Shown here one piece after another: positions 1 to 64,000 of a stretch of DNA of 64,000 nt. The notes under the pieces are model-generated. The model had not been told where the DNA came from. It worked only from the letters and a program-made list of their open reading frames with translations, and ran no database searches. The position numbers and the translations under genes were made by a program. Each line of letters opens with the position of its first letter. The stretch's first letter is position 1. The DNA is from Candidatus Uhrbacteria bacterium (lineage in GTDB: Bacteria > Patescibacteriota > Patescibacteriia > UBA9934 > GWF2-40-263), in NCBI GenBank assembly GCA_016188475.1, contig JACPHT010000008.1:34489-98488 (forward strand), given 5' to 3'.

Positions 1-145
1 CGGCTGGAAATATCCGTCCAGCTTTCACTTTCTCGATATTCAACTTGCACAGCATACGCGCCTGCTGTTTTTGGATCTTCTGTGTGAACACGAATCGAGG
101 AGTGGTGTCCGTCAGTGATCGAAAACGTCACCCAAATGGTTTGCT

Positions 146-1279
146 TCATGTTTTCGGCGCCCCAATATCAGCGACGTTTACAACAGCTTGGATGCCGCTG
201 TTACGATCATTGAGCAGATTCGCGCTCTTCAATCGTTGTTCGATCACGAGTCGAGGTGACTCTGCATCCCCACCAGGGTAACGCGCAATAATGCGCGCGC
301 CAATCGCGAGTGCCATTGGTTTGCCGATTGAAACGTCTTCTGCAGAACGAAGTGTGCGACGCGGAGAAGGTCCACCCTGATCCCATGCCTGTTCGGTCGC
401 AAGAGTACGAATCTCGTTTGCGACTTGCACTATGTGAATCGCTTCAGTCTCGCTGATCTTTGTCTTACCAACAAGCCATGGAATTTCCCATTCCGGAGGC
501 GGATATGTGAACTCGTATTCTTCAACTCGATCGCCCATTGCAGAATCAAGCGACTGATTTCCGATGTATCCCGGTCCTACCGGATTGTCAGTCAGAATGA
601 AAATGAATCCTTTCAGACCGTCAATCACGATTGTTCCATCGGTTGTTGTGAACGAGTACTGACCGGTATGATCGAACAATGGATGGAACGGCCCCATGCT
701 GTGACCCATGCGCGAAAACTCATCCAAGCACACAATTGCTTTTGGCCACTGTTTGCTTGAGCGATGTTGTTCGATGAACAACATGAGGTCGCTAGGAACC
801 CACTTTGTCGAACCGTTTTCCGCTGACTCGGCCCCGAACAGATCCTTTGGTTTGAAAATTCCTGTTCCATCAACTTTGATGAACGGCACATCGCCGAGCA
901 CTTTCGCAAGAATCTGTGCGAACGTTGTTTTGCCAGAGCCTTTTGGACCGACAAGTCGAATGCTTCGACCAAAATGAATGTCAGCTTCGATAAGCACGAG
1001 AGTTTCCGGACGAATCCAGAAATCCGCGCCAAGACCTTTGCCATCAATCGAGATGATTTGCCGTTCAAGATGAACAACAACATGAGTTGGACAACGTGCA
1101 GGACCTTTCACTTCAATAAGGCTTGCCGCGAAACGCGCGTTTGCGCAGATTCGATCTGCGAACGATTCAAGATTTCTCACTTCGACTTTTCCCGCGCTCT
1201 TACCGCTTGCGAGAGTTGGTGTGACTGTTCCGTCTTGATCTACGAAAACGACTTCGTATTCTGTCCCGATTGTTGTCAT
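146..1279 (-). CDS. AAA+ ATPase, MoxR/AAA_5 (McrB/CbbQ-like) family with ~110-aa N-terminal extension
   Basis: Walker A LVGPKGSGKTT and Walker B IVCLDEF. C-terminal AAA-lid-like region. GC-rich codon usage unlike host genes. Same strand as and downstream of the retron-type RT. Confidence 0.6.
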   Translation of the reverse strand: MTTIGTEYEVVFVDQDGTVTPTLASGKSAGKVEVRNLESFADRICANARFAASLIEVKGPARCPTHVVVHLERQIISIDGKGLGADFWIRPETLVLIEADIHFGRSIRLVGPKGSGKTTFAQILAKVLGDVPFIKVDGTGIFKPKDLFGAESAENGSTKWVPSDLMLFIEQHRSSKQWPKAIVCLDEFSRMGHSMGPFHPLFDHTGQYSFTTTDGTIVIDGLKGFIFILTDNPVGPGYIGNQSLDSAMGDRVEEYEFTYPPPEWEIPWLVGKTKISETEAIHIVQVANEIRTLATEQAWDQGGPSPRRTLRSAEDVSIGKPMALAIGARIIARYPGGDAESPRLVIEQRLKSANLLNDRNSGIQAVVNVADIGAPKT

Positions 1280-1337
1280 GTTTCTGCCTTTCTAAACAGA
1301 TTTGAATGAACATCTCCTCACATCAAAATATTACACA

Positions 1338-1419
1338 TTGTCATTGCGAGCGACCAACGAGAGCGAAGCAATCTCTTCAAAAAAGAGATCTCTTCGTCGT
1401 CCGACTCCTCGCAATGACA
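1338..1419. repeat. Hairpin element with 12-bp inverted arms ttgtcattgcgag / ctcgcaatgaca and an internal gagatctct palindrome. A related copy lies at 25226-25294.
   Basis: Seen directly. The second copy has arms ttgtcatctcga / tcgagatgacaa and an internal gagagatctctc. Confidence 0.6.
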
Positions 1420-1581
1420 CAAGTAAAACCCTGGTGTAAAAAGCGGTGCCGACTCATAACGAATAGGCACCGCAGTAAAGATCAGCGCAATGGAAGGCGG
1501 CCACGATTACGGTCTCTGACGTAATCGTGGTTGACCCCGGAGCCAAGGGATCCGGGGTCAAAAGCGCGGGAGTATCCCACG

Positions 1582-2002
1582 CTCCCAACTCTCAAGTGCG
1601 TGTTGCACGCGCTCTTGACGAGTCAAGAACCATGGAAGGACGCACGGCTTTGAGGACAGGTCTTGCGAAGCGTCCGCAAAGTCGGCGCGCTGGGACGTAC
1701 ACGAAGTGGCCGTCCCAGTGCGAGTCCGAATGTGCGTCTGTCTTCAAACTCTCAAGCGCGTGTAACACGCGCTCTGATTAGAGTTTGTCTCCTACTCTTT
1801 CGAGTAGGATTAGGTTCAAGTTCAGCACAGAAACAGCACAATGGATAGCGGCCGAGTGACGCTGGACGCGAGTCCTCGAGTGGACAGTGTCACACGGTTG
1901 GACAATGGCGCCATAGCGAAGCGGTGCGCCAGCAGTCCAAAGCGAGAGAAAATCCCTCGTTCCAAACTCTCAAACGCGTGTTGCACGCGTTCTTGACGAG
2001 TC
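1582..2002. repeat. Three direct copies of a 43-bp unit, each itself an imperfect palindrome, at 1582-1624, 1742-1784 and 1960-2002.
   Basis: Unit: caaactctcaa-gcgcgtgt(t/a)(g/a)cacgcg-(c/t)tcttgac/tgagtc. Copies 1 and 3 differ at 2-3 positions. Spacers are ~117 and ~175 bp. Confidence 0.85.
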
Positions 2003-2010
2003 TTGATTGA

Positions 2011-3270
2011 TTATTCCGTTTCCTTAACGAACGAATACGCATGACCTTGACTTATGTCACGAGTTCCAATTCGGAACTGTGTTTTTGCTTTGATGTACAA
2101 CTCGCGGATCGAGCTCGGAAGCTTCTGGTCGTACACCATACTAACGAATCCAACTATCCCGACTAGCAAGCGATGTTCGCGCGTTGTCAAAGGCCACTCG
2201 CGAGCATAAAACTTGTCTGGTGAAAGGTTCGAGTCAAGACTGATTCCTCTTTTCCTGAATGCTACGACATCCTTTTCCATCTGTGCTTTAACAGCCTTGA
2301 GAGCTTCTTCATCACCAGATTGACGCTTGTCTGCAACCTCCAAGAGATTGTGCAGAATCGCGCGGAACTTATTCAACCGCGGTCGCGGAATCGTCAGCCG
2401 GCCGTCCTGATTCGGGATGATTCCCGTAACTTCAGGATACTTCGTTGTCCGTTCTTCGTCACCTTCAGCGCCATCACCAAAGTAAGAAACCTTCGTGCCC
2501 TGAATGGTCCAACCATCAGACCTCACAGCCTGACGAATTTTCTGACGAAGCTTTTTTGGTATCACTTCATCGCTTGAAGAGATTGTGAGATCGTCAACAA
2601 ACCGAGTGTACTTGTAAACTACTCCTTCAGTCGCAGAAGCTGATCGAAGAAGTTGCGAGATGTTTCGATCGACTTGTCCCAGCAGAACATTGAGCACTGC
2701 TGGAGAAGTTGGAAATCCCTGCGGAAGAACATCGTCAACGATGAGCAGATCAACGAAAGTCTCTGCCAGTCGTTTTCCATCCTGTTCTGGAAGACCAGTC
2801 ACAACAGTGATGTAACCAGTGAACGTTGGTCCGAAAATCGCGGAACATCGCTTGCGATTCACTGTCGGAAACGCGTCCTTGAGATCAAGAAGATAAAACG
2901 CTTTCCCGCCCACATGCGCGCGAGCGTTTGTCACGATACTCGTTCCAGGATGTGCCCCATGAACAGCCAAGTGAACCGGAATCCCTTGAATGAACTGCGT
3001 CAAAAGCGCGCGAAGAACTTTCTTGAGCGGATCTGACGGAGCGTGAATCGTCCTGTGTCCCTTTTTCTTGGGAATCTTGTGAATCGTCCACGCATTGCCA
3101 GATGCCCACAAAGCTGTTGTGGCTCTCCATTCTGCTGGATCGATTTTTAGGATTTGACACAAGACTTCTTCAAGTCGTGCGTCAAGAAGAAAAGAAATTG
3201 GTAACCTGCTTTGTTCTGCCATTGTCTCCCCCGTCTGTTTCAGACAGTTGAAGTAATTCCAACGAACCAA
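2011..3270 (-). CDS. Reverse transcriptase, retron-type. Likely true start is the M of MAEQSRLP at about 3222.
   Basis: Motif 1-2 KKGHRTIHAPSDPLKKV. NAxxH box (TNARAH) before YLLDLKDAFPTV. Motif 4 LPQGFPTSP. Motif 5 YTRFVDDLTIS (YxDD). VTG motif (YPEVTGIIP) about 65 aa after YxDD. Block-by-block similarity to my recollection of Ec86 RT. GC-rich. Confidence 0.8.
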   Translation of the reverse strand: MVRWNYFNCLKQTGETMAEQSRLPISFLLDARLEEVLCQILKIDPAEWRATTALWASGNAWTIHKIPKKKGHRTIHAPSDPLKKVLRALLTQFIQGIPVHLAVHGAHPGTSIVTNARAHVGGKAFYLLDLKDAFPTVNRKRCSAIFGPTFTGYITVVTGLPEQDGKRLAETFVDLLIVDDVLPQGFPTSPAVLNVLLGQVDRNISQLLRSASATEGVVYKYTRFVDDLTISSSDEVIPKKLRQKIRQAVRSDGWTIQGTKVSYFGDGAEGDEERTTKYPEVTGIIPNQDGRLTIPRPRLNKFRAILHNLLEVADKRQSGDEEALKAVKAQMEKDVVAFRKRGISLDSNLSPDKFYAREWPLTTREHRLLVGIVGFVSMVYDQKLPSSIRELYIKAKTQFRIGTRDISQGHAYSFVKETE

Positions 3271-3293
3271 AAGAAGGCCCGATGGACCTTCTT
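3271..3293. terminator. Hairpin aagaagg-cccgatgga-ccttctt between RT start and NMNAT stop; possible bidirectional terminator.
   Basis: Perfect 7-bp inverted repeat seen in sequence. The T-run is weak. Confidence 0.3.
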
Positions 3294-3317
3294 ATTTACT
3301 GGAAAACTGAAATATAG

Positions 3318-3797
3318 TCAAGTTCTCATGGCTAAAATATAGCGATAAACCTCTTCTGGCACTTTTTCTTCCCAATCTCCGTCTTTTTTGATTAAAGCAC
3401 GAATATCAGTTGATGAAAAACCAGGAACCTCTTTTATCCATTGAACTTCGACTTTTCCTTCAAAACATTTCTTTGTCCACTCATTTCCAGTCCAAATTTT
3501 ATCAACTCGTCCAACGCGTTCTAAAACATGTTCTGTCCATTTTGCGTCATCTTCATGATCAGGAAGTTCAACAAACTCAACATCAAACATTGGAATTATA
3601 TCTTCGGCTTGAAGCGCGCGTTGAATCATTTCTTTGCGATCAGAAGCAGTGAACGGATTTTCCTCTGAACCACTTTTTTCAGAACTTCCAATTCCAATCA
3701 AAATTTTACCGCAAACTTTTGTCATTCCTTTTATTACCATAAGATGACCGTTGTGAAACGGTTGGAATCGTCCGATGAAAAGACAAGTTGGTTTCAT
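3318..3797 (-). CDS. nadM: Nicotinamide-nucleotide adenylyltransferase, archaeal NadM-type. The ORF track extends to 3902.
   Basis: Motif FIGRFQPFHNGH (HxGH cytidylyltransferase). Size ~160 aa. AT-rich like the host. Confidence 0.7.
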   Translation of the reverse strand: MKPTCLFIGRFQPFHNGHLMVIKGMTKVCGKILIGIGSSEKSGSEENPFTASDRKEMIQRALQAEDIIPMFDVEFVELPDHEDDAKWTEHVLERVGRVDKIWTGNEWTKKCFEGKVEVQWIKEVPGFSSTDIRALIKKDGDWEEKVPEEVYRYILAMRT

Positions 3798-3817
3798 ATG
3801 GAAAAAGTATAGCACAG

Positions 3818-3893
3818 AGTCATGGAGTCTTGGAGTCAAGTCAGTCAATATAGTAGACCAGATTGACTTCATTGACTCATTTGACTTCAAATT
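3818..3893. repeat. Tandem array of TTGACT(C/T)(A/C)-type octamers upstream of nadM. Related arrays lie at 10748-10795, 18256-18368, 39231-39254 and 39656-39735.
   Basis: Seen directly. The 19-mer tcattgactcatttgactt is shared between 3870-3888 and 18329-18347. Confidence 0.6.
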
Positions 3894-3936
3894 ACTTGCC
3901 ACGATAACTATTTTTGATTACAATTCTCGACATCGA

Positions 3937-4010
3937 TCCCGGGTCGTCTAATGGCAGGACATGGGCCTTTGAAGCCCAGTATCGTGGTTCGAATCCACGC
4001 CTGGGAACCA
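3937..4010 (+). tRNA. tRNA-Gln (anticodon TTG)
   Basis: Cloverleaf folded by eye. Acceptor tcccggg/cctggga. Anticodon stem tgggc/gccca with loop ctttgaa. T-loop ttcgaat. 3' CCA encoded. Confidence 0.8.
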
Positions 4011-4069
4011 TAAAACCTCTAGAATTGGATGCATTACGAAGCGAAAGTGACGCAACAATTCTGGAGGTT

Positions 4070-4984
4070 TTATACTTTCAAGTACTTCCTCATTGCCAAT
4101 CCTGTCGAAAACAAAGTCAACAAAACCAAACCAACAAACTCCAGACCAAAAATCATCAAACCGTTTTGTTCAAAATAATTCACAAGACCGATTGACTCGC
4201 CACCAATAAAAAATCCGAACTTCGGTTCAAATATCGCGATCAACGGATACACAATCAATAGAATTACAAAAATCGAAATCAGACTTAACAAAATCATCTC
4301 AAGAAAAAACGGTGCACGTACAAAACGGTCAGAAGCGCCGACGAGTTTCATGATTCCAATTTCTTCCCTGTGGATAAAGATGCTCATGCGAACGGTATTA
4401 AACACGATCAAAATTGCAATCAGCAAAAATATCACACTTAACGCAACTCCAAATGTGCGAACGCGATCGGTTGTGTTTTTGATTCTTGTCACAACATCCG
4501 AATAATTTGAAAAATCTTTTTGGCGAATAGAATCACTGAATTTCGGATTTTCAAGCGCTTTCAAAATAAAATCAAAATCTGAAACATTCTGTGCTTTAAC
4601 AATCAAAGATGGTCCAAAAGGATTGCCACCTATTTCTTCAAGTGAAGCAACTATTGCCTCGTCTTGTTTATGGATCAAAATGAATCTATCCAACGATTCT
4701 TGCGCGCTGACAGTTTGAACGTCTTTAACTTGTGAGAGTGATCTTAAATAATCGACAGCATTATCAATGGTTGTTTGCGGAGCTGACCCGTGAAAATAAA
4801 CGGAAATTTCTACACGATCTTCAATAGTTTGAATTGCTTGATTGGTTACAAAATTCAAAATGATCAAAATGTTTACAGTGAGAAGCGTCATCACAAGCAT
4901 CGTGATTGTGATAACTGATAACCAAAAATTTCTCCAAAAATTTTGAAAAGCAAATTTTGTGACTCGATAAGTTGATATAAACAT
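4070..4984 (-). CDS. ftsX: Cell division permease FtsX-like
   Basis: N-terminal cytoplasmic segment, TM, large extracellular loop and C-terminal 3 TM. Adjacent to ftsE. Confidence 0.7.
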   Translation of the reverse strand: MFISTYRVTKFAFQNFWRNFWLSVITITMLVMTLLTVNILIILNFVTNQAIQTIEDRVEISVYFHGSAPQTTIDNAVDYLRSLSQVKDVQTVSAQESLDRFILIHKQDEAIVASLEEIGGNPFGPSLIVKAQNVSDFDFILKALENPKFSDSIRQKDFSNYSDVVTRIKNTTDRVRTFGVALSVIFLLIAILIVFNTVRMSIFIHREEIGIMKLVGASDRFVRAPFFLEMILLSLISIFVILLIVYPLIAIFEPKFGFFIGGESIGLVNYFEQNGLMIFGLEFVGLVLLTLFSTGLAMRKYLKV

Positions 4985-4986
4985 AA

Positions 4987-5667
4987 TTATAACTTGTAGC
5001 GACCTTCTTCAACATCTGAAGAAATTTTTCCATCTTCCAAAGTAATAACTCTACGTCGTAAACGATTCACCATGTCACGATCGTGTGTAACAAGTACAAC
5101 AGTCGTTCCGAACTCATTTATCTTCGCGAGTAAATCCATTATCTCGCGCGCGTTAAGTGTGTCGAGATTTCCAGTCGGTTCATCAGCGACCAAAACTTTT
5201 GGTTGATGAACAAGCGAACGAGCAATTGCAACTCGTTGTTGTTCTCCTCCTGAAAGCTGATTTGGATAGCGGCCGTGTTTATCGTGAAGATTAACGATGT
5301 TAAGAACAAGCGGGACGACTTCGCGAATACGGTGAGGCGGTGCGCCAGCAACTTGAAGCGCAAACGCAACATTTTCATACACAGTTTTTCTTTGAAGCAA
5401 TTTATAATCCTGAAACACGACTCCGATCTGGCGTCGAAGCATCGGAACTTCGTGATTTTTTATATTTGTGATATCCCAACCGCCGATTTCAATTTTCCCA
5501 CGCGTTGGACGTTCTTCAGCAAACAAAAGTTTGGCAAGCGTCGACTTGCCTGTTCCGCTTTGTCCGACAATAGAAACGAATTCACCTGGTTTGATGTTCA
5601 AACTCACGCTTTCAATTCCAACAATGTTCGGCGGATATATTTTTGAAACGTTTTTGAAAAGAATCAT
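4987..5667 (-). CDS. ftsE: Cell division ATP-binding protein FtsE (ABC ATPase)
   Basis: Walker A GQSGTGKST, ABC signature LSGGEQQR, Walker B VLVADEPT. Confidence 0.85.
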   Translation of the reverse strand: MILFKNVSKIYPPNIVGIESVSLNIKPGEFVSIVGQSGTGKSTLAKLLFAEERPTRGKIEIGGWDITNIKNHEVPMLRRQIGVVFQDYKLLQRKTVYENVAFALQVAGAPPHRIREVVPLVLNIVNLHDKHGRYPNQLSGGEQQRVAIARSLVHQPKVLVADEPTGNLDTLNAREIMDLLAKINEFGTTVVLVTHDRDMVNRLRRRVITLEDGKISSDVEEGRYKL

Positions 5668-5761
5668 GATAGAAATTTAAGAAGTTGAAGAAGGTATATC
5701 AATATGATACTCTGCGTCACGATCTTGAACAAGTGATGAAATGAGACTGTTGAAAAACTCT

Positions 5762-5842
5762 AATTATTGCCTGAGCATCGTCGAAGGCAGTAAATATTAT
5801 TTTGCACATTATTCCCTTCGACAGGCTCAGGGAATATAATTT
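5762..5842. repeat. Palindromic interspersed repeat (ATTGCCTGAGCnnGTCGAAGGCAG ... CCCTTCGACAGGCTCAGGGAATA). The same family occurs at 25092-25171, 36751-36800 and 63625-63711.
   Basis: Arms cctgagcatcgtcgaagg / ccttcgacaggctcagg form a ~17-bp stem. Copies aligned by eye. Confidence 0.75.
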
Positions 5843-5882
5843 AGCTTACGAACATAGTATATCAATGGTCAATAAACGAATC

Positions 5883-5956
5883 GCGGGATTAGTACAGTGG
5901 TAGTATGCTAGCTTCCCAAGCTAGAGACGCGGGTCCAATTCCCGTATCCCGCTCCA
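5883..5956 (+). tRNA. tRNA-Gly (anticodon CCC)
   Basis: Acceptor gcgggat/atcccgc perfect. Anticodon loop ttcccaa. CCA encoded. Confidence 0.8.
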
Positions 5957-5966
5957 AAAAAATTTT

Positions 5967-6042
5967 GCCGAAGTAGCTCAGTTGGTAGAGCAATACTTTC
6001 GTAAAGTAAAGGTCGCGGGTTCGATTCCCGCCTTCGGCTCCA
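5967..6042 (+). tRNA. tRNA-Thr (anticodon CGT)
   Basis: Acceptor gccgaag/cttcggc. D-arm gctcagttggtagagc. Anticodon loop ttcgtaa. T-loop ttcgatt. CCA encoded. Confidence 0.8.
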
Positions 6043-6078
6043 AAAAAAACACTCACTTTACGTGAGTGTTTTTTTATT
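6043..6078. terminator. Bidirectional intrinsic terminator: aaaaaaaac-actcac-tttacg-tgagtg-ttttttt.
   Basis: 6-bp stem (8 with the flanking a/t base pairs), flanked by A-run and T-run, between the tRNA cluster and the stop of the 6074 minus-strand gene. Confidence 0.7.
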
Positions 6079-6985
6079 TCACGAAATATCTCACTTTCGC
6101 GTTTGATAAATACTCCGAGACCAAATTCTCAAGTGTTATTTTTGGAATCATCACAGTCATCAAGTGAATTTGTGAATCTTCAGCGGCTTCAATTCGATCT
6201 GTAATTGTTGCAATTACATAATTTTGCTCAAGTTCAATAATTTCTGACAAAACTCCAACCGGTAAATCTTTCACAACTTTCCATTCTTCAGGAAGGTCAG
6301 CAACATTTTGATATCCAAGATCATTTTCAAAAGACGTTGCGGATACTGTAAGAAAATCCTCACCAGCTTTCAAACGGCCATAAACCTGCTCAACTTCTTC
6401 ACGCACCGGCGCTTGTAATGTTTCGTCTTTAGAAACAAAATCGCTCATCTGTAAAGCAAGCACGATTGATTCAACAATTCTTTTTTTGAAATCAGTTTTA
6501 CTCCAACCAAATGTTTCAGAAAGTTCTTTTGTAAAATCGTCTTCACTGGACTGTCCAGCAACAACATCTTGATAATACTTCTCAACCGAAGCCTGATCCA
6601 ATTTCACTCCATACCGCGATGCGAGTTTGCGAATTACCGTTTTATTGACCAAAGCCTCTAAAATCGTTTGTTGTAAAACATCATTGGACGGAGGTTCAGT
6701 GGTTCCAGAATTTTTAAGATATTGCGCCAGCGCTTCACGCTCAAGAATATAAGTTCTCATCGTAATTATAGATCCGTCAACCATTACTGCTGGAAATGGA
6801 ATAATAAACGAAACTGTTTTTACAAAAGGATTCGTTGTTGGCAGACGATAAACAAGCACTGATAAAATAACTAATAGACCAAGCAAAGAAAACAAAACAA
6901 AAAAAGGCCTGAGCGATTTTGTGTCTTTGAGTGAAATGGACGAAATTTGCTCCGAAGGTTCAGCTTCTGATTTTTCAATTTTCAT
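6074..6985 (-). CDS. Membrane-anchored hypothetical protein, possibly a SurA/PpiD-N-like chaperone domain
   Basis: One N-terminal TM. Extracytoplasmic helical domain. Weak resemblance only. Confidence 0.3.
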   Translation of the reverse strand: MKIEKSEAEPSEQISSISLKDTKSLRPFFVLFSLLGLLVILSVLVYRLPTTNPFVKTVSFIIPFPAVMVDGSIITMRTYILEREALAQYLKNSGTTEPPSNDVLQQTILEALVNKTVIRKLASRYGVKLDQASVEKYYQDVVAGQSSEDDFTKELSETFGWSKTDFKKRIVESIVLALQMSDFVSKDETLQAPVREEVEQVYGRLKAGEDFLTVSATSFENDLGYQNVADLPEEWKVVKDLPVGVLSEIIELEQNYVIATITDRIEAAEDSQIHLMTVMIPKITLENLVSEYLSNAKVRYFVK

Positions 6986-7445
6986 ATTTACTTATTGAAT
7001 CAAATGTTTTTTTATCAAAGAAGTAATACCACCATTTTGTTGAATTCGCAATTCGCGTTAATTCAGATTGATCATCAAGAACCAAATTCAACGGATCATT
7101 CTCTTCCTCCCCCACTCGCCCCTTATCTCCCTCTCCCCCTTCTTGTATCACCACAACTTCCTCTCCTGGCTTCTTCATTCCCAATTTCAAACGAGCTTCG
7201 CGTTCAATAAACGACTCTGTTTGAATTGCTGTTTGAAGTTCGCTAAGCGCAATGTTACGCGCGGCAAGTGTGTCAGCTTGAGATTGTAATTTATTTATTT
7301 CAGACTGTATCTCGCGAGAACGAAAAAATTCCCTTCCAAAAGTTAATCCAAGAAAAACGATTATCACAACATTAACGACAACTAAAAAGCGCCATCGAAT
7401 CAGTCTTGAAATAAATGATTGTCTATATGACGTCATTTGTAGCAA
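6975..7445 (-). CDS. Septum formation initiator FtsB/DivIC-like
   Basis: N-terminal TM, coiled coil, then ARLKLGMKKPGEEVVVI, which resembles the FtsB signature. Confidence 0.55.
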   Translation of the reverse strand: MLQMTSYRQSFISRLIRWRFLVVVNVVIIVFLGLTFGREFFRSREIQSEINKLQSQADTLAARNIALSELQTAIQTESFIEREARLKLGMKKPGEEVVVIQEGGEGDKGRVGEEENDPLNLVLDDQSELTRIANSTKWWYYFFDKKTFDSISKYEN

Positions 7446-7935
7446 CTGCGTTATGTTCTTCTCTAAGATCGTTGATTAAATTATGAACTCGCGATGGACG
7501 AAATACGCGAGCAAACTCGATGTCCGCACTTGACCCGTTCAACAAAAGTCGAATAGTTCCATAGCGAAAAACCGTTGCGAAAAAACCTTTCACTCGGTAG
7601 CTCGCTTCGTCTATTTGACGATATGTCGCTTCTGTAACAACACGATCAAAAAAACCGCGGCGATCAATATCAACGATTCTCTTATCTGTGATAATGAGTT
7701 GGGTTCCGGACCAACGTGTATACTCGCGCAAAAATAAAACCATTCCTGAAATTAGTAACCCGAAAAAAACAATCACGCCGCCAACACCTTCGCGAAATAA
7801 TGGAAACAGAAAAAAGAACGGCACAAGAATCCAAAAAATAAACAAAAGAAAACGCGGCAAGCTCGGAACAAGAGATGTCCGAACTGTTTCGAGAATTTCT
7901 TCGTGAGGTTTTAATTCAAACGCGCGAGATTTCAT
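7423..7935 (-). CDS. Membrane protein with bacterial PH (YdbT-like) domain. The ORF track extends to 8058.
   Basis: Two TM followed by LIITDKRIVDIDRRGFF...TIRL, a bPH_2-like pattern. Confidence 0.45.
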   Translation of the reverse strand: MKSRAFELKPHEEILETVRTSLVPSLPRFLLFIFWILVPFFFLFPLFREGVGGVIVFFGLLISGMVLFLREYTRWSGTQLIITDKRIVDIDRRGFFDRVVTEATYRQIDEASYRVKGFFATVFRYGTIRLLLNGSSADIEFARVFRPSRVHNLINDLREEHNAVATNDVI

Positions 7936-7990
7936 AGTAGAACAAGGACGGAAAGGTCTGAAAAGTCGTAAAAGTCGGAAAGGACTAAAA

Positions 7991-9298
7991 TTACAGACTA
8001 TGCAATGCTTTGCGAGCGGCAACCCGGTCATCCCATGGAATTTTTTTTCCTCCAGCAACGGCCATAACAGGCTCGTTTCCTTTTCCTGTTAACAAAACCA
8101 AATCTCCTGGTTGCGCGACTGCGATCGCTTTGTTTATAGCTTCCTCTCGATCAAGGATGCGAAATAAATTTATATTTTCTTGTTTTCCAACTTTAACTGC
8201 GGCATCTGCAATGTTGTTTATTATTTCCATTGGATCATCATCATAAGGATCCTCATTTGTAACAATCATGATATCGGCATTTGTAGCTGACATTTGTCCC
8301 AAAATTGCTCTTCGCGCAACATCTCGCCCACCGCCAGTCGAACCAAGAACATGGATAAAACGATTATAGCCAATAAGCTTCAAAGCCTCATAGCTCGCTG
8401 AAAGAGAGGCTGGTTCAGGCGCGTAATCAACAATTACAGAAAACGGTTGACCTTCATCAATAACTTCCAAACGTCCTGGAATTGGTTCAAGGCGCTCGAC
8501 AGCATCTTGAATCTGTTCAAGTGAAAGACCAAGCACTCGACATGTTGTTATTGCCGCGAGAACATTTTCAAAATAGAATCGTCCGATTGGTTTGAAATAA
8601 AATTTCAAACCGTGAATTTCAAACTTCGTTCCCGTTTTTTCAAACAGAACATGTTCAGCCCAAATAGTTCTCACTGGTTTTTTCTCACCTATCAGACCTT
8701 TCTGACCTTTCAGACCTTCTTCTTCATATCCAAATCCCCAAGACTCTCCTGATTGGAAAGATAAAAAATATTCCGCGTGCTCGTCCATGAGATTTACAAC
8801 CTTCGCGCGTTCAACATTTTCAAACAATTTTCCTTTTGCTTGTTTGTATGCCTCAAAACCTCCATGCGATTCAAGATGTTCTGGAGTTAAATTTGTAAAT
8901 ACAGCAACGTCATATCTAATTCCAACATGACGATATTGAGCGATACCTTGTGAAGAAGTCTCAATAACAGCATATCGACATCCGGCTTTTACCATCTGCC
9001 GCAACATTTTTTGAGTTTGAAAACGCCCAAGCATTGTCATTTTTTTGTCATTGACCCATTCGCGCTCCGCTATCTTAAATCCAACTGTCGTGGTCCATCC
9101 AACACGCTCTCCCAAGTGCTCCAAAATCCGACCAATAAATTGAACTGTCGTTGATTTTCCATTTGTTCCAGTTACACCAATTACAGTCAGTTGCTTTGAT
9201 GGATGCCTATAAATAAAAGTTGAGATGTGCGCAAACACAAAATGATAAGCACTGATCAGTGGTTTTGGAACGAATCTGCGAACAACTGATTTGATCAT
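7991..9298 (-). CDS. Mur ligase family protein (MurE/MurF/MurT-like, no N-terminal Rossmann domain)
   Basis: P-loop VIGVTGTNGKSTT. Mur ligase central and C-terminal domains. Lies downstream of murD. Confidence 0.6.
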   Translation of the reverse strand: MIKSVVRRFVPKPLISAYHFVFAHISTFIYRHPSKQLTVIGVTGTNGKSTTVQFIGRILEHLGERVGWTTTVGFKIAEREWVNDKKMTMLGRFQTQKMLRQMVKAGCRYAVIETSSQGIAQYRHVGIRYDVAVFTNLTPEHLESHGGFEAYKQAKGKLFENVERAKVVNLMDEHAEYFLSFQSGESWGFGYEEEGLKGQKGLIGEKKPVRTIWAEHVLFEKTGTKFEIHGLKFYFKPIGRFYFENVLAAITTCRVLGLSLEQIQDAVERLEPIPGRLEVIDEGQPFSVIVDYAPEPASLSASYEALKLIGYNRFIHVLGSTGGGRDVARRAILGQMSATNADIMIVTNEDPYDDDPMEIINNIADAAVKVGKQENINLFRILDREEAINKAIAVAQPGDLVLLTGKGNEPVMAVAGGKKIPWDDRVAARKALHSL

Positions 9299-10761
9299 AC
9301 AGTTTTTAGAGCCTCCACCACTGCGTTAAACTGATCACCGCGATCAAACTCGTTTTTGAAAATACCAAAACTCGCGGTCCCTGGTGAAAGCAAAATCACG
9401 TCTCCAAGTTTTGCTTCACTACGAGCAGAATCAATCGCTGATTGCATCGAGTTTACTCTTGTCATTGGAATTCCTTCTCCGATTGTTTGTGCGAATTGCT
9501 CAAGCGCTGTTCCTTCAAACAGCACGACTTGTTTACATTGCTCACGAATTTCTTTTGCAAGATCGCTCATCGCCAACCCTTTTGACGAGCCACCCGCGAT
9601 CAAAATTATATTTCCACCATTTCCAAAACGCTTAAGCGCCGCGATGGTTCCGTCAGGTGAAGTCGCAGTTGTGTCATTGACAAACATCACTCCTTCAATT
9701 TCAGCGATTATTTGTTGACGTCCTGGAAGTCCTGCAAAAGTTTTCAAAGTTTGATGAATGTTTTCGTCTGTCACACCAGAAAAATGCGCGACCAAAGAAG
9801 CACTAAGCGCGTTCATCATATTATGATCTCCCAAAATTTTAATATCGTGCACGTGCGCGAACTCGACTTGCTGTCCGTTTAATTTTCGAATCAAAGAATC
9901 GCCTTCACGAAACACGCCTGTCTTTTCAGAAACCAACGGCTTTGATGAAAACCAATAAACGCGTTTTGATGAAACACGAGACGCAATTCCGTCCATAAGT
10001 TCCTGATCGGCATTCAGAATAGCGATTTGATCTGGTTTCTGTTCTTTGAAAATAAGTTCCTTTGCTGAAAGATAATGTTCGAAAGAATCGTAACGGTCCA
10101 AATGATCTTGATACGCATTTGTCAAAAGCGCGATCTGCGGACCAATTCCAAGCCCTTCAATACTTTCCAAAAGCCATGATGATAATTCAAGCACGATTGG
10201 AACCGGCGCTTTTTCCTCAAGCAACCAATCAAGATCTTCAAGTGGTGAACGAGTTATGTTTCCTGCAACAACTGTTTTTGGATGAATTGTTTTTAACATT
10301 TCACCCAAGAGAGCGGTTGTTGTGGATTTTCCTCTTGTACCTGTCACACTAAAAATTGGAAACGGACAATATCTAAAAAATAAAGATATGTCGCTTTCAA
10401 CATGAATGTTGTTTTCTTTAGCAAGTTGAACAAACTTTGACTCGCGAGCAACACCCGGATTTTGAACAACCAAATCAACATTTGTGAAATCATCTTCGTG
10501 ATGTTCTCCCAAAACAAAAATCGGAGAATAAATTGAACGATCTTTGTATTCTTTTTTGTATTGACTATACCACTTTGTAATTTCTTCAACAGACTCTTTG
10601 AGTTCAGCTTCAGTTTTAAGATCCGTAATCACAATTTGAGCGCCGTGACGCATGAGCCACTTCGCGGCGCCGACTCCGCTTCCTTGTTTGAATCGACCTA
10701 AACCCATCACCGTTACCATGGCATCTTGAAAATTGTAGATTGAGGACAAGTCAAGGGACAT
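9295..10761 (-). CDS. murD: UDP-N-acetylmuramoylalanine--D-glutamate ligase
   Basis: N-terminal Rossmann VTVMGLGRFKQGSGVG. P-loop SVTGTRGKSTTT. Mur ligase C-terminal domain. Confidence 0.8.
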   Translation of the reverse strand: MSLDLSSIYNFQDAMVTVMGLGRFKQGSGVGAAKWLMRHGAQIVITDLKTEAELKESVEEITKWYSQYKKEYKDRSIYSPIFVLGEHHEDDFTNVDLVVQNPGVARESKFVQLAKENNIHVESDISLFFRYCPFPIFSVTGTRGKSTTTALLGEMLKTIHPKTVVAGNITRSPLEDLDWLLEEKAPVPIVLELSSWLLESIEGLGIGPQIALLTNAYQDHLDRYDSFEHYLSAKELIFKEQKPDQIAILNADQELMDGIASRVSSKRVYWFSSKPLVSEKTGVFREGDSLIRKLNGQQVEFAHVHDIKILGDHNMMNALSASLVAHFSGVTDENIHQTLKTFAGLPGRQQIIAEIEGVMFVNDTTATSPDGTIAALKRFGNGGNIILIAGGSSKGLAMSDLAKEIREQCKQVVLFEGTALEQFAQTIGEGIPMTRVNSMQSAIDSARSEAKLGDVILLSPGTASFGIFKNEFDRGDQFNAVVEALKTV

Positions 10762-10806
10762 AGAAAAAAGTCAAATGAGTCAATGGAGTCAAAGGAGACC
10801 TGACGT

Positions 10807-11469
10807 CTATTTATTTCTCCCAAACAACTTTGCGAGCCTTACTGTCAGCATCGCAATTCCGACCTGCCAAAACATACTTATATATTGTACCACAGCGAGC
10901 GGTATTGGGACTTTTTTATATTTTCGACGAAAAGTCAGGCCATGCATCACGACCGATCCAAAGCGCCACTTATGTAACTTACAAAAATAGTTCAACGCGC
11001 TTTCAACCATAAATCCATGTATAAATTCAGGAGGGACACTTTCAAAAACTCGGCGATTCATTGCGCGCTCGCCAGAAATAAGCGGAAGGTGCCGAGAAAT
11101 TGCTGTCCAAAAAATTCCACGATCACGGATCCCAACATTCATCATAAGCCCACCATTTATTACTGGAACCAAAAGCGTTTCAACGTGTTCCTCTGTAAGT
11201 CCAACAAGATCAGCGTCAAAAAAAGCAATAATTGGTGAGTTAGTTTGCGCAACAGCATACATCATAGCTCCTCCTTTTCCGGTTCGTTGTATTTTCAAAA
11301 CTTTTGCACCAGCTTTTTCAGCGACTTCTTTTGTGTTGTCTGTCGATCCATCAGAAATAACAAAAACCTCATCAACAAGTGGCGAAGCAACAAGCGGACG
11401 AATTACATTTTCGATAGTTTGTTCCTCGTTAAAGGCTGGAATGATTGCAGTAACACATGGACGATTCAT
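10807..11469 (-). CDS. Family 2 glycosyltransferase
   Basis: VTAIIPAFNEE...DGSTDNT...FFDADLV, DxD-type GT-A motifs. Confidence 0.7.
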   Translation of the reverse strand: MNRPCVTAIIPAFNEEQTIENVIRPLVASPLVDEVFVISDGSTDNTKEVAEKAGAKVLKIQRTGKGGAMMYAVAQTNSPIIAFFDADLVGLTEEHVETLLVPVINGGLMMNVGIRDRGIFWTAISRHLPLISGERAMNRRVFESVPPEFIHGFMVESALNYFCKLHKWRFGSVVMHGLTFRRKYKKVPIPLAVVQYISMFWQVGIAMLTVRLAKLFGRNK

Positions 11470-11480
11470 ATAGAGTAAGC

Positions 11481-12110
11481 CTACAAACGCTCGTTTTGAA
11501 CTTGACCTTGAAGGGTCTCCCCTTCCTGAAAAAGAATTATCGCTTCTTCATCTCCAGAAAACGTAAGATTCTGCAAAGCGTGAAGTGTTCGAGTGAAATA
11601 TGTCAAACACAATCGTTGCTCTTTTTTCGCAATTTGTCCTAAAACAGAATCACGCTGTGAAAATTCAGATCGCACGCACGCAAGTTTGATTGGAATCATT
11701 TTCACATTCACCAAAGCTCTAAATGCGTCTTCGCGATAAACTTTATCATGTTTATAAAAATAACGCGCATAATGAGCAACATGTTTTGCCCAAAGATAAA
11801 CACGCTCATAAAGCGGATCACGAAAAGTGTGAGCGCGCAAAACTTCTTTCAAAGATTCTTTGGCAAATGTTTTTATTTCTCGATCTGACGAATCTAAACT
11901 AAGAAGATGTTCTGGGCCAATTCTCAATGCCAAATCAGCTTCAAATTCAGCTTCAGTTTCAAGTTGTTCCTGAAGCACGCGTCCTTCCATTTTTAAAATC
12001 GGTCCACGAATTGATGGCGCGTGTTGTTTATATATTTCGTCAAGATCTTCCTCAAGAAGATCAATTTCATTTCTCTCAAACATCCACGGATTTGTTGATG
12101 GAAAAATCAT
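11481..12110 (-). CDS. Hypothetical protein. Its first ~27 codons are duplicated as a remnant at 14717-14797.
   Basis: No recognisable motif. N-terminus MIFPSTNPWMFERNEIDLLEEDLDEIY compares with the remnant MTFPSGNPRMLDRNEINLLEKENDGIY*. Confidence 0.5.
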   Translation of the reverse strand: MIFPSTNPWMFERNEIDLLEEDLDEIYKQHAPSIRGPILKMEGRVLQEQLETEAEFEADLALRIGPEHLLSLDSSDREIKTFAKESLKEVLRAHTFRDPLYERVYLWAKHVAHYARYFYKHDKVYREDAFRALVNVKMIPIKLACVRSEFSQRDSVLGQIAKKEQRLCLTYFTRTLHALQNLTFSGDEEAIILFQEGETLQGQVQNERL

Positions 12111-12215
12111 AAAGTTTTAATGTTTTTAATCTTACCATAAATCCATTATTACGATTGAAATAAATGATTTGAAGGTATATATTCAAGTTGTGGATAACTA
12201 ATTAAAGTTGCAAAT

Positions 12216-14654
12216 ATGCGTAAAAAAAATACCAATGGGTTTGCACATATTGGCTCGAATACGATCTGCAAGAATTTTTTACAACATTCAAAAGACGCGG
12301 TATTCATAGTCAACAAAAAAAATAAAGTCGAATACGCGAGTCCGTCTTGCAAAAAAATCTTTGGGTATTCCGCGAAAGAATTTATTAACGTACCGTGTTT
12401 GACAGAAAAAAAAATTCTTCATCCTTCGTGTAAAATACGTTTTGAAAAATTTTGGAAGGAATACGCGAAAAATAAAACTTTTCCTGTTAAAACTTCGGAA
12501 TGGAGATGGGTAAAAAAAGATGGAAAAGAAATATACACTAAAAATAGTTTTGTAAATTTATCAGAACACGGAAAAAGTGTTGGATTTTTAACAATCGCAC
12601 AAGACATAACTAAAGAAAAAGATAATGTTAAATTAACAGAACAACTTTCTTCTCTTCTAGATTCAATCAGAAAAATAGATCAACTAATTGTAAAAGAAAA
12701 AAATGAAGATATACTTCTGCAAAAAGCATGTGAAATTTTACGAGAAACAAGAGGATATAATTTTGTTTGGATCGGAATCGTCAATGAATATGAAAGAACT
12801 ATTACTCCTGTAGCTAGTTCTGGCCCTAAAATACTTCGTTCAAAACTCAAAAAATTTATTTGGACAAAACAAATGGAATCTTATTGCCATATTGTTCAAG
12901 TAATAAAGAATCGAAAAACCATATCATTAAATAAACTCACCTCTCCTTTTTTAGACATCAATAAATTATGCTCGTGGCATAAAGGTATAATTCAATATGG
13001 CGATATATCCACGATTTTCGTTCCATTAATTAGAGCTAAATTGGTATCAGCGATTATTGTATTAAGTTCTCCCGAGCCTAAAATTTTTAATCTTCATGAA
13101 ATAAAATTGATAAAAGAGCTGGCTAATAACATAGCGTTTGCTCTTCAGTCAATTAAAATAGAAAAAACAGCAAAAGAAAATGAAACGCTTTACACAGCAC
13201 TAGTTGAGCTTTCGCCGGACATTGTGGCAGTGCACAGTCAAGGAAAAATTGTGTTGGTAAACAAAGCCGCTGTAAAATCATTCGGCGCGAAAAACAAAAA
13301 AGAATTGATTGGCAAGCCTGTGATAAATTTTGTACATCCAGAAAGTCGGGCCGATGTCATAAAAAGAATTAAAAAAATGACGACGAAACACAGACAAGCT
13401 CCTCCGATTGAAGAAAGATTCCTTCGCCTTAATGGCACACCGTTTGATGTTGAGACATCGGCTGTACCAATAAAATATAAAGGGAAACCAGCGATTCAAG
13501 TTGTTGCGCATGATATTGGCGCGCGTAAAAAATCTGCGATTGCTTTGGCTCAGGAATCTTCGCTGGCGCAAAACATAATTGATCTGAATCCATACGCTGT
13601 TGCTCTTGGAAGATCAGACGGATATATCTTTAGAATCAACAAAGCATTCGTGCAACTTTTCGGTTCAACTCCGCCGCCAGATTACAACATATTCAAAGAT
13701 CCAATGTTGCTAAAATCCGACTATAAAAAATTATTCAAAAAAATGTTTGAGGGTGAGATAGTCGAGTTTCCAAAAATTTGGTACAACGCTCATAGACTAA
13801 ACCCGCGATTGCCTGACAAAGAAATTTGTATTCGCTCTGTATTTTTTCCAATCAAAGGAGTCAATAAAAAAGTTGAGTATGTGGTAGGAATGCACGAAAA
13901 CATCACGCAAGCGGCGCAAATAGACAAAGCAAAAAGCGAGTTTGTATCCCTGGCTTCGCATCAGCTTAAGACACCGTTGACTGGAATTAAATGGTTCACT
14001 GAACTATTGATGGATCACACAGAACAACAATTAACAAAGAGACAGTCTGAACTCGCAAAAGAAATTTCCATAGCCAATCAACGCATGATAACTCTTGTTA
14101 ATGCGCTGTTGAATGTTTCAAGGATTGAAATGGGGACAATGAAAATAGAGCCAAAAAAAATCAACGCGGAAGAACTAGCAAACGAGTGTGTAAGATTACT
14201 GATGCCTAGAGTCAAAAAAAATAATCAATATCTGACGAAAAATTTTCACCTGACACAAAAATTCGTCATCAACGATCGCAACTTATTGGCGATGATCATT
14301 CAAAATATTTTAGCAAACGCGATTCAATACACAAAATCAAACGGGCAAATTAAGTTTAGCCTTGAGAACAAACAGGATAATCTTTTGCTAACTATAAGCG
14401 ATACTGGAATAGGAATTCCACTCAGCGCTCAAGAAAAAATTTTCACAAAACTTTATAGGGCCGACAACGCGAAAATCTTTTCACCTAACGGAAACGGACT
14501 TGGGTTATATATCGTGAAGTCTGTGCTTGATTACATGAACGGAAAAATTTGGTTTACCTCAACAGTTGGAAAAGGAACAACGTTTTATGTAAGTATCCCA
14601 ATGAAAGGAATCACGAGAAAAAAAGGAACAAAAAATTTGATAATGAATGAATAA
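12216..14654 (+). CDS. PAS-domain sensor histidine kinase (812 aa), AT-richer than neighbours, opposite strand to flanking genes
   Basis: H-box SLASHQLKTPLTGI. N, G1 and G2 boxes (DTGIGIP, GNGLGLYIVK, GKGTTF). Several PAS-like blocks. Confidence 0.8.
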   Translation: MRKKNTNGFAHIGSNTICKNFLQHSKDAVFIVNKKNKVEYASPSCKKIFGYSAKEFINVPCLTEKKILHPSCKIRFEKFWKEYAKNKTFPVKTSEWRWVKKDGKEIYTKNSFVNLSEHGKSVGFLTIAQDITKEKDNVKLTEQLSSLLDSIRKIDQLIVKEKNEDILLQKACEILRETRGYNFVWIGIVNEYERTITPVASSGPKILRSKLKKFIWTKQMESYCHIVQVIKNRKTISLNKLTSPFLDINKLCSWHKGIIQYGDISTIFVPLIRAKLVSAIIVLSSPEPKIFNLHEIKLIKELANNIAFALQSIKIEKTAKENETLYTALVELSPDIVAVHSQGKIVLVNKAAVKSFGAKNKKELIGKPVINFVHPESRADVIKRIKKMTTKHRQAPPIEERFLRLNGTPFDVETSAVPIKYKGKPAIQVVAHDIGARKKSAIALAQESSLAQNIIDLNPYAVALGRSDGYIFRINKAFVQLFGSTPPPDYNIFKDPMLLKSDYKKLFKKMFEGEIVEFPKIWYNAHRLNPRLPDKEICIRSVFFPIKGVNKKVEYVVGMHENITQAAQIDKAKSEFVSLASHQLKTPLTGIKWFTELLMDHTEQQLTKRQSELAKEISIANQRMITLVNALLNVSRIEMGTMKIEPKKINAEELANECVRLLMPRVKKNNQYLTKNFHLTQKFVINDRNLLAMIIQNILANAIQYTKSNGQIKFSLENKQDNLLLTISDTGIGIPLSAQEKIFTKLYRADNAKIFSPNGNGLGLYIVKSVLDYMNGKIWFTSTVGKGTTFYVSIPMKGITRKKGTKNLIMNE

Positions 14655-14762
14655 AATCTGTTTTCCTTACGCATCTTTTTTTGTTTAATACATTGCTCTG
14701 TTTGTTCGTGCTGTTAATAGATTCCATCGTTCTCTTTTTCAAGAAGATTAATTTCATTTCTA

Positions 14763-15347
14763 TCAAGCATCCGCGGATTTCCTGATGGAAAGGTCATATA
14801 GCATTTCATCCAAACGTTTTAGATTACCTTTTGCCTGATCAAATTTTGTGCGCAAATATCCTGTAGCGTCCAAGTCGAGCATAAATTCAATTATCATCTC
14901 AACGGTATCCCGTGCGTGAACAACGCGATCTGTTTTTCCATGCGTTATGTTTCGCATTGTATAGCGCACGATCTCTCCGGTTGTGTCTGAAAGTCCTGAA
15001 AGATACACAAGAGGTTCCATCGCTCGTTTGTGAATAACACCAATTTTTCCAGTTGAAAAATACTGTTCAAACAAAAGCGCTTCCGCGTATTCTTCAAGAG
15101 CGGCTCTATACGAACCCTCAAAACGCAGACCTTCTACGCGCTTAAATAAGCTCTCGCTTTTCGCGAACAATGCGTCAGCTTCTTTCAACAACGCTTTTGA
15201 AGCATCTTGATCATCTCGATGGAGCGCAAATATCGCACGTTTACTTAGACTCAATGCTTCATTTGAAAAAGCGATAACTTCGCGACGCAACTGCTCTCGA
15301 GCAAGATGTGCGGATCGAATTGTTGTAAAAATTGATGGACGTTTCAT
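14763..15347 (-). CDS. Hypothetical protein
   Basis: ORF only; no motif recognised. Confidence 0.4.
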   Translation of the reverse strand: MKRPSIFTTIRSAHLAREQLRREVIAFSNEALSLSKRAIFALHRDDQDASKALLKEADALFAKSESLFKRVEGLRFEGSYRAALEEYAEALLFEQYFSTGKIGVIHKRAMEPLVYLSGLSDTTGEIVRYTMRNITHGKTDRVVHARDTVEMIIEFMLDLDATGYLRTKFDQAKGNLKRLDEMLYDLSIRKSADA

Positions 15348-15490
15348 ATCTTAAATTATGTTGTCTTTAACGGACATATCATAAGCGACAAGAGTTAATT
15401 GAGCAAACGTGAAAAATTACATTCTTGGCATTTTCTTGCCAAACAATAAAATTCCTGATATATTTTCGTCGCTTATTTTAAATGGATAAT

Positions 15491-15653
15491 GCGCTGGTAG
15501 CTCAGCGGTAGAGCAAGAGCCTTTTAAGCTCGTGGCCGTGGGTTCGATGCGCGAGCGAGCGAGGGGAGAGACCAAGCCAAATGCTTGGACTATCCCGAGC
15601 GAACGAACGCAATATGGCCGAGCCGTTTTAGGCGAGAGCCATATCCCCACCCA
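15491..15653 (+). pseudogene. Disrupted tRNA-Lys copy. Positions 1-58 (15491-15548) are followed by a ~95-bp GC-rich insertion, then an 11-nt T-arm/acceptor fragment atccccaccca (15643-15653). The 3' acceptor strand is missing.
   Basis: Positions 1-58 are identical to the intact tRNA-Lys 137 bp downstream. Seen directly. Confidence 0.6.
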
Positions 15654-15684
15654 TGTTGGGGATCGTCAGTACAACTTAACTTAT

Positions 15685-15759
15685 GCGCTGGTAGCTCAGC
15701 GGTAGAGCAAGAGCCTTTTAAGCTCGTGGCCGTGGGTTCGATCCCCACCCAGCGCACCA
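15685..15759 (+). tRNA. tRNA-Lys (anticodon TTT)
   Basis: Acceptor gcgctgg/ccagcgc perfect. Anticodon loop cttttaa. T-loop ttcgatc. CCA encoded. Followed by a terminator hairpin aaaacactcaa-cttg-tttgagtgtttt. Confidence 0.85.
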
Positions 15760-15965
15760 AGATAAAACACTCAACTTGTTTGAGTGTTTTATCTTTTATA
15801 GCGCAATCTATTCTTCCTCAATTGACAACACCTCTGTCACATGATACCTTTTTACATCACATTCTCTTCAGTGATTTGGTCGGAAAAATAATTTCCTACT
15901 AAATCGTTGCCGAGATGGTAACCGCTTTGGGATTGTCCCAAGTGCTCCTGTGATAGGAGGTTCTC

Positions 15966-16511
15966 ATGTTCGGAAAAGTTAGGTCAGAGCGTTCGTTCTC
16001 GCTCTGTCTCGCAGAAGAACTTCTGCGAGCAGAACTCAGGAAACACTTCGGCGACGAAGTCAAGATCTTTCAGATGAACATGGTGGCGACAAAACCAATC
16101 AAGCAATTTCCACAACCAGTGACGTTGACCGACCTTGAAATAAACCAGTCTTGGTCTAAGCACTGGGAGCGATACATAACAATGGTCGGACGTTTCGGTC
16201 CTGTTGGACGACTCTATCCTGACAATCCACCAGAGGATTTACGCGGTCGTATATTCCTAATCGAAGCCAAATGCAGACTGTTCTCTATTGAGTCAGGCTG
16301 TGTCATGTGGAGACCGCACTTCATGCGATATACCATCACAACAGATGAAGGTTTCAATCACGCTCAAGTCGTTCGGCTCTATGAAGACGGGAGAGTTTAC
16401 GGAGGAAGGCTGACAATGCTTGTTCCTGATAACCCGTGTCATGTCATGGTGGCGAGCCAAGGTCCTCGTGGATACGTTCCTGACGACTGGACGCCTCGTA
16501 TCAAGAACTAA
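15966..16511 (+). CDS. Hypothetical protein (181 aa), GC-rich islet next to tRNA-Lys
   Basis: SD-like ggagg 8 nt upstream. GC-rich codon usage. No motif recognised. Confidence 0.5.
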   Translation: MFGKVRSERSFSLCLAEELLRAELRKHFGDEVKIFQMNMVATKPIKQFPQPVTLTDLEINQSWSKHWERYITMVGRFGPVGRLYPDNPPEDLRGRIFLIEAKCRLFSIESGCVMWRPHFMRYTITTDEGFNHAQVVRLYEDGRVYGGRLTMLVPDNPCHVMVASQGPRGYVPDDWTPRIKN

Positions 16512-16615
16512 TCTGGGTCTTGCAAATTCATGCAAGACTCTTTTTTATTATCAACTCTTGCCATGCTTTTGTTTGCCTTGTATCATGCCATTACTAACAA
16601 AATAATTTTATTTCT

Positions 16616-16750
16616 ATGGACGGAACAGGAATTTGCACAGCCTGTGGAGTAAGCACGGGCGATGACGAAAAGGAAACATGTCCGGATTGTGAAGAAGCGG
16701 CTCCTGCAGAAGGAACTGACGAAGGGCCAACACTAGAACCAGAAGAATAA
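16616..16750 (+). CDS. Small acidic Cys-rich peptide (44 aa, CxxC...CxxC), not in the ORF track
   Basis: ATG at 16616. MDGTGICTACGVSTGDDEKETCPDCEEAAPAEGTDEGPTLEPEE*. Immediately followed by a strong terminator. Confidence 0.3.
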   Translation: MDGTGICTACGVSTGDDEKETCPDCEEAAPAEGTDEGPTLEPEE

Positions 16751-16756
16751 AAAAAT

Positions 16757-16790
16757 ATGCCCAACTCTGGGCGTATTTTTTTATTGAAAC
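16757..16790. terminator. Intrinsic terminator tatgccca-actc-tgggcgta + T7, bidirectional with the DoxX gene
   Basis: 8-bp stem with T-run, seen directly. Confidence 0.65.
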
Positions 16791-17164
16791 CAATCTTTTC
16801 CTTGCTTTGGCCAACCAACAAGAACCAGCAAAGCAAGCGGAGCTCCCCAATTCGCGAATCGTTCAATAAAATCCCAACCAGATTCTCCAACGATCGGACG
16901 AATAAGCGCTGTCCAAAATCCCCAAAACGCCATCCACAAAAGCGCTAGACGAACCGGTCGAAGTAAAATCACAACAGCAAGCACGATGTCTAAAACTCCA
17001 ATCAATATCAATAACTGCGTTGCAAGAGTGACGTCTGAAATTCCAAACGTTGAAAACCATCCGATCCAAGCCGGCTTTCCAGAAACTGCGAGCGCGCCGT
17101 GCCCGATAAATTCTCCGGCAACAGCGATTCGCAAAATCCACTCAATTTTTTTGTGGGAAGACAT
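16781..17164 (-). CDS. DoxX-family membrane protein
   Basis: Four TM. W/G-rich pattern typical of DoxX/DoxD. Confidence 0.5.
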   Translation of the reverse strand: MSSHKKIEWILRIAVAGEFIGHGALAVSGKPAWIGWFSTFGISDVTLATQLLILIGVLDIVLAVVILLRPVRLALLWMAFWGFWTALIRPIVGESGWDFIERFANWGAPLALLVLVGWPKQGKDWFQ

Positions 17165-17233
17165 AAATATAATGTTCTAAAATTTATTCCTTCGACAGGA
17201 GATAAATTTTTCTAATTTCTTAATTTAAATAAA

Positions 17234-18250
17234 TTAAATATTTACTATCAAATCAATTATATCACCCGCGACATCCGTGCGTAAAACAGAACTAATTCGC
17301 GAAGAGTATTGTTCACGAGCTTGCGGATCATCTAACAATAGACGAATCTCGCTTAACAAAATTTCAGAGGTTGTATTTTCCTGATCTAAAATACGCGCGG
17401 AATCTCTCAACGCTTTCGCATTATCTTCTTGGAGAGAATTCGGCAGTGGAATTAAAATCGCTGGTTTACGCAAAGCGGAAAGTTCCGCTATCGTTCCCAT
17501 TCCAGCCCGCGCGACAATAAGATCAGCAACAGCATACGCGTCTGCCATTTCTTTTCCAAGCGATTCAACAACAACATAACCTGAAACAGATGTAAGTTCA
17601 CCGCGTTTCCTAAAACCAGTTATATGTAAAACATTAGCCTTTTGACAAAGTTGCGGAGCAATTTCAAAAATTTGTTCATTCAACCATTCTGCACCTGTGC
17701 CTCCTCCAAAAACCAAAACCGTTGGTTTATTTTTATCCAAATGAAAATATGCAATGGCTTTTTCTTTTGAACCATGCGACAAAGTATCGCGAACCGGAAC
17801 ACCAAATTGATCCCATGCAGAAATTACTTTCGAAACAAAAGGCGAAACTATTTTTGTTGACAAAAGAATTTTAACATCTGTTTGAAGCGTGATTGATTTA
17901 ACGCGAACCACCCAAGCCGCGAGTATCACTGGCACTTGCGTAAATCCACCAGCGCCAATCACGACATTTGGTCTTTCATTTGTAATCACTTTTACACTTG
18001 TAATCAAAGCTCGCAAAAACTGAATCGGAAGAAACAATAGTTCAATCGAAACATATCGCGGAAATCGCGCAACAGGAATTTGAAAAAAACGAATCGCATA
18101 TTCTTCTTCAACAAGTTTTCGCTCGGGACCACTTTGCGTTCCAATCCATACAAATTCAACACTCGCATCGCGTTTTCGCCATGCTTCAACAATCGCCAAA
18201 AGTGGTGTGACTGATCCAAGTGTTCCGCCGCCCGTGAGAAGAATAAGCAT
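17234..18250 (-). CDS. murG: Undecaprenyldiphospho-muramoylpentapeptide beta-N-acetylglucosaminyltransferase
   Basis: N-terminal LLTGGGTLGSVTPLLAI. GT28 architecture. Lies in the dcw cluster after ftsW. Confidence 0.8.
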   Translation of the reverse strand: MLILLTGGGTLGSVTPLLAIVEAWRKRDASVEFVWIGTQSGPERKLVEEEYAIRFFQIPVARFPRYVSIELLFLPIQFLRALITSVKVITNERPNVVIGAGGFTQVPVILAAWVVRVKSITLQTDVKILLSTKIVSPFVSKVISAWDQFGVPVRDTLSHGSKEKAIAYFHLDKNKPTVLVFGGGTGAEWLNEQIFEIAPQLCQKANVLHITGFRKRGELTSVSGYVVVESLGKEMADAYAVADLIVARAGMGTIAELSALRKPAILIPLPNSLQEDNAKALRDSARILDQENTTSEILLSEIRLLLDDPQAREQYSSRISSVLRTDVAGDIIDLIVNI

Positions 18251-18255
18251 AAAAT

Positions 18256-18368
18256 TATCAAGTCAATATAGTCGATTTGAAGTCAATTTAGTTGAGTTTC
18301 TTGACTCCTTGACTCCTTGACTTCATTGACTCATTTGACTTTATTGAATCACTTGACTTCATTGACTA
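18256..18368. repeat. TTGACT octamer array between ftsW stop and murG start. The minus strand reads GAGTCAAGGAGTCAAGGAGTCAAG, including AAGGAG.
   Basis: Seen directly. Confidence 0.6.
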
Positions 18369-19475
18369 TCCCCTACTATTCCTACTTATATTCAACACAA
18401 CTCCTATCGCGGCCATAGAAATAGCCAAAGATGTTCCTCCGTAACTTATAAACGGCAACGGCACGCCAGTCATTGGCATAAGCGCAACCATTGAACCGAT
18501 ATTCACAAATGCTTGAAGCGTAACCCACGAAGCAACACCAACCACAAAATATTTCGAAAACTTATCAGGCGCGTGCGATGCAATATGCAGTAAACGCCAA
18601 AATAAAACAAGAAACAACAAGACAACCAAAAGCGAAACAACGAAGCCGAGTTCCTCTCCAATAATCGCAAAAATTGAATCAGCCGAAACCTCAGGAAGAT
18701 ATTGAAATTTTTGTCGCGAGTGTCCGTAGCCTAGTCCAAAAAACCCGCCTGAACCGATCGCGAGCAAAGCTTGGTTAATGTGATATCCGATTCCCTGCGG
18801 GTCAAGTTCTGGATTCAAAAATGTTGTAAAACGAGCCGCTCGATATGGAGCGGCTTTAATCATGATTGCCAAACCAGCTATTCCTGCAGATATCAAACCA
18901 GCAACATAAACAACCGGAGCGCCTGCAATAAAATAAACAACCAATGCCATTGCCGTGATAACAGCCAAAGTTCCAACATCGGGTTGCAAAAGCATAAGTA
19001 TCATGATAGTTCCGAGTACTCCGATGAATGGCAAAAAACCAGAATGCATATCACGCACACCGCGTTCGTCTCGCTGTCCAAGCCAAGCGGCCAAGTAAAA
19101 CAAAAAAGTTAGTTTGACGATCTCTGACGGCTGAACTGAAAAATATCCTCCAACTGAAATCCAACTGTGAGCAGTCCCTATCCCAGCGGAAATTCCTGGA
19201 ATAAAAACAAGAACAAGTAAAATGATAGATAAAATTAAAAGATTCCACGCGTGCTTTTGCCAAAAAGTATAATTAATTCTTGCGAAAAAAACCATTGCGG
19301 CAATTCCCGGAATCAAACCGAAAATAATTTGATGTTTTATAAAATAATAACTGTCACCGAATTGTTCGTAACCGCTTGGCGCTGACGCTGATAACAACAT
19401 TATCAAACCGAAAATAATGATCGCTAAAACGATTCCAAAAAGAACGTAATCAATTGAGCCAGTGGAAGATCGCAT
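18366..19475 (-). CDS. ftsW: SEDS family peptidoglycan polymerase FtsW/RodA
   Basis: About 10 TM with conserved periplasmic loop. Position in the dcw cluster. Confidence 0.8.
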   Translation of the reverse strand: MRSSTGSIDYVLFGIVLAIIIFGLIMLLSASAPSGYEQFGDSYYFIKHQIIFGLIPGIAAMVFFARINYTFWQKHAWNLLILSIILLVLVFIPGISAGIGTAHSWISVGGYFSVQPSEIVKLTFLFYLAAWLGQRDERGVRDMHSGFLPFIGVLGTIMILMLLQPDVGTLAVITAMALVVYFIAGAPVVYVAGLISAGIAGLAIMIKAAPYRAARFTTFLNPELDPQGIGYHINQALLAIGSGGFFGLGYGHSRQKFQYLPEVSADSIFAIIGEELGFVVSLLVVLLFLVLFWRLLHIASHAPDKFSKYFVVGVASWVTLQAFVNIGSMVALMPMTGVPLPFISYGGTSLAISMAAIGVVLNISRNSRG

Positions 19476-19478
19476 GGT

Positions 19479-20534
19479 TTATAATAGTGCGTCCAAAAGT
19501 GCGAGTGAAACTCCAATCGCCGCAGTAACCATTGAAACAACCCAAAGACGCATGACAATTTGAGGTTCAGGCCAACCAACAGCTTCAAGATGATGATGGA
19601 ACGGCGAGGATTGAAATAGTTTTTTCTTGAAGATTTTTCTCCAACTGACTTGAATCAAAACCGACAATGATTCAATCAAAAAAACAAATCCAATAACAGG
19701 AAGAAGAAGAGCGGCGTTTGTGAGCATTGCGACAATTCCAAGTGTAACTCCAAGCGACATTGCTCCAGTGTCACCCATGAAAAATTTTGCTGGATGAATA
19801 TTGAACCACAAAAATGCGAGCAGAGCGCCAAGAATCACTCCACAAAAAACAGCAAGATCATATTTGCCTTGAGCAAAAGCAATAATTGCAAATGCGCCAA
19901 ATGACATAAGAAGTGTTCCGCCTGCCAGACCATCAAGTCCATCTGTCTCATTAACTGAAAAAGACGTTGCTACAATTACAAAAATAAAAAATGGAATATA
20001 CCAAAGTCCGATGTTAAAATCTCCGAAAAACGGAATGTGCAACAAATCCCAATCAAGTTTGTAACTAAACCACCATGCGCCAATCACGGCAATCGCAGTA
20101 TAGATAAACAACCGATGTCTCATTCGCAAACCACCGCCTTTGGGACCAATTCCTCGAGCATTGAAATAGTCATCGACAAAACCAACAATCGCTGAGGCTA
20201 CAAGCGCGCCAAGTGGTAGAAGAGTCTGAGAACGTGACAAAAAGTTTAGTCGAGCAAACATTGAATCAACAGGTAGATATGGAACTATGGCTGACAAAAA
20301 TACGGCGAGAAACAAAACCGTCACCCAAATTAGTATTCCACCCATTGTAGGTGTTCCCTGTTTTTTCGCATGAAGTTTTGCAAACACAGGAGCATCTGCA
20401 ACAGGACGAATTGCTTTTGCGACTTTCCATTTGTTTAGAACGCGTGTTAACACTGGTGCCCAAATAAATGCAACAACGAACGCAAGAGATGACAGAAGTA
20501 AAACACGAACGATTTCAAAGGATTCGAGGGGCAT
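19479..20534 (-). CDS. mraY: Phospho-N-acetylmuramoyl-pentapeptide transferase
   Basis: Motifs DDxxD-like (VDDYFNARG), MGDTGAMSLG and HHHLE. Confidence 0.85.
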   Translation of the reverse strand: MPLESFEIVRVLLLSSLAFVVAFIWAPVLTRVLNKWKVAKAIRPVADAPVFAKLHAKKQGTPTMGGILIWVTVLFLAVFLSAIVPYLPVDSMFARLNFLSRSQTLLPLGALVASAIVGFVDDYFNARGIGPKGGGLRMRHRLFIYTAIAVIGAWWFSYKLDWDLLHIPFFGDFNIGLWYIPFFIFVIVATSFSVNETDGLDGLAGGTLLMSFGAFAIIAFAQGKYDLAVFCGVILGALLAFLWFNIHPAKFFMGDTGAMSLGVTLGIVAMLTNAALLLPVIGFVFLIESLSVLIQVSWRKIFKKKLFQSSPFHHHLEAVGWPEPQIVMRLWVVSMVTAAIGVSLALLDALL

Positions 20535-20545
20535 ATAGTTTCACT

Positions 20546-20944
20546 TCATATGTTAAGTAAGATAATGAGAAGCATTGCGATCAAAAAAATCAACTCAAGT
20601 ACAACAGTGCTAACTGAAAAAAAACGCGTGAGTAGTTTTTCACGAGACGCAAAGTGAACTTGAATCGAGACGTTGATAATCAAAAAAAGAAAACCCAAAA
20701 CCGGTAAAACAAAAATCGCGTACCACGGACCAAACCTGTCAACACCAAAATAAACGTTATAATGAAGAGGAATGAAAGGTTTTGAGAAAGCGATCGGAAC
20801 AATTCTCCAAATCGGCAAAACAAGTGTAAACGCAAATAACAAAATCGACATCAATGACGTCCATCTAAAAAAAGAATTTTGTTTTAGAAGTTCGCAAAAC
20901 GATTTCAAAAATTGTTTTGCGCGAATAAATGTTCTAGACTTCAC
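20546..20944 (-). CDS. Small membrane protein (4 TM), hypothetical
   Basis: Hydrophobic profile only. Confidence 0.4.
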   Translation of the reverse strand: MKSRTFIRAKQFLKSFCELLKQNSFFRWTSLMSILLFAFTLVLPIWRIVPIAFSKPFIPLHYNVYFGVDRFGPWYAIFVLPVLGFLFLIINVSIQVHFASREKLLTRFFSVSTVVLELIFLIAMLLIILLNI

Positions 20945-20956
20945 ATCATGTTTGGT

Positions 20957-21190
20957 TTATTCAACAACGACTTTTTTAACTTCCGATATCGCTTCTTTTA
21001 ATGTTGATTCAATTCCTGTTTTAAGAGTTATTTGCAACATCGGACAATCAACACACGCGCCTTGCATACGAACATGGACAACTCCGGTTTCGTGATCAAA
21101 CTTCATAAATTCGATTCCACCACCATCTGACCGTAAAGCTGGACGAATCTGCCGCAACACTTCTTCAATTTGTTGTTCGATTGAAACCAT
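20957..21190 (-). CDS. NifU/Nfu-like Fe-S scaffold domain protein
   Basis: GGGIEF...GACVDCPM, the NifU C-terminal CxxC motif. Confidence 0.65.
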   Translation of the reverse strand: MVSIEQQIEEVLRQIRPALRSDGGGIEFMKFDHETGVVHVRMQGACVDCPMLQITLKTGIESTLKEAISEVKKVVVE

Positions 21191-21238
21191 AAATTGATTC
21201 TAACAAAAAAACACCTTTCTGAAAAGGTGTTTTTTAAT

Positions 21239-21517
21239 TTACTTTTGTTTAACATTCGCGAACGTTCGCTTTTTCAATGCTCCTCGAAAATCTTGCGCTT
21301 GTTTTTTTGTAAATGAAACAATACCGGAAACTGCGGCATAAAGTGTGTCATCCTTTCCCTTGCTAACATTTGTTCCTGGATGAATTTTTGTGCCTCGTTG
21401 TCGAACAATAATTTGACCGGCCAAAGCTGGTTCACCATCGGCGATTTTTACGCCAAGACGTTGTCCTTGTGAATCGCGGCCAAGATCGGTAGATCCGCCG
21501 GCTTTTTTGTGTGCCAT
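21239..21517 (-). CDS. rpmA: 50S ribosomal protein bL27
   Basis: [24 protein letters not shown]...[10 protein letters not shown]. Confidence 0.9.
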
Positions 21518-21635
21518 ATGATTATAAACAAGAAGTTAGAAGAAAGAAGTCGAAGAAGTTGGAGAGGCTGAAGAAGTTAATTCCTTAGATGGCAAAAAGG
21601 TACATGTATTGAGAAAAATAGTCAAGAGAATTAAA

Positions 21636-21860
21636 GTGCGCCGGCCAAGTAGTTTTGGTCGGCGCATAGAAGAGGGAACAAGAGGCGCACGGGGAGTCGC
21701 CTCTCAAGGACAACCGGCCGTCCGAAGGAATAACGGCCGACTTCCTTCAAAGTCCGATTCCACAGACAAGGGAGGGATAACTCCGCATCTGTGGAATCGG
21801 TGGAAAGGAGTGCGCACCCGAACACGGTCCGATCGTCCGGGCGTGTCGCATAAACAACAT
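21636..21860. ncRNA. GC-rich structured element of unknown identity. Includes a 12-bp perfect stem ccgattccacag/ctgtggaatcgg with a 22-nt loop and several 6-7-bp stems.
   Basis: Seen directly. Weak, non-diagnostic resemblance to RNase P CR-I (AAAGUCCG) and CR-II (GGUGGAAAGGAGUGCGCACC), with spacing far too short for a canonical RNase P RNA. The ORFs here are implausible. Confidence 0.3.
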
Positions 21861-21948
21861 CTCAAATAAATATAGATCCTGTCAAGTTTTTGATATAAAT
21901 AAATAAATTAAAACACCGGCCAAAGATATGGCCGGCACGTTGAACCTC

Positions 21949-22440
21949 TTAGGGGCAACCTACTGCCTGACGGCCCTCATAGGAGAGAGCCTTGCAATCA
22001 ATCTGCTGTGAGTGTCCGCTTTGAGCGGACGTGGAAGAATTAGGTTGTGAAATTTGCACAGGCGTTCTTCCGCTATGCTGTGCTTGAGCGGCTACGGAGG
22101 CGTGGCTCGCATCGAACCTTGGAAACCACATCAGGATCAAAAGAACCAGTGCCGCTCCAGTTATGGCCCACGGTTGCCAACCGTGCGCGAACCGACGAAA
22201 CGCCATTGTGACTGCCATTACAATTCCGAATGTCGCGAAGATCCCGGTGAGCGCGCCATGGTCGGCGCCGAAGTGCCCTTTGATCGGACCATTGATCATG
22301 GTCCAACAGAGCGAAATGACGAACAGCACGCTGATCACCTTCCAGTGAATTCTCCATCCGCTTCGGAAGATCCAGTGTCCAAGAGCGAACAGACCAACCG
22401 ACGCAAACGCAAGCACAACTGTATCCAGTACCGCGTTCAT
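21949..22440 (-). CDS. GC-rich 4-TM membrane protein, hypothetical
   Basis: Hydrophobic profile. GC-rich unlike neighbours. Confidence 0.45.
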   Translation of the reverse strand: MNAVLDTVVLAFASVGLFALGHWIFRSGWRIHWKVISVLFVISLCWTMINGPIKGHFGADHGALTGIFATFGIVMAVTMAFRRFAHGWQPWAITGAALVLLILMWFPRFDASHASVAAQAQHSGRTPVQISQPNSSTSAQSGHSQQIDCKALSYEGRQAVGCP

Positions 22441-22586
22441 GCGAATTCTCCTTAGCCAATGGTCGGCCTGTAATTTGTTGAATATCTAACTACCCGTCAA
22501 TAATCTACCACAAAAACGCGGTTTTGTCAACCGTCACTTAGTGACGCGGTTCTCAAAACTAACGGCTAATGGCTAGCGGCTAATAG

Positions 22587-24236
22587 CTATTTCCTCATCG
22601 CCGCCTTCACAAATCCAACAAACAATGGGTGTGGATTCATCGGGCGTGATTGAAACTCCGGGTGAAACTGGACACCAACAAAAAATGGATGATTTTTGAG
22701 CTCAATTATTTCTACCAAATCTTGATCTGGATTCACACCAGAAACAACCAACCCTGCCTTTTGTAATCTTGCGCGATACTCATTATTAAACTCATAACGA
22801 TGACGATGTCGTTCTTCAATCAACGCATTGCCATAAGCTTTCCGAGCAACAGTTCCTGCCGCAAGTTTGCATTCATACGCTCCCAGTCTCAAAGTCCCTC
22901 CATAACTTTTATCTTTCACAAGCTCTTCTTGTCCTGGTAGAAGATGAATCACTGGATGTTGAGTTTTCTCATTTATTTCTGTTGTGTTCGCGTCTTTGAG
23001 CTTTGCAACATTTCGCGCGAACTCAATCACAGCGCACTGCATTCCATAACACAAACCAAGATATGGAATCTTTTTCTCACGACAATATCTTATCGCGCTT
23101 ATTTTCCCTTCAACTCCTCTTGAACCGAATCCGCCAGGAATCACAATTCCATCCATTTGCGAAAGTTCTTTTAATTTTGACGGAGACTTCTCGTATTCTT
23201 CCGAATTCAGCCACACGAGTTTTGGTTTTTTTCCTTGCGCCCATGACGCGTGTTTGATCGCTTCGATCACTGAAAGATAAGCGTCCGATAAAGTAAAGTC
23301 TCCAGTGCTGAAATACTTTCCAACAACTCCGATCTTTACCTCACTTTTTGCGTTTTCAATCCTTCCAACCATTTGTTTCCATTTGCTCAATCCTGTTTTT
23401 TGACGAGGCTCCACGCCAAACGACCACAAAATTTTCTCACCAAATTTTTGCTCTTCAAACAAAAGTGGAACTTTGTAAATTGAATCAACATCGGGCGAAC
23501 CAATCACATGATCAGCGTGCACATTGCTAAACATCGCCAATTTTTCAATTCGCGGTTTATCAATATGAAGAGCTGAACGAGCAACAACAAAATCCGGTGT
23601 AAGCCCGGCTCCCATCATCATACGCACTGCTTGTTGTGTTGGTTTTGTTTTCATTTCACCGACTGCGGCTGGAACAGGCATGTAACTTACCAAAATACTT
23701 CGAACTTGGTCAGGATATTTCATGCGCATCAAACGCGCGGCTTCCAAAAACAAGATGTTCTCGTATTCGCCCACTGTTCCGCCAACTTCAATCAAAACAA
23801 AATCAGCTTCCGCGTGGTGTGCGGCGCGTTCAATACGATCAATCACTTCATTTGGAACATGAGGCACAACTTGGACTGTTTTTCCTTCATATTCTAAATT
23901 TCGTTCGCGCTGAATCACTGACTGATACACTCGCCCTGTTGTCATGTAATTCACAGAAAGAATGTTGGCATCCAAAAAACGTTCGTAGTTTCCGATGTCT
24001 TGATCAGTCTCATCTCCATCAACTGTTACAAAAACTTCACCATGCTCAACAGGATTCATTGTTCCAGCGTCAACGTTGATGTATGGATCAATTTTAATAG
24101 CCGTCACTTTGAAACCTTTGCTTATAAGCACGCGTCCAAGCGCGGCCGTAACTGTCCCCTTCCCAACGCCGGACATAACACCGCCAACAACAAAGATATA
24201 TTTGTGTGACATAATAAAAAGTAAAAACGGAGACAA
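22587..24236 (-). CDS. pyrG: CTP synthase (likely start MSHKYIF at 24209)
   Basis: N-terminal FVVGGVMSGVGKG. C-terminal glutamine amidotransferase with GLCYGMQ and HPEF. Confidence 0.9.
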   Translation of the reverse strand: MSPFLLFIMSHKYIFVVGGVMSGVGKGTVTAALGRVLISKGFKVTAIKIDPYINVDAGTMNPVEHGEVFVTVDGDETDQDIGNYERFLDANILSVNYMTTGRVYQSVIQRERNLEYEGKTVQVVPHVPNEVIDRIERAAHHAEADFVLIEVGGTVGEYENILFLEAARLMRMKYPDQVRSILVSYMPVPAAVGEMKTKPTQQAVRMMMGAGLTPDFVVARSALHIDKPRIEKLAMFSNVHADHVIGSPDVDSIYKVPLLFEEQKFGEKILWSFGVEPRQKTGLSKWKQMVGRIENAKSEVKIGVVGKYFSTGDFTLSDAYLSVIEAIKHASWAQGKKPKLVWLNSEEYEKSPSKLKELSQMDGIVIPGGFGSRGVEGKISAIRYCREKKIPYLGLCYGMQCAVIEFARNVAKLKDANTTEINEKTQHPVIHLLPGQEELVKDKSYGGTLRLGAYECKLAAGTVARKAYGNALIEERHRHRYEFNNEYRARLQKAGLVVSGVNPDQDLVEIIELKNHPFFVGVQFHPEFQSRPMNPHPLFVGFVKAAMRK

Positions 24237-24247
24237 TGCTCTGTTAT

Positions 24248-24694
24248 TTATTTTCCTTCGACAATGAGTTTTATTTCAGCCTCAAAACCGTGAAGCAAAA
24301 CAACTTTTACCATAACTTCCCCGGGCTCTTTTATTGGATGATCAATTTTAATCATTGACTTATCAATTTGTTTAAAACCTTCCTTTTTTAATGCGCTCGC
24401 GATTTGTTGATCTGTCACAGCTCCATAAAACGTTCCTCGCTCATTAACCTTTTGTTCAAAGATCAATTCATATCCATCCAACTGTTGAGCGAGTTCGCCA
24501 TAAAAAGAAAGCTCTTTGTTGGCTTCTTTTTTCTTTGCCTCTTCTCGCTCTTTCATTTTTTTAAGCGCTTCAGCGGTTGCGGCAATCGCAAGATTTTGTG
24601 GAAAAAGAAAATTGCGAGCGTGTCCGTCTAACACCTCAATAACAGCACCTTCTTTTCCAACAGTTTTTACATCAGTAAGTAGGATAACTTTCAT
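24248..24694 (-). CDS. rplI: 50S ribosomal protein bL9
   Basis: [21 protein letters not shown]... Confidence 0.85.
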
Positions 24695-24748
24695 ACGGAA
24701 AAAGTATATCATAAAACGGCTGGTGAAGCCGTTTTATGTGTCAAGTAT

Positions 24749-24961
24749 TTACGCTTTGCACTTATTGCACTTTTTGCTGAAGAGCAGGACAAGCGCGGAC
24801 AGACCGACTAGGATGTAGACCAATCGAACTAGCCATCCCCATGAGCCGAATATGACTTCGACCAAATTCCAGTCGAAAAGCCCGACCAGTCCCCAGTTAA
24901 TGCCACCAACCCAAAGTAGCCACCAAGCAACGCAATGCACGCCGCATTTTCCGCTAGACAT
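24749..24961 (-). CDS. DUF378-like small membrane protein
   Basis: Two TM with a W/G-rich pattern. Confidence 0.4.
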   Translation of the reverse strand: MSSGKCGVHCVAWWLLWVGGINWGLVGLFDWNLVEVIFGSWGWLVRLVYILVGLSALVLLFSKKCNKCKA

Positions 24962-25091
24962 AAAAGTATTAATTAGATATTTAGAATTATTGATATTATT
25001 TTATCATTTTTGAAAATAAACAGCGAAACATTATCCACAACATCTGGATTTGTGATATTCTAAATTCTGTTGAGACCTATGCAAAACTCCC

Positions 25092-25171
25092 AATTATTGC
25101 CTGAGCCTGTCGAAGGCAGTAGATCAATTAGCCAAATTTTACCCATTCGACAAGCTCAGGGAATAAAATTT
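25092..25171. repeat. Complete palindromic copy of the ATTGCCTGAGC...GTCGAAGGC family
   Basis: Arms cctgagcctgtcgaagg / cattcgacaagctcagg. Confidence 0.75.
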
Positions 25172-25225
25172 GGCATTTAATTCGAGTTTTGCAGATGTCT
25201 CTGTTCAAACATTTCCGACCTTTTA

Positions 25226-25294
25226 TTGTCATCTCGAGCGAAGTCGAGAGATCTCTCCACTCCCCCGCATATTTGGGAAAAGGTTCTGGGTCGG
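25226..25294. repeat. TGTCAT-arm hairpin, related to 1338-1419
   Basis: Arms ttgtcatctcga / tcgagatgacaa. Internal perfect palindrome gagagatctctc. Confidence 0.6.
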
Positions 25295-25337
25295 TCGAGA
25301 TGACAAATCTTAACTTCTAACTTCTTGCTTCTACTCT

Positions 25338-26300
25338 ATGATGTCTGACGCAATCAAAAATTTTCCAAAACAATTTTCTTACAAACCGGTTATCGAGCTG
25401 ACAAAACGGCTTAAAAAATTTAGTCACTACTATGTGATCGGTATGGGTGGATCTCATCTTGCGGCTGATCTTGCTTTGATTTGGAATCCAAAACTTCCAC
25501 TGACTATTGTTTCAGATTATGGACTGCCATCGCGAGTTACAAAAAAAGATTTGGTTATCGCGAGCTCTTATTCTGGAAATACAGAAGAAATAATTGACGG
25601 TCTCAAAATTGCGTTAAAGAAAAAAATACCGGTTGTTGTGATCGCTATTGGTGGAAAACTCATCGCACTCTCAAAAAAACACAATCTCCCATATATCCAA
25701 CTTCCAAACACAGGGATCCAACCACGTTGTGCTCTTGGATTTAGTTTGCGCGCGCTCTTGAAAATAGTTCGAGACGAACGCGGATTGCGAGAAAGTGCAA
25801 AACTTACAAAAACACTTGTCGCAACCAAATACGAAAAAGCCGGCCAAACACTCGCATCAAAACTTACTGGAAAAGTTCCTGTCATATATTCATCACAAAA
25901 CAACCTCGCGATCGCGTATAATTGGAAAATCAAACTCAACGAAACTGGAAAAATTCCTGCTTTTTATAATGTACTGCCGGAACTCAACCACAATGAAATG
26001 AATGGATTTGATGTTCAACCAACAACCAAACAACTTTGCGATAAATTTCATTTTATATTTTTGAAAGATAAAAAAGATCATGCGCGCGTGCAAAAACGCA
26101 TGTCTATTCTTGAACAACTCTATCGACAGCGCGGTTTACCAGTAGAAATCGTTGAACTCCGAGGCAAAACAGCTTTTGAAAAAATGTTCTCTTCGCTTGT
26201 TTTGGCTGATTGGACAGCGGTTTATCTAGCAAAACACTATGGTTTGGAATCTGAACAAGTGCCAATGGTGGAAAAATTCAAGAAATTGATGAATTCATAA
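25338..26300 (+). CDS. Bifunctional phosphoglucose/phosphomannose isomerase (SIS domain, archaeal-type)
   Basis: VIGMGGSHLAADL. SIS fold. Size 320 aa. Confidence 0.65.
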   Translation: MMSDAIKNFPKQFSYKPVIELTKRLKKFSHYYVIGMGGSHLAADLALIWNPKLPLTIVSDYGLPSRVTKKDLVIASSYSGNTEEIIDGLKIALKKKIPVVVIAIGGKLIALSKKHNLPYIQLPNTGIQPRCALGFSLRALLKIVRDERGLRESAKLTKTLVATKYEKAGQTLASKLTGKVPVIYSSQNNLAIAYNWKIKLNETGKIPAFYNVLPELNHNEMNGFDVQPTTKQLCDKFHFIFLKDKKDHARVQKRMSILEQLYRQRGLPVEIVELRGKTAFEKMFSSLVLADWTAVYLAKHYGLESEQVPMVEKFKKLMNS

Positions 26301-26305
26301 AGGGG

Positions 26306-26334
26306 TTGACAAAAAAATCACCTATTGGTAATTT
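26306..26334 (+). promoter_or_regulatory. Sigma70-type promoter TTGACA-N17-TAATTT for the 26419 gene
   Basis: Consensus -35 hexamer with exact 17-nt spacing to the -10 box. SD aaaggaagg before ATG 26419. Confidence 0.55.
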
Positions 26335-26418
26335 CGGGTCGCAAGTCCGGAAATGCCGGACAAGTTTCTCAATTCCAGATCCCCATAGCGAGAGCGAGAG
26401 GGGGAAAGGAAGGTTCAC

Positions 26419-27300
26419 ATGGCTCTGGTGAAGGAAGCGGAGGTCAAGAAAATCTTGACCGCATACAACGGTTCTGTGGACGAAGGATCGCAACTCAACG
26501 TCGACGAGGTCTGTGCGAAGTTGGCCAAGGCAGGCGGAGGTCTCTCGGCGGCGGCTAAGGAGATGTCCTACGAGGATATCGAAGGTGCCGGGATTCCGAA
26601 GGCGGTTGCGCGCGCGATCAGCAAGGTCTGGCGCGGCGACGGCGAGAAGCCGGCAAAGCTCGGGCCGGAAGTCCAGATCGGCGGAGTCGAAGGAACGTTC
26701 GAGGCCCTGGCATTCGCCATGGGCAACATAGGTGCTTTCGGCGACAAGCCGCTCCTCAAGGTCTACGAACCTCTCGGTCGCGACGACGTCACTGGCGAGC
26801 TTCGCAAGCGCTCAGGTGACAAACCGTTCATCGCGTTCAGTGACAAGCAGACGCTGACGGTCGATGTGGAAGCATCGTATGGGAACCTCCAGCTACTCAA
26901 GCAGGGCGTCGAAATCGGCACAAACACAGTGATCAACGGGAAGCTGACAGAGCTCTTCAGGGCTGGAGAGCTTCCTGATCTCGCACTTCCGATCTGCCCG
27001 GTTCACGGGTGCCATCTCATCGGGGATGGTGAGTTCTGCAAGGAATGCAACTTCAGTTGGTCCGGAGTTTCGACCGAGGTTCGCGAGCTTGCGTGGTGTC
27101 ACGTCCAGAACGTGCTCGCGGAAGTTCCTGGCTCGCAGGACGCGAGACTCAAGCAGATCCTCGCCGCTCTCAGCGACGCAAAGGACCAGTACTGGTCCTC
27201 GGCAACGCTCGAGCTCGAGAAACTCAAGGCAACTGGCCAGCCCATCGTGCTGGTCAAGCCGGTCAAGCGTCCCGGACGCTCGACTCCGTCCCGCCGCTAG
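26419..27300 (+). CDS. Hypothetical protein with HhH-like motif (DIEGAGIPKAVARAIS) and C4 zinc ribbon (CPVHGC...CKEC)
   Basis: Motifs seen by eye. GC-rich. First gene of the island. Confidence 0.5.
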   Translation: MALVKEAEVKKILTAYNGSVDEGSQLNVDEVCAKLAKAGGGLSAAAKEMSYEDIEGAGIPKAVARAISKVWRGDGEKPAKLGPEVQIGGVEGTFEALAFAMGNIGAFGDKPLLKVYEPLGRDDVTGELRKRSGDKPFIAFSDKQTLTVDVEASYGNLQLLKQGVEIGTNTVINGKLTELFRAGELPDLALPICPVHGCHLIGDGEFCKECNFSWSGVSTEVRELAWCHVQNVLAEVPGSQDARLKQILAALSDAKDQYWSSATLELEKLKATGQPIVLVKPVKRPGRSTPSRR

Positions 27301-27320
27301 TACGGCAAACTTCTTCACTT

Positions 27321-27350
27321 CCGTGATCCATCTGGGTCACGGATTTTTTG
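27321..27350 (+). terminator. Intrinsic terminator ccgtgatcc-atctgg-gtcacgg + T6
   Basis: Stem plus T-run directly after the 26419 gene stop. Confidence 0.6.
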
Positions 27351-27362
27351 TACACAAAACTC

Positions 27363-27391
27363 TTGACACATTTACGAAAATCACGTAAAAA
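27363..27391 (+). promoter_or_regulatory. Sigma70-type promoter TTGACA-N17-TAAAAA
   Basis: Same architecture as the promoters at 26306, 31006 and 33998. Confidence 0.55.
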
Positions 27392-27452
27392 ACCTTGTCC
27401 TGCGCCTTCTAATCCTGAAGGATGCTGGAAGTACAATAAAAGTGAGGAAAAC

Positions 27453-28619
27453 ATGTCTCTCTCAAGCCTTAAGTCAGAGATCATCTTCCCCTACTTTCAA
27501 TCAGTTGGGGACCTAGATCCAAATTCCGCGACCGATCGTGTTGCGACGGAAATTCTCAAATCCGGGGCCGGTGTCAAAGCAGTTGCCGCGTCAATCCAAG
27601 CTGAAGACCTTATTGGAACAGAGCTTCCGCTTGCAATCAGAAAAGCGCTAGCAATTCGCATCAGAGAAGACGCAATCGCGACAGTCGAAGTTACAACAGG
27701 CGACACGCGAAAGAATCTTCGTCCGGGATCGTTCGATGATGTGATCGGCCACGCAGACTTCAAACGTCTCATGTCAAACGCGATCACTGCCGCGCGCAAG
27801 CAAGGCGTTCCTCTTCGCCATATTCTCTTGAACGGTCCGCGCGGACTTGGCAAAACCACTCTCGCTCTTGTGATCGCAAACGAGCTAAAAGCAAAAGCGC
27901 GTTTGCTCGTTGGATCGCAATTACGAACACCGGTCGACATCACGAACGAGGTTCTGCGATGGGAAAAAGGGTCGGTCGTTTTCATTGACGAGATCCACGG
28001 CATGAGCCGTGCCGCTCAAGAAACGCTTTACAGCGTGATGGAAGACGGCCGCTTGCCAATTACCGAAAAAAGAAAAGGACACCAGACAAAGACGAGCGTT
28101 CCAGCGCCATCAATCACGATCATTGGCGCGACAACAAATCCGTCCAAGTTGCTGGAGCCTTTCCGAAATCGGTTCGGGTCAAAGTATGAACTCGGTTTCT
28201 ACTCGAACGACGAGATGAAAAAGATCGGACAACGATCAGCATCCATTCTCGGTCTGACGATCGAACCATCGGCTGTTCAAAAGCTTGTTGCGCACTGTCG
28301 CGACAATCCACGCACTCTCAACGAGTTCCTGCTCCAACTGAACGATCTGTCCATTGCTCAATCGTTATTGTCCGTCACAGTCGAACACGTTTCAGACCTT
28401 TTGAAACTCAACGGCTATGATGAACAGGGTTTGCGTCCTGAAGAACGTCGCTATGTGGAAGCGCTCAAAACGATCGGTGGAAGTGGCAGTCTCAAAACCA
28501 TAGCCGAGACGCTTGACATGGAAGTTTCAGAAGTCGAAGGAACGATCGAGCGATGGTTGGTGCGTAAAGGAATGATTCGCCGGACTCCAAAAGGCCGGCA
28601 GATCATAGAAAGGAGCTGA
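27453..28619 (+). CDS. RuvB-family AAA+ ATPase paralog with ~50-aa N-terminal extension
   Basis: Collinear with RuvB over its whole length: LRP...IGH...LLNGPRGLGKTTLALVIANEL, FIDEIHGMS, LYSVMEDG, IGATTNPS, PFRNRFG, C-terminal winged helix RTPKGRQI. SD gagga before ATG 27453. Confidence 0.7.
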   Translation: MSLSSLKSEIIFPYFQSVGDLDPNSATDRVATEILKSGAGVKAVAASIQAEDLIGTELPLAIRKALAIRIREDAIATVEVTTGDTRKNLRPGSFDDVIGHADFKRLMSNAITAARKQGVPLRHILLNGPRGLGKTTLALVIANELKAKARLLVGSQLRTPVDITNEVLRWEKGSVVFIDEIHGMSRAAQETLYSVMEDGRLPITEKRKGHQTKTSVPAPSITIIGATTNPSKLLEPFRNRFGSKYELGFYSNDEMKKIGQRSASILGLTIEPSAVQKLVAHCRDNPRTLNEFLLQLNDLSIAQSLLSVTVEHVSDLLKLNGYDEQGLRPEERRYVEALKTIGGSGSLKTIAETLDMEVSEVEGTIERWLVRKGMIRRTPKGRQIIERS

Positions 28620-28622
28620 GAA

Positions 28623-29765
28623 ATGGACTTTCCTGTTATTGTTCTAAAAACTGGAAAAGAGTCAATCCCGGACGGCCCTGCCGTAATCATAATCGCGAAA
28701 AACGGCAAGTTTCTCTTGAAGCGACTTGGAATAGTCGAGGCCGCGGTTCCGTACACAGACCAGATTTCAGGACTTGCCGAATACGAGACTTGGGCAGAGC
28801 TCAATGTTGAGAAAATTCCGTTCGAGATCTTCATCCAGGTCTTTCACTTCATGCGAACGATCTACAACAACAAGAAGACGGAATGCAATGTGATTCTGTT
28901 CTATCATCAAAAGGAAAAACAGTGGGCTGTTGTGGTTCCACCACAGATTGTCTCGCACAGCAGTGTGCACTATCAGGATGGTATCGCGGGAGCGAAAGAC
29001 GGATGGATCAAAGTTGGAACACTCCACAGTCACTGCGACTTTTCAGCAGGACATAGCGGTGGCGATCACAGAGACGAAGAGCACTTCGACGGAATCCACA
29101 TCACGCTCGGTCACGTTGACAAAGACGAACCCACATTGAGTGTAAGTCTTGTCGTCAACGGCATGCGGTTCATGAAAACTCCGCAAGAATACATTGCTGG
29201 AGTCAAACGTGTTGAAGAAAAAGAAATGGTCCAGGAATACGAAACAAAGTGGGTTGATGGCGATGATACCGCTGACGAAAGTCACGCAGAGCAAGAAGAG
29301 TCTTTGGTGACTAGCATGTGCACATTAGTGACTAGATTTCTACCGAAGTTCGGTGGTGGGGAGATCGGCGGTACTAGTAACACATATGTCAAACCCAGTT
29401 GGCCTACCAAGGTCTACAAGTACAGACCCCAAAAGCGAATCGAAGTTCCAACCAAAATGGTGGAACGCACAGTCTCCAGACTTGTGTTCGACTTTCCTGA
29501 AGGAAAAAAGGTGGAGGATTATGAATTTCCGCAGGAATGGTTGGACAATGTGAAGACATCGTACGAGTTGCACAAGATGGAACATCCTGTTCGTCCAAGA
29601 CGGAGAAGAAAATTCCGTGATGCGGGCGTTTCAAAAAGTAACGACCATCAACAAGAGTCAATAAACAATGAGGAAGAAGAAACAGCTTACACATGTATGA
29701 CCGACGATGAACTTGCGGAGATAATCTCAAGGCATCAACGTGGATGCCAAGAAGGAGAAGAATGA
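28623..29765 (+). CDS. JAB/MPN (JAMM) metallopeptidase-domain protein
   Basis: Exact JAMM motif HSHCDFSAGHSGGD (HxHx7Sx2D) at 29025-29066, with an upstream Glu. SD ggag before the ATG. Only a 3-nt gap after the RuvB-like stop. Confidence 0.7.
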   Translation: MDFPVIVLKTGKESIPDGPAVIIIAKNGKFLLKRLGIVEAAVPYTDQISGLAEYETWAELNVEKIPFEIFIQVFHFMRTIYNNKKTECNVILFYHQKEKQWAVVVPPQIVSHSSVHYQDGIAGAKDGWIKVGTLHSHCDFSAGHSGGDHRDEEHFDGIHITLGHVDKDEPTLSVSLVVNGMRFMKTPQEYIAGVKRVEEKEMVQEYETKWVDGDDTADESHAEQEESLVTSMCTLVTRFLPKFGGGEIGGTSNTYVKPSWPTKVYKYRPQKRIEVPTKMVERTVSRLVFDFPEGKKVEDYEFPQEWLDNVKTSYELHKMEHPVRPRRRRKFRDAGVSKSNDHQQESINNEEEETAYTCMTDDELAEIISRHQRGCQEGEE

Positions 29766-29766
29766 G

Positions 29767-30534
29767 ATGAAGGAACTGAACATCGTGGTAGTCGGAATAG
29801 GAGGTGTTGGAAGCGCTCTTGTTCCAAAGCTCTGTCGCTATTGTCAGCACATCAAGCCCCAGGTTCCTGTCAGTCTGGTTCTGATCGACGGAGACTTGTA
29901 CGAACAGAACAACGCGAATCGACAGTCGTTTCATCGGTTCGGAAACAAAGCAGAGGTTACGGTTGAAGCTCTCGCGCCTCAATTCGACCGAATTCAACTC
30001 TCGGCAATAGCCGAGTTCCTCAAACCCGACAACATTGACTTCATCATCGCTGAAGGCTCGATCGTTTTCCTGTGCGTTGACAACAACACATCAAGAAAGA
30101 TGGTCGATGATTTCACACACAAGTTCAAGAACATTGTCGTCATCTGCGGCGGAAACGACATGACTGACGGAAACGTACAGATCTACATCCGTCGCAAAGG
30201 CAAGGACATAACAGCATCACTCGCTGACATTCATCCAGAAATCGCTTCGCCACAAGGCAAGGCTCCGTATCAAATGAACTGCGAAGAGCTAGCGATGGCA
30301 TCATCTCCACAGCTTTTCTTCGCCAACGATTTGGTCAGCGCTCTGATGTGTCTGGTCTTCTACCAGATAATCGAAGTCAAGGACTTTCTTGACAAACCTA
30401 GGTTCGGTGAGCTTTACTTTGACATGCTACTAGGTCGCGTTGAATCTGTTGTTCGAAATCCTGTTGTCAAAGTGGCACAGGTTGATCGAAAAAAGTGTAA
30501 GGGCAAGTCCAAGCCAGCAAAGAAAGGAAGGTAG
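29767..30534 (+). CDS. E1-like ubiquitin-activating enzyme of the minimal ThiF/MoeB type. The track's alternative GTG start is 29740.
   Basis: Rossmann VVVGIGGVGS. DGDLYEQNNANRQ (DxDxxExxNxNRQ) at 29887-29925. CVDNNTSR. Catalytic-Cys loop NCEELAMASSPQ. SD ggagaag. Start is 1 nt after the JAB stop. Confidence 0.7.
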   Translation: MKELNIVVVGIGGVGSALVPKLCRYCQHIKPQVPVSLVLIDGDLYEQNNANRQSFHRFGNKAEVTVEALAPQFDRIQLSAIAEFLKPDNIDFIIAEGSIVFLCVDNNTSRKMVDDFTHKFKNIVVICGGNDMTDGNVQIYIRRKGKDITASLADIHPEIASPQGKAPYQMNCEELAMASSPQLFFANDLVSALMCLVFYQIIEVKDFLDKPRFGELYFDMLLGRVESVVRNPVVKVAQVDRKKCKGKSKPAKKGR

Positions 30535-30536
30535 TG

Positions 30537-30953
30537 ATGGCAAGGAGATACTCGGAGCAGGAACTTCTCGGCAAGACCAAGTTGAGTCTGCGAGAGGTCT
30601 GCAATGAAATCGGGCTCGAGTTCAACAATAGCATGAGCATCGACGAACTGGTCAAGGCAATCATGAAGCGTCAAGGTGGTGCGCAGAACGCAGCGCCTGC
30701 AGAAGACGACGGAGACACAACGGACAACGAAAACGAAGGCGGTTCTGTAACTGTGACCTGTGGCGCTTCGAGCCAGGTCCTGGAAGTCGCTGGCAAGTCT
30801 ATCGCGTACGTTCGCAGGGAATACGCGTCCGTTTTCAACATCGGTCGCGAAAGCAAGGCAATGCTCAACGGAGCCGAGGAGAACGACGAAAGTCACATTC
30901 TCGAAGACGGGGACAACCTCGAGTTCGTCAAGAAGAGCGGAGACAAAGCATAA
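30537..30953 (+). CDS. Rho_N-like helix-hairpin domain fused to a ThiS/MoaD-like beta-grasp ubiquitin-like domain, ending ...LEDGDNLEFVKKSG-DKA
   Basis: N-terminus SEQELLGKTKLSLREVCNEIGLEF...SIDELVKAIMKRQ, a Rho_N pattern. C-terminus has the beta-grasp DGD...EFV...SG pattern with a 3-residue tail. Its ATG sits 2 nt after the E1 stop TAG (the alternative GTG start at 30534 overlaps it). Confidence 0.55.
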   Translation: MARRYSEQELLGKTKLSLREVCNEIGLEFNNSMSIDELVKAIMKRQGGAQNAAPAEDDGDTTDNENEGGSVTVTCGASSQVLEVAGKSIAYVRREYASVFNIGRESKAMLNGAEENDESHILEDGDNLEFVKKSGDKA

Positions 30954-30976
30954 ACTAGTCTTCCGCTGGTAACTTA

Positions 30977-31005
30977 CCCACGACAAACTGTCGTGGGATT
31001 TTTTA
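30977..31005 (+). terminator. Intrinsic terminator cccacgaca-aac-tgtcgtggg + T-run
   Basis: 9-bp perfect stem with T-run, seen directly. Confidence 0.7.
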
Positions 31006-31034
31006 TTGACAAAAAATTACTTTTGATGTAAAAA
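31006..31034 (+). promoter_or_regulatory. Sigma70-type promoter TTGACA-N17-TAAAAA
   Basis: Same module as the other island promoters. Confidence 0.55.
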
Positions 31035-31081
31035 ATCTCGTCTGCCAAGAATGGCAGTGCTCATTACAATGAGGTTACAAC

Positions 31082-33790
31082 ATGAGTATTTGGGAAGAAA
31101 CCGCAATCCATCTCACTCCAGACGGCCTTGCCGAACTTCGCACTGACCGTGTGAAATCAACACCAAAAGGAACTCCACTCAGACTTAAAGTGGCACGCCG
31201 AAGTTTTGCGATAACAGACTTGCTCGGCAAACAGAGCGAACAGGAAATCAATCACCGCTTTTGTCGTTTCGTATACACAAAAGGAAATGTTACATGGTAC
31301 GTGGTCGAAGAGCCTCCGTGCATACGAACGGTAACATGGTCATTCTTAAATGAAGATTGGAAAAAAATCCAAGATCGAGGATTGATCCGCAAGTTGGGCC
31401 TGGATCCAAAAACAGATTCAAAGCGAACACGATTTCAATTCGCGTTCCCGTACACGATTTTTCTTCTGCCAATCTCGCCATATGATGGCGGGGTTTCACT
31501 CGGGTTGGGACAGATAGCGCTCCGCGCAGAACCACTACGCAGTCTTCAGGACGACCTATTCTGGGCTCCGTTTTCAAACCAAAGAAGTACAAACGGCGAT
31601 ATGTGTCTTGGAGATAAGAGACCAAGCAAAGCTAAGGCTCCGTGCGAGCTGATTGATCAGCTTATCGCTCACTGGTGGCTAAGCAATTTCAATGATCACT
31701 GGGTCGAGCGATACATAACGTATCAGGAACGAATCCCTGAAATGGCAACGCCATGGGAATGGGAATACTACAGCAAAAGGCGCCCATCATGGGTTCTTGA
31801 AGCTGATTGGATTCGAATGGGAATGACAGTCGAAGAAAAACTCGTCGTTGGCAAAAGTAATAAAACCACTATATTCGCGGATCTTGCGAGAATAGCCAAG
31901 TCTGCTCCAGAAGTGATTCCTGGATCTGACTGGAAAAAAACTAAAAAAGACGAAGCTCGCGCAACAAAAGCGACACTTATGCCTTACGGACAGACAGTTC
32001 AGGTTGGTGACGAGTTTTACTGTACAAACTCTGTGTTAGATTTCCAAGCTGGCAAAACATACAATGTAAATAATATAGAAAACTGCTCATGCGGCGATCC
32101 AGGACACACAGCCTTGTACTTTCAAGGTGGTGGATGTTTGAAGGCCTGTGATGTTCATCATTACTTTCAACGCGCTGACAAATTTCCAACACAACTGTTT
32201 CAGATTGGGTCGCATCAGATCTGGACCGGAACAAAATTCGTCCTCGTGAACAATGATGACATTACTGGAATTCGCACTGGCGCATACATGATCTCGGCGT
32301 TGATGGTAGACCAAGAAGGTGATGTCAAAATCAGAGTCTCTGGACTTTCTGGCTGGATTTACATAACGCACGAACAAACTCTCTTGCCATCTATCAGACT
32401 GTTCATTCCTGAACTCAAGGACAACACGTTTACATACGGCGAGTCCACATTGAAAGTCGGGACAACTGTCAATGTGGTAAACGGCGCAACGAAGATCCAA
32501 AATAAACTGTTACGTGTTGAATCAATAACTCAAGAGGATCAGTCATACTTCGTGACATTCGAAGGACGACAGGAACGATTTTCTCTCTTTTCGAGCGGAA
32601 CCCTTCAGATGAATTGGGAGACGACCGTTTACGAATTCTCTGAACAGCGCGTCGGATTCGGAAAAAAAATTCTTGATTTGACCACTCACACACATATTCT
32701 TGTAAGAGTGGCTGAACAACCGCTTCGCAACGGGACAATATACGAAGCACTTCACTTCGTTCATCCTGAAGGCAAGCACCCACTTGACGTTGACCTTTTA
32801 ATCGCAAACGGAAACGAAACAATTCCGGTTGTTCGCGATTCAAAATGGGTCTTCCCTGAAGCATACACTCCTGTCACGGTCATCTACCAAGATGACGCGT
32901 TGACACTTAAGTCAGGCGAAGTCTTGGTTTGCCAAATAACCGATGTTCCAGGAATCAAAAAAAACGAAGAGGTGACCATACTGTGCTTTATGGAGTCATC
33001 AATTGAAAATCGAAGGCTGATCATAGTCCTGACTGATGGACGAACGATTTGCCTTACGCAAGATACATTGAAGTACTTTGTCCGTAAGGCAAAACCAACA
33101 TGGACCGTGGAAGAGGTAAGACGACTTCCTGAAATATGGTTTAACACAAGCAAAGCGTTTGAGAAACCTCAATCGCTTAACACACTTCCAAAACCGCTCG
33201 TCAGAGCAATCTTGAAGAGAAAAAGCCTAAAGGGCTTTGGTCAGTTTGTTTCTAAGGACTTCAACGGCAACGCTCTTCATATCGGAGACATTGTGTGTAT
33301 TCGCTATATTGCGTTTTTCCAAGGAAACGGTGGTATAGAATCGCAGTACAGTAATAAGTACGCGCTGGTTGTTCATTCATATCTGAATCCAGCACAAAGA
33401 TACTATTACTCATACCTCTTCCTTGGAGTTCAAACTGCTGAAGGAAGAGTTAACATCAGAAGCGACTCTGCTGAATTTGAGAAAGTGGATCCTGAATACC
33501 AAGGTCAAGAAGCCAGAAGACAAATGGCTATCAACATAAACGATTATCTTCAAGTGTGCACCTTCGATGATAGTTTCACTACTATGATCGAAGAAGGGTC
33601 GCTTGTCAGGATTCGTCATGATGTAAATCCAAAGTACGGCCGCGGAAACGTGCAAGCAAACGAAGTCGGAAGAGTTCGTCGACTTATTGAAAACGAGGAG
33701 GTCGTTGTTGACTTCCCCGCAGAAACTGAATGGATCGGACTGATCAACGAGATTGAAATCTGTCCATTTGAGCCTAGCCAACATGTTTAG
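31082..33790 (+). CDS. Large hypothetical protein A (902 aa), paralog of 34082-36682
   Basis: Many conserved blocks with paralog B (PPCIRTV..W, TRFxxAFPYTIF, WEWE, LLPSI..IP.LKDNTFT.G, TILCF). No known motif recognised. Confidence 0.6.
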   Translation: MSIWEETAIHLTPDGLAELRTDRVKSTPKGTPLRLKVARRSFAITDLLGKQSEQEINHRFCRFVYTKGNVTWYVVEEPPCIRTVTWSFLNEDWKKIQDRGLIRKLGLDPKTDSKRTRFQFAFPYTIFLLPISPYDGGVSLGLGQIALRAEPLRSLQDDLFWAPFSNQRSTNGDMCLGDKRPSKAKAPCELIDQLIAHWWLSNFNDHWVERYITYQERIPEMATPWEWEYYSKRRPSWVLEADWIRMGMTVEEKLVVGKSNKTTIFADLARIAKSAPEVIPGSDWKKTKKDEARATKATLMPYGQTVQVGDEFYCTNSVLDFQAGKTYNVNNIENCSCGDPGHTALYFQGGGCLKACDVHHYFQRADKFPTQLFQIGSHQIWTGTKFVLVNNDDITGIRTGAYMISALMVDQEGDVKIRVSGLSGWIYITHEQTLLPSIRLFIPELKDNTFTYGESTLKVGTTVNVVNGATKIQNKLLRVESITQEDQSYFVTFEGRQERFSLFSSGTLQMNWETTVYEFSEQRVGFGKKILDLTTHTHILVRVAEQPLRNGTIYEALHFVHPEGKHPLDVDLLIANGNETIPVVRDSKWVFPEAYTPVTVIYQDDALTLKSGEVLVCQITDVPGIKKNEEVTILCFMESSIENRRLIIVLTDGRTICLTQDTLKYFVRKAKPTWTVEEVRRLPEIWFNTSKAFEKPQSLNTLPKPLVRAILKRKSLKGFGQFVSKDFNGNALHIGDIVCIRYIAFFQGNGGIESQYSNKYALVVHSYLNPAQRYYYSYLFLGVQTAEGRVNIRSDSAEFEKVDPEYQGQEARRQMAININDYLQVCTFDDSFTTMIEEGSLVRIRHDVNPKYGRGNVQANEVGRVRRLIENEEVVVDFPAETEWIGLINEIEICPFEPSQHV

Positions 33791-33817
33791 CTAAGACCGC
33801 AATGTCAGCCCAAATTC

Positions 33818-33958
33818 ATGATGGGCAAAGCGCAACACGGCGAGCATGGTGTCTTCAAAGAACTTCTCAATGACGGCGTGGTTGTCGTGGACTTTCCAAA
33901 CCATCAAGGGTGGTTTGGAGACATAAACGACATCCAACCAGCCGGTACAACGAAATAG
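33818..33958 (+). CDS. Small ORF (46 aa), MMGKAQHGEHGVFKELLNDGVVVVDFPNHQGWFGDINDIQPAGTTK
   Basis: Resembles the C-terminal block of protein A (GRVRRLIENEEVVVDFPAETEWIGLINEIEI). No clear SD. Confidence 0.3.
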   Translation: MMGKAQHGEHGVFKELLNDGVVVVDFPNHQGWFGDINDIQPAGTTK

Positions 33959-33972
33959 GTCATGTTCTCTGT

Positions 33973-33996
33973 CCTGCCTAAAAGGCAGGATTTTTT
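33973..33996 (+). terminator. Intrinsic terminator cctgcc-taaaa-ggcagg + T-run
   Basis: Seen directly. Confidence 0.65.
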
Positions 33997-33997
33997 C

Positions 33998-34026
33998 TTG
34001 ACAAAAAAACAAAAAAGCGGTAAAAG
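33998..34026 (+). promoter_or_regulatory. Sigma70-type promoter TTGACA-N17-TAAAAG
   Basis: Same module. SD aggaaag before ATG 34082. Confidence 0.55.
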
Positions 34027-34081
34027 AATAGGCCGCATTTTGCGGTCGCCCTTTACAAAAACCTTTCAAAGGAAAGTGAAA

Positions 34082-36682
34082 ATGGCTGGAAAACTTATCG
34101 TCTTGAGTGACAAGGAAACCGCAACGCTCACAGATGACAGTGGAAGTTCAACTGTTCCGCTGTCTGCAATAGCCACAAGCGATTCAAAAGGTACTCTTCT
34201 TCCAACCGATTGTCGGATTCACATTACCAACGGTCTGGCAAGTGTGTTTGTTATCGAACAACAGCCATGCGTTCGTGATGTGAACTGGAACACAAGTAAA
34301 GATGAATGGAAAAATCTCATCTCTCGCGGAGCAAAATCATTCGCGCAAGTGAAAGGAAACGAAACAAAAACACGGTTCCGTCTCGCCTTTCCATACACAA
34401 TTTTCATTGTTCGAATGGAAGGAATATGTGTTACGAGCATACGCGTTTTCTTCCGTAGCCACACGATCTCAACACCGACTGATTATCTTCAGCAAGCAGG
34501 GCTTCTAAAAGACGACACTCTGGTTGTTGAAGATCAAAAACAGATTCTTCATCATGGCATGACACAAGCCAGTACTGTTAACGTGGCTGTTGAATACTTC
34601 TGGCATCAAACACTCGGAACAGGTGAACTGATCGGAACTGTTCATCCAGACGTTCCTGAAGTGTCAAGTGTTTGGGAATGGGAATCGGCTTCGCGCAAGC
34701 ATCAAGACTGGATTCTCAAAGCACAGTGGGAAAAAACCGATCTCAACTTGAAAACCGCATCGCAAGCAATGTTGCAGTTACCTGATGCGAAAGATGGTGA
34801 AGACCAGACTTTCGCCACAGTCGCCGCGCGAATCCGTCATAGTGTGCCAAACAAGAAAACGCGCGACCACGAATTGATCGAGAGTCCATGTGTTTCCATA
34901 ATGCTTGGAACAACTCGTTTACGACAAGGCGATACGATCGTTTCTAGCAAACGCCAGTTCGGATGCAAAAAAGACAAGCAATACCTTGTGCTTGGATTCT
35001 ACGAACGAACAAGCAAAGGCGTTGTGCACGCAAGACTTGATGGAGTTGCCAATCCTGTTCCGATTGGAACTTCCAAAGGCTTGGTTGATTTCAAGCTCTT
35101 ACAACCTGAACGAGAAGTCGTGAGTGAGATAACGTACAATGGAGTCGTGTTCAAAACAGGAACAAAATTCTGTGTCTCATCAGGCGAAGACATAGGTTTG
35201 TTAGCAACAGACATTGAATACATAATAAAGAAACTCGAGGTTGATTCTGAGGGAGATGCCAGAGTCAAGATTGCTGACTTAAATACTTGGTTCTATATCA
35301 CATACGATGGCGGAAAACTTCTGCCGTCAATATATCAAAACATTCCGAGTCTCAAAGACAATACTTTCACTTTCGGCAAGCAGAAAATGAGTGTTGGGAC
35401 GTTTGTGGAAATCACTGGAAGCGCGGCAAAAGTTCAAGACACTCTTCTCCGAGTTGCTTCGATCGCTCAAGAGCGCGAAGCATACATTGCCACGTTTGAA
35501 GGACATGAAGAAAAAATCACCATTTACAAAAATGGTGAGCGTCAAATCGATTGGAACACAGTAACATACGAATTCTCGGACAAGCGAGTTGTGCTTGGCA
35601 ACAAAGTTCTGGATCTGACTGATTGCGAATCTATGCTTATAACAATATCAGAAGATTCTCAAGAAGTCGGAAAAATGCACAAAGTGAAAGGCCTTGTTCA
35701 TCCAACAGATGGACACAGGTTTGATGTGAACCTCGTTGTTGACGATAAGCAGATCCCAGTGATCAAACATTCAAACTGGGTCTTCAGAATCAAGCACGAA
35801 CAAGTATCTGACAGATATGATGATGGAGCTTTGACTCTGCAATCAGGTGAAGTCCTCATATGCGTGGATACAATCACTGGTCTGACCAAGGACGAGGAGC
35901 TGACTATTCTGTGTTTTGGCAAAAACAAAACAACCAAAGATCTCACTGACATCATTTTCTCTGATGGACGAGCGATAAACATGACTCAAGCGTCTCTCAA
36001 GCTATTCTCTCGCAAAGATGGGAAGCCGTGGAGTGAGAAAAAAATTGCAAAACTCCCGCAAGGTTCTCCTCCAACGACTCGAGTGCAACAAGGTGAACGC
36101 TGTAGAGTAACGACTAATAACATCAACGGTGAAATCGGAACTGTAACTGACAAATCGTACGACGATAGGTTTGTAAAATTCGACAATCCTCAACCAAACG
36201 GTCGTGGACCGACAATTACAGAAGGCTGGTTTCTGTATAAATACCTTGAACGTCTTGATAAGTCCAAAGTCACATGGTGTTTCTCCAAAAATGCTAGAGT
36301 TGAAAAACGAAGCGATGGGACTTTAATCCAACTTCCAACAGAGCTGATAATAGAGCTCACAACCATTCAACGAATACCCACAAAACTGACGGATTTGTTT
36401 GGGAACTCTTTGTCTGTTGGCGACATCGTCGTGCCAATTTATCAAGGATTCACTAAAGAATGTCCTAGACGAGTAATCGGAATTCCGATGCTAGTCGTTC
36501 ACTACAGTTCAAGCGGTTCTCCATTCTTGTTTCTCTGGGCTGGATCTACACACAAACCTGGAGTGTTAAGCCGCGACTGTCGTGATTTCAATACAATAAC
36601 AATAGCCTTCAAAGATCGTCTTAACGAACTCTACGTCAACCCGCCGAAAGATTGTGAAAAAATCACTTTCATCGAAGCCTAA
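34082..36682 (+). CDS. Large hypothetical protein B (~866 aa from ATG 34082). The track start 33962 lies upstream of the promoter and is rejected.
   Basis: Paralog of A. Confidence 0.6.
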   Translation: MAGKLIVLSDKETATLTDDSGSSTVPLSAIATSDSKGTLLPTDCRIHITNGLASVFVIEQQPCVRDVNWNTSKDEWKNLISRGAKSFAQVKGNETKTRFRLAFPYTIFIVRMEGICVTSIRVFFRSHTISTPTDYLQQAGLLKDDTLVVEDQKQILHHGMTQASTVNVAVEYFWHQTLGTGELIGTVHPDVPEVSSVWEWESASRKHQDWILKAQWEKTDLNLKTASQAMLQLPDAKDGEDQTFATVAARIRHSVPNKKTRDHELIESPCVSIMLGTTRLRQGDTIVSSKRQFGCKKDKQYLVLGFYERTSKGVVHARLDGVANPVPIGTSKGLVDFKLLQPEREVVSEITYNGVVFKTGTKFCVSSGEDIGLLATDIEYIIKKLEVDSEGDARVKIADLNTWFYITYDGGKLLPSIYQNIPSLKDNTFTFGKQKMSVGTFVEITGSAAKVQDTLLRVASIAQEREAYIATFEGHEEKITIYKNGERQIDWNTVTYEFSDKRVVLGNKVLDLTDCESMLITISEDSQEVGKMHKVKGLVHPTDGHRFDVNLVVDDKQIPVIKHSNWVFRIKHEQVSDRYDDGALTLQSGEVLICVDTITGLTKDEELTILCFGKNKTTKDLTDIIFSDGRAINMTQASLKLFSRKDGKPWSEKKIAKLPQGSPPTTRVQQGERCRVTTNNINGEIGTVTDKSYDDRFVKFDNPQPNGRGPTITEGWFLYKYLERLDKSKVTWCFSKNARVEKRSDGTLIQLPTELIIELTTIQRIPTKLTDLFGNSLSVGDIVVPIYQGFTKECPRRVIGIPMLVVHYSSSGSPFLFLWAGSTHKPGVLSRDCRDFNTITIAFKDRLNELYVNPPKDCEKITFIEA

Positions 36683-36694
36683 CCATTCTTTCTT

Positions 36695-36730
36695 ATCGCC
36701 GTCGTGCACCAGCACCGGCGATTTTTTATT
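36695..36730 (+). terminator. Intrinsic terminator atcgccg-...-cggcgat + T6
   Basis: Seen directly. End of the island. Confidence 0.65.
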
Positions 36731-36750
36731 TCTAACTATAGAAGGATGTG

Positions 36751-36800
36751 AAGATTATTGCCTGAGCCTGTCGAAGGCTGTAACTCGTCTTCGCTCGAAA
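36751..36800. repeat. Half copy of the ATTGCCTGAGCCTGTCGAAGGC repeat family plus a tcttcgctcgaaatt motif, abutting the island's 3' end
   Basis: Seen directly. Confidence 0.7.
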
Positions 36801-36838
36801 TTACAGAAGTAGAGCAAGTCGAGAGACCTCCTTATCTT

Positions 36839-39028
36839 CTATATCTTCATCTTTTTTAGTCTGAGCGAATTCAACACAACTGAAATTGACGAAAACGCCA
36901 TCGCGGCTGAAGCGATAACTGGATTTAATAATCCAAGCGCGGCAAGTGGAATACCAATCACGTTATAAATAAACGCCCAAAATAAATTTTGTTTGATTGT
37001 TCTGTTTGTGCGACGCGAAATTTCGATTGCTTGAATAACTTTTTCTGGTCCGCCGCCAACAAGAACAATTTGTCCTGCTTCAATCGCAATATCCGTTCCA
37101 CTTCCAACCGCGATTCCAAGATCAGCTTGAGTGAGCGCTGGCGCATCATTGATTCCATCTCCAACAAAAGCGACTTTCTGTCCTTTGTTTTGCGCGTCTT
37201 TCACAATCTCGAGTTTTTGATCAGGAAACACTTGCGATCGAACATCTTCAATTCCAAGTTGTCGCGCGATCGCTTCGGCTGTTTGTTTTTGATCGCCGGT
37301 AATCATCACAACACCGATTCCTTTTTGTTTAAGTCTTTCAATCGTTTCTTTCGCGTTTGGTTTCACAGCATCAGCAATTCCAATCACGCCAATCGCCTGC
37401 AAGTCTCGTGCAACAATTACAACTGTCTTCCCTTCTTCGGAAAGTTTTGAAATTGTTTGATGTAAAATCGGTGATACGACGACACCAAGCTCATCCATCC
37501 ACCTTGATTGACCAACGCGAATCATTGTTTCACCAACACGAGCTTCTATTCCTTTTCCTGTTACAGAACGAAAATCTTTCACCGTTTCAATGGAAATTTT
37601 TTCATCGTTCGCTTTCATAACAACCGCGTGCGCAAGCGGATGTTCAGAAAGCGATTCAACCCCTGCCGCAACACGCAAAACCTCTTGCTCATTTTGACCT
37701 TCTATCGCAACAAGATCCGTAACAACTGGTTTCCCAATTGTGAGCGTTCCTGTTTTATCAAACATGACGACATTTAGTGTTCGACCACGCTCAAGAGCTT
37801 CCCCACTTTTAATCAGAATTCCCATTTGAGCTCCGCGACCGGTTCCAACCAAAATCGCGGTCGGAGTAGCAAGACCAAGCGCACACGGACACGCGATCAC
37901 GAGCACTGCCACAGCCGCGATAAGCGACATCGCAATACCACCGGTTACAAAGAACCAAATTATGAAAGTTAAAATCGCTATTCCAATCACTGCCTGAACA
38001 AACACCGCTGACACACGATCAACAAGTTTTTGAATTGGAGCTTTTTTCTGCTGTGCCTCTTTCACAAGCCTGACAATCTGCGCGAGAACCGTGTCACTGC
38101 TTTCTTTTTCAACCTCAACTGTCAAAGCGCCTTGTTGATTCAGTGTCGCGCCGTAAACAAGATCGCCTACTTTTTTTGAAACAGGCAAACTCTCGCCTGT
38201 TAGCATTGATTCATCAACTGACGAAGCGCCGTCTTTAATTGTTCCATCAATAGGAATCTTCTCGCCAGGCTTCACAAGAACAATATCGCCTTTTTTGAGC
38301 GACTCAATCGGAACGTCTTCTGTACTTCCATCCAACGATCGCTTATGCGCAAATTTTGCCCCAAGTTCGAGCAATTTTTGAATCGCGGCGCTTGCCTGAC
38401 CTTTACTTCTGGCTTCCAAATATCGTCCAATCAAAATAAAGGCAGTTATGATCGCAGCGGTTTCAAAATACTTTGGCTGATTTACCGCAAATGCCCACCA
38501 ACTCAATGCGAGAGCGGCGAGCGTTCCAAGCGAAATGAGAGAATCCATGCTAGCGGTTTTGCGCAACATTTGTTGAAAAGCCGCCTTGTGAAAAACCATT
38601 CCGGTTCCAAGAACAACATAAGTTCCGCCGATTGCTTCAATCCAATTTGAAATCTGTTCGCCGAAAATTTCAGGTCCAAATTTCAAACGCGCTGTTGCGA
38701 TTATCAAAACCGGTAACGCAACAACACTCGCTACAATAGCTCGAGTCAATACTTCTTTTTCTGATCCATGCGCGTGCTGTTCATGCTGTTCACCATGTTC
38801 TTCATGTTCCATGTGTTGTTCCATTTGTCGAACACGGTAACCTTCTTTTTGCACGATTTGATGAAGCGCGTGTTCTTGCACTTTCTCTGGATCAAACTCA
38901 ATTGTTGCTTCAGCAAGCGCATAATTCACATTCGCGCTTTGCACGCCTTCTGTTTTTTTGAACGCGGCTTCGATTCGAATCGCGCACGACGCGCAGTGCA
39001 TTCCGTCAATGTTGAATGTTGATTTCAT
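36839..39028 (-). CDS. copA: Copper-translocating P-type ATPase. The ORF track gives 39040 with a TTG start.
   Basis: N-terminal [15 protein letters not shown]. His-rich segment. [18 protein letters not shown]. Confidence 0.9.
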
Positions 39029-39047
39029 AAAAATAGTCAATGAAGTC

Positions 39048-39230
39048 TATGGACACCACATTACGAAACCGCACTTAGAAGGATGAAAAATGAGTAAGAT
39101 ACGAAGTTTTGGAGCGTGGAAAAATTTGAGCCGTATCCATAGATACGGTGAGAAATTTTCCACGCGAAAAACAAGCAGATTACCATTTTTCATTCTTTAT
39201 GGAGTGCGGAGTCATAATGTGATGTCCATA
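39048..39230. repeat. ~185-bp element with ~45-bp imperfect terminal inverted repeats (tatggacaccacattacgaaaccgcacttagaaggatgaaaaatg / inverted) around a conserved structured core at 39103-39174
   Basis: Core shared with 46352-46425, with compensatory changes in two stems. Confidence 0.7.
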
Positions 39231-39279
39231 AGTAGTCAATGGAGTCAAGTAAGTAAAATGGGTAAATGAGGAAAACAAA

Positions 39280-39648
39280 TTATTTATACTTTGATAATTC
39301 AATCAGATGAGCGTTGATACCAGCCAGCAATCCGTTATATCTATAAGTCAGACGTTCCAATTCTTCAGAAGATAAATAATTTAATCTTGATGAAGTAAAT
39401 AAAAGGGATACCACTTCATGGATTGATCCTCGCGCGATTATATAGAAACGGATGAATTCCTTAATCCCACCCCTTCCCATACCCTCCGCGATATTTTATG
39501 GAACAGATACTGCTGCACGACGTATTTGTGAAGTTAATCCATATATTTCTTCTTTTGGAAAAGAAGAAGTTATATTGTACACCTCTTCAACCAAACTCTG
39601 TGCCTCATTCCAAGTTCGTAATTCATGAAACGATCTTATTTTTTCCAT
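39280..39648 (-). pseudogene. Four-helix-bundle protein (23S rRNA IVS protein family) with an in-frame TAA (39496-39498) where the family has a conserved Ser (AAVS(I/V)P-S-NIAEG)
   Basis: Translation MEKIRSFHELRTWNEAQSLVEEVYNITSSFPKEEIYGLTSQIRRAAVSVP*NIAEGMGRGGIKEFIRFYIIARGSIHEV... stays in the same frame across the stop. Confidence 0.5.
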
Positions 39649-39655
39649 ATTCGAT

Positions 39656-39735
39656 TCAACGACTCCAACCTTATTGACTCCATCGACTCAATTGACTTAA
39701 TTGACTATATTGACTCCATCGACTCAATTGACTTT
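39656..39735. repeat. TTGACT octamer array
   Basis: ttgactccatcgactcaattgacttaattgactatattgactccatcgactcaattgact. Confidence 0.6.
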
Positions 39736-39741
39736 TTCCCA

Positions 39742-41088
39742 TTAACTTCTCGGCACGACAATCAGCGTCCCACGTACCATGCCCATTGAACAACTGAACA
39801 CAAATCTTCCTGTTTTTGTCGGTGTAAACTTTACAGTGTTAAGCCCTGCATGCAAAGACGCACGAACACCAAAATCTCGCTGAACAAGCGAGCTTGCGCA
39901 ACCCATTGACTTTGAACCGTAAATCTCCCAATCAACTGGCACGCCTTCCTCAACAGTAAGTATGCTTGGTTCGTATGTAATATCTGGCGTAACTTCCATC
40001 TGAATAACTTGACGACCATTTTTCAAAACAATTTGATTTTTCGGAGAATCAGCAAGCAAATGTCTTGGGTGCGAAGTCCATCCCAAAAGCGTTGCGCCGT
40101 TTTGCAAATTACTGATTCCAAGTACAACAACTATTGCTCCGGCAACACGCGTGATACGCGACAAAGTAATACCTTTTGTTTTTGATGTGACATATCCAAC
40201 ACTTAACAATACAGGCGCAGTGCCGAGCGCGAACATTGTCATCACGATCGCGGAACGAATCGGATCACCAAGCGAAAGCGCATACAACTGCATTGACTGT
40301 GTAAAACCGCAAGGCAAGAAAAACGTGAGTGCTCCGAGTGCAAATGGAACAATGGGACCGCGCGAATCTTGAAGATCATGAATTTTATGCGCGATCCATT
40401 TTGGCAGCGTGAGAGAAATTGTTTTTGGCATGATCCCAAGCAGATGTAAACCAAGACTAACCATCACAATCGCGATCAAAAAAACAAATAATCCGTTTAA
40501 CGTTGATGAAAACTGCAAAACGGAACCGATCCAACCGACTATCACGCCAAAAAAAGCAAAACCTGCAACACGACCTAGATTAAAAAGCGCGTGCGGTCGA
40601 AAACGATCAACAACGGAATTGTTCGCTTCTTTTTGTGCTGATGAAACTGAAACCGCAGTCAAAAGCCCGATAACAACTGCTGTACAAGACGAAACAGAAG
40701 CAACAAGCCCGATCGCAAAAATCGCGATGAGTCCTCCTCCAAATTCAACATTTGGCGAAAAAGTAAACAAACCAAATCGCTTAAAAATGAGATAAACAGC
40801 CAAAAGCAAAATCAGTGCTCCTCCGATGTGTTTCCAATCGCGAGTTTGTGGATGAACATTTTCTGTGTTGAATTTAGAAACAGTATATCCATGCGAAAGC
40901 AAACGCTCTTTCAGAGATTGTTCAAGTTCAGATTGGTTGACGGACGAATCAACTGACAGGGTAAGCTCTTTTCTTGAATGTGAAGCCTGCGCGTCCTGCA
41001 CTCCTTTCAAAGTTTTAGCTTCACGTTCAATAATAATTTCACAACTTTCACAGTTCGTTCCATTAAGACGATATGAACATTTTTGCAT
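39742..41088 (-). CDS. Metal-handling membrane protein: N-terminal HMA-like CxxC domain, DsbD/CcdA-like TM core, C-terminal cupredoxin-like domain
   Basis: NGTNCESCEII. About 8 TM. C-terminal beta-rich domain with Cys/Met. Confidence 0.45.
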   Translation of the reverse strand: MQKCSYRLNGTNCESCEIIIEREAKTLKGVQDAQASHSRKELTLSVDSSVNQSELEQSLKERLLSHGYTVSKFNTENVHPQTRDWKHIGGALILLLAVYLIFKRFGLFTFSPNVEFGGGLIAIFAIGLVASVSSCTAVVIGLLTAVSVSSAQKEANNSVVDRFRPHALFNLGRVAGFAFFGVIVGWIGSVLQFSSTLNGLFVFLIAIVMVSLGLHLLGIMPKTISLTLPKWIAHKIHDLQDSRGPIVPFALGALTFFLPCGFTQSMQLYALSLGDPIRSAIVMTMFALGTAPVLLSVGYVTSKTKGITLSRITRVAGAIVVVLGISNLQNGATLLGWTSHPRHLLADSPKNQIVLKNGRQVIQMEVTPDITYEPSILTVEEGVPVDWEIYGSKSMGCASSLVQRDFGVRASLHAGLNTVKFTPTKTGRFVFSCSMGMVRGTLIVVPRS

Positions 41089-41144
41089 ATTGCGTTAAAA
41101 CAAAAAATCTGCTATGGTCATACCATCTTAATGCTTTTAAGACT

Positions 41145-41525
41145 ATGACGCAAACGGCTCGCATAACAGCTTACACTGTCCTCATATCCATTTCCGTGGC
41201 TTTGTTTGGAAATGGAATGATAATTCATGAGGCAAAAGCAAGCGCGATGGATCATTCAAGCGCGATGAACACGTCGTCAAACACACTGTGTCAAGCTACA
41301 AGTTGTGTTCAAAAACATTTCACTTGCGAAAATCATTGCGTTTCCTTACCGATAATTCCAGAACAACAAACAGCAACAATCTCAACTCAAATAAATTTTC
41401 AACAGGCGGATATTTCATCAGCACCAACTATTTTAATTCGAGGTCCGACAAAAAATAAACCGCAACAAATTTTAAAAACATCTTCCGCGATTTCACAAAT
41501 TAGAACAGTGATCAAACGTGAATAA
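41145..41525 (+). CDS. Secreted/membrane hypothetical protein
   Basis: Signal/TM only. Confidence 0.35.
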   Translation: MTQTARITAYTVLISISVALFGNGMIIHEAKASAMDHSSAMNTSSNTLCQATSCVQKHFTCENHCVSLPIIPEQQTATISTQINFQQADISSAPTILIRGPTKNKPQQILKTSSAISQIRTVIKRE

Positions 41526-42096
41526 ATGCGAAATGCCAACCGATAAAACGACTGTGTTTCGTATTTTTAATTTGATCACTATGAAAAATAATCAAACAGG
41601 AACGATTGTTCTTGGAATCGCGGCTGGAGCGCTTGTCTTTCTTGGTCTGAAAGCTGTCACATCACAACCTGAACAAGCACAAGACAACACACCAAAAGGC
41701 GTTGGAACAATTGAATTCTCAGAAACCAATTGGGAGTTGGGAGAAATTCCAATGTCAAAAGGCGTAAACACAAAAGAAATAAAAATCAAAAATCCGACAG
41801 AATTTCCAGTGCAAATCACTGGCATGCAAACTTCCTGTATGTGCACAAGCGCTCAAATTGTCCATGCAAACGGAAAGAAAAGCGCGGTTAAAGGAATGGT
41901 TGGGCATGGCGGCGGAACAGCAACAATGCTTGAAACGATCAATGCTGGCGAAGAAGTAACTCTGCTTGTGAATTTCGATCCAAACGCTCATGGGCCAGAC
42001 GCAACAGGCCCTATCACGCGAGATGTATCAATCACAACAAACAATCCTGAAAAATCAGATTGGGATTTAACGTTCGGCGGTATTGTTATTAAATAA
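41518..42096 (+). CDS. DUF1573-like secreted protein
   Basis: SCMCTSA block and Ig-like pattern. Paralog at 43954. Confidence 0.45.
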   Translation: MNKCEMPTDKTTVFRIFNLITMKNNQTGTIVLGIAAGALVFLGLKAVTSQPEQAQDNTPKGVGTIEFSETNWELGEIPMSKGVNTKEIKIKNPTEFPVQITGMQTSCMCTSAQIVHANGKKSAVKGMVGHGGGTATMLETINAGEEVTLLVNFDPNAHGPDATGPITRDVSITTNNPEKSDWDLTFGGIVIK

Positions 42097-42110
42097 CACT
42101 TCACAAAAAT

Positions 42111-42359
42111 ATGGACACTCCTGAAACACAAAAAACATTTACGATTCGAATTCCGAAATTGAAAATTCCATCTCTTCAGTCTTGGACACTTATTCTATTG
42201 ATCATTGTTGGGCTTTTGCAAACAACTCAATTGTTAGCGCTCGATCAAAAACTCACAAAATCTTCATCAAACACTGCTTCTGCAGCTTCTTCTGCCTCTC
42301 CAACTTCTTCCTCTTCCTCCACAACTTCTTCCCTGCCTGGAATGGTTGGCGGATGTTAA
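42111..42359 (+). CDS. Small Ser-rich membrane protein, hypothetical
   Basis: ORF only. Confidence 0.3.
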   Translation: MDTPETQKTFTIRIPKLKIPSLQSWTLILLIIVGLLQTTQLLALDQKLTKSSSNTASAASSASPTSSSSSTTSSLPGMVGGC

Positions 42360-42368
42360 TCAAAATCT

Positions 42369-43181
42369 ATGGAACTCTCAAAAAATCAAACATACGGCGG
42401 CTATGTTCTGTTGTTTTTGATTTTGGCAACAGGATCACTTATCGCATTTAACATGCTGATGACTCTGTCCTCGCGCGATTCAAATGCAAAAGAACTGGCA
42501 CGTTCTGCGGAAATCGAAATTACTTCCATAGCGGCTGTCGGATGCGATTCGTGCGTTGACATCAACGCGATCATTGATGCTGTAAAAAAACAACCTGTTC
42601 AAGTCAATAAAGAGGAACAATTCACAATGGATTCCGAGGAAGGAAAAAAGTTGGTTGAAACTTATCAAATAACTCGCGCACCAGCTTTACTCATAAAAGG
42701 TGAGATAGAAAAAGAAAATGTTCGAGAATTTTTCGGAACATACGGACGAAAATCAGAAGACGGAACACTTATTATTGAACCAAAACAGCCGATCTATTTT
42801 GATCTTGCCGAAAACAAAATCGTCGGTGAGATTTCACTTACAACTATTTCTGATTCAGAATGCTCTGAGTGTTACGATCCGGCGATTCATCAATCAATCC
42901 TAAAAAATAATTTCGGTGTTACAATTACTAAAACGGAAGCGCTAGACGCGAATTCCGGTCAAGGAAAAACTTATGTGCAACGCTATGCAATCAAAGAACT
43001 CCCAGCGTTCTTGCTGTCAGGAGATGTCACATCCTACGACGCACTCGTCAAAGTCTGGGAACAAGTCGGAACAATCGAACAAGACGGAACATTCGTCTTC
43101 CGCGGCAACGAAAAGCTTAGTGGATTGGTTTACAAAGATCTTTCGACCGGGAAAATAGTAAAACCTGAGACAACAGAATGA
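42369..43181 (+). CDS. Secreted protein with two thioredoxin-like CxxC modules (CDSC, CSEC)
   Basis: N-terminal TM. CxxC motifs. Confidence 0.45.
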   Translation: MELSKNQTYGGYVLLFLILATGSLIAFNMLMTLSSRDSNAKELARSAEIEITSIAAVGCDSCVDINAIIDAVKKQPVQVNKEEQFTMDSEEGKKLVETYQITRAPALLIKGEIEKENVREFFGTYGRKSEDGTLIIEPKQPIYFDLAENKIVGEISLTTISDSECSECYDPAIHQSILKNNFGVTITKTEALDANSGQGKTYVQRYAIKELPAFLLSGDVTSYDALVKVWEQVGTIEQDGTFVFRGNEKLSGLVYKDLSTGKIVKPETTE

Positions 43182-43182
43182 T

Positions 43183-43899
43183 ATGACAAATAAATTATTT
43201 TCTAAATCAGTATTTTTTGGCGTTCTGACTGTTATATTCTTAGTGAATCAGATTATTCTGATAAGTGTCAGCAACGCCATGGGTACTGGTATTCTCCGAA
43301 GTAAATTGATGACATATGTTGGAGTGAGAGAAGCATCGGCAATGGAAATCATGATGCCAATTCTAAACCAAGACGGAAAGACAACTCACTTACAAATGAT
43401 GCCTACAATAACTGAAGTCCTTGGCGAAACAGGTTCAAGCGACACTGTTGCGGACGCTATGCGCGTCATGATTGCAAAAGGAACTCCGTTTTACGCTCCG
43501 GAAGGTGTCAGTTTTGACGATCCGATAGCATCACTTGAAACTTGGGGAGGGTATGCTGAAACAACTCTCACTGACGCGCAAATGGAACGTTACAATCGTA
43601 TTATCGGTGCGTTCACATGCAACTTCTGTTGTGGAGAAGCAACGTCGGTCACAAGAAACGGACAGTGTGGATGCGCGCACGCGAACGCGGCTCGTGGATT
43701 CTTCAGATACATGATTCAAAACTACGGCGACACATATTCAGACGACCAATTGTTTGGCGAAGCATACCGATGGCAAGCGATATGGTATCCGTCAGGCGTT
43801 GTTGAAGATTATATGCTTGGAACAGGAAGAGGAAATGTGATTGGGCACAAAACTCACGGCGGAGCAGGCGAAGATGGAATGCATGGAATAAAAAACTAA
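43183..43899 (+). CDS. Secreted hypothetical Cys-rich protein (CNFCCGE...CGCAH)
   Basis: ORF with N-terminal TM. Confidence 0.35.
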   Translation: MTNKLFSKSVFFGVLTVIFLVNQIILISVSNAMGTGILRSKLMTYVGVREASAMEIMMPILNQDGKTTHLQMMPTITEVLGETGSSDTVADAMRVMIAKGTPFYAPEGVSFDDPIASLETWGGYAETTLTDAQMERYNRIIGAFTCNFCCGEATSVTRNGQCGCAHANAARGFFRYMIQNYGDTYSDDQLFGEAYRWQAIWYPSGVVEDYMLGTGRGNVIGHKTHGGAGEDGMHGIKN

Positions 43900-43953
43900 A
43901 AAACACTTAACTACCGATCGGTAGTTAAGTGTTTAGGTCTTCATTTTACTATT

Positions 43954-44355
43954 ATGATCAAGTTTCTGTTTCCTGCTGTAATTATTTTAATCGCAACCGG
44001 ACTCATTGTGTCCGCAACAAAAGAAAAAACTCCAAACGTCTCTGTTGATTCAACACATGTTGATTTTAGCGAAATCATCCAATCGCAAGGGCTTGTTTCA
44101 GCGATCGTCCGAGTCTCAAACACAGGCAAAGCACCGCTCAAAATCAATCGTCTTTCAACAAGTTGCGGATGTACAACTGCCAAAATGGATTTGTCCGATC
44201 TTGCCTCTGGTGAATCCCGCGAAATGACAATCACATTTGATCCAATGGTCCACCCTGACGAACTTGGTCCGATTGTTCGCGCTGTTTATCTTCAAACGTC
44301 AGACCAGGACGAACCAGAAATACAAATTGACGTCACAGGAGTCGTAAAAAAATAG
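43954..44355 (+). CDS. DUF1573-like secreted protein
   Basis: STSCGCTTAKMD block. Confidence 0.45.
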   Translation: MIKFLFPAVIILIATGLIVSATKEKTPNVSVDSTHVDFSEIIQSQGLVSAIVRVSNTGKAPLKINRLSTSCGCTTAKMDLSDLASGESREMTITFDPMVHPDELGPIVRAVYLQTSDQDEPEIQIDVTGVVKK

Positions 44356-44359
44356 CCTT

Positions 44360-45640
44360 ATGAAAATGACAAAACGTTATTTATCGTTGCTTGTGATTGG
44401 AACGCTTATTTGGTTTGGATCACATACAACACTCACACACGCATCTGAAGAAAACAACATTAAACTTTCGACAAGTTCCGTTAGAAGCGTCGCTTATAAC
44501 GGAACAAGCTCAGAGAATAACGTGGTGGTTTTCTTTAACGAAGCTTGTCAGGATTGCGCTGAACTCGTGAAAAAAACTTATCCTGAATTTTTCGCAGAGT
44601 ATGGATACACACTCGAACTTAAAGATTATATCAATGACAAAACAAATCGCACTGAATTGACACAAATGAACAAAGCTTGGGACGTGCCTTTCTCACTTCA
44701 AAGCCATATCGAAACATTTGTTAACGATCGGCTTCTGATCGGCGGGCATGTGCCGCTTCCAATGATAAAATTCTTGCTTGAAAATCCTGATTCGTACCAA
44801 AAACTTCTTGTGTATCAAGATGAAATGCACGGGGATGCGATGAATTATCAAGCGTGGAATTTCTCCGGCGATATAAAAACGTACAAGATCGATGAACCGA
44901 TCACAACTTATCTGGCAGAACAGCCAACAGTTTCCGAATCAACACAGATCAAAACTCCGCAAGGATTTTGGTCATTGTTTGCCGTTATAAGCACGTCCGC
45001 ATTTTTGGATGGACTCAATCCGTGCGCGTTTGCTGTGTTGTTATTCTTTATCGCGTTTTTGTTCACAATGAAAAAAACAAAACGCACTGTTTGGAAAATG
45101 GGCGGAGTCTATATTGCGGCAATTTATCTCGCTTACTTATTGATTGGAGTTGGACTGGCTCAAGCATTTCTTCTCACGGGTTCTCCACATTTGATGGCGC
45201 GTATCGGATCGTGGCTTGTAATCGCGCTTGGAGTAATTCAAGTGATAGGAATTATCTTTCCAACTTTCCCGATTCACCTTCGTATTCCGCTTGATACAAA
45301 AGCCACGCTTGAACACTGGATGTATCGCGCCACAATTCCAGCCGCGTTTATCGGAGGATTTCTTGTTGGGCTTTGCACGTTTCCATGCTCTGGAGGAATT
45401 TATGTTGCGATCATCGGAATGCTTTCAAGTCAGACCACTGCGTGGTCAGGATTTTTCTGGATGCTTTGGTATAACGTGATGTTTGTAGCACCACTCATAA
45501 TACTTTTGTTGATCGCGGCAAATCCTCGCATGACTGAACGCATGCAACTACTCGAACGCGCTGAATCAAAATATGTTAAACTCTTGATTGGAGTATTTAT
45601 GATTCTCCTTGGCGCCATCATTCTATTTTTCTTCACATAA
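44360..45640 (+). CDS. Thioredoxin-like domain (CQDC) fused to CcdA/DsbD-family transmembrane thiol-disulfide transporter
   Basis: FFNEACQDCAELV. Then LNPCAFAVLLFF, a CcdA-like Cys in TM. Confidence 0.55.
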   Translation: MKMTKRYLSLLVIGTLIWFGSHTTLTHASEENNIKLSTSSVRSVAYNGTSSENNVVVFFNEACQDCAELVKKTYPEFFAEYGYTLELKDYINDKTNRTELTQMNKAWDVPFSLQSHIETFVNDRLLIGGHVPLPMIKFLLENPDSYQKLLVYQDEMHGDAMNYQAWNFSGDIKTYKIDEPITTYLAEQPTVSESTQIKTPQGFWSLFAVISTSAFLDGLNPCAFAVLLFFIAFLFTMKKTKRTVWKMGGVYIAAIYLAYLLIGVGLAQAFLLTGSPHLMARIGSWLVIALGVIQVIGIIFPTFPIHLRIPLDTKATLEHWMYRATIPAAFIGGFLVGLCTFPCSGGIYVAIIGMLSSQTTAWSGFFWMLWYNVMFVAPLIILLLIAANPRMTERMQLLERAESKYVKLLIGVFMILLGAIILFFFT

Positions 45641-45674
45641 AATTAGTCTTAGGATGACTAATTTCAAATGCTAT

Positions 45675-45845
45675 CTGTAGTAGCAGTTGTGCCATGTTGG
45701 AGTGAGTCAAGGAGGAGTAAAGAAGCCAACTGCTTGGCTTCGTACCTCCGAGACGGGTTGAACGATGTCTGGCTGAAAGCCAGACCGGACAACACCTACG
45801 GCGAAGAGTCCGTTGGCACGGAAACATGGTACGACTGCTACTAAT
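45675..45845. repeat. ~170-nt element closed by a 20-bp terminal stem (agtagcagttgtgccatgtt / aacatggtacgactgctact), containing the gtctggc-tgaaa-gccagac hairpin. A short relative lies at 49912-49985.
   Basis: Shared 3' block CGGCGAAGAGTCCGTTGGCACGGARACATGGTAC. Confidence 0.65.
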
Positions 45846-45857
45846 AACCAATGACTT

Positions 45858-46298
45858 ATGATTTATCTTCCTCTAATTTTAATTCCAGCGATCTTCGTCC
45901 TCTTCACTTTTCTAAAACCAAAAGTTAAAGGTATTGAATTGTGTGGGGTCTGCGCCGCTGTTAGCATCACTTGGCTGATTCTTTTGATTTCTGTTTTTGT
46001 TCTAATCGTTCCAGTTTCACCACTCCTCATCGGAATTCTAATGGGAATGAGCGTGATCGGCGGACTTTCAAAAGCAGAACCGTGGCTCAAAAAACAAAAT
46101 GTACAACATATTCCGCTTATAAAAATTATCGTGATACTCGGCGGACTTTATACTGTTTTGTTCTTGATTGAACAGCAATGGCGTTTGCTGATAATCACAA
46201 TTATAATTTCGATTTTCGCACTCATTATAATTACGCTTCTCATGCAAAAAAGATCGCATAGACATTTGGAAGGACAGAAACATTTAGATTGTTGTTAA
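45858..46298 (+). CDS. Membrane protein (4 TM), hypothetical
   Basis: Hydrophobic profile. Confidence 0.4.
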   Translation: MIYLPLILIPAIFVLFTFLKPKVKGIELCGVCAAVSITWLILLISVFVLIVPVSPLLIGILMGMSVIGGLSKAEPWLKKQNVQHIPLIKIIVILGGLYTVLFLIEQQWRLLIITIIISIFALIIITLLMQKRSHRHLEGQKHLDCC

Positions 46299-46475
46299 AA
46301 TAGACCCCACAAAAAACAGGATTTAGAAATAAGACAAAATTGCGCAAGACGCAGTTTTGGAGCATTGAAAAACCACAGCGGTATCCGTAGATACCGTGAG
46401 GATTTTTCAAGGTGAAAAACAAGTCCTGCACGATTTTGGCTGTTTATCGAGTCCTGTTTTTTGTGGGGTCTATTT
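46297..46475. repeat. ~180-nt element with 24-bp perfect terminal inverted repeats AAATAGACCCCACAAAAAACAGGA / TCCTGTTTTTTGTGGGGTCTATTT, carrying the same structured core as 39103-39174
   Basis: Seen directly. Confidence 0.75.
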
Positions 46476-46514
46476 AAAAAGTCGCTTGGCATTGAAACCA
46501 AGCGACCAGAGACA

Positions 46515-46763
46515 CTACGGACGATGAGTTCGCGAATCGTTTGACGAATCAGGAAGCGATCTGCTCCAATTGAGCATTAAGGTCATCGTCCCGAGGACAA
46601 AAGGCAACAGAAACGGGATATGTTTTCCGGACTCTCCGTAAAACAAATACCAGATGTCATATCCCAGAAACACGAGCGTGAACAGAGCCAGAATCCTTAC
46701 AACGATTTTCATCGTTCCTCCTTTCCGAAAACCAATCTTACTACTATTTTGAGATTTTGTCAA
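46515..46763 (-). CDS. Small membrane protein, hypothetical
   Basis: ORF with 2 TM. Confidence 0.3.
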   Translation of the reverse strand: MTKSQNSSKIGFRKGGTMKIVVRILALFTLVFLGYDIWYLFYGESGKHIPFLLPFVLGTMTLMLNWSRSLPDSSNDSRTHRP

Positions 46764-47928
46764 TCACAAGCATAGCTGTTCCAAGCGCTGTTCCATCATA
46801 AATTTTCTGTTGTAAAACAGGGATATTTGAGATTTCCTTCTGAATATTAACCACCAATCCATCTCGCGAGATTCCACCATCAACCACCAATTCGATCGGA
46901 CGAGTTGGTAGTTTTTTTATTAACCGATCAACATCAAGAGCGAGCGAGCGAAGATAAATCCGAAGTTTGTTCGGACTAGAAAGTAAGCTCGTTACTTTCT
47001 CACCGCTTTTTTCAATTTTGCTTTCCAAAGCAAAACTGACTCCTTTTCGCGTTGGCACAAGAGTCGTAAAAAAATTCAGGTGTAATACAAATCGTTTTAT
47101 TGTCTGCACAACAAACACACCAGTGCCGTAAGTAACTTTTGTGACGTTTGCGCGCGAAACTGGCTGAGAACGAACAGCCGCGTAAGCGCTCGCTTGTTGA
47201 TCTCCACAAACAGCCAAAACAGGAATTGAAAATCCAAGAATATCTTTTTGTAAATTTCCAAAATTTGAGCGAGAAGAAAAAACTTTTGGCAAAATGTCTT
47301 TATGTATTTGAAAAAGCGCGAGCAATTCTTCACTCCATTTTCGTTTTCGAATATCAAACAACAAAGTTCGCGACGCGTTTGTTTCATCTGTGACATGAGG
47401 ATGATTTTCACATAAATTCCAAATCAACCACGAATCAATCGTACCAAACGCTAAATCCTCGCCAGAAACATTTTGTAAAATCCATCTAATTTTTGAAGCG
47501 GAAAAATATGCGTCAGACTTAAGACCGGTTCTCTCACGAATAAAACGTCCGTGAAACTTTTTTAATTTGGCACAAAACGCGCTGGTTCGATTGTCTTCCC
47601 AACCAATCACAGGATAAACTGGTTTCCCTGTTTTTCGATTCCAAACAACCGTCGCTTCTCGTTGATTTGTGATTCCGATTCCTAGAATTTTTTTTGGATC
47701 AACATGCGCATTTTTGACAGCTTTACGCAAAACTAAACGCGAGACTCGAAAAATCTCATTCGGGTCTTGTTCAACCCACCCTTTTTTCGGACGATTCTTG
47801 CTTATTTTTTTATACGACCTCGATTTGATTTGACATTTGTTGTCAAACACAAAAGCCTTGATGCCAGTTGTTCCAACATCAAGAACTAGAACGTAGAAGT
47901 TCTTCAAAGACCTTTTTTGGTTTTTCAT
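46744..47928 (-). CDS. FGGY-family carbohydrate kinase (glycerol kinase-like)
   Basis: N-terminal LVLDVGTTGIKAFVF. FGGY N-terminal and C-terminal domains. Confidence 0.6.
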   Translation of the reverse strand: MKNQKRSLKNFYVLVLDVGTTGIKAFVFDNKCQIKSRSYKKISKNRPKKGWVEQDPNEIFRVSRLVLRKAVKNAHVDPKKILGIGITNQREATVVWNRKTGKPVYPVIGWEDNRTSAFCAKLKKFHGRFIRERTGLKSDAYFSASKIRWILQNVSGEDLAFGTIDSWLIWNLCENHPHVTDETNASRTLLFDIRKRKWSEELLALFQIHKDILPKVFSSRSNFGNLQKDILGFSIPVLAVCGDQQASAYAAVRSQPVSRANVTKVTYGTGVFVVQTIKRFVLHLNFFTTLVPTRKGVSFALESKIEKSGEKVTSLLSSPNKLRIYLRSLALDVDRLIKKLPTRPIELVVDGGISRDGLVVNIQKEISNIPVLQQKIYDGTALGTAMLVIDKISK

Positions 47929-48772
47929 GGTTGTTTATAATTCGATCAAGTGAAAGAAGAAACAGTAAATGCTGTTTTGAATCACTGACAAGTTGCAAAA
48001 CAGGCGCGATCGAATGACAGCCTTCGCTCGTTTTAACACACTCACCAGCGATCGCGATCTCGCGTCCAGTTTCGCGATTTCGCGAATCAGGACTCATCGC
48101 TGTTGCAAGAAAATCCCCGTTACCTGCCGCTCCAGCAACAATTCGTTCATCTCCGCCAAGAAGTCGTGCGATGATATTCATCTCGTCCATGGCTTTTGCC
48201 GCAAGCCATCCTTTTCCATTCCATCCCCAACCAAGTCCTTCTGCGATTCCAAGCCCAACCGCATAGATATTTTTCAAAACAGAAGCAAGCGCGACTGTTC
48301 GAGTATCGCTCACACTTTCAAGTCGAACAGAACTTCCTTGAAACAGTGGCTGTAAATTTGAAAAAACAATTTGATCTTTTGCGCCAAGAACACCAACACC
48401 TGGAAGATCGGCTATCAATTCCTCTGCAAGTATCGGACCTCCCAAAACTCCAAAAGGCTGACCTTTTGACAAACATTCATCCAAAACAGCATCCATTGTT
48501 TTGAGTGTTTTTTCTTCCAAACCTTTTGCAAGAGAGATGATAATTGTTTTCTTGTTTATGAATTTCGAAATTTCTTTCGAGACTTCACGAACAACCCATG
48601 ATGGAACACAAAGAAAAACTATTTCAGTTCCGTTTAAGGACTCTTCAAGCGAGATAGGCTTTTCCATTTTGGATGTATCTTTATCCCAAACGCGAATTTC
48701 CGCACGATCACCAATAACGTGCATGAGTGCGCTTCCAATTTCGCCTATTCCAATGAATGTAACTTGAATCAT
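47879..48772 (-). CDS. gpsA: NAD(P)-dependent glycerol-3-phosphate dehydrogenase-like
   Basis: N-terminal Rossmann FIGIGEIGSA. Size ~300 aa. Confidence 0.55.
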   Translation of the reverse strand: MIQVTFIGIGEIGSALMHVIGDRAEIRVWDKDTSKMEKPISLEESLNGTEIVFLCVPSWVVREVSKEISKFINKKTIIISLAKGLEEKTLKTMDAVLDECLSKGQPFGVLGGPILAEELIADLPGVGVLGAKDQIVFSNLQPLFQGSSVRLESVSDTRTVALASVLKNIYAVGLGIAEGLGWGWNGKGWLAAKAMDEMNIIARLLGGDERIVAGAAGNGDFLATAMSPDSRNRETGREIAIAGECVKTSEGCHSIAPVLQLVSDSKQHLLFLLSLDRIINNHEKPKKVFEELLRSSS

Positions 48773-49875
48773 ATTCTTTTCCCCACTGCCTCTTTTATTG
48801 AATTAAATCCATCGCGACGCAAAAGTTCAACAAGCCCGCGATTGATTTGTCCGATAAGTTGCGGGCCTTGAAAAATCATTCCTGTTGCAAGTTGAACAAG
48901 CGATGCTCCGCGTAGTATCTTCTCATAAGCGTCTTCTGCTGAAAAGATGCCGCCTGTGCCAATTAGAATCAACCTGTCGCCAACTCGTTTATAAAGATAC
49001 TCGATAAGATCATTCGATTTATCAAAAACCGGCCGACCGCTTATTCCGCCTTTTTCAGACGGAACAACATCTGCAGAATTTATTTTTTGACTGTCGCGAC
49101 GCTTTGTCAGGTTGGACAAAATAAGCCCTTGTACTTGATGCATGAGAGCGACATCAACGAGTTTATCAATTTCTTCAAAAGAAAGATCAACCGGCATTTT
49201 CAAAAAGATCGGCTGACGCGCGTGAAGCAAATCTGTTGCGCACAAAAGTTGTTCAAGAAGTTCTGGTTTGGTGAAAGGTTCTCCGCCAAAAGCGTTTGGA
49301 CAACTGATGTTTAGAGTAATGTAATCCGCGATATCCAAAAATGCTTCCATTGCTTTAACATAATCAGCAATGCCGACTTGAACATCACACGTTTTTTGAC
49401 AATTTGTTTTTGCAACACTCACTCCAATCGGAATTCGAAACTTTTTGGTGAATAACCTTTCACGGATAACTTCGCAACCGTCATTTTTCAATCCAAAATA
49501 AACAATCAATGCTTCACTTTTTGGCAATCGCCATAAACGTGGTTTTGAATTTCCTTCGCACGGCTCTCCAGTTACTGATCCAATTTCTGCAAAACCAAAA
49601 CCAACATCCGGAAGAATATCAACTAACAATCCGTCTTTATCAAAACCAGCTGTTAGTCCAACTGGATTTGGAAAATCAGTTCCGCAAACAGTTTGACGCA
49701 AAGATGGATTTTCATAGCACCAAAGCAAACGTGCGATTTTTCTTGCCCACTTCCGCTTACCTATCCAATTTCCAGCAATCGTAATGCTGTCATGAACAGT
49801 CTCCGGATCAAACCTAAAAGCAATTGGTTTGAAAATATGACGATAAACGAAGGATTGAAAATCAGCAAAAAACAT
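48769..49875 (-). CDS. pyrD: Dihydroorotate dehydrogenase
   Basis: GLTAGFDKDG. TIM-barrel DHODH pattern. Confidence 0.75.
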   Translation of the reverse strand: MFFADFQSFVYRHIFKPIAFRFDPETVHDSITIAGNWIGKRKWARKIARLLWCYENPSLRQTVCGTDFPNPVGLTAGFDKDGLLVDILPDVGFGFAEIGSVTGEPCEGNSKPRLWRLPKSEALIVYFGLKNDGCEVIRERLFTKKFRIPIGVSVAKTNCQKTCDVQVGIADYVKAMEAFLDIADYITLNISCPNAFGGEPFTKPELLEQLLCATDLLHARQPIFLKMPVDLSFEEIDKLVDVALMHQVQGLILSNLTKRRDSQKINSADVVPSEKGGISGRPVFDKSNDLIEYLYKRVGDRLILIGTGGIFSAEDAYEKILRGASLVQLATGMIFQGPQLIGQINRGLVELLRRDGFNSIKEAVGKRI

Positions 49876-49911
49876 ACTAAAACATAATAATAGAAGATAT
49901 TAGAACATTGA

Positions 49912-49985
49912 GAGCGGTTTGTGCCATGTCGTAGTGAACAACGGCGAAGAGTCCGTTGGCACGGAGACATGGTACAAACCGCTCC
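49912..49985. repeat. Short hairpin member of the 45675 family (stem gagcggtttgtgccatgtc / gacatggtacaaaccgctc)
   Basis: Seen directly. Confidence 0.65.
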
Positions 49986-50002
49986 TGCAAGGAATCTACG
50001 AT

Positions 50003-50593
50003 CTAAACTGGCGTTTTATAACACACCAAGCATCTTGCCGCGTACTCTGCATCCCCTACAACATATTGTTCATCACCTGGAATCAAACGCTGTGAACGTG
50101 TCGCCACTCTTTCATTGCATGCAGTACAAAGCGCGTAAACTTGAACAATTTCATCAGCAAGCGCGAGCAATTCTGGCATTGAAGGAAACGGCCGTTCCTG
50201 AAAATCAAGATTGAGTCCTGCAACAATCACCTGTTTTCCAGAACGCACAAGTTTTAACACAACCGACGCTAATCCGTCTGAAAAAAAATGAGCCTCGTCG
50301 ATTCCGACGACGCGCACTGATTGAGTATGTTCCAAAATCTCTTCAGCATTTTTAATAATCATTGCTGGTAAAAACGAACCCTCACGCGAGCGAATCTCTT
50401 GGCCAGTTCGAGTATCGACGGCTGGTTTGAAAACACGAACTTCCAATTTAGCGATTTTCGCTATTGTCAACCGACGGATCAACTCCGCACTTTTGCCTGA
50501 AAACATTGGACCGGTAATAACGACGAGGCCTGGTGAGAACATAAAGTTAGAAGCAAGAGGTAAGAAAAAAGAAGAAAGAAGCTGAAGAAGCAA
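50003..50593 (-). CDS. tdk: Thymidine kinase
   Basis: P-loop GPMFSGKS. C-terminal Zn ribbon CxxC...CxxC. Confidence 0.85.
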   Translation of the reverse strand: MLLQLLSSFFLPLASNFMFSPGLVVITGPMFSGKSAELIRRLTIAKIAKLEVRVFKPAVDTRTGQEIRSREGSFLPAMIIKNAEEILEHTQSVRVVGIDEAHFFSDGLASVVLKLVRSGKQVIVAGLNLDFQERPFPSMPELLALADEIVQVYALCTACNERVATRSQRLIPGDEQYVVGDAEYAARCLVCYKTPV

Positions 50594-50608
50594 GAGAGGC
50601 TGGAGACA

Positions 50609-51793
50609 TTATAAACGATGCACTCGAAATATAAAACTTTTCAAATACCAAGCCTCTGGAAAATACACGGAAAGCGGATGATCAGCGGATTGTCGAATCA
50701 CAGCCAAAATATCCAACTGAATTCCGGCTTGAACTGAAGCTCGACGTAACATAAACGCCATATCTTCTTCTGACAAAAAGTTTGAACAACTTGATGTGAT
50801 GAAAATTCCTCCGTCTTCAACCAAACGCATTGCCGCTCGATTCAAAAAATGATACGCCTTCTTCCCTTCTTCAACATCTCTGTTTGATTTAATGAGAGCC
50901 GGCGGGTCCATAATAACCGTAGAATATCGAGCGTCTTGATGCGTATTCAAAAAATCAAACACGTCAAATTTTTCAGTTGTGAATTTCGTTTTTGAAATTT
51001 TGTTGAGCTTCGCATTCTCGTTGCACAAAACAAGCGCTTCTACGGAACCATCAACATTGTGAACAGAATCCGCGAGTCCTTTCAAAGCCGCAATCCCTGT
51101 TCCGCCAGAATATGAAAAAAGATTCAAAACCGAACCTCTTAGCGCGTGTTCAATCAACCATTTTCGCAAATCTTTTTGATCAAGAAAAAAACCAGTTTTT
51201 TGTCCTTCCAAAACATCAGCGACAAATGAAAGACTATTTTCTTTGAAAGAAACAGGGCCATCCAATTTTCCAAAATGAACTTTTGAAAACACCTCGAGCT
51301 TTTCTTCTTTTCGAACAGAAACATCGCTTCGTTCAACAATCACTTGAGGCGAAAAAACTGTTTTGATTGCTTCGATGATTTCATCACGCATCCGATCAAT
51401 TCCCATTGTCGCAATCTGAAACACAATCACGTCTTCGTATTTATCAATGATAAGCCCTGGGATTCCGTCTGACTCGCCAAACACAACTCGAAACGCCGTA
51501 GTGTCTTTTTGGATTATTATTTTTCGACGATCAAATGCTGATCTAATTTTTTGTTCAAACCATTTTTGATCAATTTTTGTTTCTTTGAATTCAAGAACAC
51601 GAACAGCGATCGAAGATGTTTTCGAATATGTCCCTGTTCCGATTATTTTTTCATTCCTATCAACAACATAAACCAAATCGCCGTGTTGAACATCGCCAGA
51701 AACTTTCTCGATCGCGCCTGAAAAAACCCATGGATGTCGAAACCCAACACTTGCTTCTTTGCCTGTTTTAAGTTGAATCGAATGATAGTTCAT
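50609..51793 (-). CDS. PUA-domain class I SAM-dependent rRNA methyltransferase (RlmI-like)
   Basis: Domain order and size. Confidence 0.6.
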   Translation of the reverse strand: MNYHSIQLKTGKEASVGFRHPWVFSGAIEKVSGDVQHGDLVYVVDRNEKIIGTGTYSKTSSIAVRVLEFKETKIDQKWFEQKIRSAFDRRKIIIQKDTTAFRVVFGESDGIPGLIIDKYEDVIVFQIATMGIDRMRDEIIEAIKTVFSPQVIVERSDVSVRKEEKLEVFSKVHFGKLDGPVSFKENSLSFVADVLEGQKTGFFLDQKDLRKWLIEHALRGSVLNLFSYSGGTGIAALKGLADSVHNVDGSVEALVLCNENAKLNKISKTKFTTEKFDVFDFLNTHQDARYSTVIMDPPALIKSNRDVEEGKKAYHFLNRAAMRLVEDGGIFITSSCSNFLSEEDMAFMLRRASVQAGIQLDILAVIRQSADHPLSVYFPEAWYLKSFIFRVHRL

Positions 51794-51827
51794 AATCTTA
51801 CCTTAGTCTATGCTATGATATTGGTAT

Positions 51828-52280
51828 ATGCAAATTCCACAAAACTTTTTATCTTACGAACACAAGACGCTTATTCTTGTCTGTGATAGTTCACACGCAA
51901 AATTCTATCAAGCTTACGAGCGAAACTTCGAACTTATTGAAGAAATTAAAAACGATCGCATGAAGTTGGAAGACACGGAGCGATACACAACTCAAACTGG
52001 TGGCGGAATTCTTTCAAAAGTCGAAGATGAGGATTTCAAAGAACGTGAAACAAAAATATTTTATAAAAAGCTTGCGGGAATTTTGTTTGACCGTTTTCAT
52101 GATGAAAAAAATTCAAAACTAATTCTTGTTGTTCCAGAAGGTGACAAAAATGTTCTTGTTGATTCGCTTCACGAAAAAGTTAAAAAGTCTCTCGTGCACG
52201 CGATCGGAAAACAACCGCCAAAAATTCCAGACGCTCAATTGATAAAATTTATAGATGAAGGACGAAAAAATCCTCAATGA
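51828..52280 (+). CDS. Host-attachment-protein-like (eRF1-like fold?) small protein
   Basis: TLILVCDSSHAKFYQ ... TTQTGGGILSK. Tentative. Confidence 0.3.
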   Translation: MQIPQNFLSYEHKTLILVCDSSHAKFYQAYERNFELIEEIKNDRMKLEDTERYTTQTGGGILSKVEDEDFKERETKIFYKKLAGILFDRFHDEKNSKLILVVPEGDKNVLVDSLHEKVKKSLVHAIGKQPPKIPDAQLIKFIDEGRKNPQ

Positions 52281-53833
52281 CAATCTGAAAGCGTCAATAT
52301 AGTCGCCATACCATTTGTGAAAAATGGATCACCTGAAAAATTACTTCCAAGAATCGGAGAGACGAATTGTATTGTTCGAACATTATCAACAACTCCTGCA
52401 TCCTGAAGATTGGAGCTAAGAAGTTCTCGTTCCGTATCAATATCAGGAGCTATACGATGTGTTATTCCCCACTTGATACCGATGTCTAAACTTGCTGTTC
52501 CTACGTAAATCTCACCTTGAGGAGTCGAATATCCTGTATCCCAAAACCTCGCATGATGACGTTCGCGCGCAGATTTTTCATTTGTTTCCTTTTCAAAACC
52601 AAAATCGTTTGGTTGTGAATTATAAAAAGATGGCGTTATCGGAGCGGTCGGATAACTCGCATTATTAAGCGCGGCGAGCGCGATTTCACCGATTGAATCT
52701 AGCGATGGACTGTCAGAGAGAAACCATCCTGCTTTTGAAAAACCATCAACAAGACAACCGTTAATAGGAGCGACGATAATAATATTTACCGGCTCCTGTG
52801 GTTCACCAAGCAGTGTTTCAGAATATTTTGGCAAATTATTTTCCGCAAACAACAACGAAACATCACCAGACAATAATTCACTGTGTGTTGCTCGTTCTGT
52901 TTGGATTGTGAAAACCGGAGCTCTGAAAAAAAAAATTATTACGACGACAATAATGCTCAAGATACTTGGAAGAACAAAAGAGATATGAAATTTTTTCCAT
53001 TCGATCGGAAAACGTTTTTCAGAAAGCAATTCAATCACAATGACAGCAAAAAGAACTCCAGCTAAACCAACAAGATTACCTGCGAGAACATCGCTTATAT
53101 AATGGACACCAAGATACACGCGACTAAAATCAACAAGACCAACAAAAACCGTAAAACATAAAACAATAATGAAACGGGTTTTCCAAGTTTCCAGCTTTCG
53201 CAAACAAAGATAGACAAGGAATCCATAAAACACAGCAACGGTGGTTGCGTGTCCGCTTGGAAAAGAAAAAGAATCTTCAACAATCGCGCGCAAGCTAGGT
53301 CGAGCGCGGTGGAAAAAAGTTTTTCCGATGTAAGTGACACTTTCGCTTAGCGCAATAGCCAACCAAATTCCCACCGCAAGCAATCTATGCCGCTTGTACC
53401 AAAACACGATGGAAAGAACTATTGTCGCAAAAATAATAACACTTGCTTCAGCAAAAAGAGTGGCTCCGTAAAAAAACGACAGCAGACTAATACTGCGAAA
53501 TGCATAAAGAAGATTGGCGACTCTGATGTCAGCGGCAATCAGAGGATCATTTGAAAGAAAGTCTTGTGTAATTCCTAACAAAACAAACACAACAATAAGG
53601 AACGCTAACACAAGAAGCGTTAAAGCAAGTCCTGTGAAACGATTGGTGGCAAGACGAGCCTTCAATCGCTTATATAAGACAGGGTATTTCTTCTCCATTT
53701 TTTCAAACGGAGAATATCCAAAAAAACCTTCTATGGTTTTACATAAACGATTTATTAAAGTCGGTTTTATTTTTTTCTTTTCCATATATCCGACAACTTC
53801 TTGATTTTTGAATTCATCAAGTTTATCAACCAA
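52274..53833 (-). CDS. PAP2-family membrane phosphatase with extracytoplasmic C-terminal domain
   Basis: KTFFHRARP, SFPSGHAT, SRVYLGVHYISD. Confidence 0.7.
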   Translation of the reverse strand: MVDKLDEFKNQEVVGYMEKKKIKPTLINRLCKTIEGFFGYSPFEKMEKKYPVLYKRLKARLATNRFTGLALTLLVLAFLIVVFVLLGITQDFLSNDPLIAADIRVANLLYAFRSISLLSFFYGATLFAEASVIIFATIVLSIVFWYKRHRLLAVGIWLAIALSESVTYIGKTFFHRARPSLRAIVEDSFSFPSGHATTVAVFYGFLVYLCLRKLETWKTRFIIVLCFTVFVGLVDFSRVYLGVHYISDVLAGNLVGLAGVLFAVIVIELLSEKRFPIEWKKFHISFVLPSILSIIVVVIIFFFRAPVFTIQTERATHSELLSGDVSLLFAENNLPKYSETLLGEPQEPVNIIIVAPINGCLVDGFSKAGWFLSDSPSLDSIGEIALAALNNASYPTAPITPSFYNSQPNDFGFEKETNEKSARERHHARFWDTGYSTPQGEIYVGTASLDIGIKWGITHRIAPDIDTERELLSSNLQDAGVVDNVRTIQFVSPILGSNFSGDPFFTNGMATILTLSDCH

Positions 53834-53851
53834 TTTTTTTCAGCATCAATT

Positions 53852-55024
53852 TTATCTATAAATTTTATAGCGAGTTTTTAACATCATCAAAAAAAACACA
53901 AAAAAACTAATGAACGAACCGATAGAAGCTACCTGAAATGCCAGCGATGGAGAAACCATTTCCCAGATTCTGCCGATACCGAATCCTCCTATTATAACAC
54001 TCAATCCGATCACTGTGTGAAAAATGGAATATGCTGTGCCGCGCAATTCAGGGGAAACAAAATCAGCAATAAGCGCTCGACCTGAACCTTCTGTAAGCGC
54101 GTAAAAAATTCCATAAAATGCGAACAATCCGATTACCGAAGTAATAGTTTGCGTATTTGTAAACAATAATTCGACAACTGAAAGAACAAGCCATCCAGCA
54201 GTTATGAATGGCAACTTTCCGTACTTGTCGCTTAAAATTCCAATAGGATAAGAACCGATCGCGTAAAGCAGAGTGAAGCCTGCAAATAAAAACGGAATCC
54301 ACGGTCGCAACAAACTTGTTTCCTGTGCACGAAGAAGAAAAAGAGAATCATTAACTTTTGTGAGCATTGCAATCGCTGATCCAAACGTAAAAATCCAGAA
54401 TGTTAAAGGAAGTTTTTTTGTTTGTGAACGGTCAACAACAATGGACGCGGATGACTCGCGGATACCAAACCATATAAGACAAAGTGCGATAACACCTGGA
54501 ATCGCAGACAAAGCAAAAATAATTCTGTATGTTCCCAAAGTCGGAGTTAAAGATAAAAGGATCACGCCGGCAAGCAATGGGCCAAGAACAGATCCGGCAG
54601 TGTCAACCAAACGATGGAATCCAAAAGCGCGGCCGTGAGATTTTTCTTGGGAGGAATCGGCGACAAGAGCATCGCGCGGTGCATCTTTCGTTCCCTTTCC
54701 AATTCCATCAATCGTTCGTAAAAATGCAACATGAGTAAATGAACCCGCGAACGCCAAAATTGGACGAGCAATAGAAGAAAGCGCATATCCAAAAAAAACA
54801 AAACGTTTACGATTTTGATAACGATCCGAAAAGATGCCAGATACGAATCTGAAAAAACTTGTTGTACCTTGCAACAAACCGTCTATAAGACCAATACCCG
54901 AAGTACTTACTCCAAGTAAAGTTAAATACGCTGGCAAAACAGGAGTTATCAAGTCTTGTCCGAATCCTGAAGCAAGTGCGACAAAACCGAGAATAATAAC
55001 ATTGCGTGGAATTTTTCTGGACAT
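53852..55024 (-). CDS. MFS transporter
   Basis: 12 TM. Cytoplasmic loop motif. Confidence 0.6.
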   Translation of the reverse strand: MSRKIPRNVIILGFVALASGFGQDLITPVLPAYLTLLGVSTSGIGLIDGLLQGTTSFFRFVSGIFSDRYQNRKRFVFFGYALSSIARPILAFAGSFTHVAFLRTIDGIGKGTKDAPRDALVADSSQEKSHGRAFGFHRLVDTAGSVLGPLLAGVILLSLTPTLGTYRIIFALSAIPGVIALCLIWFGIRESSASIVVDRSQTKKLPLTFWIFTFGSAIAMLTKVNDSLFLLRAQETSLLRPWIPFLFAGFTLLYAIGSYPIGILSDKYGKLPFITAGWLVLSVVELLFTNTQTITSVIGLFAFYGIFYALTEGSGRALIADFVSPELRGTAYSIFHTVIGLSVIIGGFGIGRIWEMVSPSLAFQVASIGSFISFFVFFLMMLKTRYKIYR

Positions 55025-55081
55025 AATGTGCTATAATAATTTCATTATAACACTTAACAATAAATCGGCCTCTAAAATTCT

Positions 55082-55207
55082 ATGATGGGATATTATTCAA
55101 GCATGATGGGTTTCGGTTCAGGTTTTGGTTCGCTCACGATCCTGCTCCTATGGATCGTACTTGTCCTTGTTATCGTTGCGCTTGTGAAATACATCAACAA
55201 GAAATGA
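55082..55207 (+). CDS. Small membrane protein (41 aa), not in the ORF track
   Basis: ATG. Gly-rich N-terminus followed by a TM. Perfect terminator hairpin aaaacaccagt-tcaa-ctggtgtttt follows. Confidence 0.3.
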   Translation: MMGYYSSMMGFGSGFGSLTILLLWIVLVLVIVALVKYINKK

Positions 55208-55256
55208 TCGTTGATTATATTCATATAAAAACACCAGTTCAACTGGTGTTTTTATA

Positions 55257-55330
55257 TGGCAGGGGCTAGAGGAATCGAACCTCTGACAGCGCTTTTGGAG
55301 AGCGATGTGATACCTCTTCACCAAGCCCCT
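55257..55330 (-). tRNA. tRNA-Trp (anticodon CCA)
   Basis: Minus strand: acceptor aggggct/agcccct, anticodon loop ctccaaa, T-loop ttcgatt, CCA encoded. Confidence 0.7.
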
Positions 55331-55538
55331 ATGAAATTACCGAAGAAATCGTACTCCGTTTACCAACTTTTTTCAAATGGAACAAACGTTATGAAACCGA
55401 ATTTAAGTCGCCGATGGTTTGACAATGTTGGTCATCTTGGAGCGAGAAATTTATGAAACGTAACCGTAGCTACGTTGAGTAAATTTCTTGGGAAAGATGG
55501 CCAATATTGGCAAATCCAGCAAGACTTGGAGTGCGGCT

Positions 55539-57071
55539 TCATAACGTTTGTTCCATAGGTTTGCCTTCTTCAAACCCAGACGAGGTTTGCACGCCAACAA
55601 CTACGTTTTGAAAAAACATTTCTAAATTTGAAACGCCAGAATAAGTGCACGCGCTTCGCAAACCAGCAGTGATTTCATCCAAAATATCTTCAGCACTTTC
55701 CTGTCCAGATTTCAAATACATTTTTGATTGACTCACACCTTCTTCAAAAAACGTTCGACGTGCGATTTCAAACGGATCCAATTGGCGACTTCGATCCAAC
55801 ACCGCGCGACTCGAAGCCATTCCAAATTGTTCCTTAAACAAATTTCCATCTGAATCGCGTTGAACATCGGCCGGGCTTTCAAATGTCCCAACAAACCAAG
55901 AGCCAAACATTGCGTGACTCGCGCCTGCCGCAAGCGCCAAAACAACGTCGCGGGGAGATCGAACACCTCCATCAGCCCAAACCTGTGCTCCGCGATTTCT
56001 AGCGATAGCTGACACTCGATGTACGGCAGAAAACTGAGGCCGGCCGACTCCTGTTGTCATGCGTGTTTTGCATGCGGCTCCAGGGCCAACTCCGACTTTC
56101 AAAATATTGGCGCCGGCTTCAATAAAATCATCAGCGGCAACGGCGGTTACGATATTTCCTGCGGCCAAAGGTTTGTCAGAACCCAAAATCGCGCGAGTCG
56201 TTCGAATCGCATCAAGCATTTGTTTTTGATGACCATGGGCCGTATCAAGAACAATCACATCAACTCCGATTTGAATCAACCGATCAACAGTATCTGCAAC
56301 GCGATCGCGAACACGCACAGCAACACACGTCATCAGTTCACTTTTTGTGTTCAAGGCAGGCTGATACATTGTCGCGCGAACTGCTCCTTTTCGCGTCATC
56401 ACCCCAGCAAGTGTGCCATCTGGATGAATTACAGGAACGATGGATAATCGACGCTCCGTAAGAAAATGAAAAATTTCTTTTGGTAACATCGTGCTTGAGA
56501 CGCTGATCAGTTGACGAGTCATTACGTCTCCAAGACGTGAATACCGATCGCGACGGTACGAATCCTTTTCAGTAAAAATTCCAACCGGACGATTGTTGTC
56601 GTCAGTAATAACAACAGCTTCATGCGAACGTTTGTGAATCAAGTTGAGCGCTGTTTGAACAGACTGATCTTCTTTCAATACAACAGGCGTTTCATAAACA
56701 TGATGACACTGCTTCACATATCGAACAATATCCTCGATTCGCTCAAATGGAATGTCTTGAGGTAACACGACTAGGCCGCCGCGACGCGTAACTGTTTCGG
56801 CCATGCGTTTACCGGCAACTGCTGTCATGTTTGAAACAACTATTGGAATTTTCGTTCCAAGATTTCCAACAGGAGTCAAATCAACATCCATTCGAGATTG
56901 AATTTCAGAATACAATGGCATTAAAAAAACGTCGTTATAAGTGAGCTCTTTTTGTTCATCTTCAGGTCGCAAGAATCGCATAGAACTCCAGCTTACAACA
57001 AGAATAAAAAAAGCGCATCCTTGTTTGAATGCGCAGTTAGAACTACTGGACAATGAGATGATCCGACTCAA
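55539..57071 (-). CDS. guaB: IMP dehydrogenase family (start probably MRFLRPED; N-terminal extension doubtful)
   Basis: GVGPGAACKTR catalytic loop. CBS pair. TIM barrel. Confidence 0.75.
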   Translation of the reverse strand: MSRIISLSSSSNCAFKQGCAFFILVVSWSSMRFLRPEDEQKELTYNDVFLMPLYSEIQSRMDVDLTPVGNLGTKIPIVVSNMTAVAGKRMAETVTRRGGLVVLPQDIPFERIEDIVRYVKQCHHVYETPVVLKEDQSVQTALNLIHKRSHEAVVITDDNNRPVGIFTEKDSYRRDRYSRLGDVMTRQLISVSSTMLPKEIFHFLTERRLSIVPVIHPDGTLAGVMTRKGAVRATMYQPALNTKSELMTCVAVRVRDRVADTVDRLIQIGVDVIVLDTAHGHQKQMLDAIRTTRAILGSDKPLAAGNIVTAVAADDFIEAGANILKVGVGPGAACKTRMTTGVGRPQFSAVHRVSAIARNRGAQVWADGGVRSPRDVVLALAAGASHAMFGSWFVGTFESPADVQRDSDGNLFKEQFGMASSRAVLDRSRQLDPFEIARRTFFEEGVSQSKMYLKSGQESAEDILDEITAGLRSACTYSGVSNLEMFFQNVVVGVQTSSGFEEGKPMEQTL

Positions 57072-57687
57072 GGTCTGGATTATTATCCACAGCTGGAAGC
57101 TTTGCCTTCTTGGGTTTACAAACGTACTTCTGTTGCCAATGTTTTCCGTCTGGCATTAGATCCGCATCTGTTATTACGGCGTGACCGTCACGGAAAATCC
57201 ACAGTCGCAGTCCCGCGCTCACGAACTTAGCGATCGCTTCCTTATCTTTCGATTGAAGCTCTTTGAATTTCTGCATTGCCATTGCAGCGTCAGCTTCCGC
57301 ATCAGCCGCTTGTCGCATTGCGTGGTTCATCGCAACAACAGCTTCCTGCTTTTCAGCTTCAGCCTGCTTCTGCTTTTCTTTCGCTTGATCTCGTTCCTGC
57401 TTTGACTCTTCAACTTCAGCCTGAAGCATTTGCGAATCGAGAAGATTCTTTATCTCTTCGTCAGACAAACGACCGCCAAGAACCTGTTCGAGTGTTTGTT
57501 CAAGCTGTTCTGCCTTTGCAGTTTGCTCACTAGCTTGCTTTTGTTTCTGAACAAGCACGACAAGAAAGACAATTACTAGCAGAGCCATGAAAAGAAACAA
57601 AACCATCACTGTGATCAAAGCTCCGCCGACAATGTCAGATTGCGCGTCTCCGTGGCTCGCGGTTGTGACTGATTCAAGCTCGCTCAT
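57043..57687 (-). CDS. Single-TM protein with long Q/E/K/A coiled coil and ~60-aa C-terminal domain; partner of the MotA/ExbB-like protein
   Basis: GC-elevated. 4-nt overlap with the upstream gene. Confidence 0.45.
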   Translation of the reverse strand: MSELESVTTASHGDAQSDIVGGALITVMVLFLFMALLVIVFLVVLVQKQKQASEQTAKAEQLEQTLEQVLGGRLSDEEIKNLLDSQMLQAEVEESKQERDQAKEKQKQAEAEKQEAVVAMNHAMRQAADAEADAAMAMQKFKELQSKDKEAIAKFVSAGLRLWIFRDGHAVITDADLMPDGKHWQQKYVCKPKKAKLPAVDNNPDLESDHLIVQ

Positions 57688-58736
57688 GGCGCTCGCCTCA
57701 CTTCGTTTCTTGTCTTCCTTCCTCCGTCTTCAGACGAAACATGAGGAACGAGACGAACACCGCCTTCGACGTATTGCACGTCAAAGTGCATTGTCCCGAT
57801 CTGCGAAAAACGCTCAAGCGCCTCTCGCAAAAGTGGAGCGAGTTGCACATAGACGTCTTCAACGGTACCACTCGCGTGTCCGATATGCACGGCTGAATTT
57901 TCAAGCGTGTTATTCATTCGCGCGCTGAACTCCATCATCTGTCCAACAAGATGACGAAGGGGCTCATGAAGCTCGGAAATATTTGCGAACTTGAGAACGG
58001 TCGTAACAGTCGCCGGCAGAGCCAAGCGCGAAAGAATCTTGTCTTGGATCCAAGTCTCAATTGCAGTGATGCTAGCCATCTCTTTTCCCATTCGATGGTC
58101 AACCCACTGACCGATCCATGCTTTAGCTCCCCAACCGATCACGCTTGTGAAAAACGCGGTCGAGACAGTCCAAAGATTGATCTTGTGCAAATTCGCAGTT
58201 ACTGCCTTGATGAATTCACCACTGTTGGAATTGCCAAGGTCAGAGTCTGGAAATTGAAAGAGCACTGTCGCCTGCGCCATGAACGTGATAAGTCCGATCA
58301 GTGTTCCTATGATTCCTTCAAAACCGATCACATTGATGTGACTTGTTATGCTGGAATATCGCTCACATGTTGAACGACGAAGTGTTGCAAACTCTGCTTG
58401 AACGAACGCGAAGATAGCTGACTCGTCAGTCGCAAGAGCAATTTTTCGAAACAACGCCCTTGCTAGATTTATAATCGGCCCACGTTCTTGCCGTTCAATG
58501 TTGAGCTTGGGAACATTTTCCCTATCAACGACATTTGGCACTGTCACATCAGGAATCGTGTACTCAACAAGTTTTGGCATGCGAAAGAGAATGATCGCAA
58601 GCTTCGCGATCATGTACGCGAGGAAACTCCACGCAACAATGTTCAGTGTTGTGATGATGTCCCCGTCGGAGCGTTCATAAGTGATCGCGCCTGTCGCAAA
58701 TAGGATCAAAAGAGACCAGACTGTGATGGCCATCAT
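57684..58736 (-). CDS. MotA/TolQ/ExbB-family proton-channel-like protein with ~130-aa C-terminal tail
   Basis: 2+2 TM topology. GFEGIIGTLIGLITFMAQ signature region. Confidence 0.5.
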   Translation of the reverse strand: MMAITVWSLLILFATGAITYERSDGDIITTLNIVAWSFLAYMIAKLAIILFRMPKLVEYTIPDVTVPNVVDRENVPKLNIERQERGPIINLARALFRKIALATDESAIFAFVQAEFATLRRSTCERYSSITSHINVIGFEGIIGTLIGLITFMAQATVLFQFPDSDLGNSNSGEFIKAVTANLHKINLWTVSTAFFTSVIGWGAKAWIGQWVDHRMGKEMASITAIETWIQDKILSRLALPATVTTVLKFANISELHEPLRHLVGQMMEFSARMNNTLENSAVHIGHASGTVEDVYVQLAPLLREALERFSQIGTMHFDVQYVEGGVRLVPHVSSEDGGRKTRNEVRRAP

Positions 58737-58845
58737 TAGATTTCTCCTGACGCGATTTATGAATCGCGACCGAGCATATAATCACAATAAGTCGATTGTG
58801 TCAAACGAAAAACCACCCTTTTTACGGAGTGGTTTTTACGCGCAA

Positions 58846-59166
58846 TTAATTGCGCTCTTCGCGTGGGCGTGCAACGTTCACAACGATCTGACGACCGCCG
58901 AGTGTGCTGCCATCGAGTGCATCGACGGCCTTTTGCGCGTCCGCCTCATTGGCGAACTCGACAAAGCCGAAACCACGGCTGCGACCTGTAAACTTGTCAG
59001 TCATGACGCGAGCTGAAGTCACTTCCCCAAATTGGGAGAAGAGCTCCTGAAGCTGTGCATCATCGGTCGCCCATGGCAGGCTGCCCACAAATAGCTTGTT
59101 CTGCATAGAGTAGAAGCTGTTTGTGCTAAGAATTAACGAACCGCTCCTACCTTCTGGAGAGAACAT
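58846..59166 (-). CDS. RRM-domain RNA-binding protein
   Basis: RNP2 LFVGSL. RNP1 RGFGFVEF. Confidence 0.8.
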   Translation of the reverse strand: MFSPEGRSGSLILSTNSFYSMQNKLFVGSLPWATDDAQLQELFSQFGEVTSARVMTDKFTGRSRGFGFVEFANEADAQKAVDALDGSTLGGRQIVVNVARPREERN

Positions 59167-59333
59167 CTCACATGAAATTTAGGTTTGGTCGGCTACAGGA
59201 TAGCATGATATGAAGAGTTTGTCAATGGGATGTACAGTAACCCTTCAAGGGTGTGTACAGTTACCCTTATGAGGTGACAATATGTTAAGTCATGAGAACT
59301 GCGAATACAAAAACCGGCGCGTGGCCGGATTTG

Positions 59334-59489
59334 TTATTTTGTCTCTTTGTGCAGAATGTGCTTTCCACAACGGTTGCAGAACTTCTTGAGTTCGAGTCGT
59401 TCTTTGATTGTTTTCTTGTTCTTGTGGCTACGATAACCGATGGTTTTGCACTCTGTACACTCGAGCTTGATCATGTTGTCTTGGGACAT
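59334..59489 (-). CDS. rpmG: 50S ribosomal protein bL33
   Basis: IKLECTECK...RLELKKFCNRCGKHILHKE. Confidence 0.8.
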   Translation of the reverse strand: MSQDNMIKLECTECKTIGYRSHKNKKTIKERLELKKFCNRCGKHILHKETK

Positions 59490-59586
59490 ATTGGTTTGAT
59501 TTGATGTCGCAAGAATATAGAATATTAACAAATACGTCAAGCCCTTCACAGGAGCTTAGACCTTTGCTATTATTCTCGGCGTCAAC

Positions 59587-59662
59587 GCCGTCGTAGCTCA
59601 GCTGGTAGAGCACATCCATGGTAAGGATGGGGTCTCGGGTTCAATTCCCGACGACGGCTCCA
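59587..59662 (+). tRNA. tRNA-Thr (anticodon GGT)
   Basis: Acceptor gccgtcg/cgacggc perfect. Anticodon loop atggtaa. CCA encoded. Confidence 0.8.
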
Positions 59663-59740
59663 GAACACTTCATAAATACGAAGTGTTTTATTGTTGACAA
59701 ATGGCTAAAGCCAAAGTTTTATGTTACACTAACATTAATT

Positions 59741-60376
59741 ATGAGTTATCCAAAAGCAATTAAAAAATCAGAACAACAAAAAGTGATCAATCTATACAGT
59801 ATTAAACTTTGGAGTGCTAAAAAAATTGCAGAACATTTTGGCATAGGCCTTCAAACAGTATATAGATTTCTACGAGACAAAAAAGTCTCGAGACGAGGAC
59901 CAAGAGAAGCGTCCGAAGCTTTCTTTAAACACAAACCGGAATCATTCAAAATAAAACATAGATTGAATAAAAAAGAAGAGGAATTAAAAATTGCTGGAAT
60001 AATGCTTTATTGGGCGGAGGGTTCAAAAGGATATTCTGTGGTGGATTTTGTGAATAGTGATCCTTTCATGTGTCTCATTTTTATGAGATTTTTGCGTGAA
60101 GTGTGTGGAATTGACGAACGGAAACTAAGAGGGTATATTTACTGCCATCCAGGACAAGATTTGAAAAAAATAACTAACTTTTGGAGTGGAAGCTTAAAAA
60201 TTCCAGTTAAACGATTTTCAAAGCCTTATATTAGGAAACCTGTTGAAGGCAAAACGAACAAACGACCTGCTCGCATGCAATATGGTGTCGTTCATATTCG
60301 TTACGGAGACAAAAAGTTACTTAATCAAATTTTAGTTTGGATTCAGGAATACTTGAAATGTTTCGTGGGTCGGTAG
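59741..60376 (+). CDS. HTH + LAGLIDADG-like (single-motif) endonuclease-like protein; 3' end overlaps tRNA-Tyr by 10 nt
   Basis: HTH LWSAKKIAEHFGIGLQTVYRFL. LYWAEGSKG...FVNSDPFMCLIFMRFLREVCG parallels my recollection of I-CreI LAGFVDGDGS...FQVTQKTQRRWFLDKLVDEIG. Confidence 0.35.
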   Translation: MSYPKAIKKSEQQKVINLYSIKLWSAKKIAEHFGIGLQTVYRFLRDKKVSRRGPREASEAFFKHKPESFKIKHRLNKKEEELKIAGIMLYWAEGSKGYSVVDFVNSDPFMCLIFMRFLREVCGIDERKLRGYIYCHPGQDLKKITNFWSGSLKIPVKRFSKPYIRKPVEGKTNKRPARMQYGVVHIRYGDKKLLNQILVWIQEYLKCFVGR

Positions 60377-60452
60377 CGAAGCGGTTAAACGCACGACACT
60401 GTAAATGTCGCGGCTTATGCCTTCGTAGGTTCGAATCCTACCCGGCCCACCA
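60367..60452 (+). tRNA. tRNA-Tyr (anticodon GTA) with long variable arm
   Basis: Acceptor gggtcgg/ccggccc. Anticodon loop ctgtaaa. Variable arm cggcttatgccttcg. CCA encoded. Confidence 0.75.
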
Positions 60453-60580
60453 GTCGACGTCCAAAATAAGCGATAAATCGACTTATGCTGTGGTCGATAC
60501 CTCAACGTAGGATTTACCTACGTCTAGGCATCGTTCTCGCATCGCCCGATCTCTCATATCATTTTGAATGTCGACTATTC

Positions 60581-60656
60581 GCCACCTTAGCTCAGCTGGT
60601 AGAGCAACACTTTTGTAAAGTGAAGGTCGTCGGTTCGAATCCGACAGGTGGCTCCA
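60581..60656 (+). tRNA. tRNA-Thr (anticodon TGT)
   Basis: Acceptor gccacct/aggtggc. Anticodon loop tttgtaa. CCA encoded. Confidence 0.75.
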
Positions 60657-60671
60657 GAAATCAAAAACCCA

Positions 60672-61523
60672 TCATGAATAATGATGAGTTTTTGAATCCT
60701 CTTCAGTTTGAAGGGTGGTCGTTTTCGAAATATATTCCTCTTTTAACTTCAAAAATCTTTCTTCAAATTCCTGAATCTTTTGATTCTCTGGATTTACTCT
60801 CTTCAACAACTGAATACCGCTTCTGGCGTCTTTTAAGGAACCAGAGACCAAAGCCGACTCAATATACAAGTCCAGATACTTAGGATTTTTTGATCGTTTT
60901 CCAACAGCCTTTCGCAAAGACTCCAGAGCTTGTTTGTTGTTTCCAAGTTTTATTTCAAGCTCGGCCAAAGACACATGAACACTCGCATCATTCGGCGACA
61001 AACGTAGAGTAAACTTTAGAGTCTCTCTTGCTTGTTCATATTCCCCTTTTTTCAAATATAAATTTCCCAATCCTTCGTACGCATCAACACTTTTTGGATT
61101 GTGACTTATAATGTCAATATAAATTTTTTCAGCTGGAATATATTCTTCCTGTTTAACAAGAGCTTCAGCTTCTGTTGTAAGTTGTTTAATTGTCTCAAGA
61201 CTGTACGCGTGTTGTCCTTCTGTTGCGGCTCGATTTAATTTTTGATAGTACTGCTCGATTGCATATAATTTTTGAACAGCCCGCCTACCTGATTTAGAAG
61301 CGGATTTTACAATAGCAGAAATAATTTTAGCAATGACATGAATTTTTTCTTTTCCAACTCTCGATAATTTTTCCATTATTATTTTTTCTTTTAGCTCACG
61401 CGTTCGTTCTTCAGGAATCGAACTGACATCAATCACTCGTAACTGTTGAATTTTTTTTGCTAAAACAAAAACGATCACGATTAAACTTATAACTATGACA
61501 ATTGTTGGAACAATCCAAATCAT
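60672..61523 (-). CDS. Membrane-anchored TPR-repeat protein
   Basis: N-terminal TM. TPR-like repeats. Confidence 0.5.
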   Translation of the reverse strand: MIWIVPTIVIVISLIVIVFVLAKKIQQLRVIDVSSIPEERTRELKEKIIMEKLSRVGKEKIHVIAKIISAIVKSASKSGRRAVQKLYAIEQYYQKLNRAATEGQHAYSLETIKQLTTEAEALVKQEEYIPAEKIYIDIISHNPKSVDAYEGLGNLYLKKGEYEQARETLKFTLRLSPNDASVHVSLAELEIKLGNNKQALESLRKAVGKRSKNPKYLDLYIESALVSGSLKDARSGIQLLKRVNPENQKIQEFEERFLKLKEEYISKTTTLQTEEDSKTHHYS

Positions 61524-62326
61524 ACTTTTGTTTGTTGAGCGTCAAGCACTTCGCTTGCCGCGTCAATAATTTCTTTTAGTTGATTCAACTTCACACTTGC
61601 TCCGCCAACAAGTAAACCATCTATTGTTTGCTCTCTCAAAAATGAATACGCATTGTTTCCTTCAACACTCCCACCATAAAGAACTCGAATTTTATTTGCA
61701 TTCATGTTAGGCAGTACGTCAGATAAAATAGATCGAATAAATTCATTCATAGCGAGTATTTCAGCAACTTCAGGAATTTCACCTGTGCCAATTGCCCAAA
61801 CAGGCTCGTATGCAATCATTAAACGGTCATGACTTTTCAAATGAACTCCATCGAGCACATGAACAAGTTGCGTTCGCACACGTTCTCGTTGTGCGCCAGA
61901 CTTGCGTTCAACAGCTGTTTCTCCAACACACAAAATTACATCCAACTGATTTTCAAGCGCTTGAGCAACTTTATTTCGAATCATCTCATCAGTTTCACCC
62001 AAATATTCACGACGTTCCGAGTGACCAATAATTACATGACTTACTCCAAGTTCTGTTAGCATTCGTCCGCTTATCTCTCCAGTGTATGCTCCATGATCTT
62101 CCCAAAACAAATTTTGCGCACCAAGTTTAACAGAACTTCGCGCAACAACTTTGTGGACTTCGGACAAGGCAATAAACGAAGGACAAATAATAACTTCAGG
62201 CAATGTCCGACGTCCGCGCAAAGCCAAAAGCGTACCGCGCGCGAGCGCGACACTTTCTCTGACTCCTACATTCATTTTCCAATTCGCAATGATGACTTTC
62301 ATATTAAGAACAAAGCCGTTAGCCAT
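61520..62326 (-). CDS. tpiA: Triosephosphate isomerase
   Basis: IANWKMN...GAQN...IGHSERR...GGS. Confidence 0.85.
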   Translation of the reverse strand: MANGFVLNMKVIIANWKMNVGVRESVALARGTLLALRGRRTLPEVIICPSFIALSEVHKVVARSSVKLGAQNLFWEDHGAYTGEISGRMLTELGVSHVIIGHSERREYLGETDEMIRNKVAQALENQLDVILCVGETAVERKSGAQRERVRTQLVHVLDGVHLKSHDRLMIAYEPVWAIGTGEIPEVAEILAMNEFIRSILSDVLPNMNANKIRVLYGGSVEGNNAYSFLREQTIDGLLVGGASVKLNQLKEIIDAASEVLDAQQTKV

Positions 62327-63671
62327 TAGCCGTTAGTTTTGCTCTTCGGAGAAATTCCTCTCTATTCTTATACGGCCCAACAACCCCTATTCCCATTCTC
62401 GAAAAATTTATCACTTCTTTTGCAACACGTTTTATATCCGAAGCTGTTTGCGAATCGATCTGTTTCAAAAACGCGTGCGGAGATTTCATACGACGATGAA
62501 ACATTTGTTGTTTTGCATACCATTCAGCTTGATGAAATGAATCCTCCATCTGAATCGCAACCTGCCCATGCAAAAATGTTTTTGCATCTTTCAACTCTTC
62601 GTCTGTGATTCCAAATCGTGCGACTGAACGCAATTCATTCATGATTGTTTTCATTGCAAGCGGAAGACGTTTTTGATCAAGTCCTGCTCGCACAATAAAA
62701 TACCCAACATCTTCGTAAGCTTCCATGTCTGTGCCAACTCGGTACGCCAACCCTCGCCGTTCACGAACTTGAATGAATAATCTCGAACTCATATTTCCAC
62801 CAAGAACTATCGAAAGCAAGCTCAAGGCTGTATTGCGGTCATCATCAATTCCGTATGACGGAAAACCAATTGTAATCTGAATCTGTTCTGTTTTTTTTGT
62901 TTGTATGCGAACGTGCGGAGCTGACTTTGAGTCTTTGCGATCTAGAAACGGCTCAAACTTTGCTCGATGATCTTTCTCTGCTTTTTTTCTTCCAAAACAT
63001 TTTTCAATTATCGTTCGCGCGTGAGAATCTATATTTCCAGACACAACCAAAACCATGTTTGAAGGAGAATAATTCGATTTGTAATACTTATATATTTCTT
63101 CACGCGACATTTCTGTAATTGTTTTGTGTGTTCCAACAACATTTCTTCCAAGAACATGACCGTCAAAAAGCGCCTCCTCAATCAAATCCTCAACATGATG
63201 TATCGGATTTTCTCGATACAAGTTGATCTCTTCAATAATAACCCCTTTCTCACGATTGATTTCTTTTTCATCAAATTTCGAATTAAAAAGCATGTCTGAC
63301 AAAATATCAAGTGAAAGTGGAAGCGCTTTACGATCTGATTTTACATAATAACCAGTAACGCATTTTGAAGTGAACGCATTGAACTCTGCGCCAATCGAAT
63401 CAAGAGCACGTGTAATTTTTTGCGTGTTCTGACGACGTTGTGTTCCTTTGAACATTAGGTGTTCCACAAAATGCGTCACACCATTCATTGAAGACGACTC
63501 GTAACGTGCTCCGATTCTAACAAAAACAAGAGCGGTCACAGTGTCTGTGCCTTTGATTGGGTTTAACAAAACACGCAAACCATTTTTTAGAGTGATGTGA
63601 TGCATAAACTTCTCTGTCATTGTAAACCCTTCGACTCCGACCAAGCATTGCCTGAGCTTGTCGAAGGCCAT
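62319..63671 (-). CDS. M16 (pitrilysin) family zinc peptidase
   Basis: HFVEHLMFKGT (HxxEH). Confidence 0.75.
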   Translation of the reverse strand: MAFDKLRQCLVGVEGFTMTEKFMHHITLKNGLRVLLNPIKGTDTVTALVFVRIGARYESSSMNGVTHFVEHLMFKGTQRRQNTQKITRALDSIGAEFNAFTSKCVTGYYVKSDRKALPLSLDILSDMLFNSKFDEKEINREKGVIIEEINLYRENPIHHVEDLIEEALFDGHVLGRNVVGTHKTITEMSREEIYKYYKSNYSPSNMVLVVSGNIDSHARTIIEKCFGRKKAEKDHRAKFEPFLDRKDSKSAPHVRIQTKKTEQIQITIGFPSYGIDDDRNTALSLLSIVLGGNMSSRLFIQVRERRGLAYRVGTDMEAYEDVGYFIVRAGLDQKRLPLAMKTIMNELRSVARFGITDEELKDAKTFLHGQVAIQMEDSFHQAEWYAKQQMFHRRMKSPHAFLKQIDSQTASDIKRVAKEVINFSRMGIGVVGPYKNREEFLRRAKLTANG

Positions 63672-63711
63672 ACTTGGTCTTCGCTAAGGGAATAATTATT
63701 TCAAGCATCAT
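63625..63711. repeat. Rearranged copy of the ATTGCCTGAGC...GTCGAAGGC repeat family (ccttcgac...cattgcctgagcttgtcgaaggcc...tcttcgctaagggaataattattt)
   Basis: Seen directly. Confidence 0.6.
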
Positions 63712-64000
63712 TGTAATTCTTTTTCAAACCACTGTTCCAACTCGTCAATTTTTATTCGCACTTGTTTCATTGAATCACGATCGCGAATCGTAACAGCGTG
63801 ATCATTAAGCGAATCAAAATCAATCGTCACACAATATGGCGTTCCTATTTCATCTTGACGGCGATATCGTTTCCCGATTGATTGCGTTTCGTCATAATCA
63901 ACCGACCATCTTGCGCGCAACTTTTCAGCAATCGGTTCAGCAACAGCATTCAGTTCTGGCTTTTTGGAAAGAGGAAGAATTGCGATCTTGAACGGCGCAA
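63708..64000 (-). CDS. Glycine--tRNA ligase (class II, archaeal/eukaryal type), C-terminal anticodon-binding part; the gene continues beyond the window
   Basis: [25 protein letters not shown]...[19 protein letters not shown]. Confidence 0.6.

Follow-up and report, generated by a model that had tools for sequence, protein, structure and literature searches.

UG27 reverse transcriptases (RTs) are encoded together with two accessory proteins and variable arrays of ~150-nt units, from which short cDNA hairpins are made; units are gained and lost between close loci, and synthesis initiates at AUC (preprint, 10.64898/2026.09.22.753630). Type XIII retrons (RT clade 10: Mx162, Mx65, Sa163, and Ne144) have a single msr-msd and are defined by a cluster-114 protein with a DEDE motif, a winged helix, and a SWIM Zn finger, usually accompanied by a HEAT/ARM protein (Mestre et al. 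2020, PMC7736814). Engineered retron arrays in which one RT serves several tandem msr-msd units are known as multitrons (PMC10370050). A thresholding role in conflict systems has been proposed for MoxR-vWA couples, some of which lie beside DGR RTs (Kaur et al. 2020, PMC7159879).

The locus we describe here sits on the chromosome of Candidatus Uhrbacteria (Patescibacteria), at the start of a window of 64,000 nt (the whole stretch of DNA that was analyzed). Its genes all lie on the minus strand, in the order RT, non-coding tract, MoxR ATPase, VWA gene. The original prediction had the gene order, open reading frames, and common strand of RT, tract, and ATPase right, and likewise the absence of this arrangement from described retron types: The layout RT, RNA array, MoxR ATPase, VWA matches none of them, and the literature we searched mentions no natural retron-clade array. 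The features are as follows:

1..149, minus strand: 5′ end of the gene for a protein with HExxH and VWA (MIDAS); the remainder lies beyond the window.
146..1279, minus strand: MoxR-class AAA+ ATPase, 377 aa, with a beta-rich N-terminal domain of ~95 aa (AAA_5, 4.6e-11).
2010-1280, minus strand: non-coding tract of 730 nt between the RT and ATPase genes.
1339..1419, minus strand: perfect inverted repeat of 12 bp with a second hairpin between its arms, in the ATPase gene leader.
1438..1473, minus strand: terminator-like hairpin GCGGTGCC...GGCACCGC and T5 run at the array end (inverted repeat, by direct reading).
1480..1635, minus strand: ncRNA unit 3, alpha type (R1 48.6 bits, E = 1.2e-10); handle 1635-1564, H1 1613-1595, hairpins including an 11-bp perfect stem, tail GCCGCCTTCCATTGCGCTG.
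1628..1795, minus strand: ncRNA unit 2, beta type (R1 53.2 bits, E = 5.9e-12; MFE fold); handle 1795-1724, H1 1773-1755, variable domain closed by GACGCAC/GTGCGTC, tail CTTCCATGG.
1791..1808, minus strand: spacer hairpin CCTACTC-GAAA-GAGTAGG between units 1 and 2 (direct reading and MFE fold).
1834..2013, minus strand: ncRNA unit 1, alpha type (R1 57.1 bits, E = 5e-13); handle 2013-1942, hairpin H1 1991-1973, three variable hairpins, conserved tail GCCGCTATCCATTGTGCTG.
2011..3222, minus strand: retron-clade RT, 403 aa from ATG 3222 (RVT_1, 7.5e-14; PADLOC RT_XIII, 3e-44).
3937-4010: tRNA-Gln, about 670-715 nt from the RT start.

The mechanical RT open reading frame spans 3270-2011 (419 aa from TTG 3270), and a separate gene call gives 403 aa. 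ATG 3222 is the likely true start, since a GGGGGAG Shine-Dalgarno sequence stands ahead of it and the TTG falls within the T-run of a terminator-like hairpin of nadM. The motifs NAxxH (N99-A100-x-x-H103), QGFPTSP, R(F/Y)VDD, and VTG (V265-T266-G267), and the residues D210-D211, are invariant in 20 RT family members. The window RT, all 20 family members, and three distant relatives score best against the RT profile RT_XIII. For the window RT, this PADLOC profile (150 bits) is modestly ahead of RT_other and RT_outgroup (131 bits), and the remaining strong matches, those to NCBIfam profiles included, are all retron RTs; retron profiles score 130-150 bits, while class-2 UG (Drt3a/b) and group II intron models stay at 20 bits or less. 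Against solved structures, the family profile finds Ec86 RT as its best relative (E = 1.5e-25, profile 40-320 versus Ec86 42-291), followed by Ec67, Ec78, and Ec83; E values for DRT1 and for group II intron RTs are no better than 1e-5 to 1e-4. The data thus support a retron-type RT, as the original prediction had read from the motifs NAxxH, QGxxSP, VDD, and VTG, and its likening of the protein to Ec86 RT was well founded. A tblastn search of phage genomes for UG27-like relatives of the RT returned matches of <30% identity throughout, and no long intergenic array is present at L165, the one locus inspected in detail. The closest RT relatives outside the family are ~720-aa Myxococcota proteins with two RVT_1-matching stretches each, and there are no ATPase or VWA genes near them.

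The nadM stop and the RT ATG are separated by 95 nt, partly taken up by a hairpin, so that an ncRNA of ~200 nt cannot fit upstream of the RT; the covariance model R1 has no match in this gap, and the prediction that an upstream msr/msd would find no room there holds. An Rfam scan of positions 1-4200 at E ≤ 1 matched tRNA-Gln only. The downstream tract (53% GC), which had been described as ~700 bp, structured, and non-coding, folds far better than its shuffles (z = −10.4 sense, −11.6 antisense). Because fold energy cannot separate the two strands, we called the strand from G-U covariation.

Three structured RNA units form a tandem array in the tract, with the terminator-like hairpin at its end. 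Each unit begins with a handle, made up of a closing helix (P0), an internal loop, and an 8-bp hairpin (H1), and continues with variable hairpins; the alpha-type structure is the consensus fold of seven alpha units, and unit 1 overlaps the RT stop codon. H1 is 97.3% paired, with compensatory changes in seven of its eight pairs and a score equaled in none of 500 shuffles, and it contains many G-U pairs on the sense strand only. P0 pairing is likewise specific to cognate over non-cognate sequences (P = 1.4e-6). This conserved covariation supports the tract as the cognate ncRNA region of the RT, as had been supposed, although as three tandem units rather than one RNA with three repeats. Similarly, the three 43-bp palindromic direct repeats reported earlier are present in three copies but are better described as units of 34-68 nt sharing a palindromic hairpin of 17-19 nt (1582-1615, 1742-1775, and 1960-1993). 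A conserved short motif, GGAU or CCAU, lies 3′ of the variable domain. In eight of 12 loci, a CTGACA-N4-CTGACA tandem with the spacing of one helical turn lies in one long hairpin of each array; it looks like a candidate protein-binding site.

The hairpin between units 1 and 2 is kept in L083 and L084 with a changed stem sequence. A hairpin and T-run likewise close the array in L003, L004, L005, L006, and L008; in L009, the array-end hairpin is followed by a T-poor tract. The terminator-like hairpins are identified by direct reading and by recurrence in other loci: A simple promoter/terminator scan, whose counts were at chance, flagged none of those on the minus strand, and it missed the array-end hairpin because its loop exceeds 8 nt. 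The 12-bp inverted repeat in the ATPase leader is present in L084, with compensatory changes, and in L009, and is missing from L003 and L085; it looks like an insertion.

There is large variation in how the units are closed. In the window subgroup (L001, L003, L004, and L083-L085), they stand head to tail, the variable domain is closed only by a 4-bp GGAR/YUCC helix, and no a1/a2 closure is detectable (P = 0.73). A 9-bp match considered as a1/a2 (1977-1985/2344-2352, L001 coordinates) was rejected, as it stems from a repeat that is nearly palindromic and is incompatible with the handle supported by covariation. Each unit of a second Uhrbacteria subgroup is closed by an a1/a2 helix (cognate versus non-cognate P = 1.7e-6; MFE folds). 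In all, half of the close loci and all of the distant loci have units closed by a1/a2 repeats in the fashion of a retron msr-msd. The distant loci (L167, L171, and L172) show covarying a1/a2 helices of 8-13 bp around three to four short hairpins and one or more long ones, and in five of their six units a G follows a1 and a G precedes a2 (L172 fits less well). No consistent priming G is assignable in the Uhrbacteria units, those of the window included.

The ATPase agrees with the AAA_5/MoxR-like protein with N-terminal extension that had been called, and its structural neighbors (CbbQ, RavA, and NorQ) place it in the MoxR class. The block was also said to run off the window start and perhaps to have a VWA partner there. 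The ATPase stop and the next ATG do overlap (ATGA). Read to its end on a longer contig, the truncated gene codes for a protein of 632 aa that carries an invariant HExxH motif and, at its C terminus, a VWA/MIDAS domain, whose structural neighbors are the MIDAS domains of NorD and Midasin. Walker A/B and sensor motifs, MIDAS, and HExxH are intact, and the catalytic motifs are invariant in the family. The two proteins thus have the make-up of a MoxR AAA+/VWA pair of the NorQD or CbbQO type. The middle domain of the VWA protein carries an invariant HExxH/MDRRxDD; when it was isolated from five family members, a Pfam scan gave no match even at E = 10, so protease activity would be a guess from the motif only. 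The neighbors of the RT are nadM, the AAA_5 ATPase, and the HExxH-VWA protein, together with two proteins without a Pfam match in L001; no SWIM or HEAT domain was found among them.

The order RT, long intergenic region or array, AAA_5 ATPase, VWA on one strand occurs in 11 out of 11 family loci with enough DNA, and ATPase and VWA genes are missing from all of the roughly 150 other loci with retron-like RTs. Three distant loci, reached independently through distant VWA relatives and with RTs only 27-29% identical, all have the same gene order. None of the findings that would have spoken against the original prediction (an RT of group II intron or DGR type, an msr/msd elsewhere, an unlinked ATPase) was obtained. 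In family loci, R1 matches fall on the sense strand only and between RT and ATPase, with one to nine units per locus, except that three loci have a solitary handle in the 5′ UTR of the RT gene. R1 has no match in seven non-family retron-like loci and nothing above chance in a further set of eight (best E = 0.18); the units of the distant loci escape this model and were found by eye and by folding. Unit length ranges from 160 to 350 nt across arrays. Units have been gained and lost between closely related arrays: That of L084 (RT 87% identical) has an extra first unit that is truncated in L083. The VWA/ATPase family is patchy and small: A word-indexed search of 5.8 billion proteins gave 17 VWA and 15 ATPase clusters, and an exhaustive one gave 37 representatives of the VWA protein (E ≤ 1e-30). 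A search of IMG/VR viral contigs gave no member of the VWA family; given this result, the conserved synteny of the locus, and the lack of neighboring defense genes, a defense role is putative.

We read the system as probably a new retron variant with an unusual layout, which would synthesize cDNA and act in defense. It shares with retrons the RT clade and motifs, a structured ncRNA on the RT strand with short and long hairpins, and specifically linked accessory genes; it departs from them in having three ncRNA units, all downstream, in place of a single ncRNA upstream of the RT. In the mechanism we propose, the RT gene and the three units would be co-transcribed up to the hairpin and T-run at the array end. 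The handle (P0, internal loop, and H1) would be the RT-binding, msr-like part, and the fast-evolving long hairpins the msd-like template. The RT would bind each handle and copy the adjoining hairpin domain, perhaps with 2′-5′ priming, into a small single-stranded DNA hairpin, so that one RT would give several different msDNA-like products. The MoxR ATPase and its VWA/MIDAS (HExxH) partner may form an effector or sensor module that RT-cDNA complexes hold in check or arm, and interference by phage would release this module and stop growth, possibly via proteolysis or protein remodeling.

A more speculative extension, which we put forward tentatively, is a natural multiplex retron: One RT would read a fast-evolving msr-msd-like array into a repertoire of DNA hairpins, each of which would decoy or sense phage factors on its own, and all of which would feed one MoxR-VWA(HExxH) executioner. 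If so, specificity would widen by the addition or exchange of units, much as a CRISPR array gains spacers, and in reduced-genome candidate-phyla bacteria, where few defense systems are known. The system would add a retron type with three features foreign to the 13 described types, namely, ncRNA downstream of the RT, arrays of one to nine units with quick turnover, and a MoxR AAA+ and HExxH-VWA partner. It would also tie MoxR-VWA remodeling machines to nucleic-acid-based sensing and document an RT-based system kept stably in Patescibacteria.

The block had been noted as GC-rich and near a tRNA-Gln gene, and its GC (0.498 versus 0.421 for the remainder of the window) and distance are as described. 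A GC above that of the host and a tRNA gene about 700 nt off could mark a recently acquired mobile island at tRNA-Gln, with the repeats as end remnants or non-functional repetitive DNA. This we consider highly improbable. The site is syntenic (ftsE-ftsX-tRNA-nadM, system, uvrB) in loci with RTs only 41%-66% identical, and the GC excess is present in 10 out of 10 loci compared, whatever the host GC; since this context recurs in diverged genomes, neither the nearby tRNA nor the difference in GC points to a recent island. Moreover, nadM separates the tRNA from the RT gene, there is neither an integrase gene nor a direct repeat of the tRNA end, and the repeats covary in the manner of RNA, with G-U pairs on one strand only. 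An identical chromosomal site in such diverged loci would suit a domesticated, vertically inherited cellular module that is not anti-phage, in which, for example, the hairpins titrate a DNA-binding protein or the MoxR/VWA pair remodels a host complex. The absence of the family from viral contigs and the CTGACA-N4-CTGACA tandem, resembling a protein-binding site in eight of 12 loci, point the same way, and type XIII retrons, the closest RT clade, likewise bear signs of vertical inheritance (PMC7736814). Nevertheless, the system proteins evolve much faster than their flanks (L086: RT 41%, UvrB 73%, and FtsX 63% identical), units come and go between close relatives, and the family is patchy and small, which makes domestication quite unlikely in our judgment. 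To our knowledge, moreover, functionally characterized retrons are all defense systems.

An unlikely but more serious alternative is that the array works as in UG27, its units templating short unbranched cDNA hairpins with the help of the two accessory proteins, and without a 2′-5′ branch or toxin/antitoxin logic; the ATPase and VWA protein would then be cofactors of cDNA synthesis, not effectors. The variable units and their gain and loss match UG27, and GGAU or CCAU lies 3′ of the variable domain, where UG27 starts at AUC. While the window subgroup also lacks a1/a2, the closure is present in half of the close loci and in all distant ones, with an opposing G in five of six distant units. The RT, furthermore, is of the retron clade and not a class-2 UG RT, and clear AAA_5 and VWA domains set the accessory proteins apart from sORF/bORF.

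Read as a retron variant, the system can be compared with several that are known. Its RT aligns with that of Ec86 (type II-A) over fingers, palm, and thumb and has the same NAxxH and VTG motifs; Ec86, however, pairs its RT with a single msr-msd, placed upstream, and with an effector resembling nucleoside deoxyribosyltransferases, and its ncRNA shares no sequence or Rfam-level similarity with the units found here. With type XIII retrons it shares the top RT profile, long stable msd-type hairpins, and signs of vertical inheritance, but its ncRNA is multi-copy and downstream of the RT, and in place of a SWIM/HEAT gene it has the MoxR ATPase and HExxH-VWA protein as partners. As in NorQ-NorD, CbbQ-CbbO, and CobS-CobT, the gene of an AAA_5 ATPase adjoins and overlaps one whose product (~630 aa) carries a VWA domain with full MIDAS at its C terminus. 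None of the known MoxR/VWA pairs is linked to a retron RT or an ncRNA array, and the HExxH/MDRRxDD middle domain, which matches no Pfam family, sets the present pair further apart. Where Kaur et al. describe an RT linked to such systems, it is of the DGR kind and serves to diversify a protein, whereas here it is a retron RT. Multitrons are synthetic and the present array is natural; as one RT would serve several templates, it would offer a natural template for multiplexed retron genome editing.

The array has its nearest functional analog in the ncRNA arrays of UG27 RTs. Both systems combine an RT, two accessory proteins, and a long intergenic array whose units are conserved in structure, diverse in sequence, and different in number between close loci; in both, conserved short motifs flank a central variable hairpin, which UG27 copies to short cDNA. 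The UG27 RT belongs to the class-2 Unknown Groups, is found in prophages of Bacteroidota and Bacillota, and has accessory proteins (sORF/bORF) without recognizable domains. The present RT, in contrast, is of the retron clade as judged against the class-2 models Drt3a/b, chromosomal in Patescibacteria, and partnered by MoxR and VWA proteins, and its units are longer (160-350 nt) with another handle. Taken with the 2026 UG27 finding, ncRNA arrays would have evolved in two separate RT lineages.

The system lies on the minus strand at the start of the window, and its features there, with their neighbors, are as follows.

Ends at 3318, minus strand: NMN adenylyltransferase-like gene (nadM; NF002243, 3.5e-34)
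3293-3269, minus strand: hairpin and T-run after the NMN adenylyltransferase-like gene
3222-2011, minus strand: reverse transcriptase (RT), 403 aa from ATG (ORF listing begins at TTG 3270)
2010-1280, minus strand: non-coding tract, 730 nt, 53% GC
2013-1942, 1795-1724, and 1635-1564, minus strand: handles of the three RNA units (covariance model)
1279-146, minus strand: AAA_5 protein, 377 aa
149-146, minus strand: ATGA, where the start codon of the VWA gene, cut by the window start, overlaps the ATPase stop
3937-4010, plus strand: tRNA-Gln

We place the RT at 3222-2011 since TTG 3270 falls inside the T-run, GGGGGAG precedes the ATG at 3222, and public gene calls give 403 aa. The system block has a GC content of 49.8% vs. 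42.1% in the remaining window. The original prediction described the genes, their order, the GC content, and the tRNA accurately, but not what the repeats are or how large. The VWA partner that it proposed seeking past the window start is present on a 23-kb public contig (L001), which carries the exact ATPase sequence and continues beyond that boundary: the ATPase gene is followed by a gene for a 632-aa VWA protein, two small genes without a Pfam match, and uvrB, uvrA, and uvrC. A public record of the identical RT assigns it to Candidatus Uhrbacteria, within the Patescibacteria/Parcubacteria group. Only L001 (5917-6784) and the related locus L084 (13326-15295) have genes for proteins of 228 and 63 aa, neither with a Pfam match, in the interval from the VWA gene to uvrB; L084 has three 228-aa paralogs and the 63-aa gene twice. 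These are variable cargo outside the conserved system.

The assignment of the RT to the retron type stands. Its best PADLOC model is RT_XIII (3e-44, 150 bits), the models ranked after it are all for other retron RTs, and among NCBIfam models the retron St85, Ec67, and TIR-retron entries score 86-136 bits. With a profile of 20 RT family members, the best solved structure is the Ec86 RT (1.5e-25, aligned across 40-320), with the Ec67, Ec78, and Ec83 RTs next. Group II intron and DRT-type identities are excluded by far lower scores: Drt3a, Drt3b, and group II intron models reach ≤20 bits in NCBIfam, and in the structure search with the family profile the E-values of DRT1 and of a group II RT are no better than about 1e-5 to 1e-4. 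No DGR RT profile matched. The motifs NAxxH, QGFPTSP, R(F/Y)VDD, and VTG are invariant in the family. The closest RTs outside it come from Myxococcota (P0022-P0026; L163 8001-10166). These ∼720-aa proteins match RVT_1 in two stretches each, as a tandem or duplicated RT, and no ATPase or VWA genes occur among their neighbors.

The non-coding tract consists of RNA units in an array. A common hairpin (e.g., GCGCGTG-TTA-CACGCGC) with TTGAG/TGAGAG on its flanks occurs in each of the window's three repeats, and related loci have one to nine copies of the element between RT and ATPase. We built a covariance model on the 72-nt handle, the conserved 5′ part of each unit, which consists of a closing helix (P0) and a hairpin (H1). 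In family loci the model matches only on the sense strand and in the RT-ATPase interval, the exception being a lone handle that three loci have in the RT 5′ UTR; none of seven non-family retron-like loci has a unit by this model. H1 positions pair in 97.3% of cases, with both-side changes in seven out of eight pairs, and no shuffle or slid register comes near this. The register of P0 shifts among loci, but the helix has support all the same, cognate strands pairing better than non-cognate ones (P = 1.4e-6). Since many G-U pairs would become A-C mismatches on the opposite strand, the structure is that of an RNA of the RT strand.

Beyond the handle, each unit has hairpins that vary and a short tail that is conserved. 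The tail reads YUCCAU(U)G in the window's subgroup (L001, L003, L004, and L083-L085) and RGGAU in a second Uhrbacteria subgroup (L005, L006, L008, L009, and L086-L088). The window's subgroup has two alternating unit types, alpha and beta, in the series alpha-beta-alpha in the window, beta-alpha-beta-alpha in L084, and beta-alpha in L003. A hairpin and T-run close the array ahead of the ATPase leader in L001, L003, L004, L005, L006, and L008; in L009 the hairpin at the array end is followed by a T-poor tract.

Several further elements accompany the arrays. The lone handle (L009 7829-7896; L087 7928-7967; L088 2153-2184) consists of P0 and H1 without a variable domain; its 3′ strand abuts a GGAGG Shine-Dalgarno sequence and start codon, and a TTGACA-type promoter-like site and a terminator-like hairpin lie upstream. 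It may be a site of RT autoregulation. The window has no equivalent upstream of its RT. Also absent from the window is a tandem CTGACA-N4-CTGACA motif (10-nt period), which in eight out of 12 loci occupies the 5′ arm of a single long hairpin of the array (L003 3965; L085 9510; L005 3339; L006 9223; L009 10243; L086 9592; L087 9997; L088 4408). CTGACA/TGTCAG occurs 3.3 times per kb in arrays vs. 0.48 times per kb outside, and the tandem motif looks like a protein-binding site presentable by a DNA hairpin. In the ATPase leader, a seven-codon ORF (MFIQICL; window 1280-1330) lies right after GAGGAG, ∼40 nt before the ATPase gene begins. It has a counterpart in L084, but since L003 has no ATG at that spot, it is probably no conserved leader peptide. 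Between the terminator-like hairpin of the array and the ATPase start, a 12-bp perfect inverted repeat (TGTCATTGCGAG/CTCGCAATGACA) surrounds a second hairpin (window 1339-1419). L084 and L009 carry it with compensatory changes and L003 and L085 lack it, so it looks like an inserted element; we found no clear second copy in the window, where a single two-mismatch match (62649) is at about chance level.

The closure of the units varies across the family. In minimum-energy folds of the second subgroup, a closing helix of 8-14 bp encloses, in order, a small hairpin (in most units), the handle, a linker, long hairpins of up to about 20 perfect pairs, and GGAU before the 3′ arm; this is an msr-msd topology. 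Cognate 5′ and 3′ arms pair better than non-cognate ones (P = 1.7e-6), a score of 7 being reached by 20/31 vs. 25%. An exhaustive profile search with the VWA protein recovered distant relatives, and three of the contigs that carry them (L167, L171, and L172) again have an RT, a long spacer, AAA_5, and VWA. Their RTs are 27%-29% identical to the window RT, with RT_XIII again the best score, and their spacers hold two, three, and one units of 235-270 nt each, closed by covarying 8-13-bp a1/a2 helices (e.g., AAAUUCUAUUC/GAAUAGAAUUU and CCCUAUUC/GAAUAGGG). Inside are several short hairpins followed by long ones. Five out of six of these units have GCU after a1 and UUCG or UUUG before a2, which gives two opposing G residues. 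We looked for closure of the a1/a2 type in the window's subgroup and found none (P = 0.73); there the units abut, and the variable domain is closed by no more than a 4-bp helix, in which GGAR just past the handle pairs with YUCC in the tail. With closure in the second subgroup and the distant loci, the family as a whole looks retron-like; the window's units are a derived or differently organized form. Small genes of the bAvd/23S_rRNA_IVP family occur near two distant RT-ATPase-VWA loci (L172 788-1156; L173 7042-7260).

The ATPase matches Midasin, NorQ, and CbbQ in sequence searches. Its Walker A (GPKGxGKT), Walker B (CLDEF), and GGPSPRRTL motifs are invariant in the family, and the N-terminal ∼95 residues form a beta-rich domain. 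The structure model of the 632-aa VWA protein has a pLDDT of 81.5; its family profile matches NorD (1.9e-5), and the MIDAS residues are invariant (D476-x-S478-x-S480, T537, and D565). By these matches and the MIDAS motif, the two proteins form a pair of the NorQ/NorD, CbbQ/CbbO, or CobS/CobT kind. An HExxH motif (H157, E158, and H161), followed by MDRRxDD, is also invariant and lies in an extra middle domain that matched no Pfam family, a putative metal-binding domain. Both partner families are small: a word-indexed search gave 17 VWA and 15 ATPase clusters, and an exhaustive one 37 VWA representatives at E ≤ 1e-30; no VWA family member was found in IMG/VR.

Each of the 11 close loci that have sufficient sequence carries RT, array, ATPase, and VWA in co-linear order, and the RT-ATPase linkage also holds on the three distant contigs. 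Among about 150 other retron-like RT loci we found no homologs of the ATPase or VWA partners. L003, L085, and L086 have ftsX and nadM upstream and uvrB downstream (an ftsE match was recovered only in L003 and L085), and the window and L001 together give the same ftsX/nadM and uvrB context. Across syntenic loci RT identity drops to 41%, and UvrB holds 73%. The GC content of the system exceeds that of the left flank by 4-11 points and the right flank by 1-9 in 10/10 loci (L001, L003, L005, L006, L008, L009, and L084-L087), over a left-flank range of 39% to 51%. This excess is a lasting feature of the system's composition, not a mark of recent transfer. The site shared across diverged hosts and a GC excess at any host GC argue against a recent tRNA-targeted island, and we reject a mobile-island artifact on these grounds. 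The data favor a long-standing residence or an exchange inside the lineage. Loci whose RTs are 87%-90% identical have arrays that differ by whole units.

We propose that RT and array share one transcript, that the RT would bind each handle and use the adjacent variable hairpin domain as the template for a small DNA hairpin, and that the RT-cDNA complexes would control the MoxR-VWA(HExxH) module, which would act once phage factors disturb cDNA or RT. Anatomy and conservation come from the analysis itself; the remaining mechanism would follow from the behavior of retrons and MoxR-VWA systems elsewhere (PMC7736814; PMC7159879). One rival to this defense model is a domesticated system with a non-defense role. 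Another is a pathway like that of UG27, a class-2 RT system, in which the cDNA would be unbranched and the ATPase and VWA partners would serve as cofactors.

None of the 13 types into which Mestre et al. (PMC7736814) divide retrons has an AAA_5/MoxR or VWA partner. For type XIII, the nearest RT clade, the defining proteins are a SWIM protein and HEAT/ARM proteins. Metagenome retrons were surveyed in 2026, and that survey makes no mention of AAA, VWA, or Patescibacteria; a full-text literature search for retrons with MoxR or von Willebrand returned nothing relevant. Engineered retron arrays already exist (PMC10370050). In UG27 (September 2026 preprint, bioRxiv 10.64898/2026.09.22.753630), the arrays are variable, and their ∼150-nt units serve as templates for short cDNA hairpins. 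This is the closest analog of the present array, although its RT clade, partners, and genomic setting are all unlike those described here.

Follow-up and report, generated by a model that had tools for sequence, protein, structure and literature searches.

An RNA hairpin repeated in the 3' untranslated region of a retron-type reverse transcriptase of Candidatus Uhrbacteria, and its possible role as a protein handle

Results

A retron-type reverse transcriptase cassette with a MoxR-type ATPase and a vWA protein

The window, meaning the whole 64,000-nucleotide stretch of DNA that was analysed, contains a minus-strand cassette. In the sense of its reverse transcriptase (RT), the cassette runs from a retron-type RT gene through a noncoding gap to an AAA_5/MoxR ATPase gene and then a gene for a vWA protein. 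All of the approximately 20 related RT loci, here called the family, have the same order. The genes are:

2011 to 3222, minus strand: retron-type RT gene, 403 aa (ATG at 3222, stop codon at 2013-2011; RVT_1, E=7.5e-14)
146 to 1279, minus strand: AAA_5 (MoxR/NorQ/CbbQ/midasin-class) ATPase gene, 377 aa (AAA_5, E=4.6e-11)
1 to 149, minus strand: first 49 codons of the vWA/MIDAS partner gene, 632 aa, the remainder of which lies past the window edge

The RT protein is 100% identical to P0001, also from Candidatus Uhrbacteria. Its best PADLOC models are all retron RTs, the top one being RT_XIII (3e-44), which scores barely above several other retron RT models, and its PDB sequence matches are retron RTs throughout. 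Three motifs are invariant in 19 family RTs: NAxxH (N99, A100, H103), VTG (265-267) and the catalytic DD (210-211). Judged by NAxxH and VTG and by its top PADLOC, NCBIfam and PDB matches, the protein is assigned to the retron clade, with NCBIfam scores under the curated cut-offs (retron_St85_RT, 1.2e-39). The start of the RT lies only about 95 nt from an upstream NMNAT gene. Across family loci the cassette is found in several different genomic contexts, and in related Uhrbacteria it occupies one chromosomal site. It contains no integrase, transposase or cas gene, and a search of viral contigs returned no family RT.

The ATPase is the conserved next gene after the gap in all family loci, and its PDB sequence matches are midasin, NorQ and CbbQ. 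The C-terminal domain of its partner is a vWA domain with an intact MIDAS, closest to NorD and the midasin MIDAS domain; the MIDAS residues (DxSxS, T, D) are invariant as D476, S478, S480, T537 and D565. The N-terminal 400 or so residues carry an invariant HExxH, and homology searches with this region found no relative. The vWA partner has 17 homologs, which makes its family just as narrow as that of the RT. PADLOC gave marginal matches only for the ATPase (mad8, E=3.7e-4) and none for the vWA protein, and neither partner matches any PADLOC retron effector model. No RNA-binding domain was detected in either protein.

Three hairpin units in a structured noncoding RNA

The gap between the RT and ATPase genes is 731 nt long, and every family locus has a noncoding gap in the equivalent position, its length ranging from 320 to 1490 nt. 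Within it are three repeat units, each of which forms a hairpin that we call H. A covariance model for H was built from related loci, and its scores are given in bits below. The features of the gap are listed in RT-sense order, which runs through copies 3, 2 and 1 since the RT is on the minus strand.

1438 to 2010, minus strand: structured noncoding RNA of about 575 nt, RT 3' UTR, with three tandem modules each headed by one H
1959 to 2004, minus strand: H3, repeat unit 3 (52.8 bits, E=1.8e-11; fold -18.4 kcal/mol, z=-3.6)
1834 to 1853, minus strand: module-end motif GGCCGCUAUCCAUUGUGCUG, direct repeat D3, whose YUCC may pair with the GGAR after H3
1740 to 1787, minus strand: H2, repeat unit 2 (39.2 bits; fold -20.7 kcal/mol, z=-5.7)
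1630 to 1645, minus strand: module-end motif GUGCGUCCUUCCAUGG of the middle module, recurring in L003, L088, L005 and L006
1581 to 1626, minus strand: H1, repeat unit 1 (40.2 bits; fold -16.7 kcal/mol, z=-2.1)
1483 to 1502, minus strand: module-end motif GGCCGCCUUCCAUUGCGCUG in the last module (direct repeat D3; 85% identity with 1834-1853)
1438 to 1473, minus strand: terminator-like element read from the sequence, a GC-rich hairpin GCGGUGCC...GGCACCGC (1473 to 1443) followed by UUUUU (1442 to 1438)

A first-pass annotation of this DNA, made from the letters alone, had reported three palindromic direct repeats at these positions, and they are real: a repeat search recovered all three (1582-1615, 1742-1775 and 1960-1993; 34 nt, 85% identity to the reference copy), as did the covariance model. 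Its description of the units needs some correction. Copies 1 and 3, said to be nearly identical, share 84-85% identity, their similarity extending over 68 nt (1557-1624 versus 1935-2002, 84%). Flanks thought to be common to all units are only partly so, the right flank tcttgacgagtc being common to copies 1 and 3 only and copy 2 having tctgattagagt. The 8-bp palindromic core does form a hairpin, but the unit is longer, and its flanks build a second, lower stem. On the plus strand the core of copy 2 reads AGCGCGTG-TAA-CACGCGCT; that of copy 3, AACGCGTG-TTG-CACGCGTT, shows a compensatory change from G-C to A-T; and that of copy 1, AGTGCGTG-TTG-CACGCGCT, has one T.G pair, which in the upper stem on the RT-sense strand is a C.A mismatch. 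H3 comes first, beginning about 7 nt past the RT stop codon. H2 differs in its 5' internal loop (UAAUCA), a variant that is also present in L003 and L088. On the RT-sense strand each unit is more stable than its own shuffles, as the z-scores above indicate. Between the 68-nt copies, differences affect all bases with no specificity for adenine, the repeats are noncoding and the RT is of retron type; a diversity-generating retroelement was rejected on these grounds.

The surroundings of the units are likewise structured, as had been claimed for the spacers: the whole gap folds at z=-14 on either strand. Since both strands of the window gap fold equally well, the strand was decided at the family level. 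No Rfam family matches the gap on either strand at E up to 1. We considered the gap as coding sequence and rejected this, as none of its ORFs is conserved between clades and ORF similarity is limited to close relatives, on both strands and in several frames. A GC-rich hairpin with a U run equivalent to that at 1438-1473 is found in most family gaps, on the RT-sense strand only. A simple promoter and terminator scan of the window returned no promoter and did not flag this hairpin, probably because its loop exceeds the 8-nt limit of the scan. No obvious sequestering of the ATPase ribosome-binding site was seen.

Covariation of H and the strand on which it acts

H has two stems, a lower one of 6 bp and an upper one of 9 bp, separated by an asymmetric purine-rich internal loop, and it ends in a 3-nt loop. 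It occurs in 1-5 copies in every gap examined. Both stems covary strongly across homologous loci, the outcome that the first-pass annotation had proposed to look for. Thirteen of the 15 pairs change on both sides, and the covariation score is 0.759 versus 0.285 for shuffles (0/500 reach it), with slid controls at 0.18 or less. Pairing is present in 96.5% of the 509 cells of a 35-row alignment and in 97.6% of the seed alignment, both percentages being inflated by the way in which the copies were obtained, the seed copies through a scan that required pairing and the 35 rows by fitting to the model; the slid controls and the asymmetry between G.U and A.C are less affected.

That asymmetry is large. 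Cells with G.U number 77 and cells with A.C number 7, so that pairing falls from 96.5% on the RT-sense strand to 82.7% on the opposite strand, which indicates that selection acts on the RT-sense RNA. Together with the orientation of the terminator-like element, this identifies the RNA strand as RT-sense. The unpaired positions are also constrained: within the internal loop, A is found at one position in 34 of 34 copies and at a second in 32 of 34, and G at the first loop position in 30 of 34. The terminal loop is 3 nt long in 33 of the 34.

H is confined to the RT-ATPase cassette in the sequences searched

The covariance model gave 35 matches in 434 kb, all of them in family loci. All are in the RT sense apart from the reverse-strand palindromic core of window copy 2 (16 bits, E=0.53), and all lie in the RT-ATPase gap apart from one in an RT 5' UTR. 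At L090 an extra H is positioned directly before the RT ribosome-binding site, which fits binding by a protein of the system. Weaker copies of H appear in the remaining family loci with filters off.

Searches elsewhere gave a consistent picture. With filters off, the 64-kb window contains no fourth copy; the next-best match, once the reverse-strand palindromic cores of the same three units are excluded, reaches 12.4 bits (E=0.71). In the neighbourhoods of non-family RTs (98 loci, making up most of 782 kb searched) there was no significant H, the best match having 17 bits (E=0.55), and the same search matched H in two family loci that had been absent from model building. Approximately 120 neighbourhoods of other retron-type RTs (about 1.0 Mb) contained no copies, and an exact-match scan of viral contigs with the H consensus pattern of the window clade gave no match. 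Over the sequence covered, the units are part of a structured RNA associated with the RT rather than a generic dispersed repeat, in agreement with where the first-pass annotation had placed them. Two more distant cassettes, L180 and L181, reached through a vWA profile, have the same gene order, with RTs that carry neither NAxxH nor VTG. Since no H hairpin is detectable in their gaps, H is specific to the narrower family.

A closing helix and a long hairpin in relatives of the window

Five loci (L011, L168 and L177-L179) retain a single H. In single-copy relatives an a1/a2-like closing helix encloses H and, with it, a single long hairpin that is nearly perfect and msd-like; we call this hairpin M. 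The helix pairs NNUCGGAAUCC with GGAU-N-UUCCGANN, and its outer pairs covary in L011, L177, L178 and L179. It emerged only from the comparison of these four single-copy loci and rests on four sequences and two covarying positions; a search by duplex energy, pairing the 5' region against the pre-terminator region, gave no significant z-scores. The helix was not convincingly found in L170 or L171. In the window there is neither an a1-like sequence nor a closing helix of this kind, and what is predicted for each module is only a 4-bp GGAR/YUCC closing pairing. RNAalifold pairs GGAR with YUCC in 7 homologous modules, over 4 bp only and with little covariation. The middle-module motif GUGCGUCCUUCCAUGG occupies the position held in single-copy relatives by CGCAC-N(2-6)-GGAU, which includes the start of a2, and this shared position suggests that the two are homologous.

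Of 18 gaps, 14 contain M, always as one copy per locus (11 of the first 15 gaps, plus L177-L179). It is degenerate in L003 and L088, the closest relatives of the window, and is missing from the window itself. Its stems contain 185 Watson-Crick and 6 G.U pairs, versus 414 and 77 in the stems of H (p=1.5e-6); such a scarcity of G.U would be expected of a hairpin that has to pair as DNA too. Should M be the template, the copy in the window may produce no cDNA, or may rely on a different segment. In three of the four single-copy relatives a1 is followed by a G, which is no more than suggestive of a branching G.

Discussion

Candidate functions of the hairpin

We interpret the three repeats as copies of one family-specific RNA hairpin in a modular RT 3' UTR of a retron-like system, with H serving as a protein handle, most likely for the RT; on balance we hold this interpretation to be probable, though only somewhat so. 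H would be transcribed on the minus strand within the 3' UTR of the RT mRNA, as part of a modular RNA of about 575 nt that ends at the intrinsic-terminator-like hairpin, and would serve as the point at which a protein of the system holds that RNA. Of the functions suggested by the first-pass annotation, a recognition or protein-binding site fits best, given a local hairpin with near-invariant unpaired bases and dimensions like those of retron msr elements. Both RT-Ec86 and RT-Ec73 use region Y to bind stem-loops of the msr that have 8-9 bp and a 3-nt loop (PMC6868368). The likeliest binder of H would be the cognate RT, through its thumb (region Y), in the same manner. In the simplest relatives, H and M within the a1/a2-like closing helix would make up a retron-like msr-msd RNA located downstream, not upstream, of the RT. 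In the lineage of the window, tandem duplication would have raised the H-headed modules to three, and the 5' module bearing a1 and M would have been lost. The MoxR-type AAA+ ATPase and the vWA/HExxH protein may then be an effector pair for conflict or defence, controlled by the RT-RNA complex, possibly with cDNA; a defence role is suggested by the type of RT and the gene neighbourhood.

A serious but distinctly less probable alternative is that H is a structural or protein-binding element for something other than the RT: a k-turn-like kink, a site for an L7Ae-type host protein, or a dock for the MoxR ATPase/vWA pair at which copy number sets how many effector units are scaffolded. The internal loop does resemble a k-turn in sequence, with a Watson-Crick stem, a 3-4-nt bulge, two non-canonical pairs in which purine-A faces purine-A, and a second stem; the two near-invariant adenines correspond to those that make A-minor contacts in k-turns. 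The variation of H from 1 to 5 copies, while M occurs once per locus, suits a scaffold better than a template, and the narrow distribution of the vWA partner means that it too co-evolves with the RNA. However, only 6 of the 34 copies have the canonical G.A/A.G pair, and the three in the window, which have A or C where the k-turn G is normally essential, are not among them; a canonical k-turn was rejected for this reason. Nor do the ATPase and vWA protein contain a detected RNA-binding domain, whereas the stem and loop dimensions of H match known retron RT binding sites.

H could also mark sites of processing, for example by a double-strand-specific RNase, that cut the 3' UTR into unit RNAs, each module being a small RNA or a template. 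The modular layout, in which every module opens with H and closes with a recurring motif, would suit such a role, and H3 starts at a point where a cut would part the mRNA from the noncoding RNA. We regard it as improbable. A 9-bp helix interrupted by an internal loop is short for an RNase III substrate, the near-invariant unpaired bases point to specific recognition rather than to a generic duplex, and in single-copy relatives H is enclosed by the closing helix and does not lie at an end.

The first-pass annotation had also raised the possibility that the repeats pair with one another in the manner of a1/a2, closing each spacer into a loop. The window copies are similar enough for this (92.6% pairing), and in global minimum-free-energy folds copy 2 pairs with copy 3 on the minus strand and with copy 1 on the plus strand. 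Across the family, however, pairing is within each copy and not between copies. In the upper stem it reaches 98.2% within copies versus 84.6% between them, and in loci with diverged copies compensatory changes keep each copy self-complementary (100%) as between-copy pairing drops to 66.7% (L169), 70.4% (L091) and 77.8% (L006). Loci with a single H have no partner for it, and the a1/a2-like helix of single-copy relatives uses other sequences. We therefore consider pairing between repeats very improbable. Least credible of all is that the units act as DNA, whether as operators for a dimeric regulator of the ATPase operon, attC-like sites or a dispersed MITE or REP repeat: copy 2 is a perfect 9+1+9 palindrome and three sites share one intergenic region, but DNA palindromes show no G.U/A.C asymmetry between strands, stems that differ between copies of one locus yet stay paired are unexpected for the sites of a single regulator, no further copies turned up in the rest of the window, at other RT loci or among viral contigs, and the cassette lacks integrase and transposase genes. 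Copy distribution over the sequences searched and strand asymmetry led us to reject CRISPR, integron attC, MITE and operator DNA alike; the first-pass annotation had already set aside a CRISPR or integron array, with which the start-to-start spacings of 160 and 218 nt and the absence of cas and integrase genes agree.

Relation to known systems

The family has much in common with retrons. A retron-type RT (NAxxH, VTG, YxDD-type) is contiguous with a structured RNA on the same strand, effector genes are co-inherited, and single-copy relatives have a putative terminal closing helix and one long hairpin. The 9-bp stem and 3-nt loop of H resemble the elements bound by RT-Ec86 and RT-Ec73. Known retron RNAs follow a single plan, a short msr-msd upstream of the RT. 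The family keeps the retron-type RT, but its RNA is downstream, in the 3' UTR, and much longer (320-1490 nt), with one conserved hairpin multiplied through module duplication. Also unlike the msr, H is repeated 1-5 times and has a second, lower stem and a conserved internal loop. No branching G was identified, and the window, which lacks the closing helix, also lacks M, the one long stem-loop that would correspond to the msd template.

Among individual retron types, the RT is closest by PADLOC model to Type XIII. Type XIII retrons have their own distinct ncRNA structure and signs of vertical inheritance, and are defined by a winged-helix/SWIM zinc-finger protein and an accessory protein (PMC7736814, Mestre et al. 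2020). The single chromosomal site of the cassette in related Uhrbacteria is a point of likeness. However, the partners here are an AAA_5 ATPase and a vWA/MIDAS protein, with no PADLOC matches to the Type XIII partner models. The Type VI retron Retron-Vpa2 has a 'hybrid RNA', a structured RNA that is not a classic upstream msr-msd and is physically joined to the effector coding region (bioRxiv 10.1101/2025.10.22.683967). The family RNA is likewise directly upstream of effector genes, but a terminator-like hairpin stands between it and the ATPase gene, and the effectors are unrelated.

The partner genes form a pair of the kind seen in NorQ/NorD, CbbQ/CbbO, RavA/ViaA and midasin, in which an AAA_5-class ATPase adjoins a MIDAS-bearing vWA protein. 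Conflict systems, too, are known to use MoxR-vWA couples, including some with a link to diversity-generating RTs (Kaur et al. 2020, PMC7159879). In contrast, the pair described here is joined to a retron-type RT and its RNA, and the partner has an N-terminal region with an invariant HExxH and no identified relative. MoxR-class ATPase and vWA partners appear in no retron classification that we found. Our literature search likewise found no paper linking retron RTs to a MoxR/vWA pair or describing retrons in Patescibacteria, and the candidate-phyla cassette, as a variant on the retron theme, is described in no paper or catalogue found by that search.

Retrons serve as models of phage defence and as in-cell DNA writers. 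More tentatively, the family could be a novel type of retron with its template RNA located after the RT and arrayed, each H-headed module recruiting the RT and yielding its own cDNA or RNP, such that 1-5 units gate the MoxR ATPase and a vWA/metalloprotease-like effector. We find this doubtful as it stands; if true, it would be the first multi-unit retron and the first coupling of a retron to MoxR/vWA, in candidate-phyla bacteria. With this family, retron-like systems would reach into Patescibacteria, a group with a poorly known defence repertoire. As an RT handle, H would be a compact and portable recognition element of about 46 nt, with conserved bases and covarying stems to guide mutation, and the natural variants, which differ in handle number (1 to 5) and in whether they have the msd-like hairpin, make the RNA needs of the RT directly testable.

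A retron-type RT cassette with a noncoding downstream gap

The repeats lie between the first two genes of a cassette with the following features:

3222..2011, minus strand: retron-type reverse transcriptase (RT) gene, 403 aa
2010..1280, RT sense: noncoding gap of 731 nt, downstream of the RT
1473..1443 and 1442..1438, RT sense: terminator-like hairpin and UUUUU (sequence inspection)
1279..146, RT sense: AAA_5 ATPase gene (Pfam AAA_5; PDB matches midasin, NorQ and CbbQ)
149..1, RT sense: first 49 codons of the 632-aa vWA partner gene, overlapping the ATPase stop codon and continuing past the window edge

By several measures of its sequence, the RT is retron-type. It is identical to a protein named Candidatus Uhrbacteria by NCBI and matches RVT_1 (Pfam). 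Its top PADLOC models are all retron RTs (first RT_XIII, 3e-44), as are its PDB sequence matches without exception, and NCBIfam retron_St85_RT matches at 1.2e-39, under the model's cut-off. The interval between the RT start and the NMNAT gene upstream of it is only ~95 nt, too short for a classic upstream msr-msd. A search of 5.8 billion proteins returned a family of ~20 RTs at identities of at least 36% (E 1e-65 or better), below which E jumps to 1e-28, the level of ordinary retron RTs. Family RTs share NAxxH, VTG and the catalytic DD without exception. Gene order is the same in all fetched loci: RT, noncoding gap (320-1490 nt), AAA_5 ATPase (~365-395 aa) and a protein of ~575-650 aa. The RTs of the window clade (P0001, identical to the window RT, to P0009) and partly P0012 carry a C-terminal insertion of ~50 residues at alignment columns ~330-380, which is absent in P0010, P0011 and P0013-P0020.

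In the longer contig, the 632-aa gene is followed by two small ORFs and then uvrB. Uhrbacteria relatives with RT identity down to 63% also have the cassette between the NMNAT gene and uvrB, and more distant family members have it in other genomic contexts. The cassette (window 1-3270) has ~50% G+C versus 36-42% in neighbouring genes, and nonetheless occupies that one site in the Uhrbacteria relatives (at least 63% RT identity). Either the cassette was acquired long ago without drifting towards the composition of its host, or the site is a recurrent insertion spot. Two plus-strand tRNA genes (3937-4007 and 5883-5953) lie near the cassette boundary.

The repeats are copies of a conserved RNA hairpin

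A repeat search recovered three 34-nt copies, at 1582-1615, 1742-1775 and 1960-1993, with 85% identity, in the same positions as the three units that the first-pass annotation had described. Copies 1 and 3 are longer, at 68 nt (1557-1624 and 1935-2002; 84% identical), and an additional 20-nt repeat occurs at 1483-1502 and 1834-1853. The right flank thought to be common to all three units is present in copies 1 and 3 only, and these two, at 84-85% identity, are not the near-identical pair they were taken for. The spacers had also been called highly structured; indeed, the 731-nt gap folds far beyond its shuffles (z = -14.0 and -13.7, one per strand). On the plus strand, the core of copy 2 reads AGCGCGTG-TAA-CACGCGCT, that of copy 3 AACGCGTG-TTG-CACGCGTT, with a compensatory G-C to A-T change, and that of copy 1 AGTGCGTG-TTG-CACGCGCT, with one T.G pair. 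The unit flanks pair as a further stem, the lower one, which makes each unit a two-tier hairpin of ~46 nt that we call H.

The lower stem of H is ~6 bp and the upper stem 9 bp, capped by a 3-nt loop; the internal loops are G-Y-Y-(N)-R-A on the 5' side and R-A on the 3' side, and the hairpin has a conserved 3' tail, UUGRAAC or UUGGAGC. The gaps of all relatives hold repeats of this kind. In a 35-row alignment, 96.5% of 509 stem cells are paired on the RT-sense strand (97.6% in the seed alignment alone) and 82.7% on the opposite strand; the percentages paired are optimistic because the seed scan required pairing and the 35-row alignment was fitted to the model. Covariation across homologous loci, a check that the first-pass annotation had proposed, is strong: 13 of 15 pairs vary on both sides, and the score of 0.759, attained by 0 of 500 shuffles, compares with 0.285 for the shuffles and at most 0.18 for slid partners. 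G.U occupies 77 cells and A.C 7, and from this asymmetry the selected molecule is the RT-sense RNA, neither DNA nor the cDNA strand.

The units had been suggested to pair in trans like retron a1/a2, the terminal inverted repeats that close the ncRNA. Upper-stem pairing is 84.6% between copies and 98.2% within them. Where copies have diverged, it stays at 100% within copies but falls to 66.7% (L169), 70.4% (L091) and 77.8% (L006) between them. The repeats are therefore not a1/a2-like partners, and pairing of H copies with one another is disfavoured.

A covariance model of H, built from a 17-copy seed alignment, gave 35 matches, all in family loci, when run against 434 kb from 16 family sources and the neighbourhoods of 24 other retron RTs. 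One match is antisense to the RT, the palindromic core of window copy 2 read on the reverse strand (16 bits, E=0.53), and the rest are RT-sense; a single one, in L090, lies outside the RT-ATPase gap. In another 782 kb (98 non-family and 2 new family loci), the model recovered the 2 family loci alone; outside the family its top score was 17 bits (E=0.55). With filters off, the 64-kb window holds exactly three copies, the next match, excluding the reverse-strand cores of the three units, scoring 12.4 bits; weaker copies also appear in L170, L171, L011, L179 and L013. A gap contains from 1 copy (L011, L168, L177-L179) up to 4. Neither a family RT nor an exact match for the window-clade H consensus pattern turned up in viral contigs. 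A DNA-level function or a generic dispersed repeat is disfavoured by this restriction to family loci and by the G.U excess. H is a strand-specific, locally folded, conserved RNA hairpin, multiplied by module duplication and restricted, in the sequences searched, to the RNA that joins the retron-type RT gene to the MoxR/vWA gene pair. L090 has a fifth copy, upstream of its RT, the only H in an RT 5' UTR among family loci:

L090:2148-2195, RT 5' UTR: extra H preceded by a TTGACA box and followed directly by GGAGG and a TTG start

A diversity-generating element, a CRISPR array and an integron were excluded by the repeat layout, the retron RT match, the noncoding repeats and the repeat differences; the CRISPR array and the integron had already been ruled out from the sequence alone.

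The rest of the RNA in relatives and in the window

In most gaps examined, a GC-rich hairpin and U run lie ~100-150 nt upstream of the ATPase start codon, in terminator orientation on the RT-sense strand only. A simple terminator scan did not flag the one in the window, probably owing to its long loop. The gap has no match in Rfam, and none of its ORFs is conserved between clades. A long msd-like hairpin, M, occurs exactly once in 14 of 18 gaps (11 of the first 15, plus L177-L179), namely those of L005, L006, L010, L011, L013, L090, L091, L168-L171 and L177-L179. Each of its arms has two YTGACA boxes exactly 10 nt apart, a one-helical-turn spacing that hints at a protein contacting the duplex from one side. 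Watson-Crick versus G.U pairs number 185 to 6 in M and 414 to 77 in H (p = 1.5e-6); the near absence of G.U in M would fit a need to pair also as DNA, which is only suggestive.

CGCAC-N(2-6)-GGAU comes after M. In four single-copy relatives (L011, L177, L178 and L179), the sequences on which the a1/a2 evidence rests, GGAU and the following UUCCGANN pair with NNUCGGAAUCC, 15-30 nt past the RT stop codon, and two outer pairs covary. Inside this closing helix lie a small hairpin, H, a further hairpin and M, the same layout as in a retron msr-msd, where a1 is followed by short stem-loops, a long stem-loop and a2 (PMC7736814). An a1-like AAUCGGAAG is retained in L006 and L009. The window gap has neither M nor an a1-like sequence.

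In RT sense, the window RNA begins with H3 (copy 3), a three-hairpin domain, the motif CCGCUAUCCAUUGUGCUG and a small hairpin, continues with H2, a branched domain and the motif GUGCGUCCUUCCAUGG, and ends with H1, which is followed by three hairpins, the motif CCGCCUUCCAUUGCGCUG and then the terminator. The first and third modules are homologous. Seven modules of this kind, taken from five loci, can be folded to one consensus, and their inner hairpins show compensatory changes. The seven also have in common a predicted pairing, 4 bp long, between GGAR, after H, and YUCC of the end motif; it shows little covariation, and closure of the module by it is only possible. The closest relatives, L003 and L088, have four modules, the first of which, with a degenerate M, is missing in the window.

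A perfect 12-bp inverted repeat (TGTCATTGCGAG / CTCGCAATGACA) at 1339-1419 surrounds a second hairpin (1364-1396) and is single-copy within the window. The hairpin whose loop contains it is flanked by the terminator and the ATPase ribosome-binding site; at this spot L003 carries a different insert (GTCATTCTGAGC...CAGGATGAC) and L005 none. The element in the window has the appearance of a small mobile insert with palindromic ends.

Possible roles of the hairpin

We propose that H would serve as the handle for a protein, with the RT as the likeliest candidate. The msr stem-loops to which retron RTs bind via region Y measure 8-9 bp and have a 3-nt loop (PMC6868368), and H matches these dimensions. 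The proposal also draws on the near-invariant unpaired bases beside freely varying stems (one internal-loop A in 34 of 34 copies, another in 32, the first loop G in 30, and a 3-nt terminal loop in 33), on H being the sole element found in all family gaps, and on the extra L090 copy directly before the RT ribosome-binding site. That copy may be a translational feedback operator, which would permit feedback by a system protein. Plausible, though less likely, is that H is instead an element of RNA architecture or a site for some other protein, a k-turn included: the internal loop resembles a k-turn, but only 6 of 34 copies, and 0 of 3 in the window, have the canonical G.A/A.G combination. That the copies are processing signals in this RNA is possible but less likely again.

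By analogy with retrons, M would serve as template and the ATPase/vWA pair would be under the control of the RT-RNA(-cDNA) complex; both steps are weaker for the window locus because M and a1 are absent there. H binding, cDNA synthesis and a role in defence are what we infer from sequence and retron likeness. The first-pass annotation was right in its observation and partly right in its interpretation, where pairing in trans is disfavoured. The feature is a variant of the retron theme, with a downstream, modular, multi-handle RNA and MoxR/vWA partners in candidate-phyla bacteria, and belongs to no described retron type: the cassette differs from a type XIII retron in its partners, and from retrons in having no msd within the window.

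Partner proteins and related cassettes

A literature search found no paper on a retron RT with MoxR/vWA partners, nor on Patescibacteria retrons. PADLOC gave only marginal matches for the ATPase (mad8, E=3.7e-4) and none for the vWA protein. The latter (P0121, 632 aa) has, N-terminal to its vWA domain, an invariant HExxH motif (H157, E158, H161). This N-terminal part may be a metallopeptidase-like effector domain, judging from the motif; sequence and fold searches with it gave no match. A word-indexed search detected 17 vWA partner homologs, and an exhaustive profile search ~8 full-length representative clusters, with a second tier at 1e-96 to 1e-54. A second-tier member (L180, L181) again lies in a cassette of RT (362 aa), gap (848 nt, 40% G+C), AAA_5 and vWA protein (701 aa), with a terminator directly 3' of the RT. 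This RT has neither NAxxH nor VTG, and no H is detectable in the gap. Because L180 and L181 share the gene order, the coupling of RT to MoxR/vWA is broader than the H-bearing family.

Follow-up and report, generated by a model that had tools for sequence, protein, structure and literature searches.

A local rearrangement has probably placed a resident sensor histidine kinase (HK) gene between two overlapping partners, a translin-family gene and the gene for a conserved hypothetical protein, p209, duplicating the 96-nt junction between them in the process; tandem duplication-random loss (TDRL) is the most economical route to this result. We conclude that the locus is an ordinary local rearrangement in a groundwater Uhrbacteria (CPR) genome, neither a mobile element nor an imported island. 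Both the order and the nature of the events are what we infer.

The DNA analyzed here is a 64,000-nt stretch from Candidatus Uhrbacteria bacterium, referred to below as the window. In the rearrangement that we propose, the resident HK gene and its 101-nt divergent promoter region would have moved in between the translin-family gene and p209. Their ancestral place would have been beside a P-type ATPase gene of the same cell-wall (dcw) neighborhood, some 3 kb farther upstream. With the 96-nt junction (p209 positions -4 to +92) present on both sides of the insert, the translin gene and p209 would each have come away with a complete end. The translin gene uses the first 35 nt of copy 2 and p209 uses copy 1, while the spare 57 nt of copy 2 have decayed neutrally. 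The features of the locus are as follows:

11481-12110, minus strand: p209, conserved hypothetical protein of 209 aa, confined to Uhrbacteria-like Patescibacteria
12020-12114, minus strand: repeat copy 1, the working p209 5' end (4 nt before the ATG plus codons 1-31)
12115-12215, no strand assigned: divergent promoter region, 101 nt, which would have moved along with the HK gene
12216-14654, plus strand: HK gene, predicted cytoplasmic sensor histidine kinase of 812 aa, PAS-GAF-PAS-(PAS)-HisKA-HATPase_c (Pfam)
14655-14705, no strand assigned: HK 3' flank, 51 nt, reaching the junction with repeat copy 2
14707-14762, minus strand: distal part of repeat copy 2, a decaying p209 pseudogene fragment (codons 12-31) cut short by a premature TAA in place of codon 28
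14763-14801, minus strand: proximal part of repeat copy 2, the end of the translin-family gene (its final 11 codons and stop) together with a relic p209 ATG at 14795-14797
14763-15347, minus strand: translin-family gene, 194 aa (PF01997, 1.4e-18)
15350-15411, minus strand: possible ATPase 3' remnant directly upstream of the translin gene (LLSLMICPLK against LLLLMIALLK)

Results

The repeats duplicate the junction of an overlapping gene pair

A first-pass annotation of the window had drawn attention to direct repeats around the kinase gene. The core that it described, 12052-12110 and 14739-14797, is indeed identical at 51 of 59 positions (8 differences). It lies within a longer imperfect direct repeat, 12020-12114 and 14707-14801, which is 95-96 nt long, 79% identical and spaced by 2687 nt; this pair is the one repeat family found by the repeat search. 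The weaker similarity said to extend about 20 bp beyond the core in fact adds about 36 nt at one end of the core and 4 nt at the opposite end. The 34 nt added outside the core are significant alone (22/34, p = 5e-6 in a fixed register). For a pair of this kind in 6 kb, the chance expectation is about 1e-14 at 51/59 and 2e-19 at 75/95. Between the repeats lie 2591 nt (12115-14705), and the sole gene in this 2.6-kb segment is, as had been reported, the 812-aa HK gene on the plus strand, flanked by genes that are both on the minus strand. Three sequencing runs, assembled independently in Logan (L001/L028, L002, L003, L029), show both repeat/insert junctions again, which excludes an artefact of MAG assembly.

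What does the site look like without the kinase? The annotation had suggested searching related genomes for an empty site, and such sites exist: the translin gene directly abuts or overlaps p209, with no HK gene between them, in at least 11 related Patescibacteria lineages (L005-type, L009, L019, L022, L010, L016, L017, L024, L025, L026 and L027). Gene order at the empty sites is ATPase-translin-p209-GT2-murD. In eight empty-site lineages the two genes overlap on the same strand by 35-44 nt, and both frames are conserved in the overlap, p209 in its N-terminal M-x-F-x-x-x-NPW-x-F motif and the translin gene in its S-x-D-V* end. Because position 10 of p209 can be a residue other than Met, the start is the upstream ATG, and the overlap is genuinely coding. 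The translin gene is ancestrally the upstream partner of p209, with its stop 35 nt inside that gene, and the ancestral pair was probably translationally coupled. p209 itself is all-helical, its C-terminal half forming a four-helix bundle; Pfam and PHROGs searches with p209, p181, p127 and a 44-aa ORF gave no matches.

The duplicated unit corresponds exactly to p209 positions -4 to +92, and homology with L005 stops at window positions 12114 and 14706. The flanking repeat is a duplicated translin/p209 junction, and the position of the HK gene is therefore derived.

Each copy has changed where the other frame would have resisted

Copy 1 carries four changes in nt 1-35 (ACC to ATT, GGA to ACA) and only 2-4 elsewhere, with T2 replaced by I and G6 by T in p209. 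Its homology with the relatives ends 4 nt before the p209 ATG. It is the working p209 start, now free of constraint from the translin frame. In copy 2, two T to C changes alter residues that are invariant in the p209 frame, W9 to R and F11 to L. A V to A change arises twice at the translin C-terminus, which reads SADA* in the window versus S(V/M/L)DV* in all relatives. The proximal part of copy 2 has been kept because the translin gene needs it. Each copy has picked up substitutions that constraint from the other frame would have ruled out.

The distal part of copy 2 (14707-14762) differs from the relatives at 14 of 57 positions (JC 0.30). Its codon changes, 6 synonymous and 7 non-synonymous, include a stop, and the invariant D17 and E21 are gone. 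Read as a protein, the second repeat copy gives MTFPSGNPRMLDRNEINLLEKENDGIY*, the truncated look-alike N-terminus that the annotation had recognized. This relic is decaying neutrally. Synonymous sites put the window's own branch at about 0.3-0.37, close to the relic's divergence, so the duplication event is old and fixed.

Divergence between the relic and copy 1 is uneven, at 2/23 in nt 36-58 versus 12/34 in nt 59-92 (Fisher p = 0.03). The distal relic lacks the clade-specific codons GAT CTT GAC and comes nominally closest to the outgroup L010, with 8/34 differences versus 11-12/34. This pattern could reflect gene conversion in the proximal part, a mosaic origin, or a duplication predating the L005 split. 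Five states of the distal relic are common to L010; three are AT-biased changes and three are synonymous, which makes parallel change plausible. We do not count the excess of L010-shared states as evidence for a foreign distal relic, since it lies at readily toggling positions. The HK and translin genes converge on the relic, but its co-option as their terminator was rejected: folding z-scores are -0.6 and -0.06, the terminator scan is empty there, and folding gives no stable hairpin.

The kinase gene is probably resident in the neighborhood

The HK protein fits the HisKA type of two-component sensor kinase, having both a HisKA phospho-acceptor domain (PF00512, 2.2e-15; H-box SHQLKTPL) and a HATPase_c domain (PF02518, 5.3e-27). 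No response-regulator gene adjoins it in the window, L013 or L031, and it is an orphan kinase. Among 5.8 billion proteins, its only orthologues are those of L012/L031 and L013, two other Uhrbacteria lineages. In both, they lie in the same murG-translin neighborhood, divergent from the P-type ATPase gene. L012 and L013 both have tRNA-Lys convergent with the HK gene, which in L013 sits between murG/p127 and the ATPase gene; L013 and the empty-site contig L010 belong to the same MAG. The HK gene is antisense to the dcw genes in L013/L031, where it lies between tRNA-Lys and the ATPase gene, and again in the window, where it lies between the translin gene and p209. Pairwise HK identity among the window, L012 and L013 is 61-62% for every pair, and ATPase identity among (L005, L022), L012 and L013 is 68-70% for every pair. 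The divergence of the kinase mirrors that of the ATPase.

The kinase gene is visibly richer in AT than its surroundings, as the annotation had stated, with a GC content of 34.9% overall and 30.5% in the first kb versus 38.6-42.7% for its neighbors in the window. Its orthologues share this bias (33% in L013 versus 39-45% for neighbors; 37% in L012 versus 41.5%). K, N, I, F and Y make up 37% of the HK protein versus 22-24% of its neighbors' proteins. AT-richness is a trait of the gene, following from its K/N/I/F/Y-rich product. A foreign origin is unlikely, and the gene is probably resident in this neighborhood. The closest relatives, L005 and L022, lack the HK gene (L009 and L019 are not covered upstream), so vertical descent needs one or two independent losses.

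The ATPase gene is gone and its promoter may now serve p209

The P-type ATPase gene is missing from the window, and no orthologue with an NCBI source exceeds 76% identity. In relatives the ATPase gene precedes the translin gene, and positions 15350-15411 are suggestive of a decayed ATPase 3' end. Local alignment matches 15377-15394 best, in the right orientation and place; shuffling gives p = 0.003-0.005 when the comparison is limited to the final 260 nt of the ATPase gene and 0.04 for the gene as a whole.

Within the divergent region between HK and p209, a promoter scan predicts an HK promoter, TTGAAA-17-TATATT, at 12155-12183 on the plus strand, and the region is conserved with L013. On the minus strand an ATPase-type extended -10, TGGTAAGAT, is predicted at 12137 to 12129, 18 nt upstream of the p209 ATG; the motif ATTTATGNTAAACT precedes the ATPase ATG in L005, L022 and L013. 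The former ATPase promoter would now face p209. The genes p209-GT2-murD-murE are then probably under that promoter, in a control region common with the orphan sensor kinase, and the rearrangement severed a dcw-linked operon.

Compared with L013 and L005, the adjacent tRNA-Lys unit lies in inverted orientation, and the region has therefore undergone further rearrangements. Another long direct duplication is that of the initial 60 nt of tRNA-Lys, whose copies are 100% identical and flank a conserved structured element of 134 nt. Within this 4-kb stretch the tRNA-Lys unit has flipped repeatedly, and at least three independent rearrangements have breakpoints 2-4 nt upstream of the p209 start codon. 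An Rfam search of 11400-17300 found tRNAs only.

Discussion

Routes to the present arrangement

How did the kinase gene come to lie between two genes that once overlapped? By the route that we favor, a tandem duplication would first have covered the block from the HK gene through the ATPase and translin genes to the first 92 nt of p209. The HK and ATPase genes would then have been deleted from the first copy, and the ATPase and translin genes from the second. The same steps also remove the ATPase gene altogether and put its former promoter before p209. Two features of the locus are those expected of tandem duplication-random loss: the HK gene is locally transposed relative to the related lineages with its orientation kept, and a partial, decaying p209 copy (14707-14762) lies at the edge of the moved block. 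Deletions ending 2-4 nt before the p209 ATG recur independently, with loss of the translin gene in L032 and in L030/L031, so the deletion steps are realistic at this site. No intermediate with both duplicate blocks occurs among 32 loci. No second repeat is seen at the left edge of the postulated duplication, where the HK 3' flank was compared with the promoter side of tRNA-Lys (p = 0.29). That flank (14655-14705) does not clearly resemble the sequence that follows the HK gene in L012 or L013, a comparison that did bring out the tRNA-Lys downstream of HK in relatives; by folding, it has no significant structure. The first-pass annotation had named a larger tandem duplication as grounds against its own reading; none survives today, and one may nevertheless have been the historical mechanism. 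The favored route needs at least three events, and a single complex template-switching event gives the same product. The exact route is left between these candidates, with tandem duplication ranked as the most economical and, in our view, the best reading.

The other candidate is direct relocation, in one or a few steps, which we regard as possible but rather unlikely. A copy of the HK segment would have been excised or replicated and inserted into the overlap, making the 96-nt duplication directly, by illegitimate recombination or by template switching of the FoSTeS/MMBIR kind (from the tRNA side to translin, then back to HK and forward again to p209). The ATPase gene would have been skipped or deleted separately. 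Such an event ends in the same product as the favored route, no trace of a larger tandem duplication survives, and the three junctions all fall at gene boundaries (translin -2; p209 +92 / HK +51; HK -101 / p209 -4). However, 96 nt is unusually long for a duplication at a staggered break, and a separate loss of the ATPase gene is an unexplained coincidence. A check for microhomology needs the ancestral sequence.

Horizontal acquisition, in which the HK segment and possibly the distal relic came from another Uhrbacterium and recombined into the translin/p209 junction, is improbable. It would account for the lack of an HK gene in the nearest relatives, for an AT content above that of the neighbors, and for a distal relic of uneven divergence that is nominally closest to L010. 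Against it, the only orthologues occupy the same neighborhood in two lineages with the same AT bias, and the three-way HK distances mirror those of the adjacent ATPase gene; on these points the annotation's implied import of the kinase from outside lacks support. Moreover, the gene missing from the window is the kinase's ancestral divergent partner, which a local event explains and import does not. The states shared with L010 are plausibly parallel changes for the reasons given above, and there are no mobility genes.

It is very improbable that the order with HK between the partners is ancestral for the window's clade and that the relatives' empty sites arose by recombination between the direct repeats. 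The relic's divergence approximates the window's whole terminal branch, the distal relic is without the clade-specific codons, and a repeat-mediated deletion plausibly made the single tRNA-Lys of L022. Yet the overlap is intact in eight lineages that include deep outgroups, close relatives keep the ATPase gene that the window lost, and the HK orthologues are located elsewhere.

Direct repeats around a single, opposite-strand, AT-rich gene invite a last reading, which is already effectively refuted: either a mobile element (IS, transposon, integrative island or cassette) went in and duplicated its target site, or the assembly is chimeric. The segment 12115-14705 holds no transposase, integrase or recombinase, its only substantial ORF being the kinase with its PAS/GAF/HisKA/HATPase_c domains in Pfam. 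No terminal inverted repeats were found when the 60-nt left end was compared with the reverse complement of the right end (best local score 7, 11 nt with 2 mismatches), and the repeat search gave no inverted pair at the insert ends. The insert is single-copy in the window, PHROGs has no matches to the ORFs adjoining HK, and low GC, being common to the orthologues in L012 and L013, is not a foreign composition. There is no att core, the repeats being diverged and within protein-coding sequence. Chimerism is contradicted by the junctions reproduced in independent assemblies. Of the original proposal of an insertion with duplication of target sequence, what stands is that the junction is duplicated and the kinase's position derived; a duplication of 95-96 nt at 79% identity is neither short (2-14 bp) nor exact, and with no transposase, integrase or terminal inverted repeat it is not a classical target-site duplication.

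Implications

The locus offers a dated, sequence-level example of an overlapping pair separated with neither gene damaged. It is also a clean natural case in which an overlap was duplicated, one frame was kept per copy, and drift formerly barred by the other frame followed. An AT-rich gene on the opposite strand between direct repeats need not be foreign DNA: here the island-like look is accounted for by orthologue synteny and gene-intrinsic composition, not import, a caution for island-prediction heuristics in CPR genomes. Junction duplication might even be a recurrent, selectable way to open overlapping pairs in small CPR genomes, possibly through a recombination or replication process that leaves direct duplications of 60-100 nt. 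We consider this a long shot; the hints for it are the 60-nt tRNA-Lys duplication, the breakpoints at the p209 start and the tRNA-Lys flips within the same 4-kb stretch.

Comparison with known systems

Tandem duplication-random loss is a gene-order change described for animal mitochondrial genomes. The window resembles it in the local transposition of a gene without inversion, the partial decaying copy at the block edge and the loss of redundant copies. It differs in that the chromosome is bacterial (CPR), that the remnant is kept partly as it carries the end of an overlapping gene, and that the ATPase gene would have been lost from both copies along a proposed route with no intermediate seen.

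Transposon target-site duplications likewise place direct repeats of host sequence around inserted DNA, with empty sites in relatives. There the duplication is 2-14 bp, whereas in the window it is 96 nt at 79% identity and comes with no transposase, terminal inverted repeat or other copy. The window also recalls phages and ICEs that integrate at tRNA or tmRNA genes: they restore the gene that they split with a copy of its end, and direct repeats bound the insert. The window, in contrast, has no integrase or att core; two overlapping protein genes are both rescued, and the rescuing duplicate derives from the locus itself instead of being carried in by an element.

A last comparison is with bacterial gene pairs whose same-strand overlap is conserved and which are translationally coupled (for example PMC2542354, PMC1940028). 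A limited literature search gave only general overlapping-gene papers and no bacterial case of an overlap resolved by duplication. The ancestral translin/p209 pair, with its conserved same-strand overlap of 35-44 nt and constraint on both frames, belongs with such pairs; in the window, unlike in them, the overlap appears to have been undone by duplication, and the copies have diverged under single-frame constraint.

RESULTS

The window comes from a groundwater MAG of Candidatus Uhrbacteria (Patescibacteria/CPR). A repeat scan yields one strong direct-repeat family, 12020-12114 (copy 1) and 14707-14801 (copy 2), with 79% identity over 95 nt. The first-pass annotation had claimed that direct repeats bound a histidine-kinase gene, and this stands: the 59-nt core of the pair is identical at 51 of 59 positions, and about 1e-14 such pairs are expected by chance in 6 kb. 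Both repeat junctions are recovered in independent Logan assemblies from three runs. The genes concerned are:

11481-12110, minus strand: p209, a 209-aa hypothetical protein (HYV69_03010 in NCBI)
12216-14654, plus strand: HK, an 812-aa PAS-GAF-PAS-HisKA-HATPase_c histidine kinase, the sole gene between the repeats
14763-15347, minus strand: a translin-family gene (PF01997)

In the window p209 is followed by a GT2 glycosyltransferase gene, murD and murE, and murG and ftsW lie farther upstream; the repeats therefore sit in a dcw neighbourhood. The GC content of HK is 34.9% (30.5% in its first kilobase), against 38.6-42.7% for its neighbours.

Aligning the window with itself by BLAST reveals diverged repeats besides the pair flanking HK:

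46295-46478 and 55377-55556: long imperfect palindromes, about 180 nt, 74%
5742-5845 versus 25071-25174, 39066-39175 versus 46314-46423, and 1557-1624 versus 1935-2002: direct pairs, 68-112 nt, 75-84% identity

What does the junction look like without the kinase? We collected 32 loci via the p209, HK and ATPase proteins, the last being the P-type ATPase that precedes translin in relatives. The annotation had proposed looking for empty sites in related genomes, and at least 11 distinct lineages have one: the order P-type ATPase, translin, p209, GT2, murD runs along a single strand, with p209 identity between 29% and 82%. Eight of the lineages place the translin stop codon 35-44 nt into the p209 gene. 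The N-terminus of p209 is conserved family-wide (M-x-F-x-x-x-N-P-W-x-F-E/H-R-D/N-E-I-D-L-L-E-E); because residue 10 is variable (M, I, L or V), the start must be the upstream ATG. The translin protein ends in S-(V/M/L)-D-V in all relatives. The overlap is thus genuine coding sequence in both frames. Homology between the window and close relatives breaks off at 12114, 4 nt upstream of the p209 ATG, and restarts at 14706, which is p209 nt 92. What repeats is therefore the ancestral junction itself, in two copies of p209 -4 to +92. More broadly, Uhrbacteria-like Patescibacteria carry within their dcw cluster a translin-family gene overlapping the lineage-specific, helical p209; a sequence relation to translin or TRAX was looked for and not found.

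Among 5.8 billion proteins searched, HK orthologues came from two lineages only, at 61-62% identity. All other matches have at most 30% identity at comparable coverage, and those of higher identity cover only short conserved parts, no more than about 30% of the query. At one orthologous locus, L013, the gene order is mraY-ftsW-murG-p127-tRNA-Lys-HK(antisense)-ATPase; the same MAG also contains an empty-site contig, L010. At L012/L031 the kinase is likewise antisense to the ATPase and divergent from it; in L012 the kinase and tRNA-Lys converge. From these locations the kinase is a resident of the same dcw neighbourhood, and its ancestral position was probably on the far side of the ATPase and translin. 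Any two of the window, L012 and L013 have HK proteins that are 61-62% identical; for the ATPase, every comparison between the window's clade (L005 and L022), L012 and L013 gives 68-70%. The two sets of identities are congruent with vertical descent. Measured against the genes around them, the orthologues are just as AT-rich as the window's HK (33% GC versus 39-45% in L013, 37% versus 41.5% in L012), and K, N, I, F and Y make up 37% of the HK protein, compared with 22-24% of neighbouring proteins; low GC is therefore a property of the gene and not a mark of import. Of the annotation's insertion reading, the derived insertion, duplicated junction and empty sites hold; the foreign DNA that it implied is contradicted by the syntenic orthologues, the congruent identities and this gene-intrinsic AT-richness.

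The window lacks an ATPase orthologue, the sole match in its 64 kb being an unrelated, 25%-identical P-type ATPase, and no orthologue of NCBI origin in the protein collection exceeds 76% identity. Within the 84 nt that separate the translin ATG from the tRNA-Lys promoter is a weak match, in the correct orientation, to the 3' end of the ATPase gene (in translation LLSLMICPLK versus LLLLMIALLK; shuffle p 0.003-0.005 with the last 260 nt of the ATPase, 0.04 with the whole gene), a possible ATPase remnant. Conservation with L013 covers the 101 nt upstream of HK, where a predicted HK promoter, TTGAAA-17-TATATT, is located. The opposite strand of this segment carries TGGTAAGAT, matching a motif, ATTTATG-N-TAAACT, that ends 6 nt ahead of the ATPase start codon in L005, L022 and L013. 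This ATPase-type element now precedes the p209 ATG by 18 nt; we infer that the former ATPase promoter would now drive p209 and the downstream GT2/mur genes.

The two repeat copies have had different fates. Copy 2 still supplies the last 11 codons and stop of translin (14763-14797). Just two positions in these 35 nt differ from relatives; both change a translin valine to alanine (…SADA*), and in the old p209 frame they change invariant W9 to R and F11 to L. Past the translin stop, copy 2 departs from the consensus of its relatives at 14 of 57 positions, with six synonymous and seven non-synonymous codon changes; invariant D17 and E21 are lost and codon 28 is TAA. This part of the p209 relic is in neutral decay. 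Copy 1 is the functional p209 start. After nt 35 it nearly matches relatives (3-6 differences in 57), and four changes in the formerly overlapping 35 nt give T2 to I and G6 to T. Folding found no stable structure in the relic, so we rejected its conversion into a terminator. The relic's Jukes-Cantor divergence is 0.30; the window's synonymous branch is about 0.3-0.37, a rough estimate from dS of 0.5-0.6 between the window and L005/L009/L022 and 0.34-0.38 among those three relatives. No window-specific substitutions are common to both copies. The duplication event is old and fixed.

Next to translin, the first 60 nt of tRNA-Lys(UUU) (15489-15548) recur at 100% identity at 15683-15742, inside the full tRNA (15685-15759). 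Between them lies a 134-nt element, X (15549-15682). The unit (window 15489-15759) is also present at L005 3602-3927, L013 4016-4351 and L017 about 2281-2580, with an X-like piece at L010 7689-7773. X is 92-93% identical between the window and L013, despite neighbouring-gene dS above 1.4. It folds into three hairpins, with compensatory changes in six pairs (four lineages); L017 has one hairpin swapped for a different, longer one. Rfam gave no match to X, which may be a structured RNA not yet described and co-transcribed with tRNA-Lys. An acceptor-stem T-to-C change in both 60-nt copies of L013 indicates concerted evolution. L022 has a single tRNA-Lys and no X, plausibly through recombination between the repeats. 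The tRNA-Lys unit (window 15434-15759) opposes the dcw genes in the window, L022, L017 and L026, and lies on their strand in L005, L013, L024 and L027.

The interval between murG and translin is a hot spot of rearrangement, variously holding the ATPase, HK, p181 or, in L005, an unrelated 209-aa ORF. In the window it includes:

15966-16511, plus strand: 181-aa ORF, GC 48.5% and GC3 49.5%, above its surroundings; no Pfam or PHROGs match; L022 has a 75%-identical homologue, placed and oriented alike; L005 and L013 have none
16616-16750, plus strand: 44-aa Cys-rich ORF (…CTACGV…CPDCEE…) adjoining it

DISCUSSION

How did the ancestral order, tRNA-Lys, HK(-), ATPase, translin/p209, become tRNA-Lys, (ATPase remnant?), translin, p209', HK(-), p209? 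Of the routes that we could construct, the most economical has three steps. A tandem duplication of the segment from HK through ATPase and translin to p209 nt 1-92 would be followed by deletion of HK and ATPase from the first copy, then of ATPase and translin from the second. This accounts for the direct repeat, the truncated relic, the unchanged kinase orientation, the loss of the ATPase and the ATPase promoter before p209. No intermediate was found among the retrieved relatives' loci, nor a second repeat at the left edge of the postulated duplication.

In this clade, deletions have repeatedly ended 2-4 nt upstream of the p209 ATG. Translin was lost independently in relatives, each time with its breakpoint there:

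L032, 340-420: translin precisely deleted; ATPase stop, 2 nt, p209 ATG; old TGA destroyed (TTC GAG)
L030, 7560-7700, and L031, 5105-5250: translin deleted; the ATPase ORF continues into the p209 start and terminates in …RKSVGV* at what was the translin TGA

In L030 and L031 this read-through gives p209 a 35-nt overlap once more, now with another gene upstream.

The same end product may have come from one template-switching event with several jumps, or from an insertion with a separate ATPase deletion. HK may also have come by horizontal transfer from an unsampled Uhrbacterium: it is absent from the closest relatives, L005 and L022, and the relic has diverged from copy 1 unevenly (2/23 versus 12/34, Fisher p = 0.03), its distal part being nominally nearest the outgroup L010. 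However, the states that the relic shares with L010 are at readily toggling positions, three of the five being AT-biased changes, and import leaves the simultaneous loss of the kinase's ancestral partner without explanation. Mobile DNA, also implied by the annotation, finds no support: the insert has no recombinase gene and no terminal inverted repeats at its ends, its 96-nt duplication is diverged, and it is present in single copy only.

In the ancestral state translin and p209 formed a conserved same-strand overlap, a well-known class of gene arrangement. Cases in which duplication resolves such an overlap, and both copies then show single-frame relaxation, are less commonly documented. The likeness of the event to a target-site duplication, or to an integrative element that restores its target gene, is superficial; we tested for the defining features of each and did not find them. 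The duplication and deletion route works like tandem-duplication-random-loss rearrangement, leaving the characteristic pseudogene scrap, and the locus adds a case to a kind of event already known.
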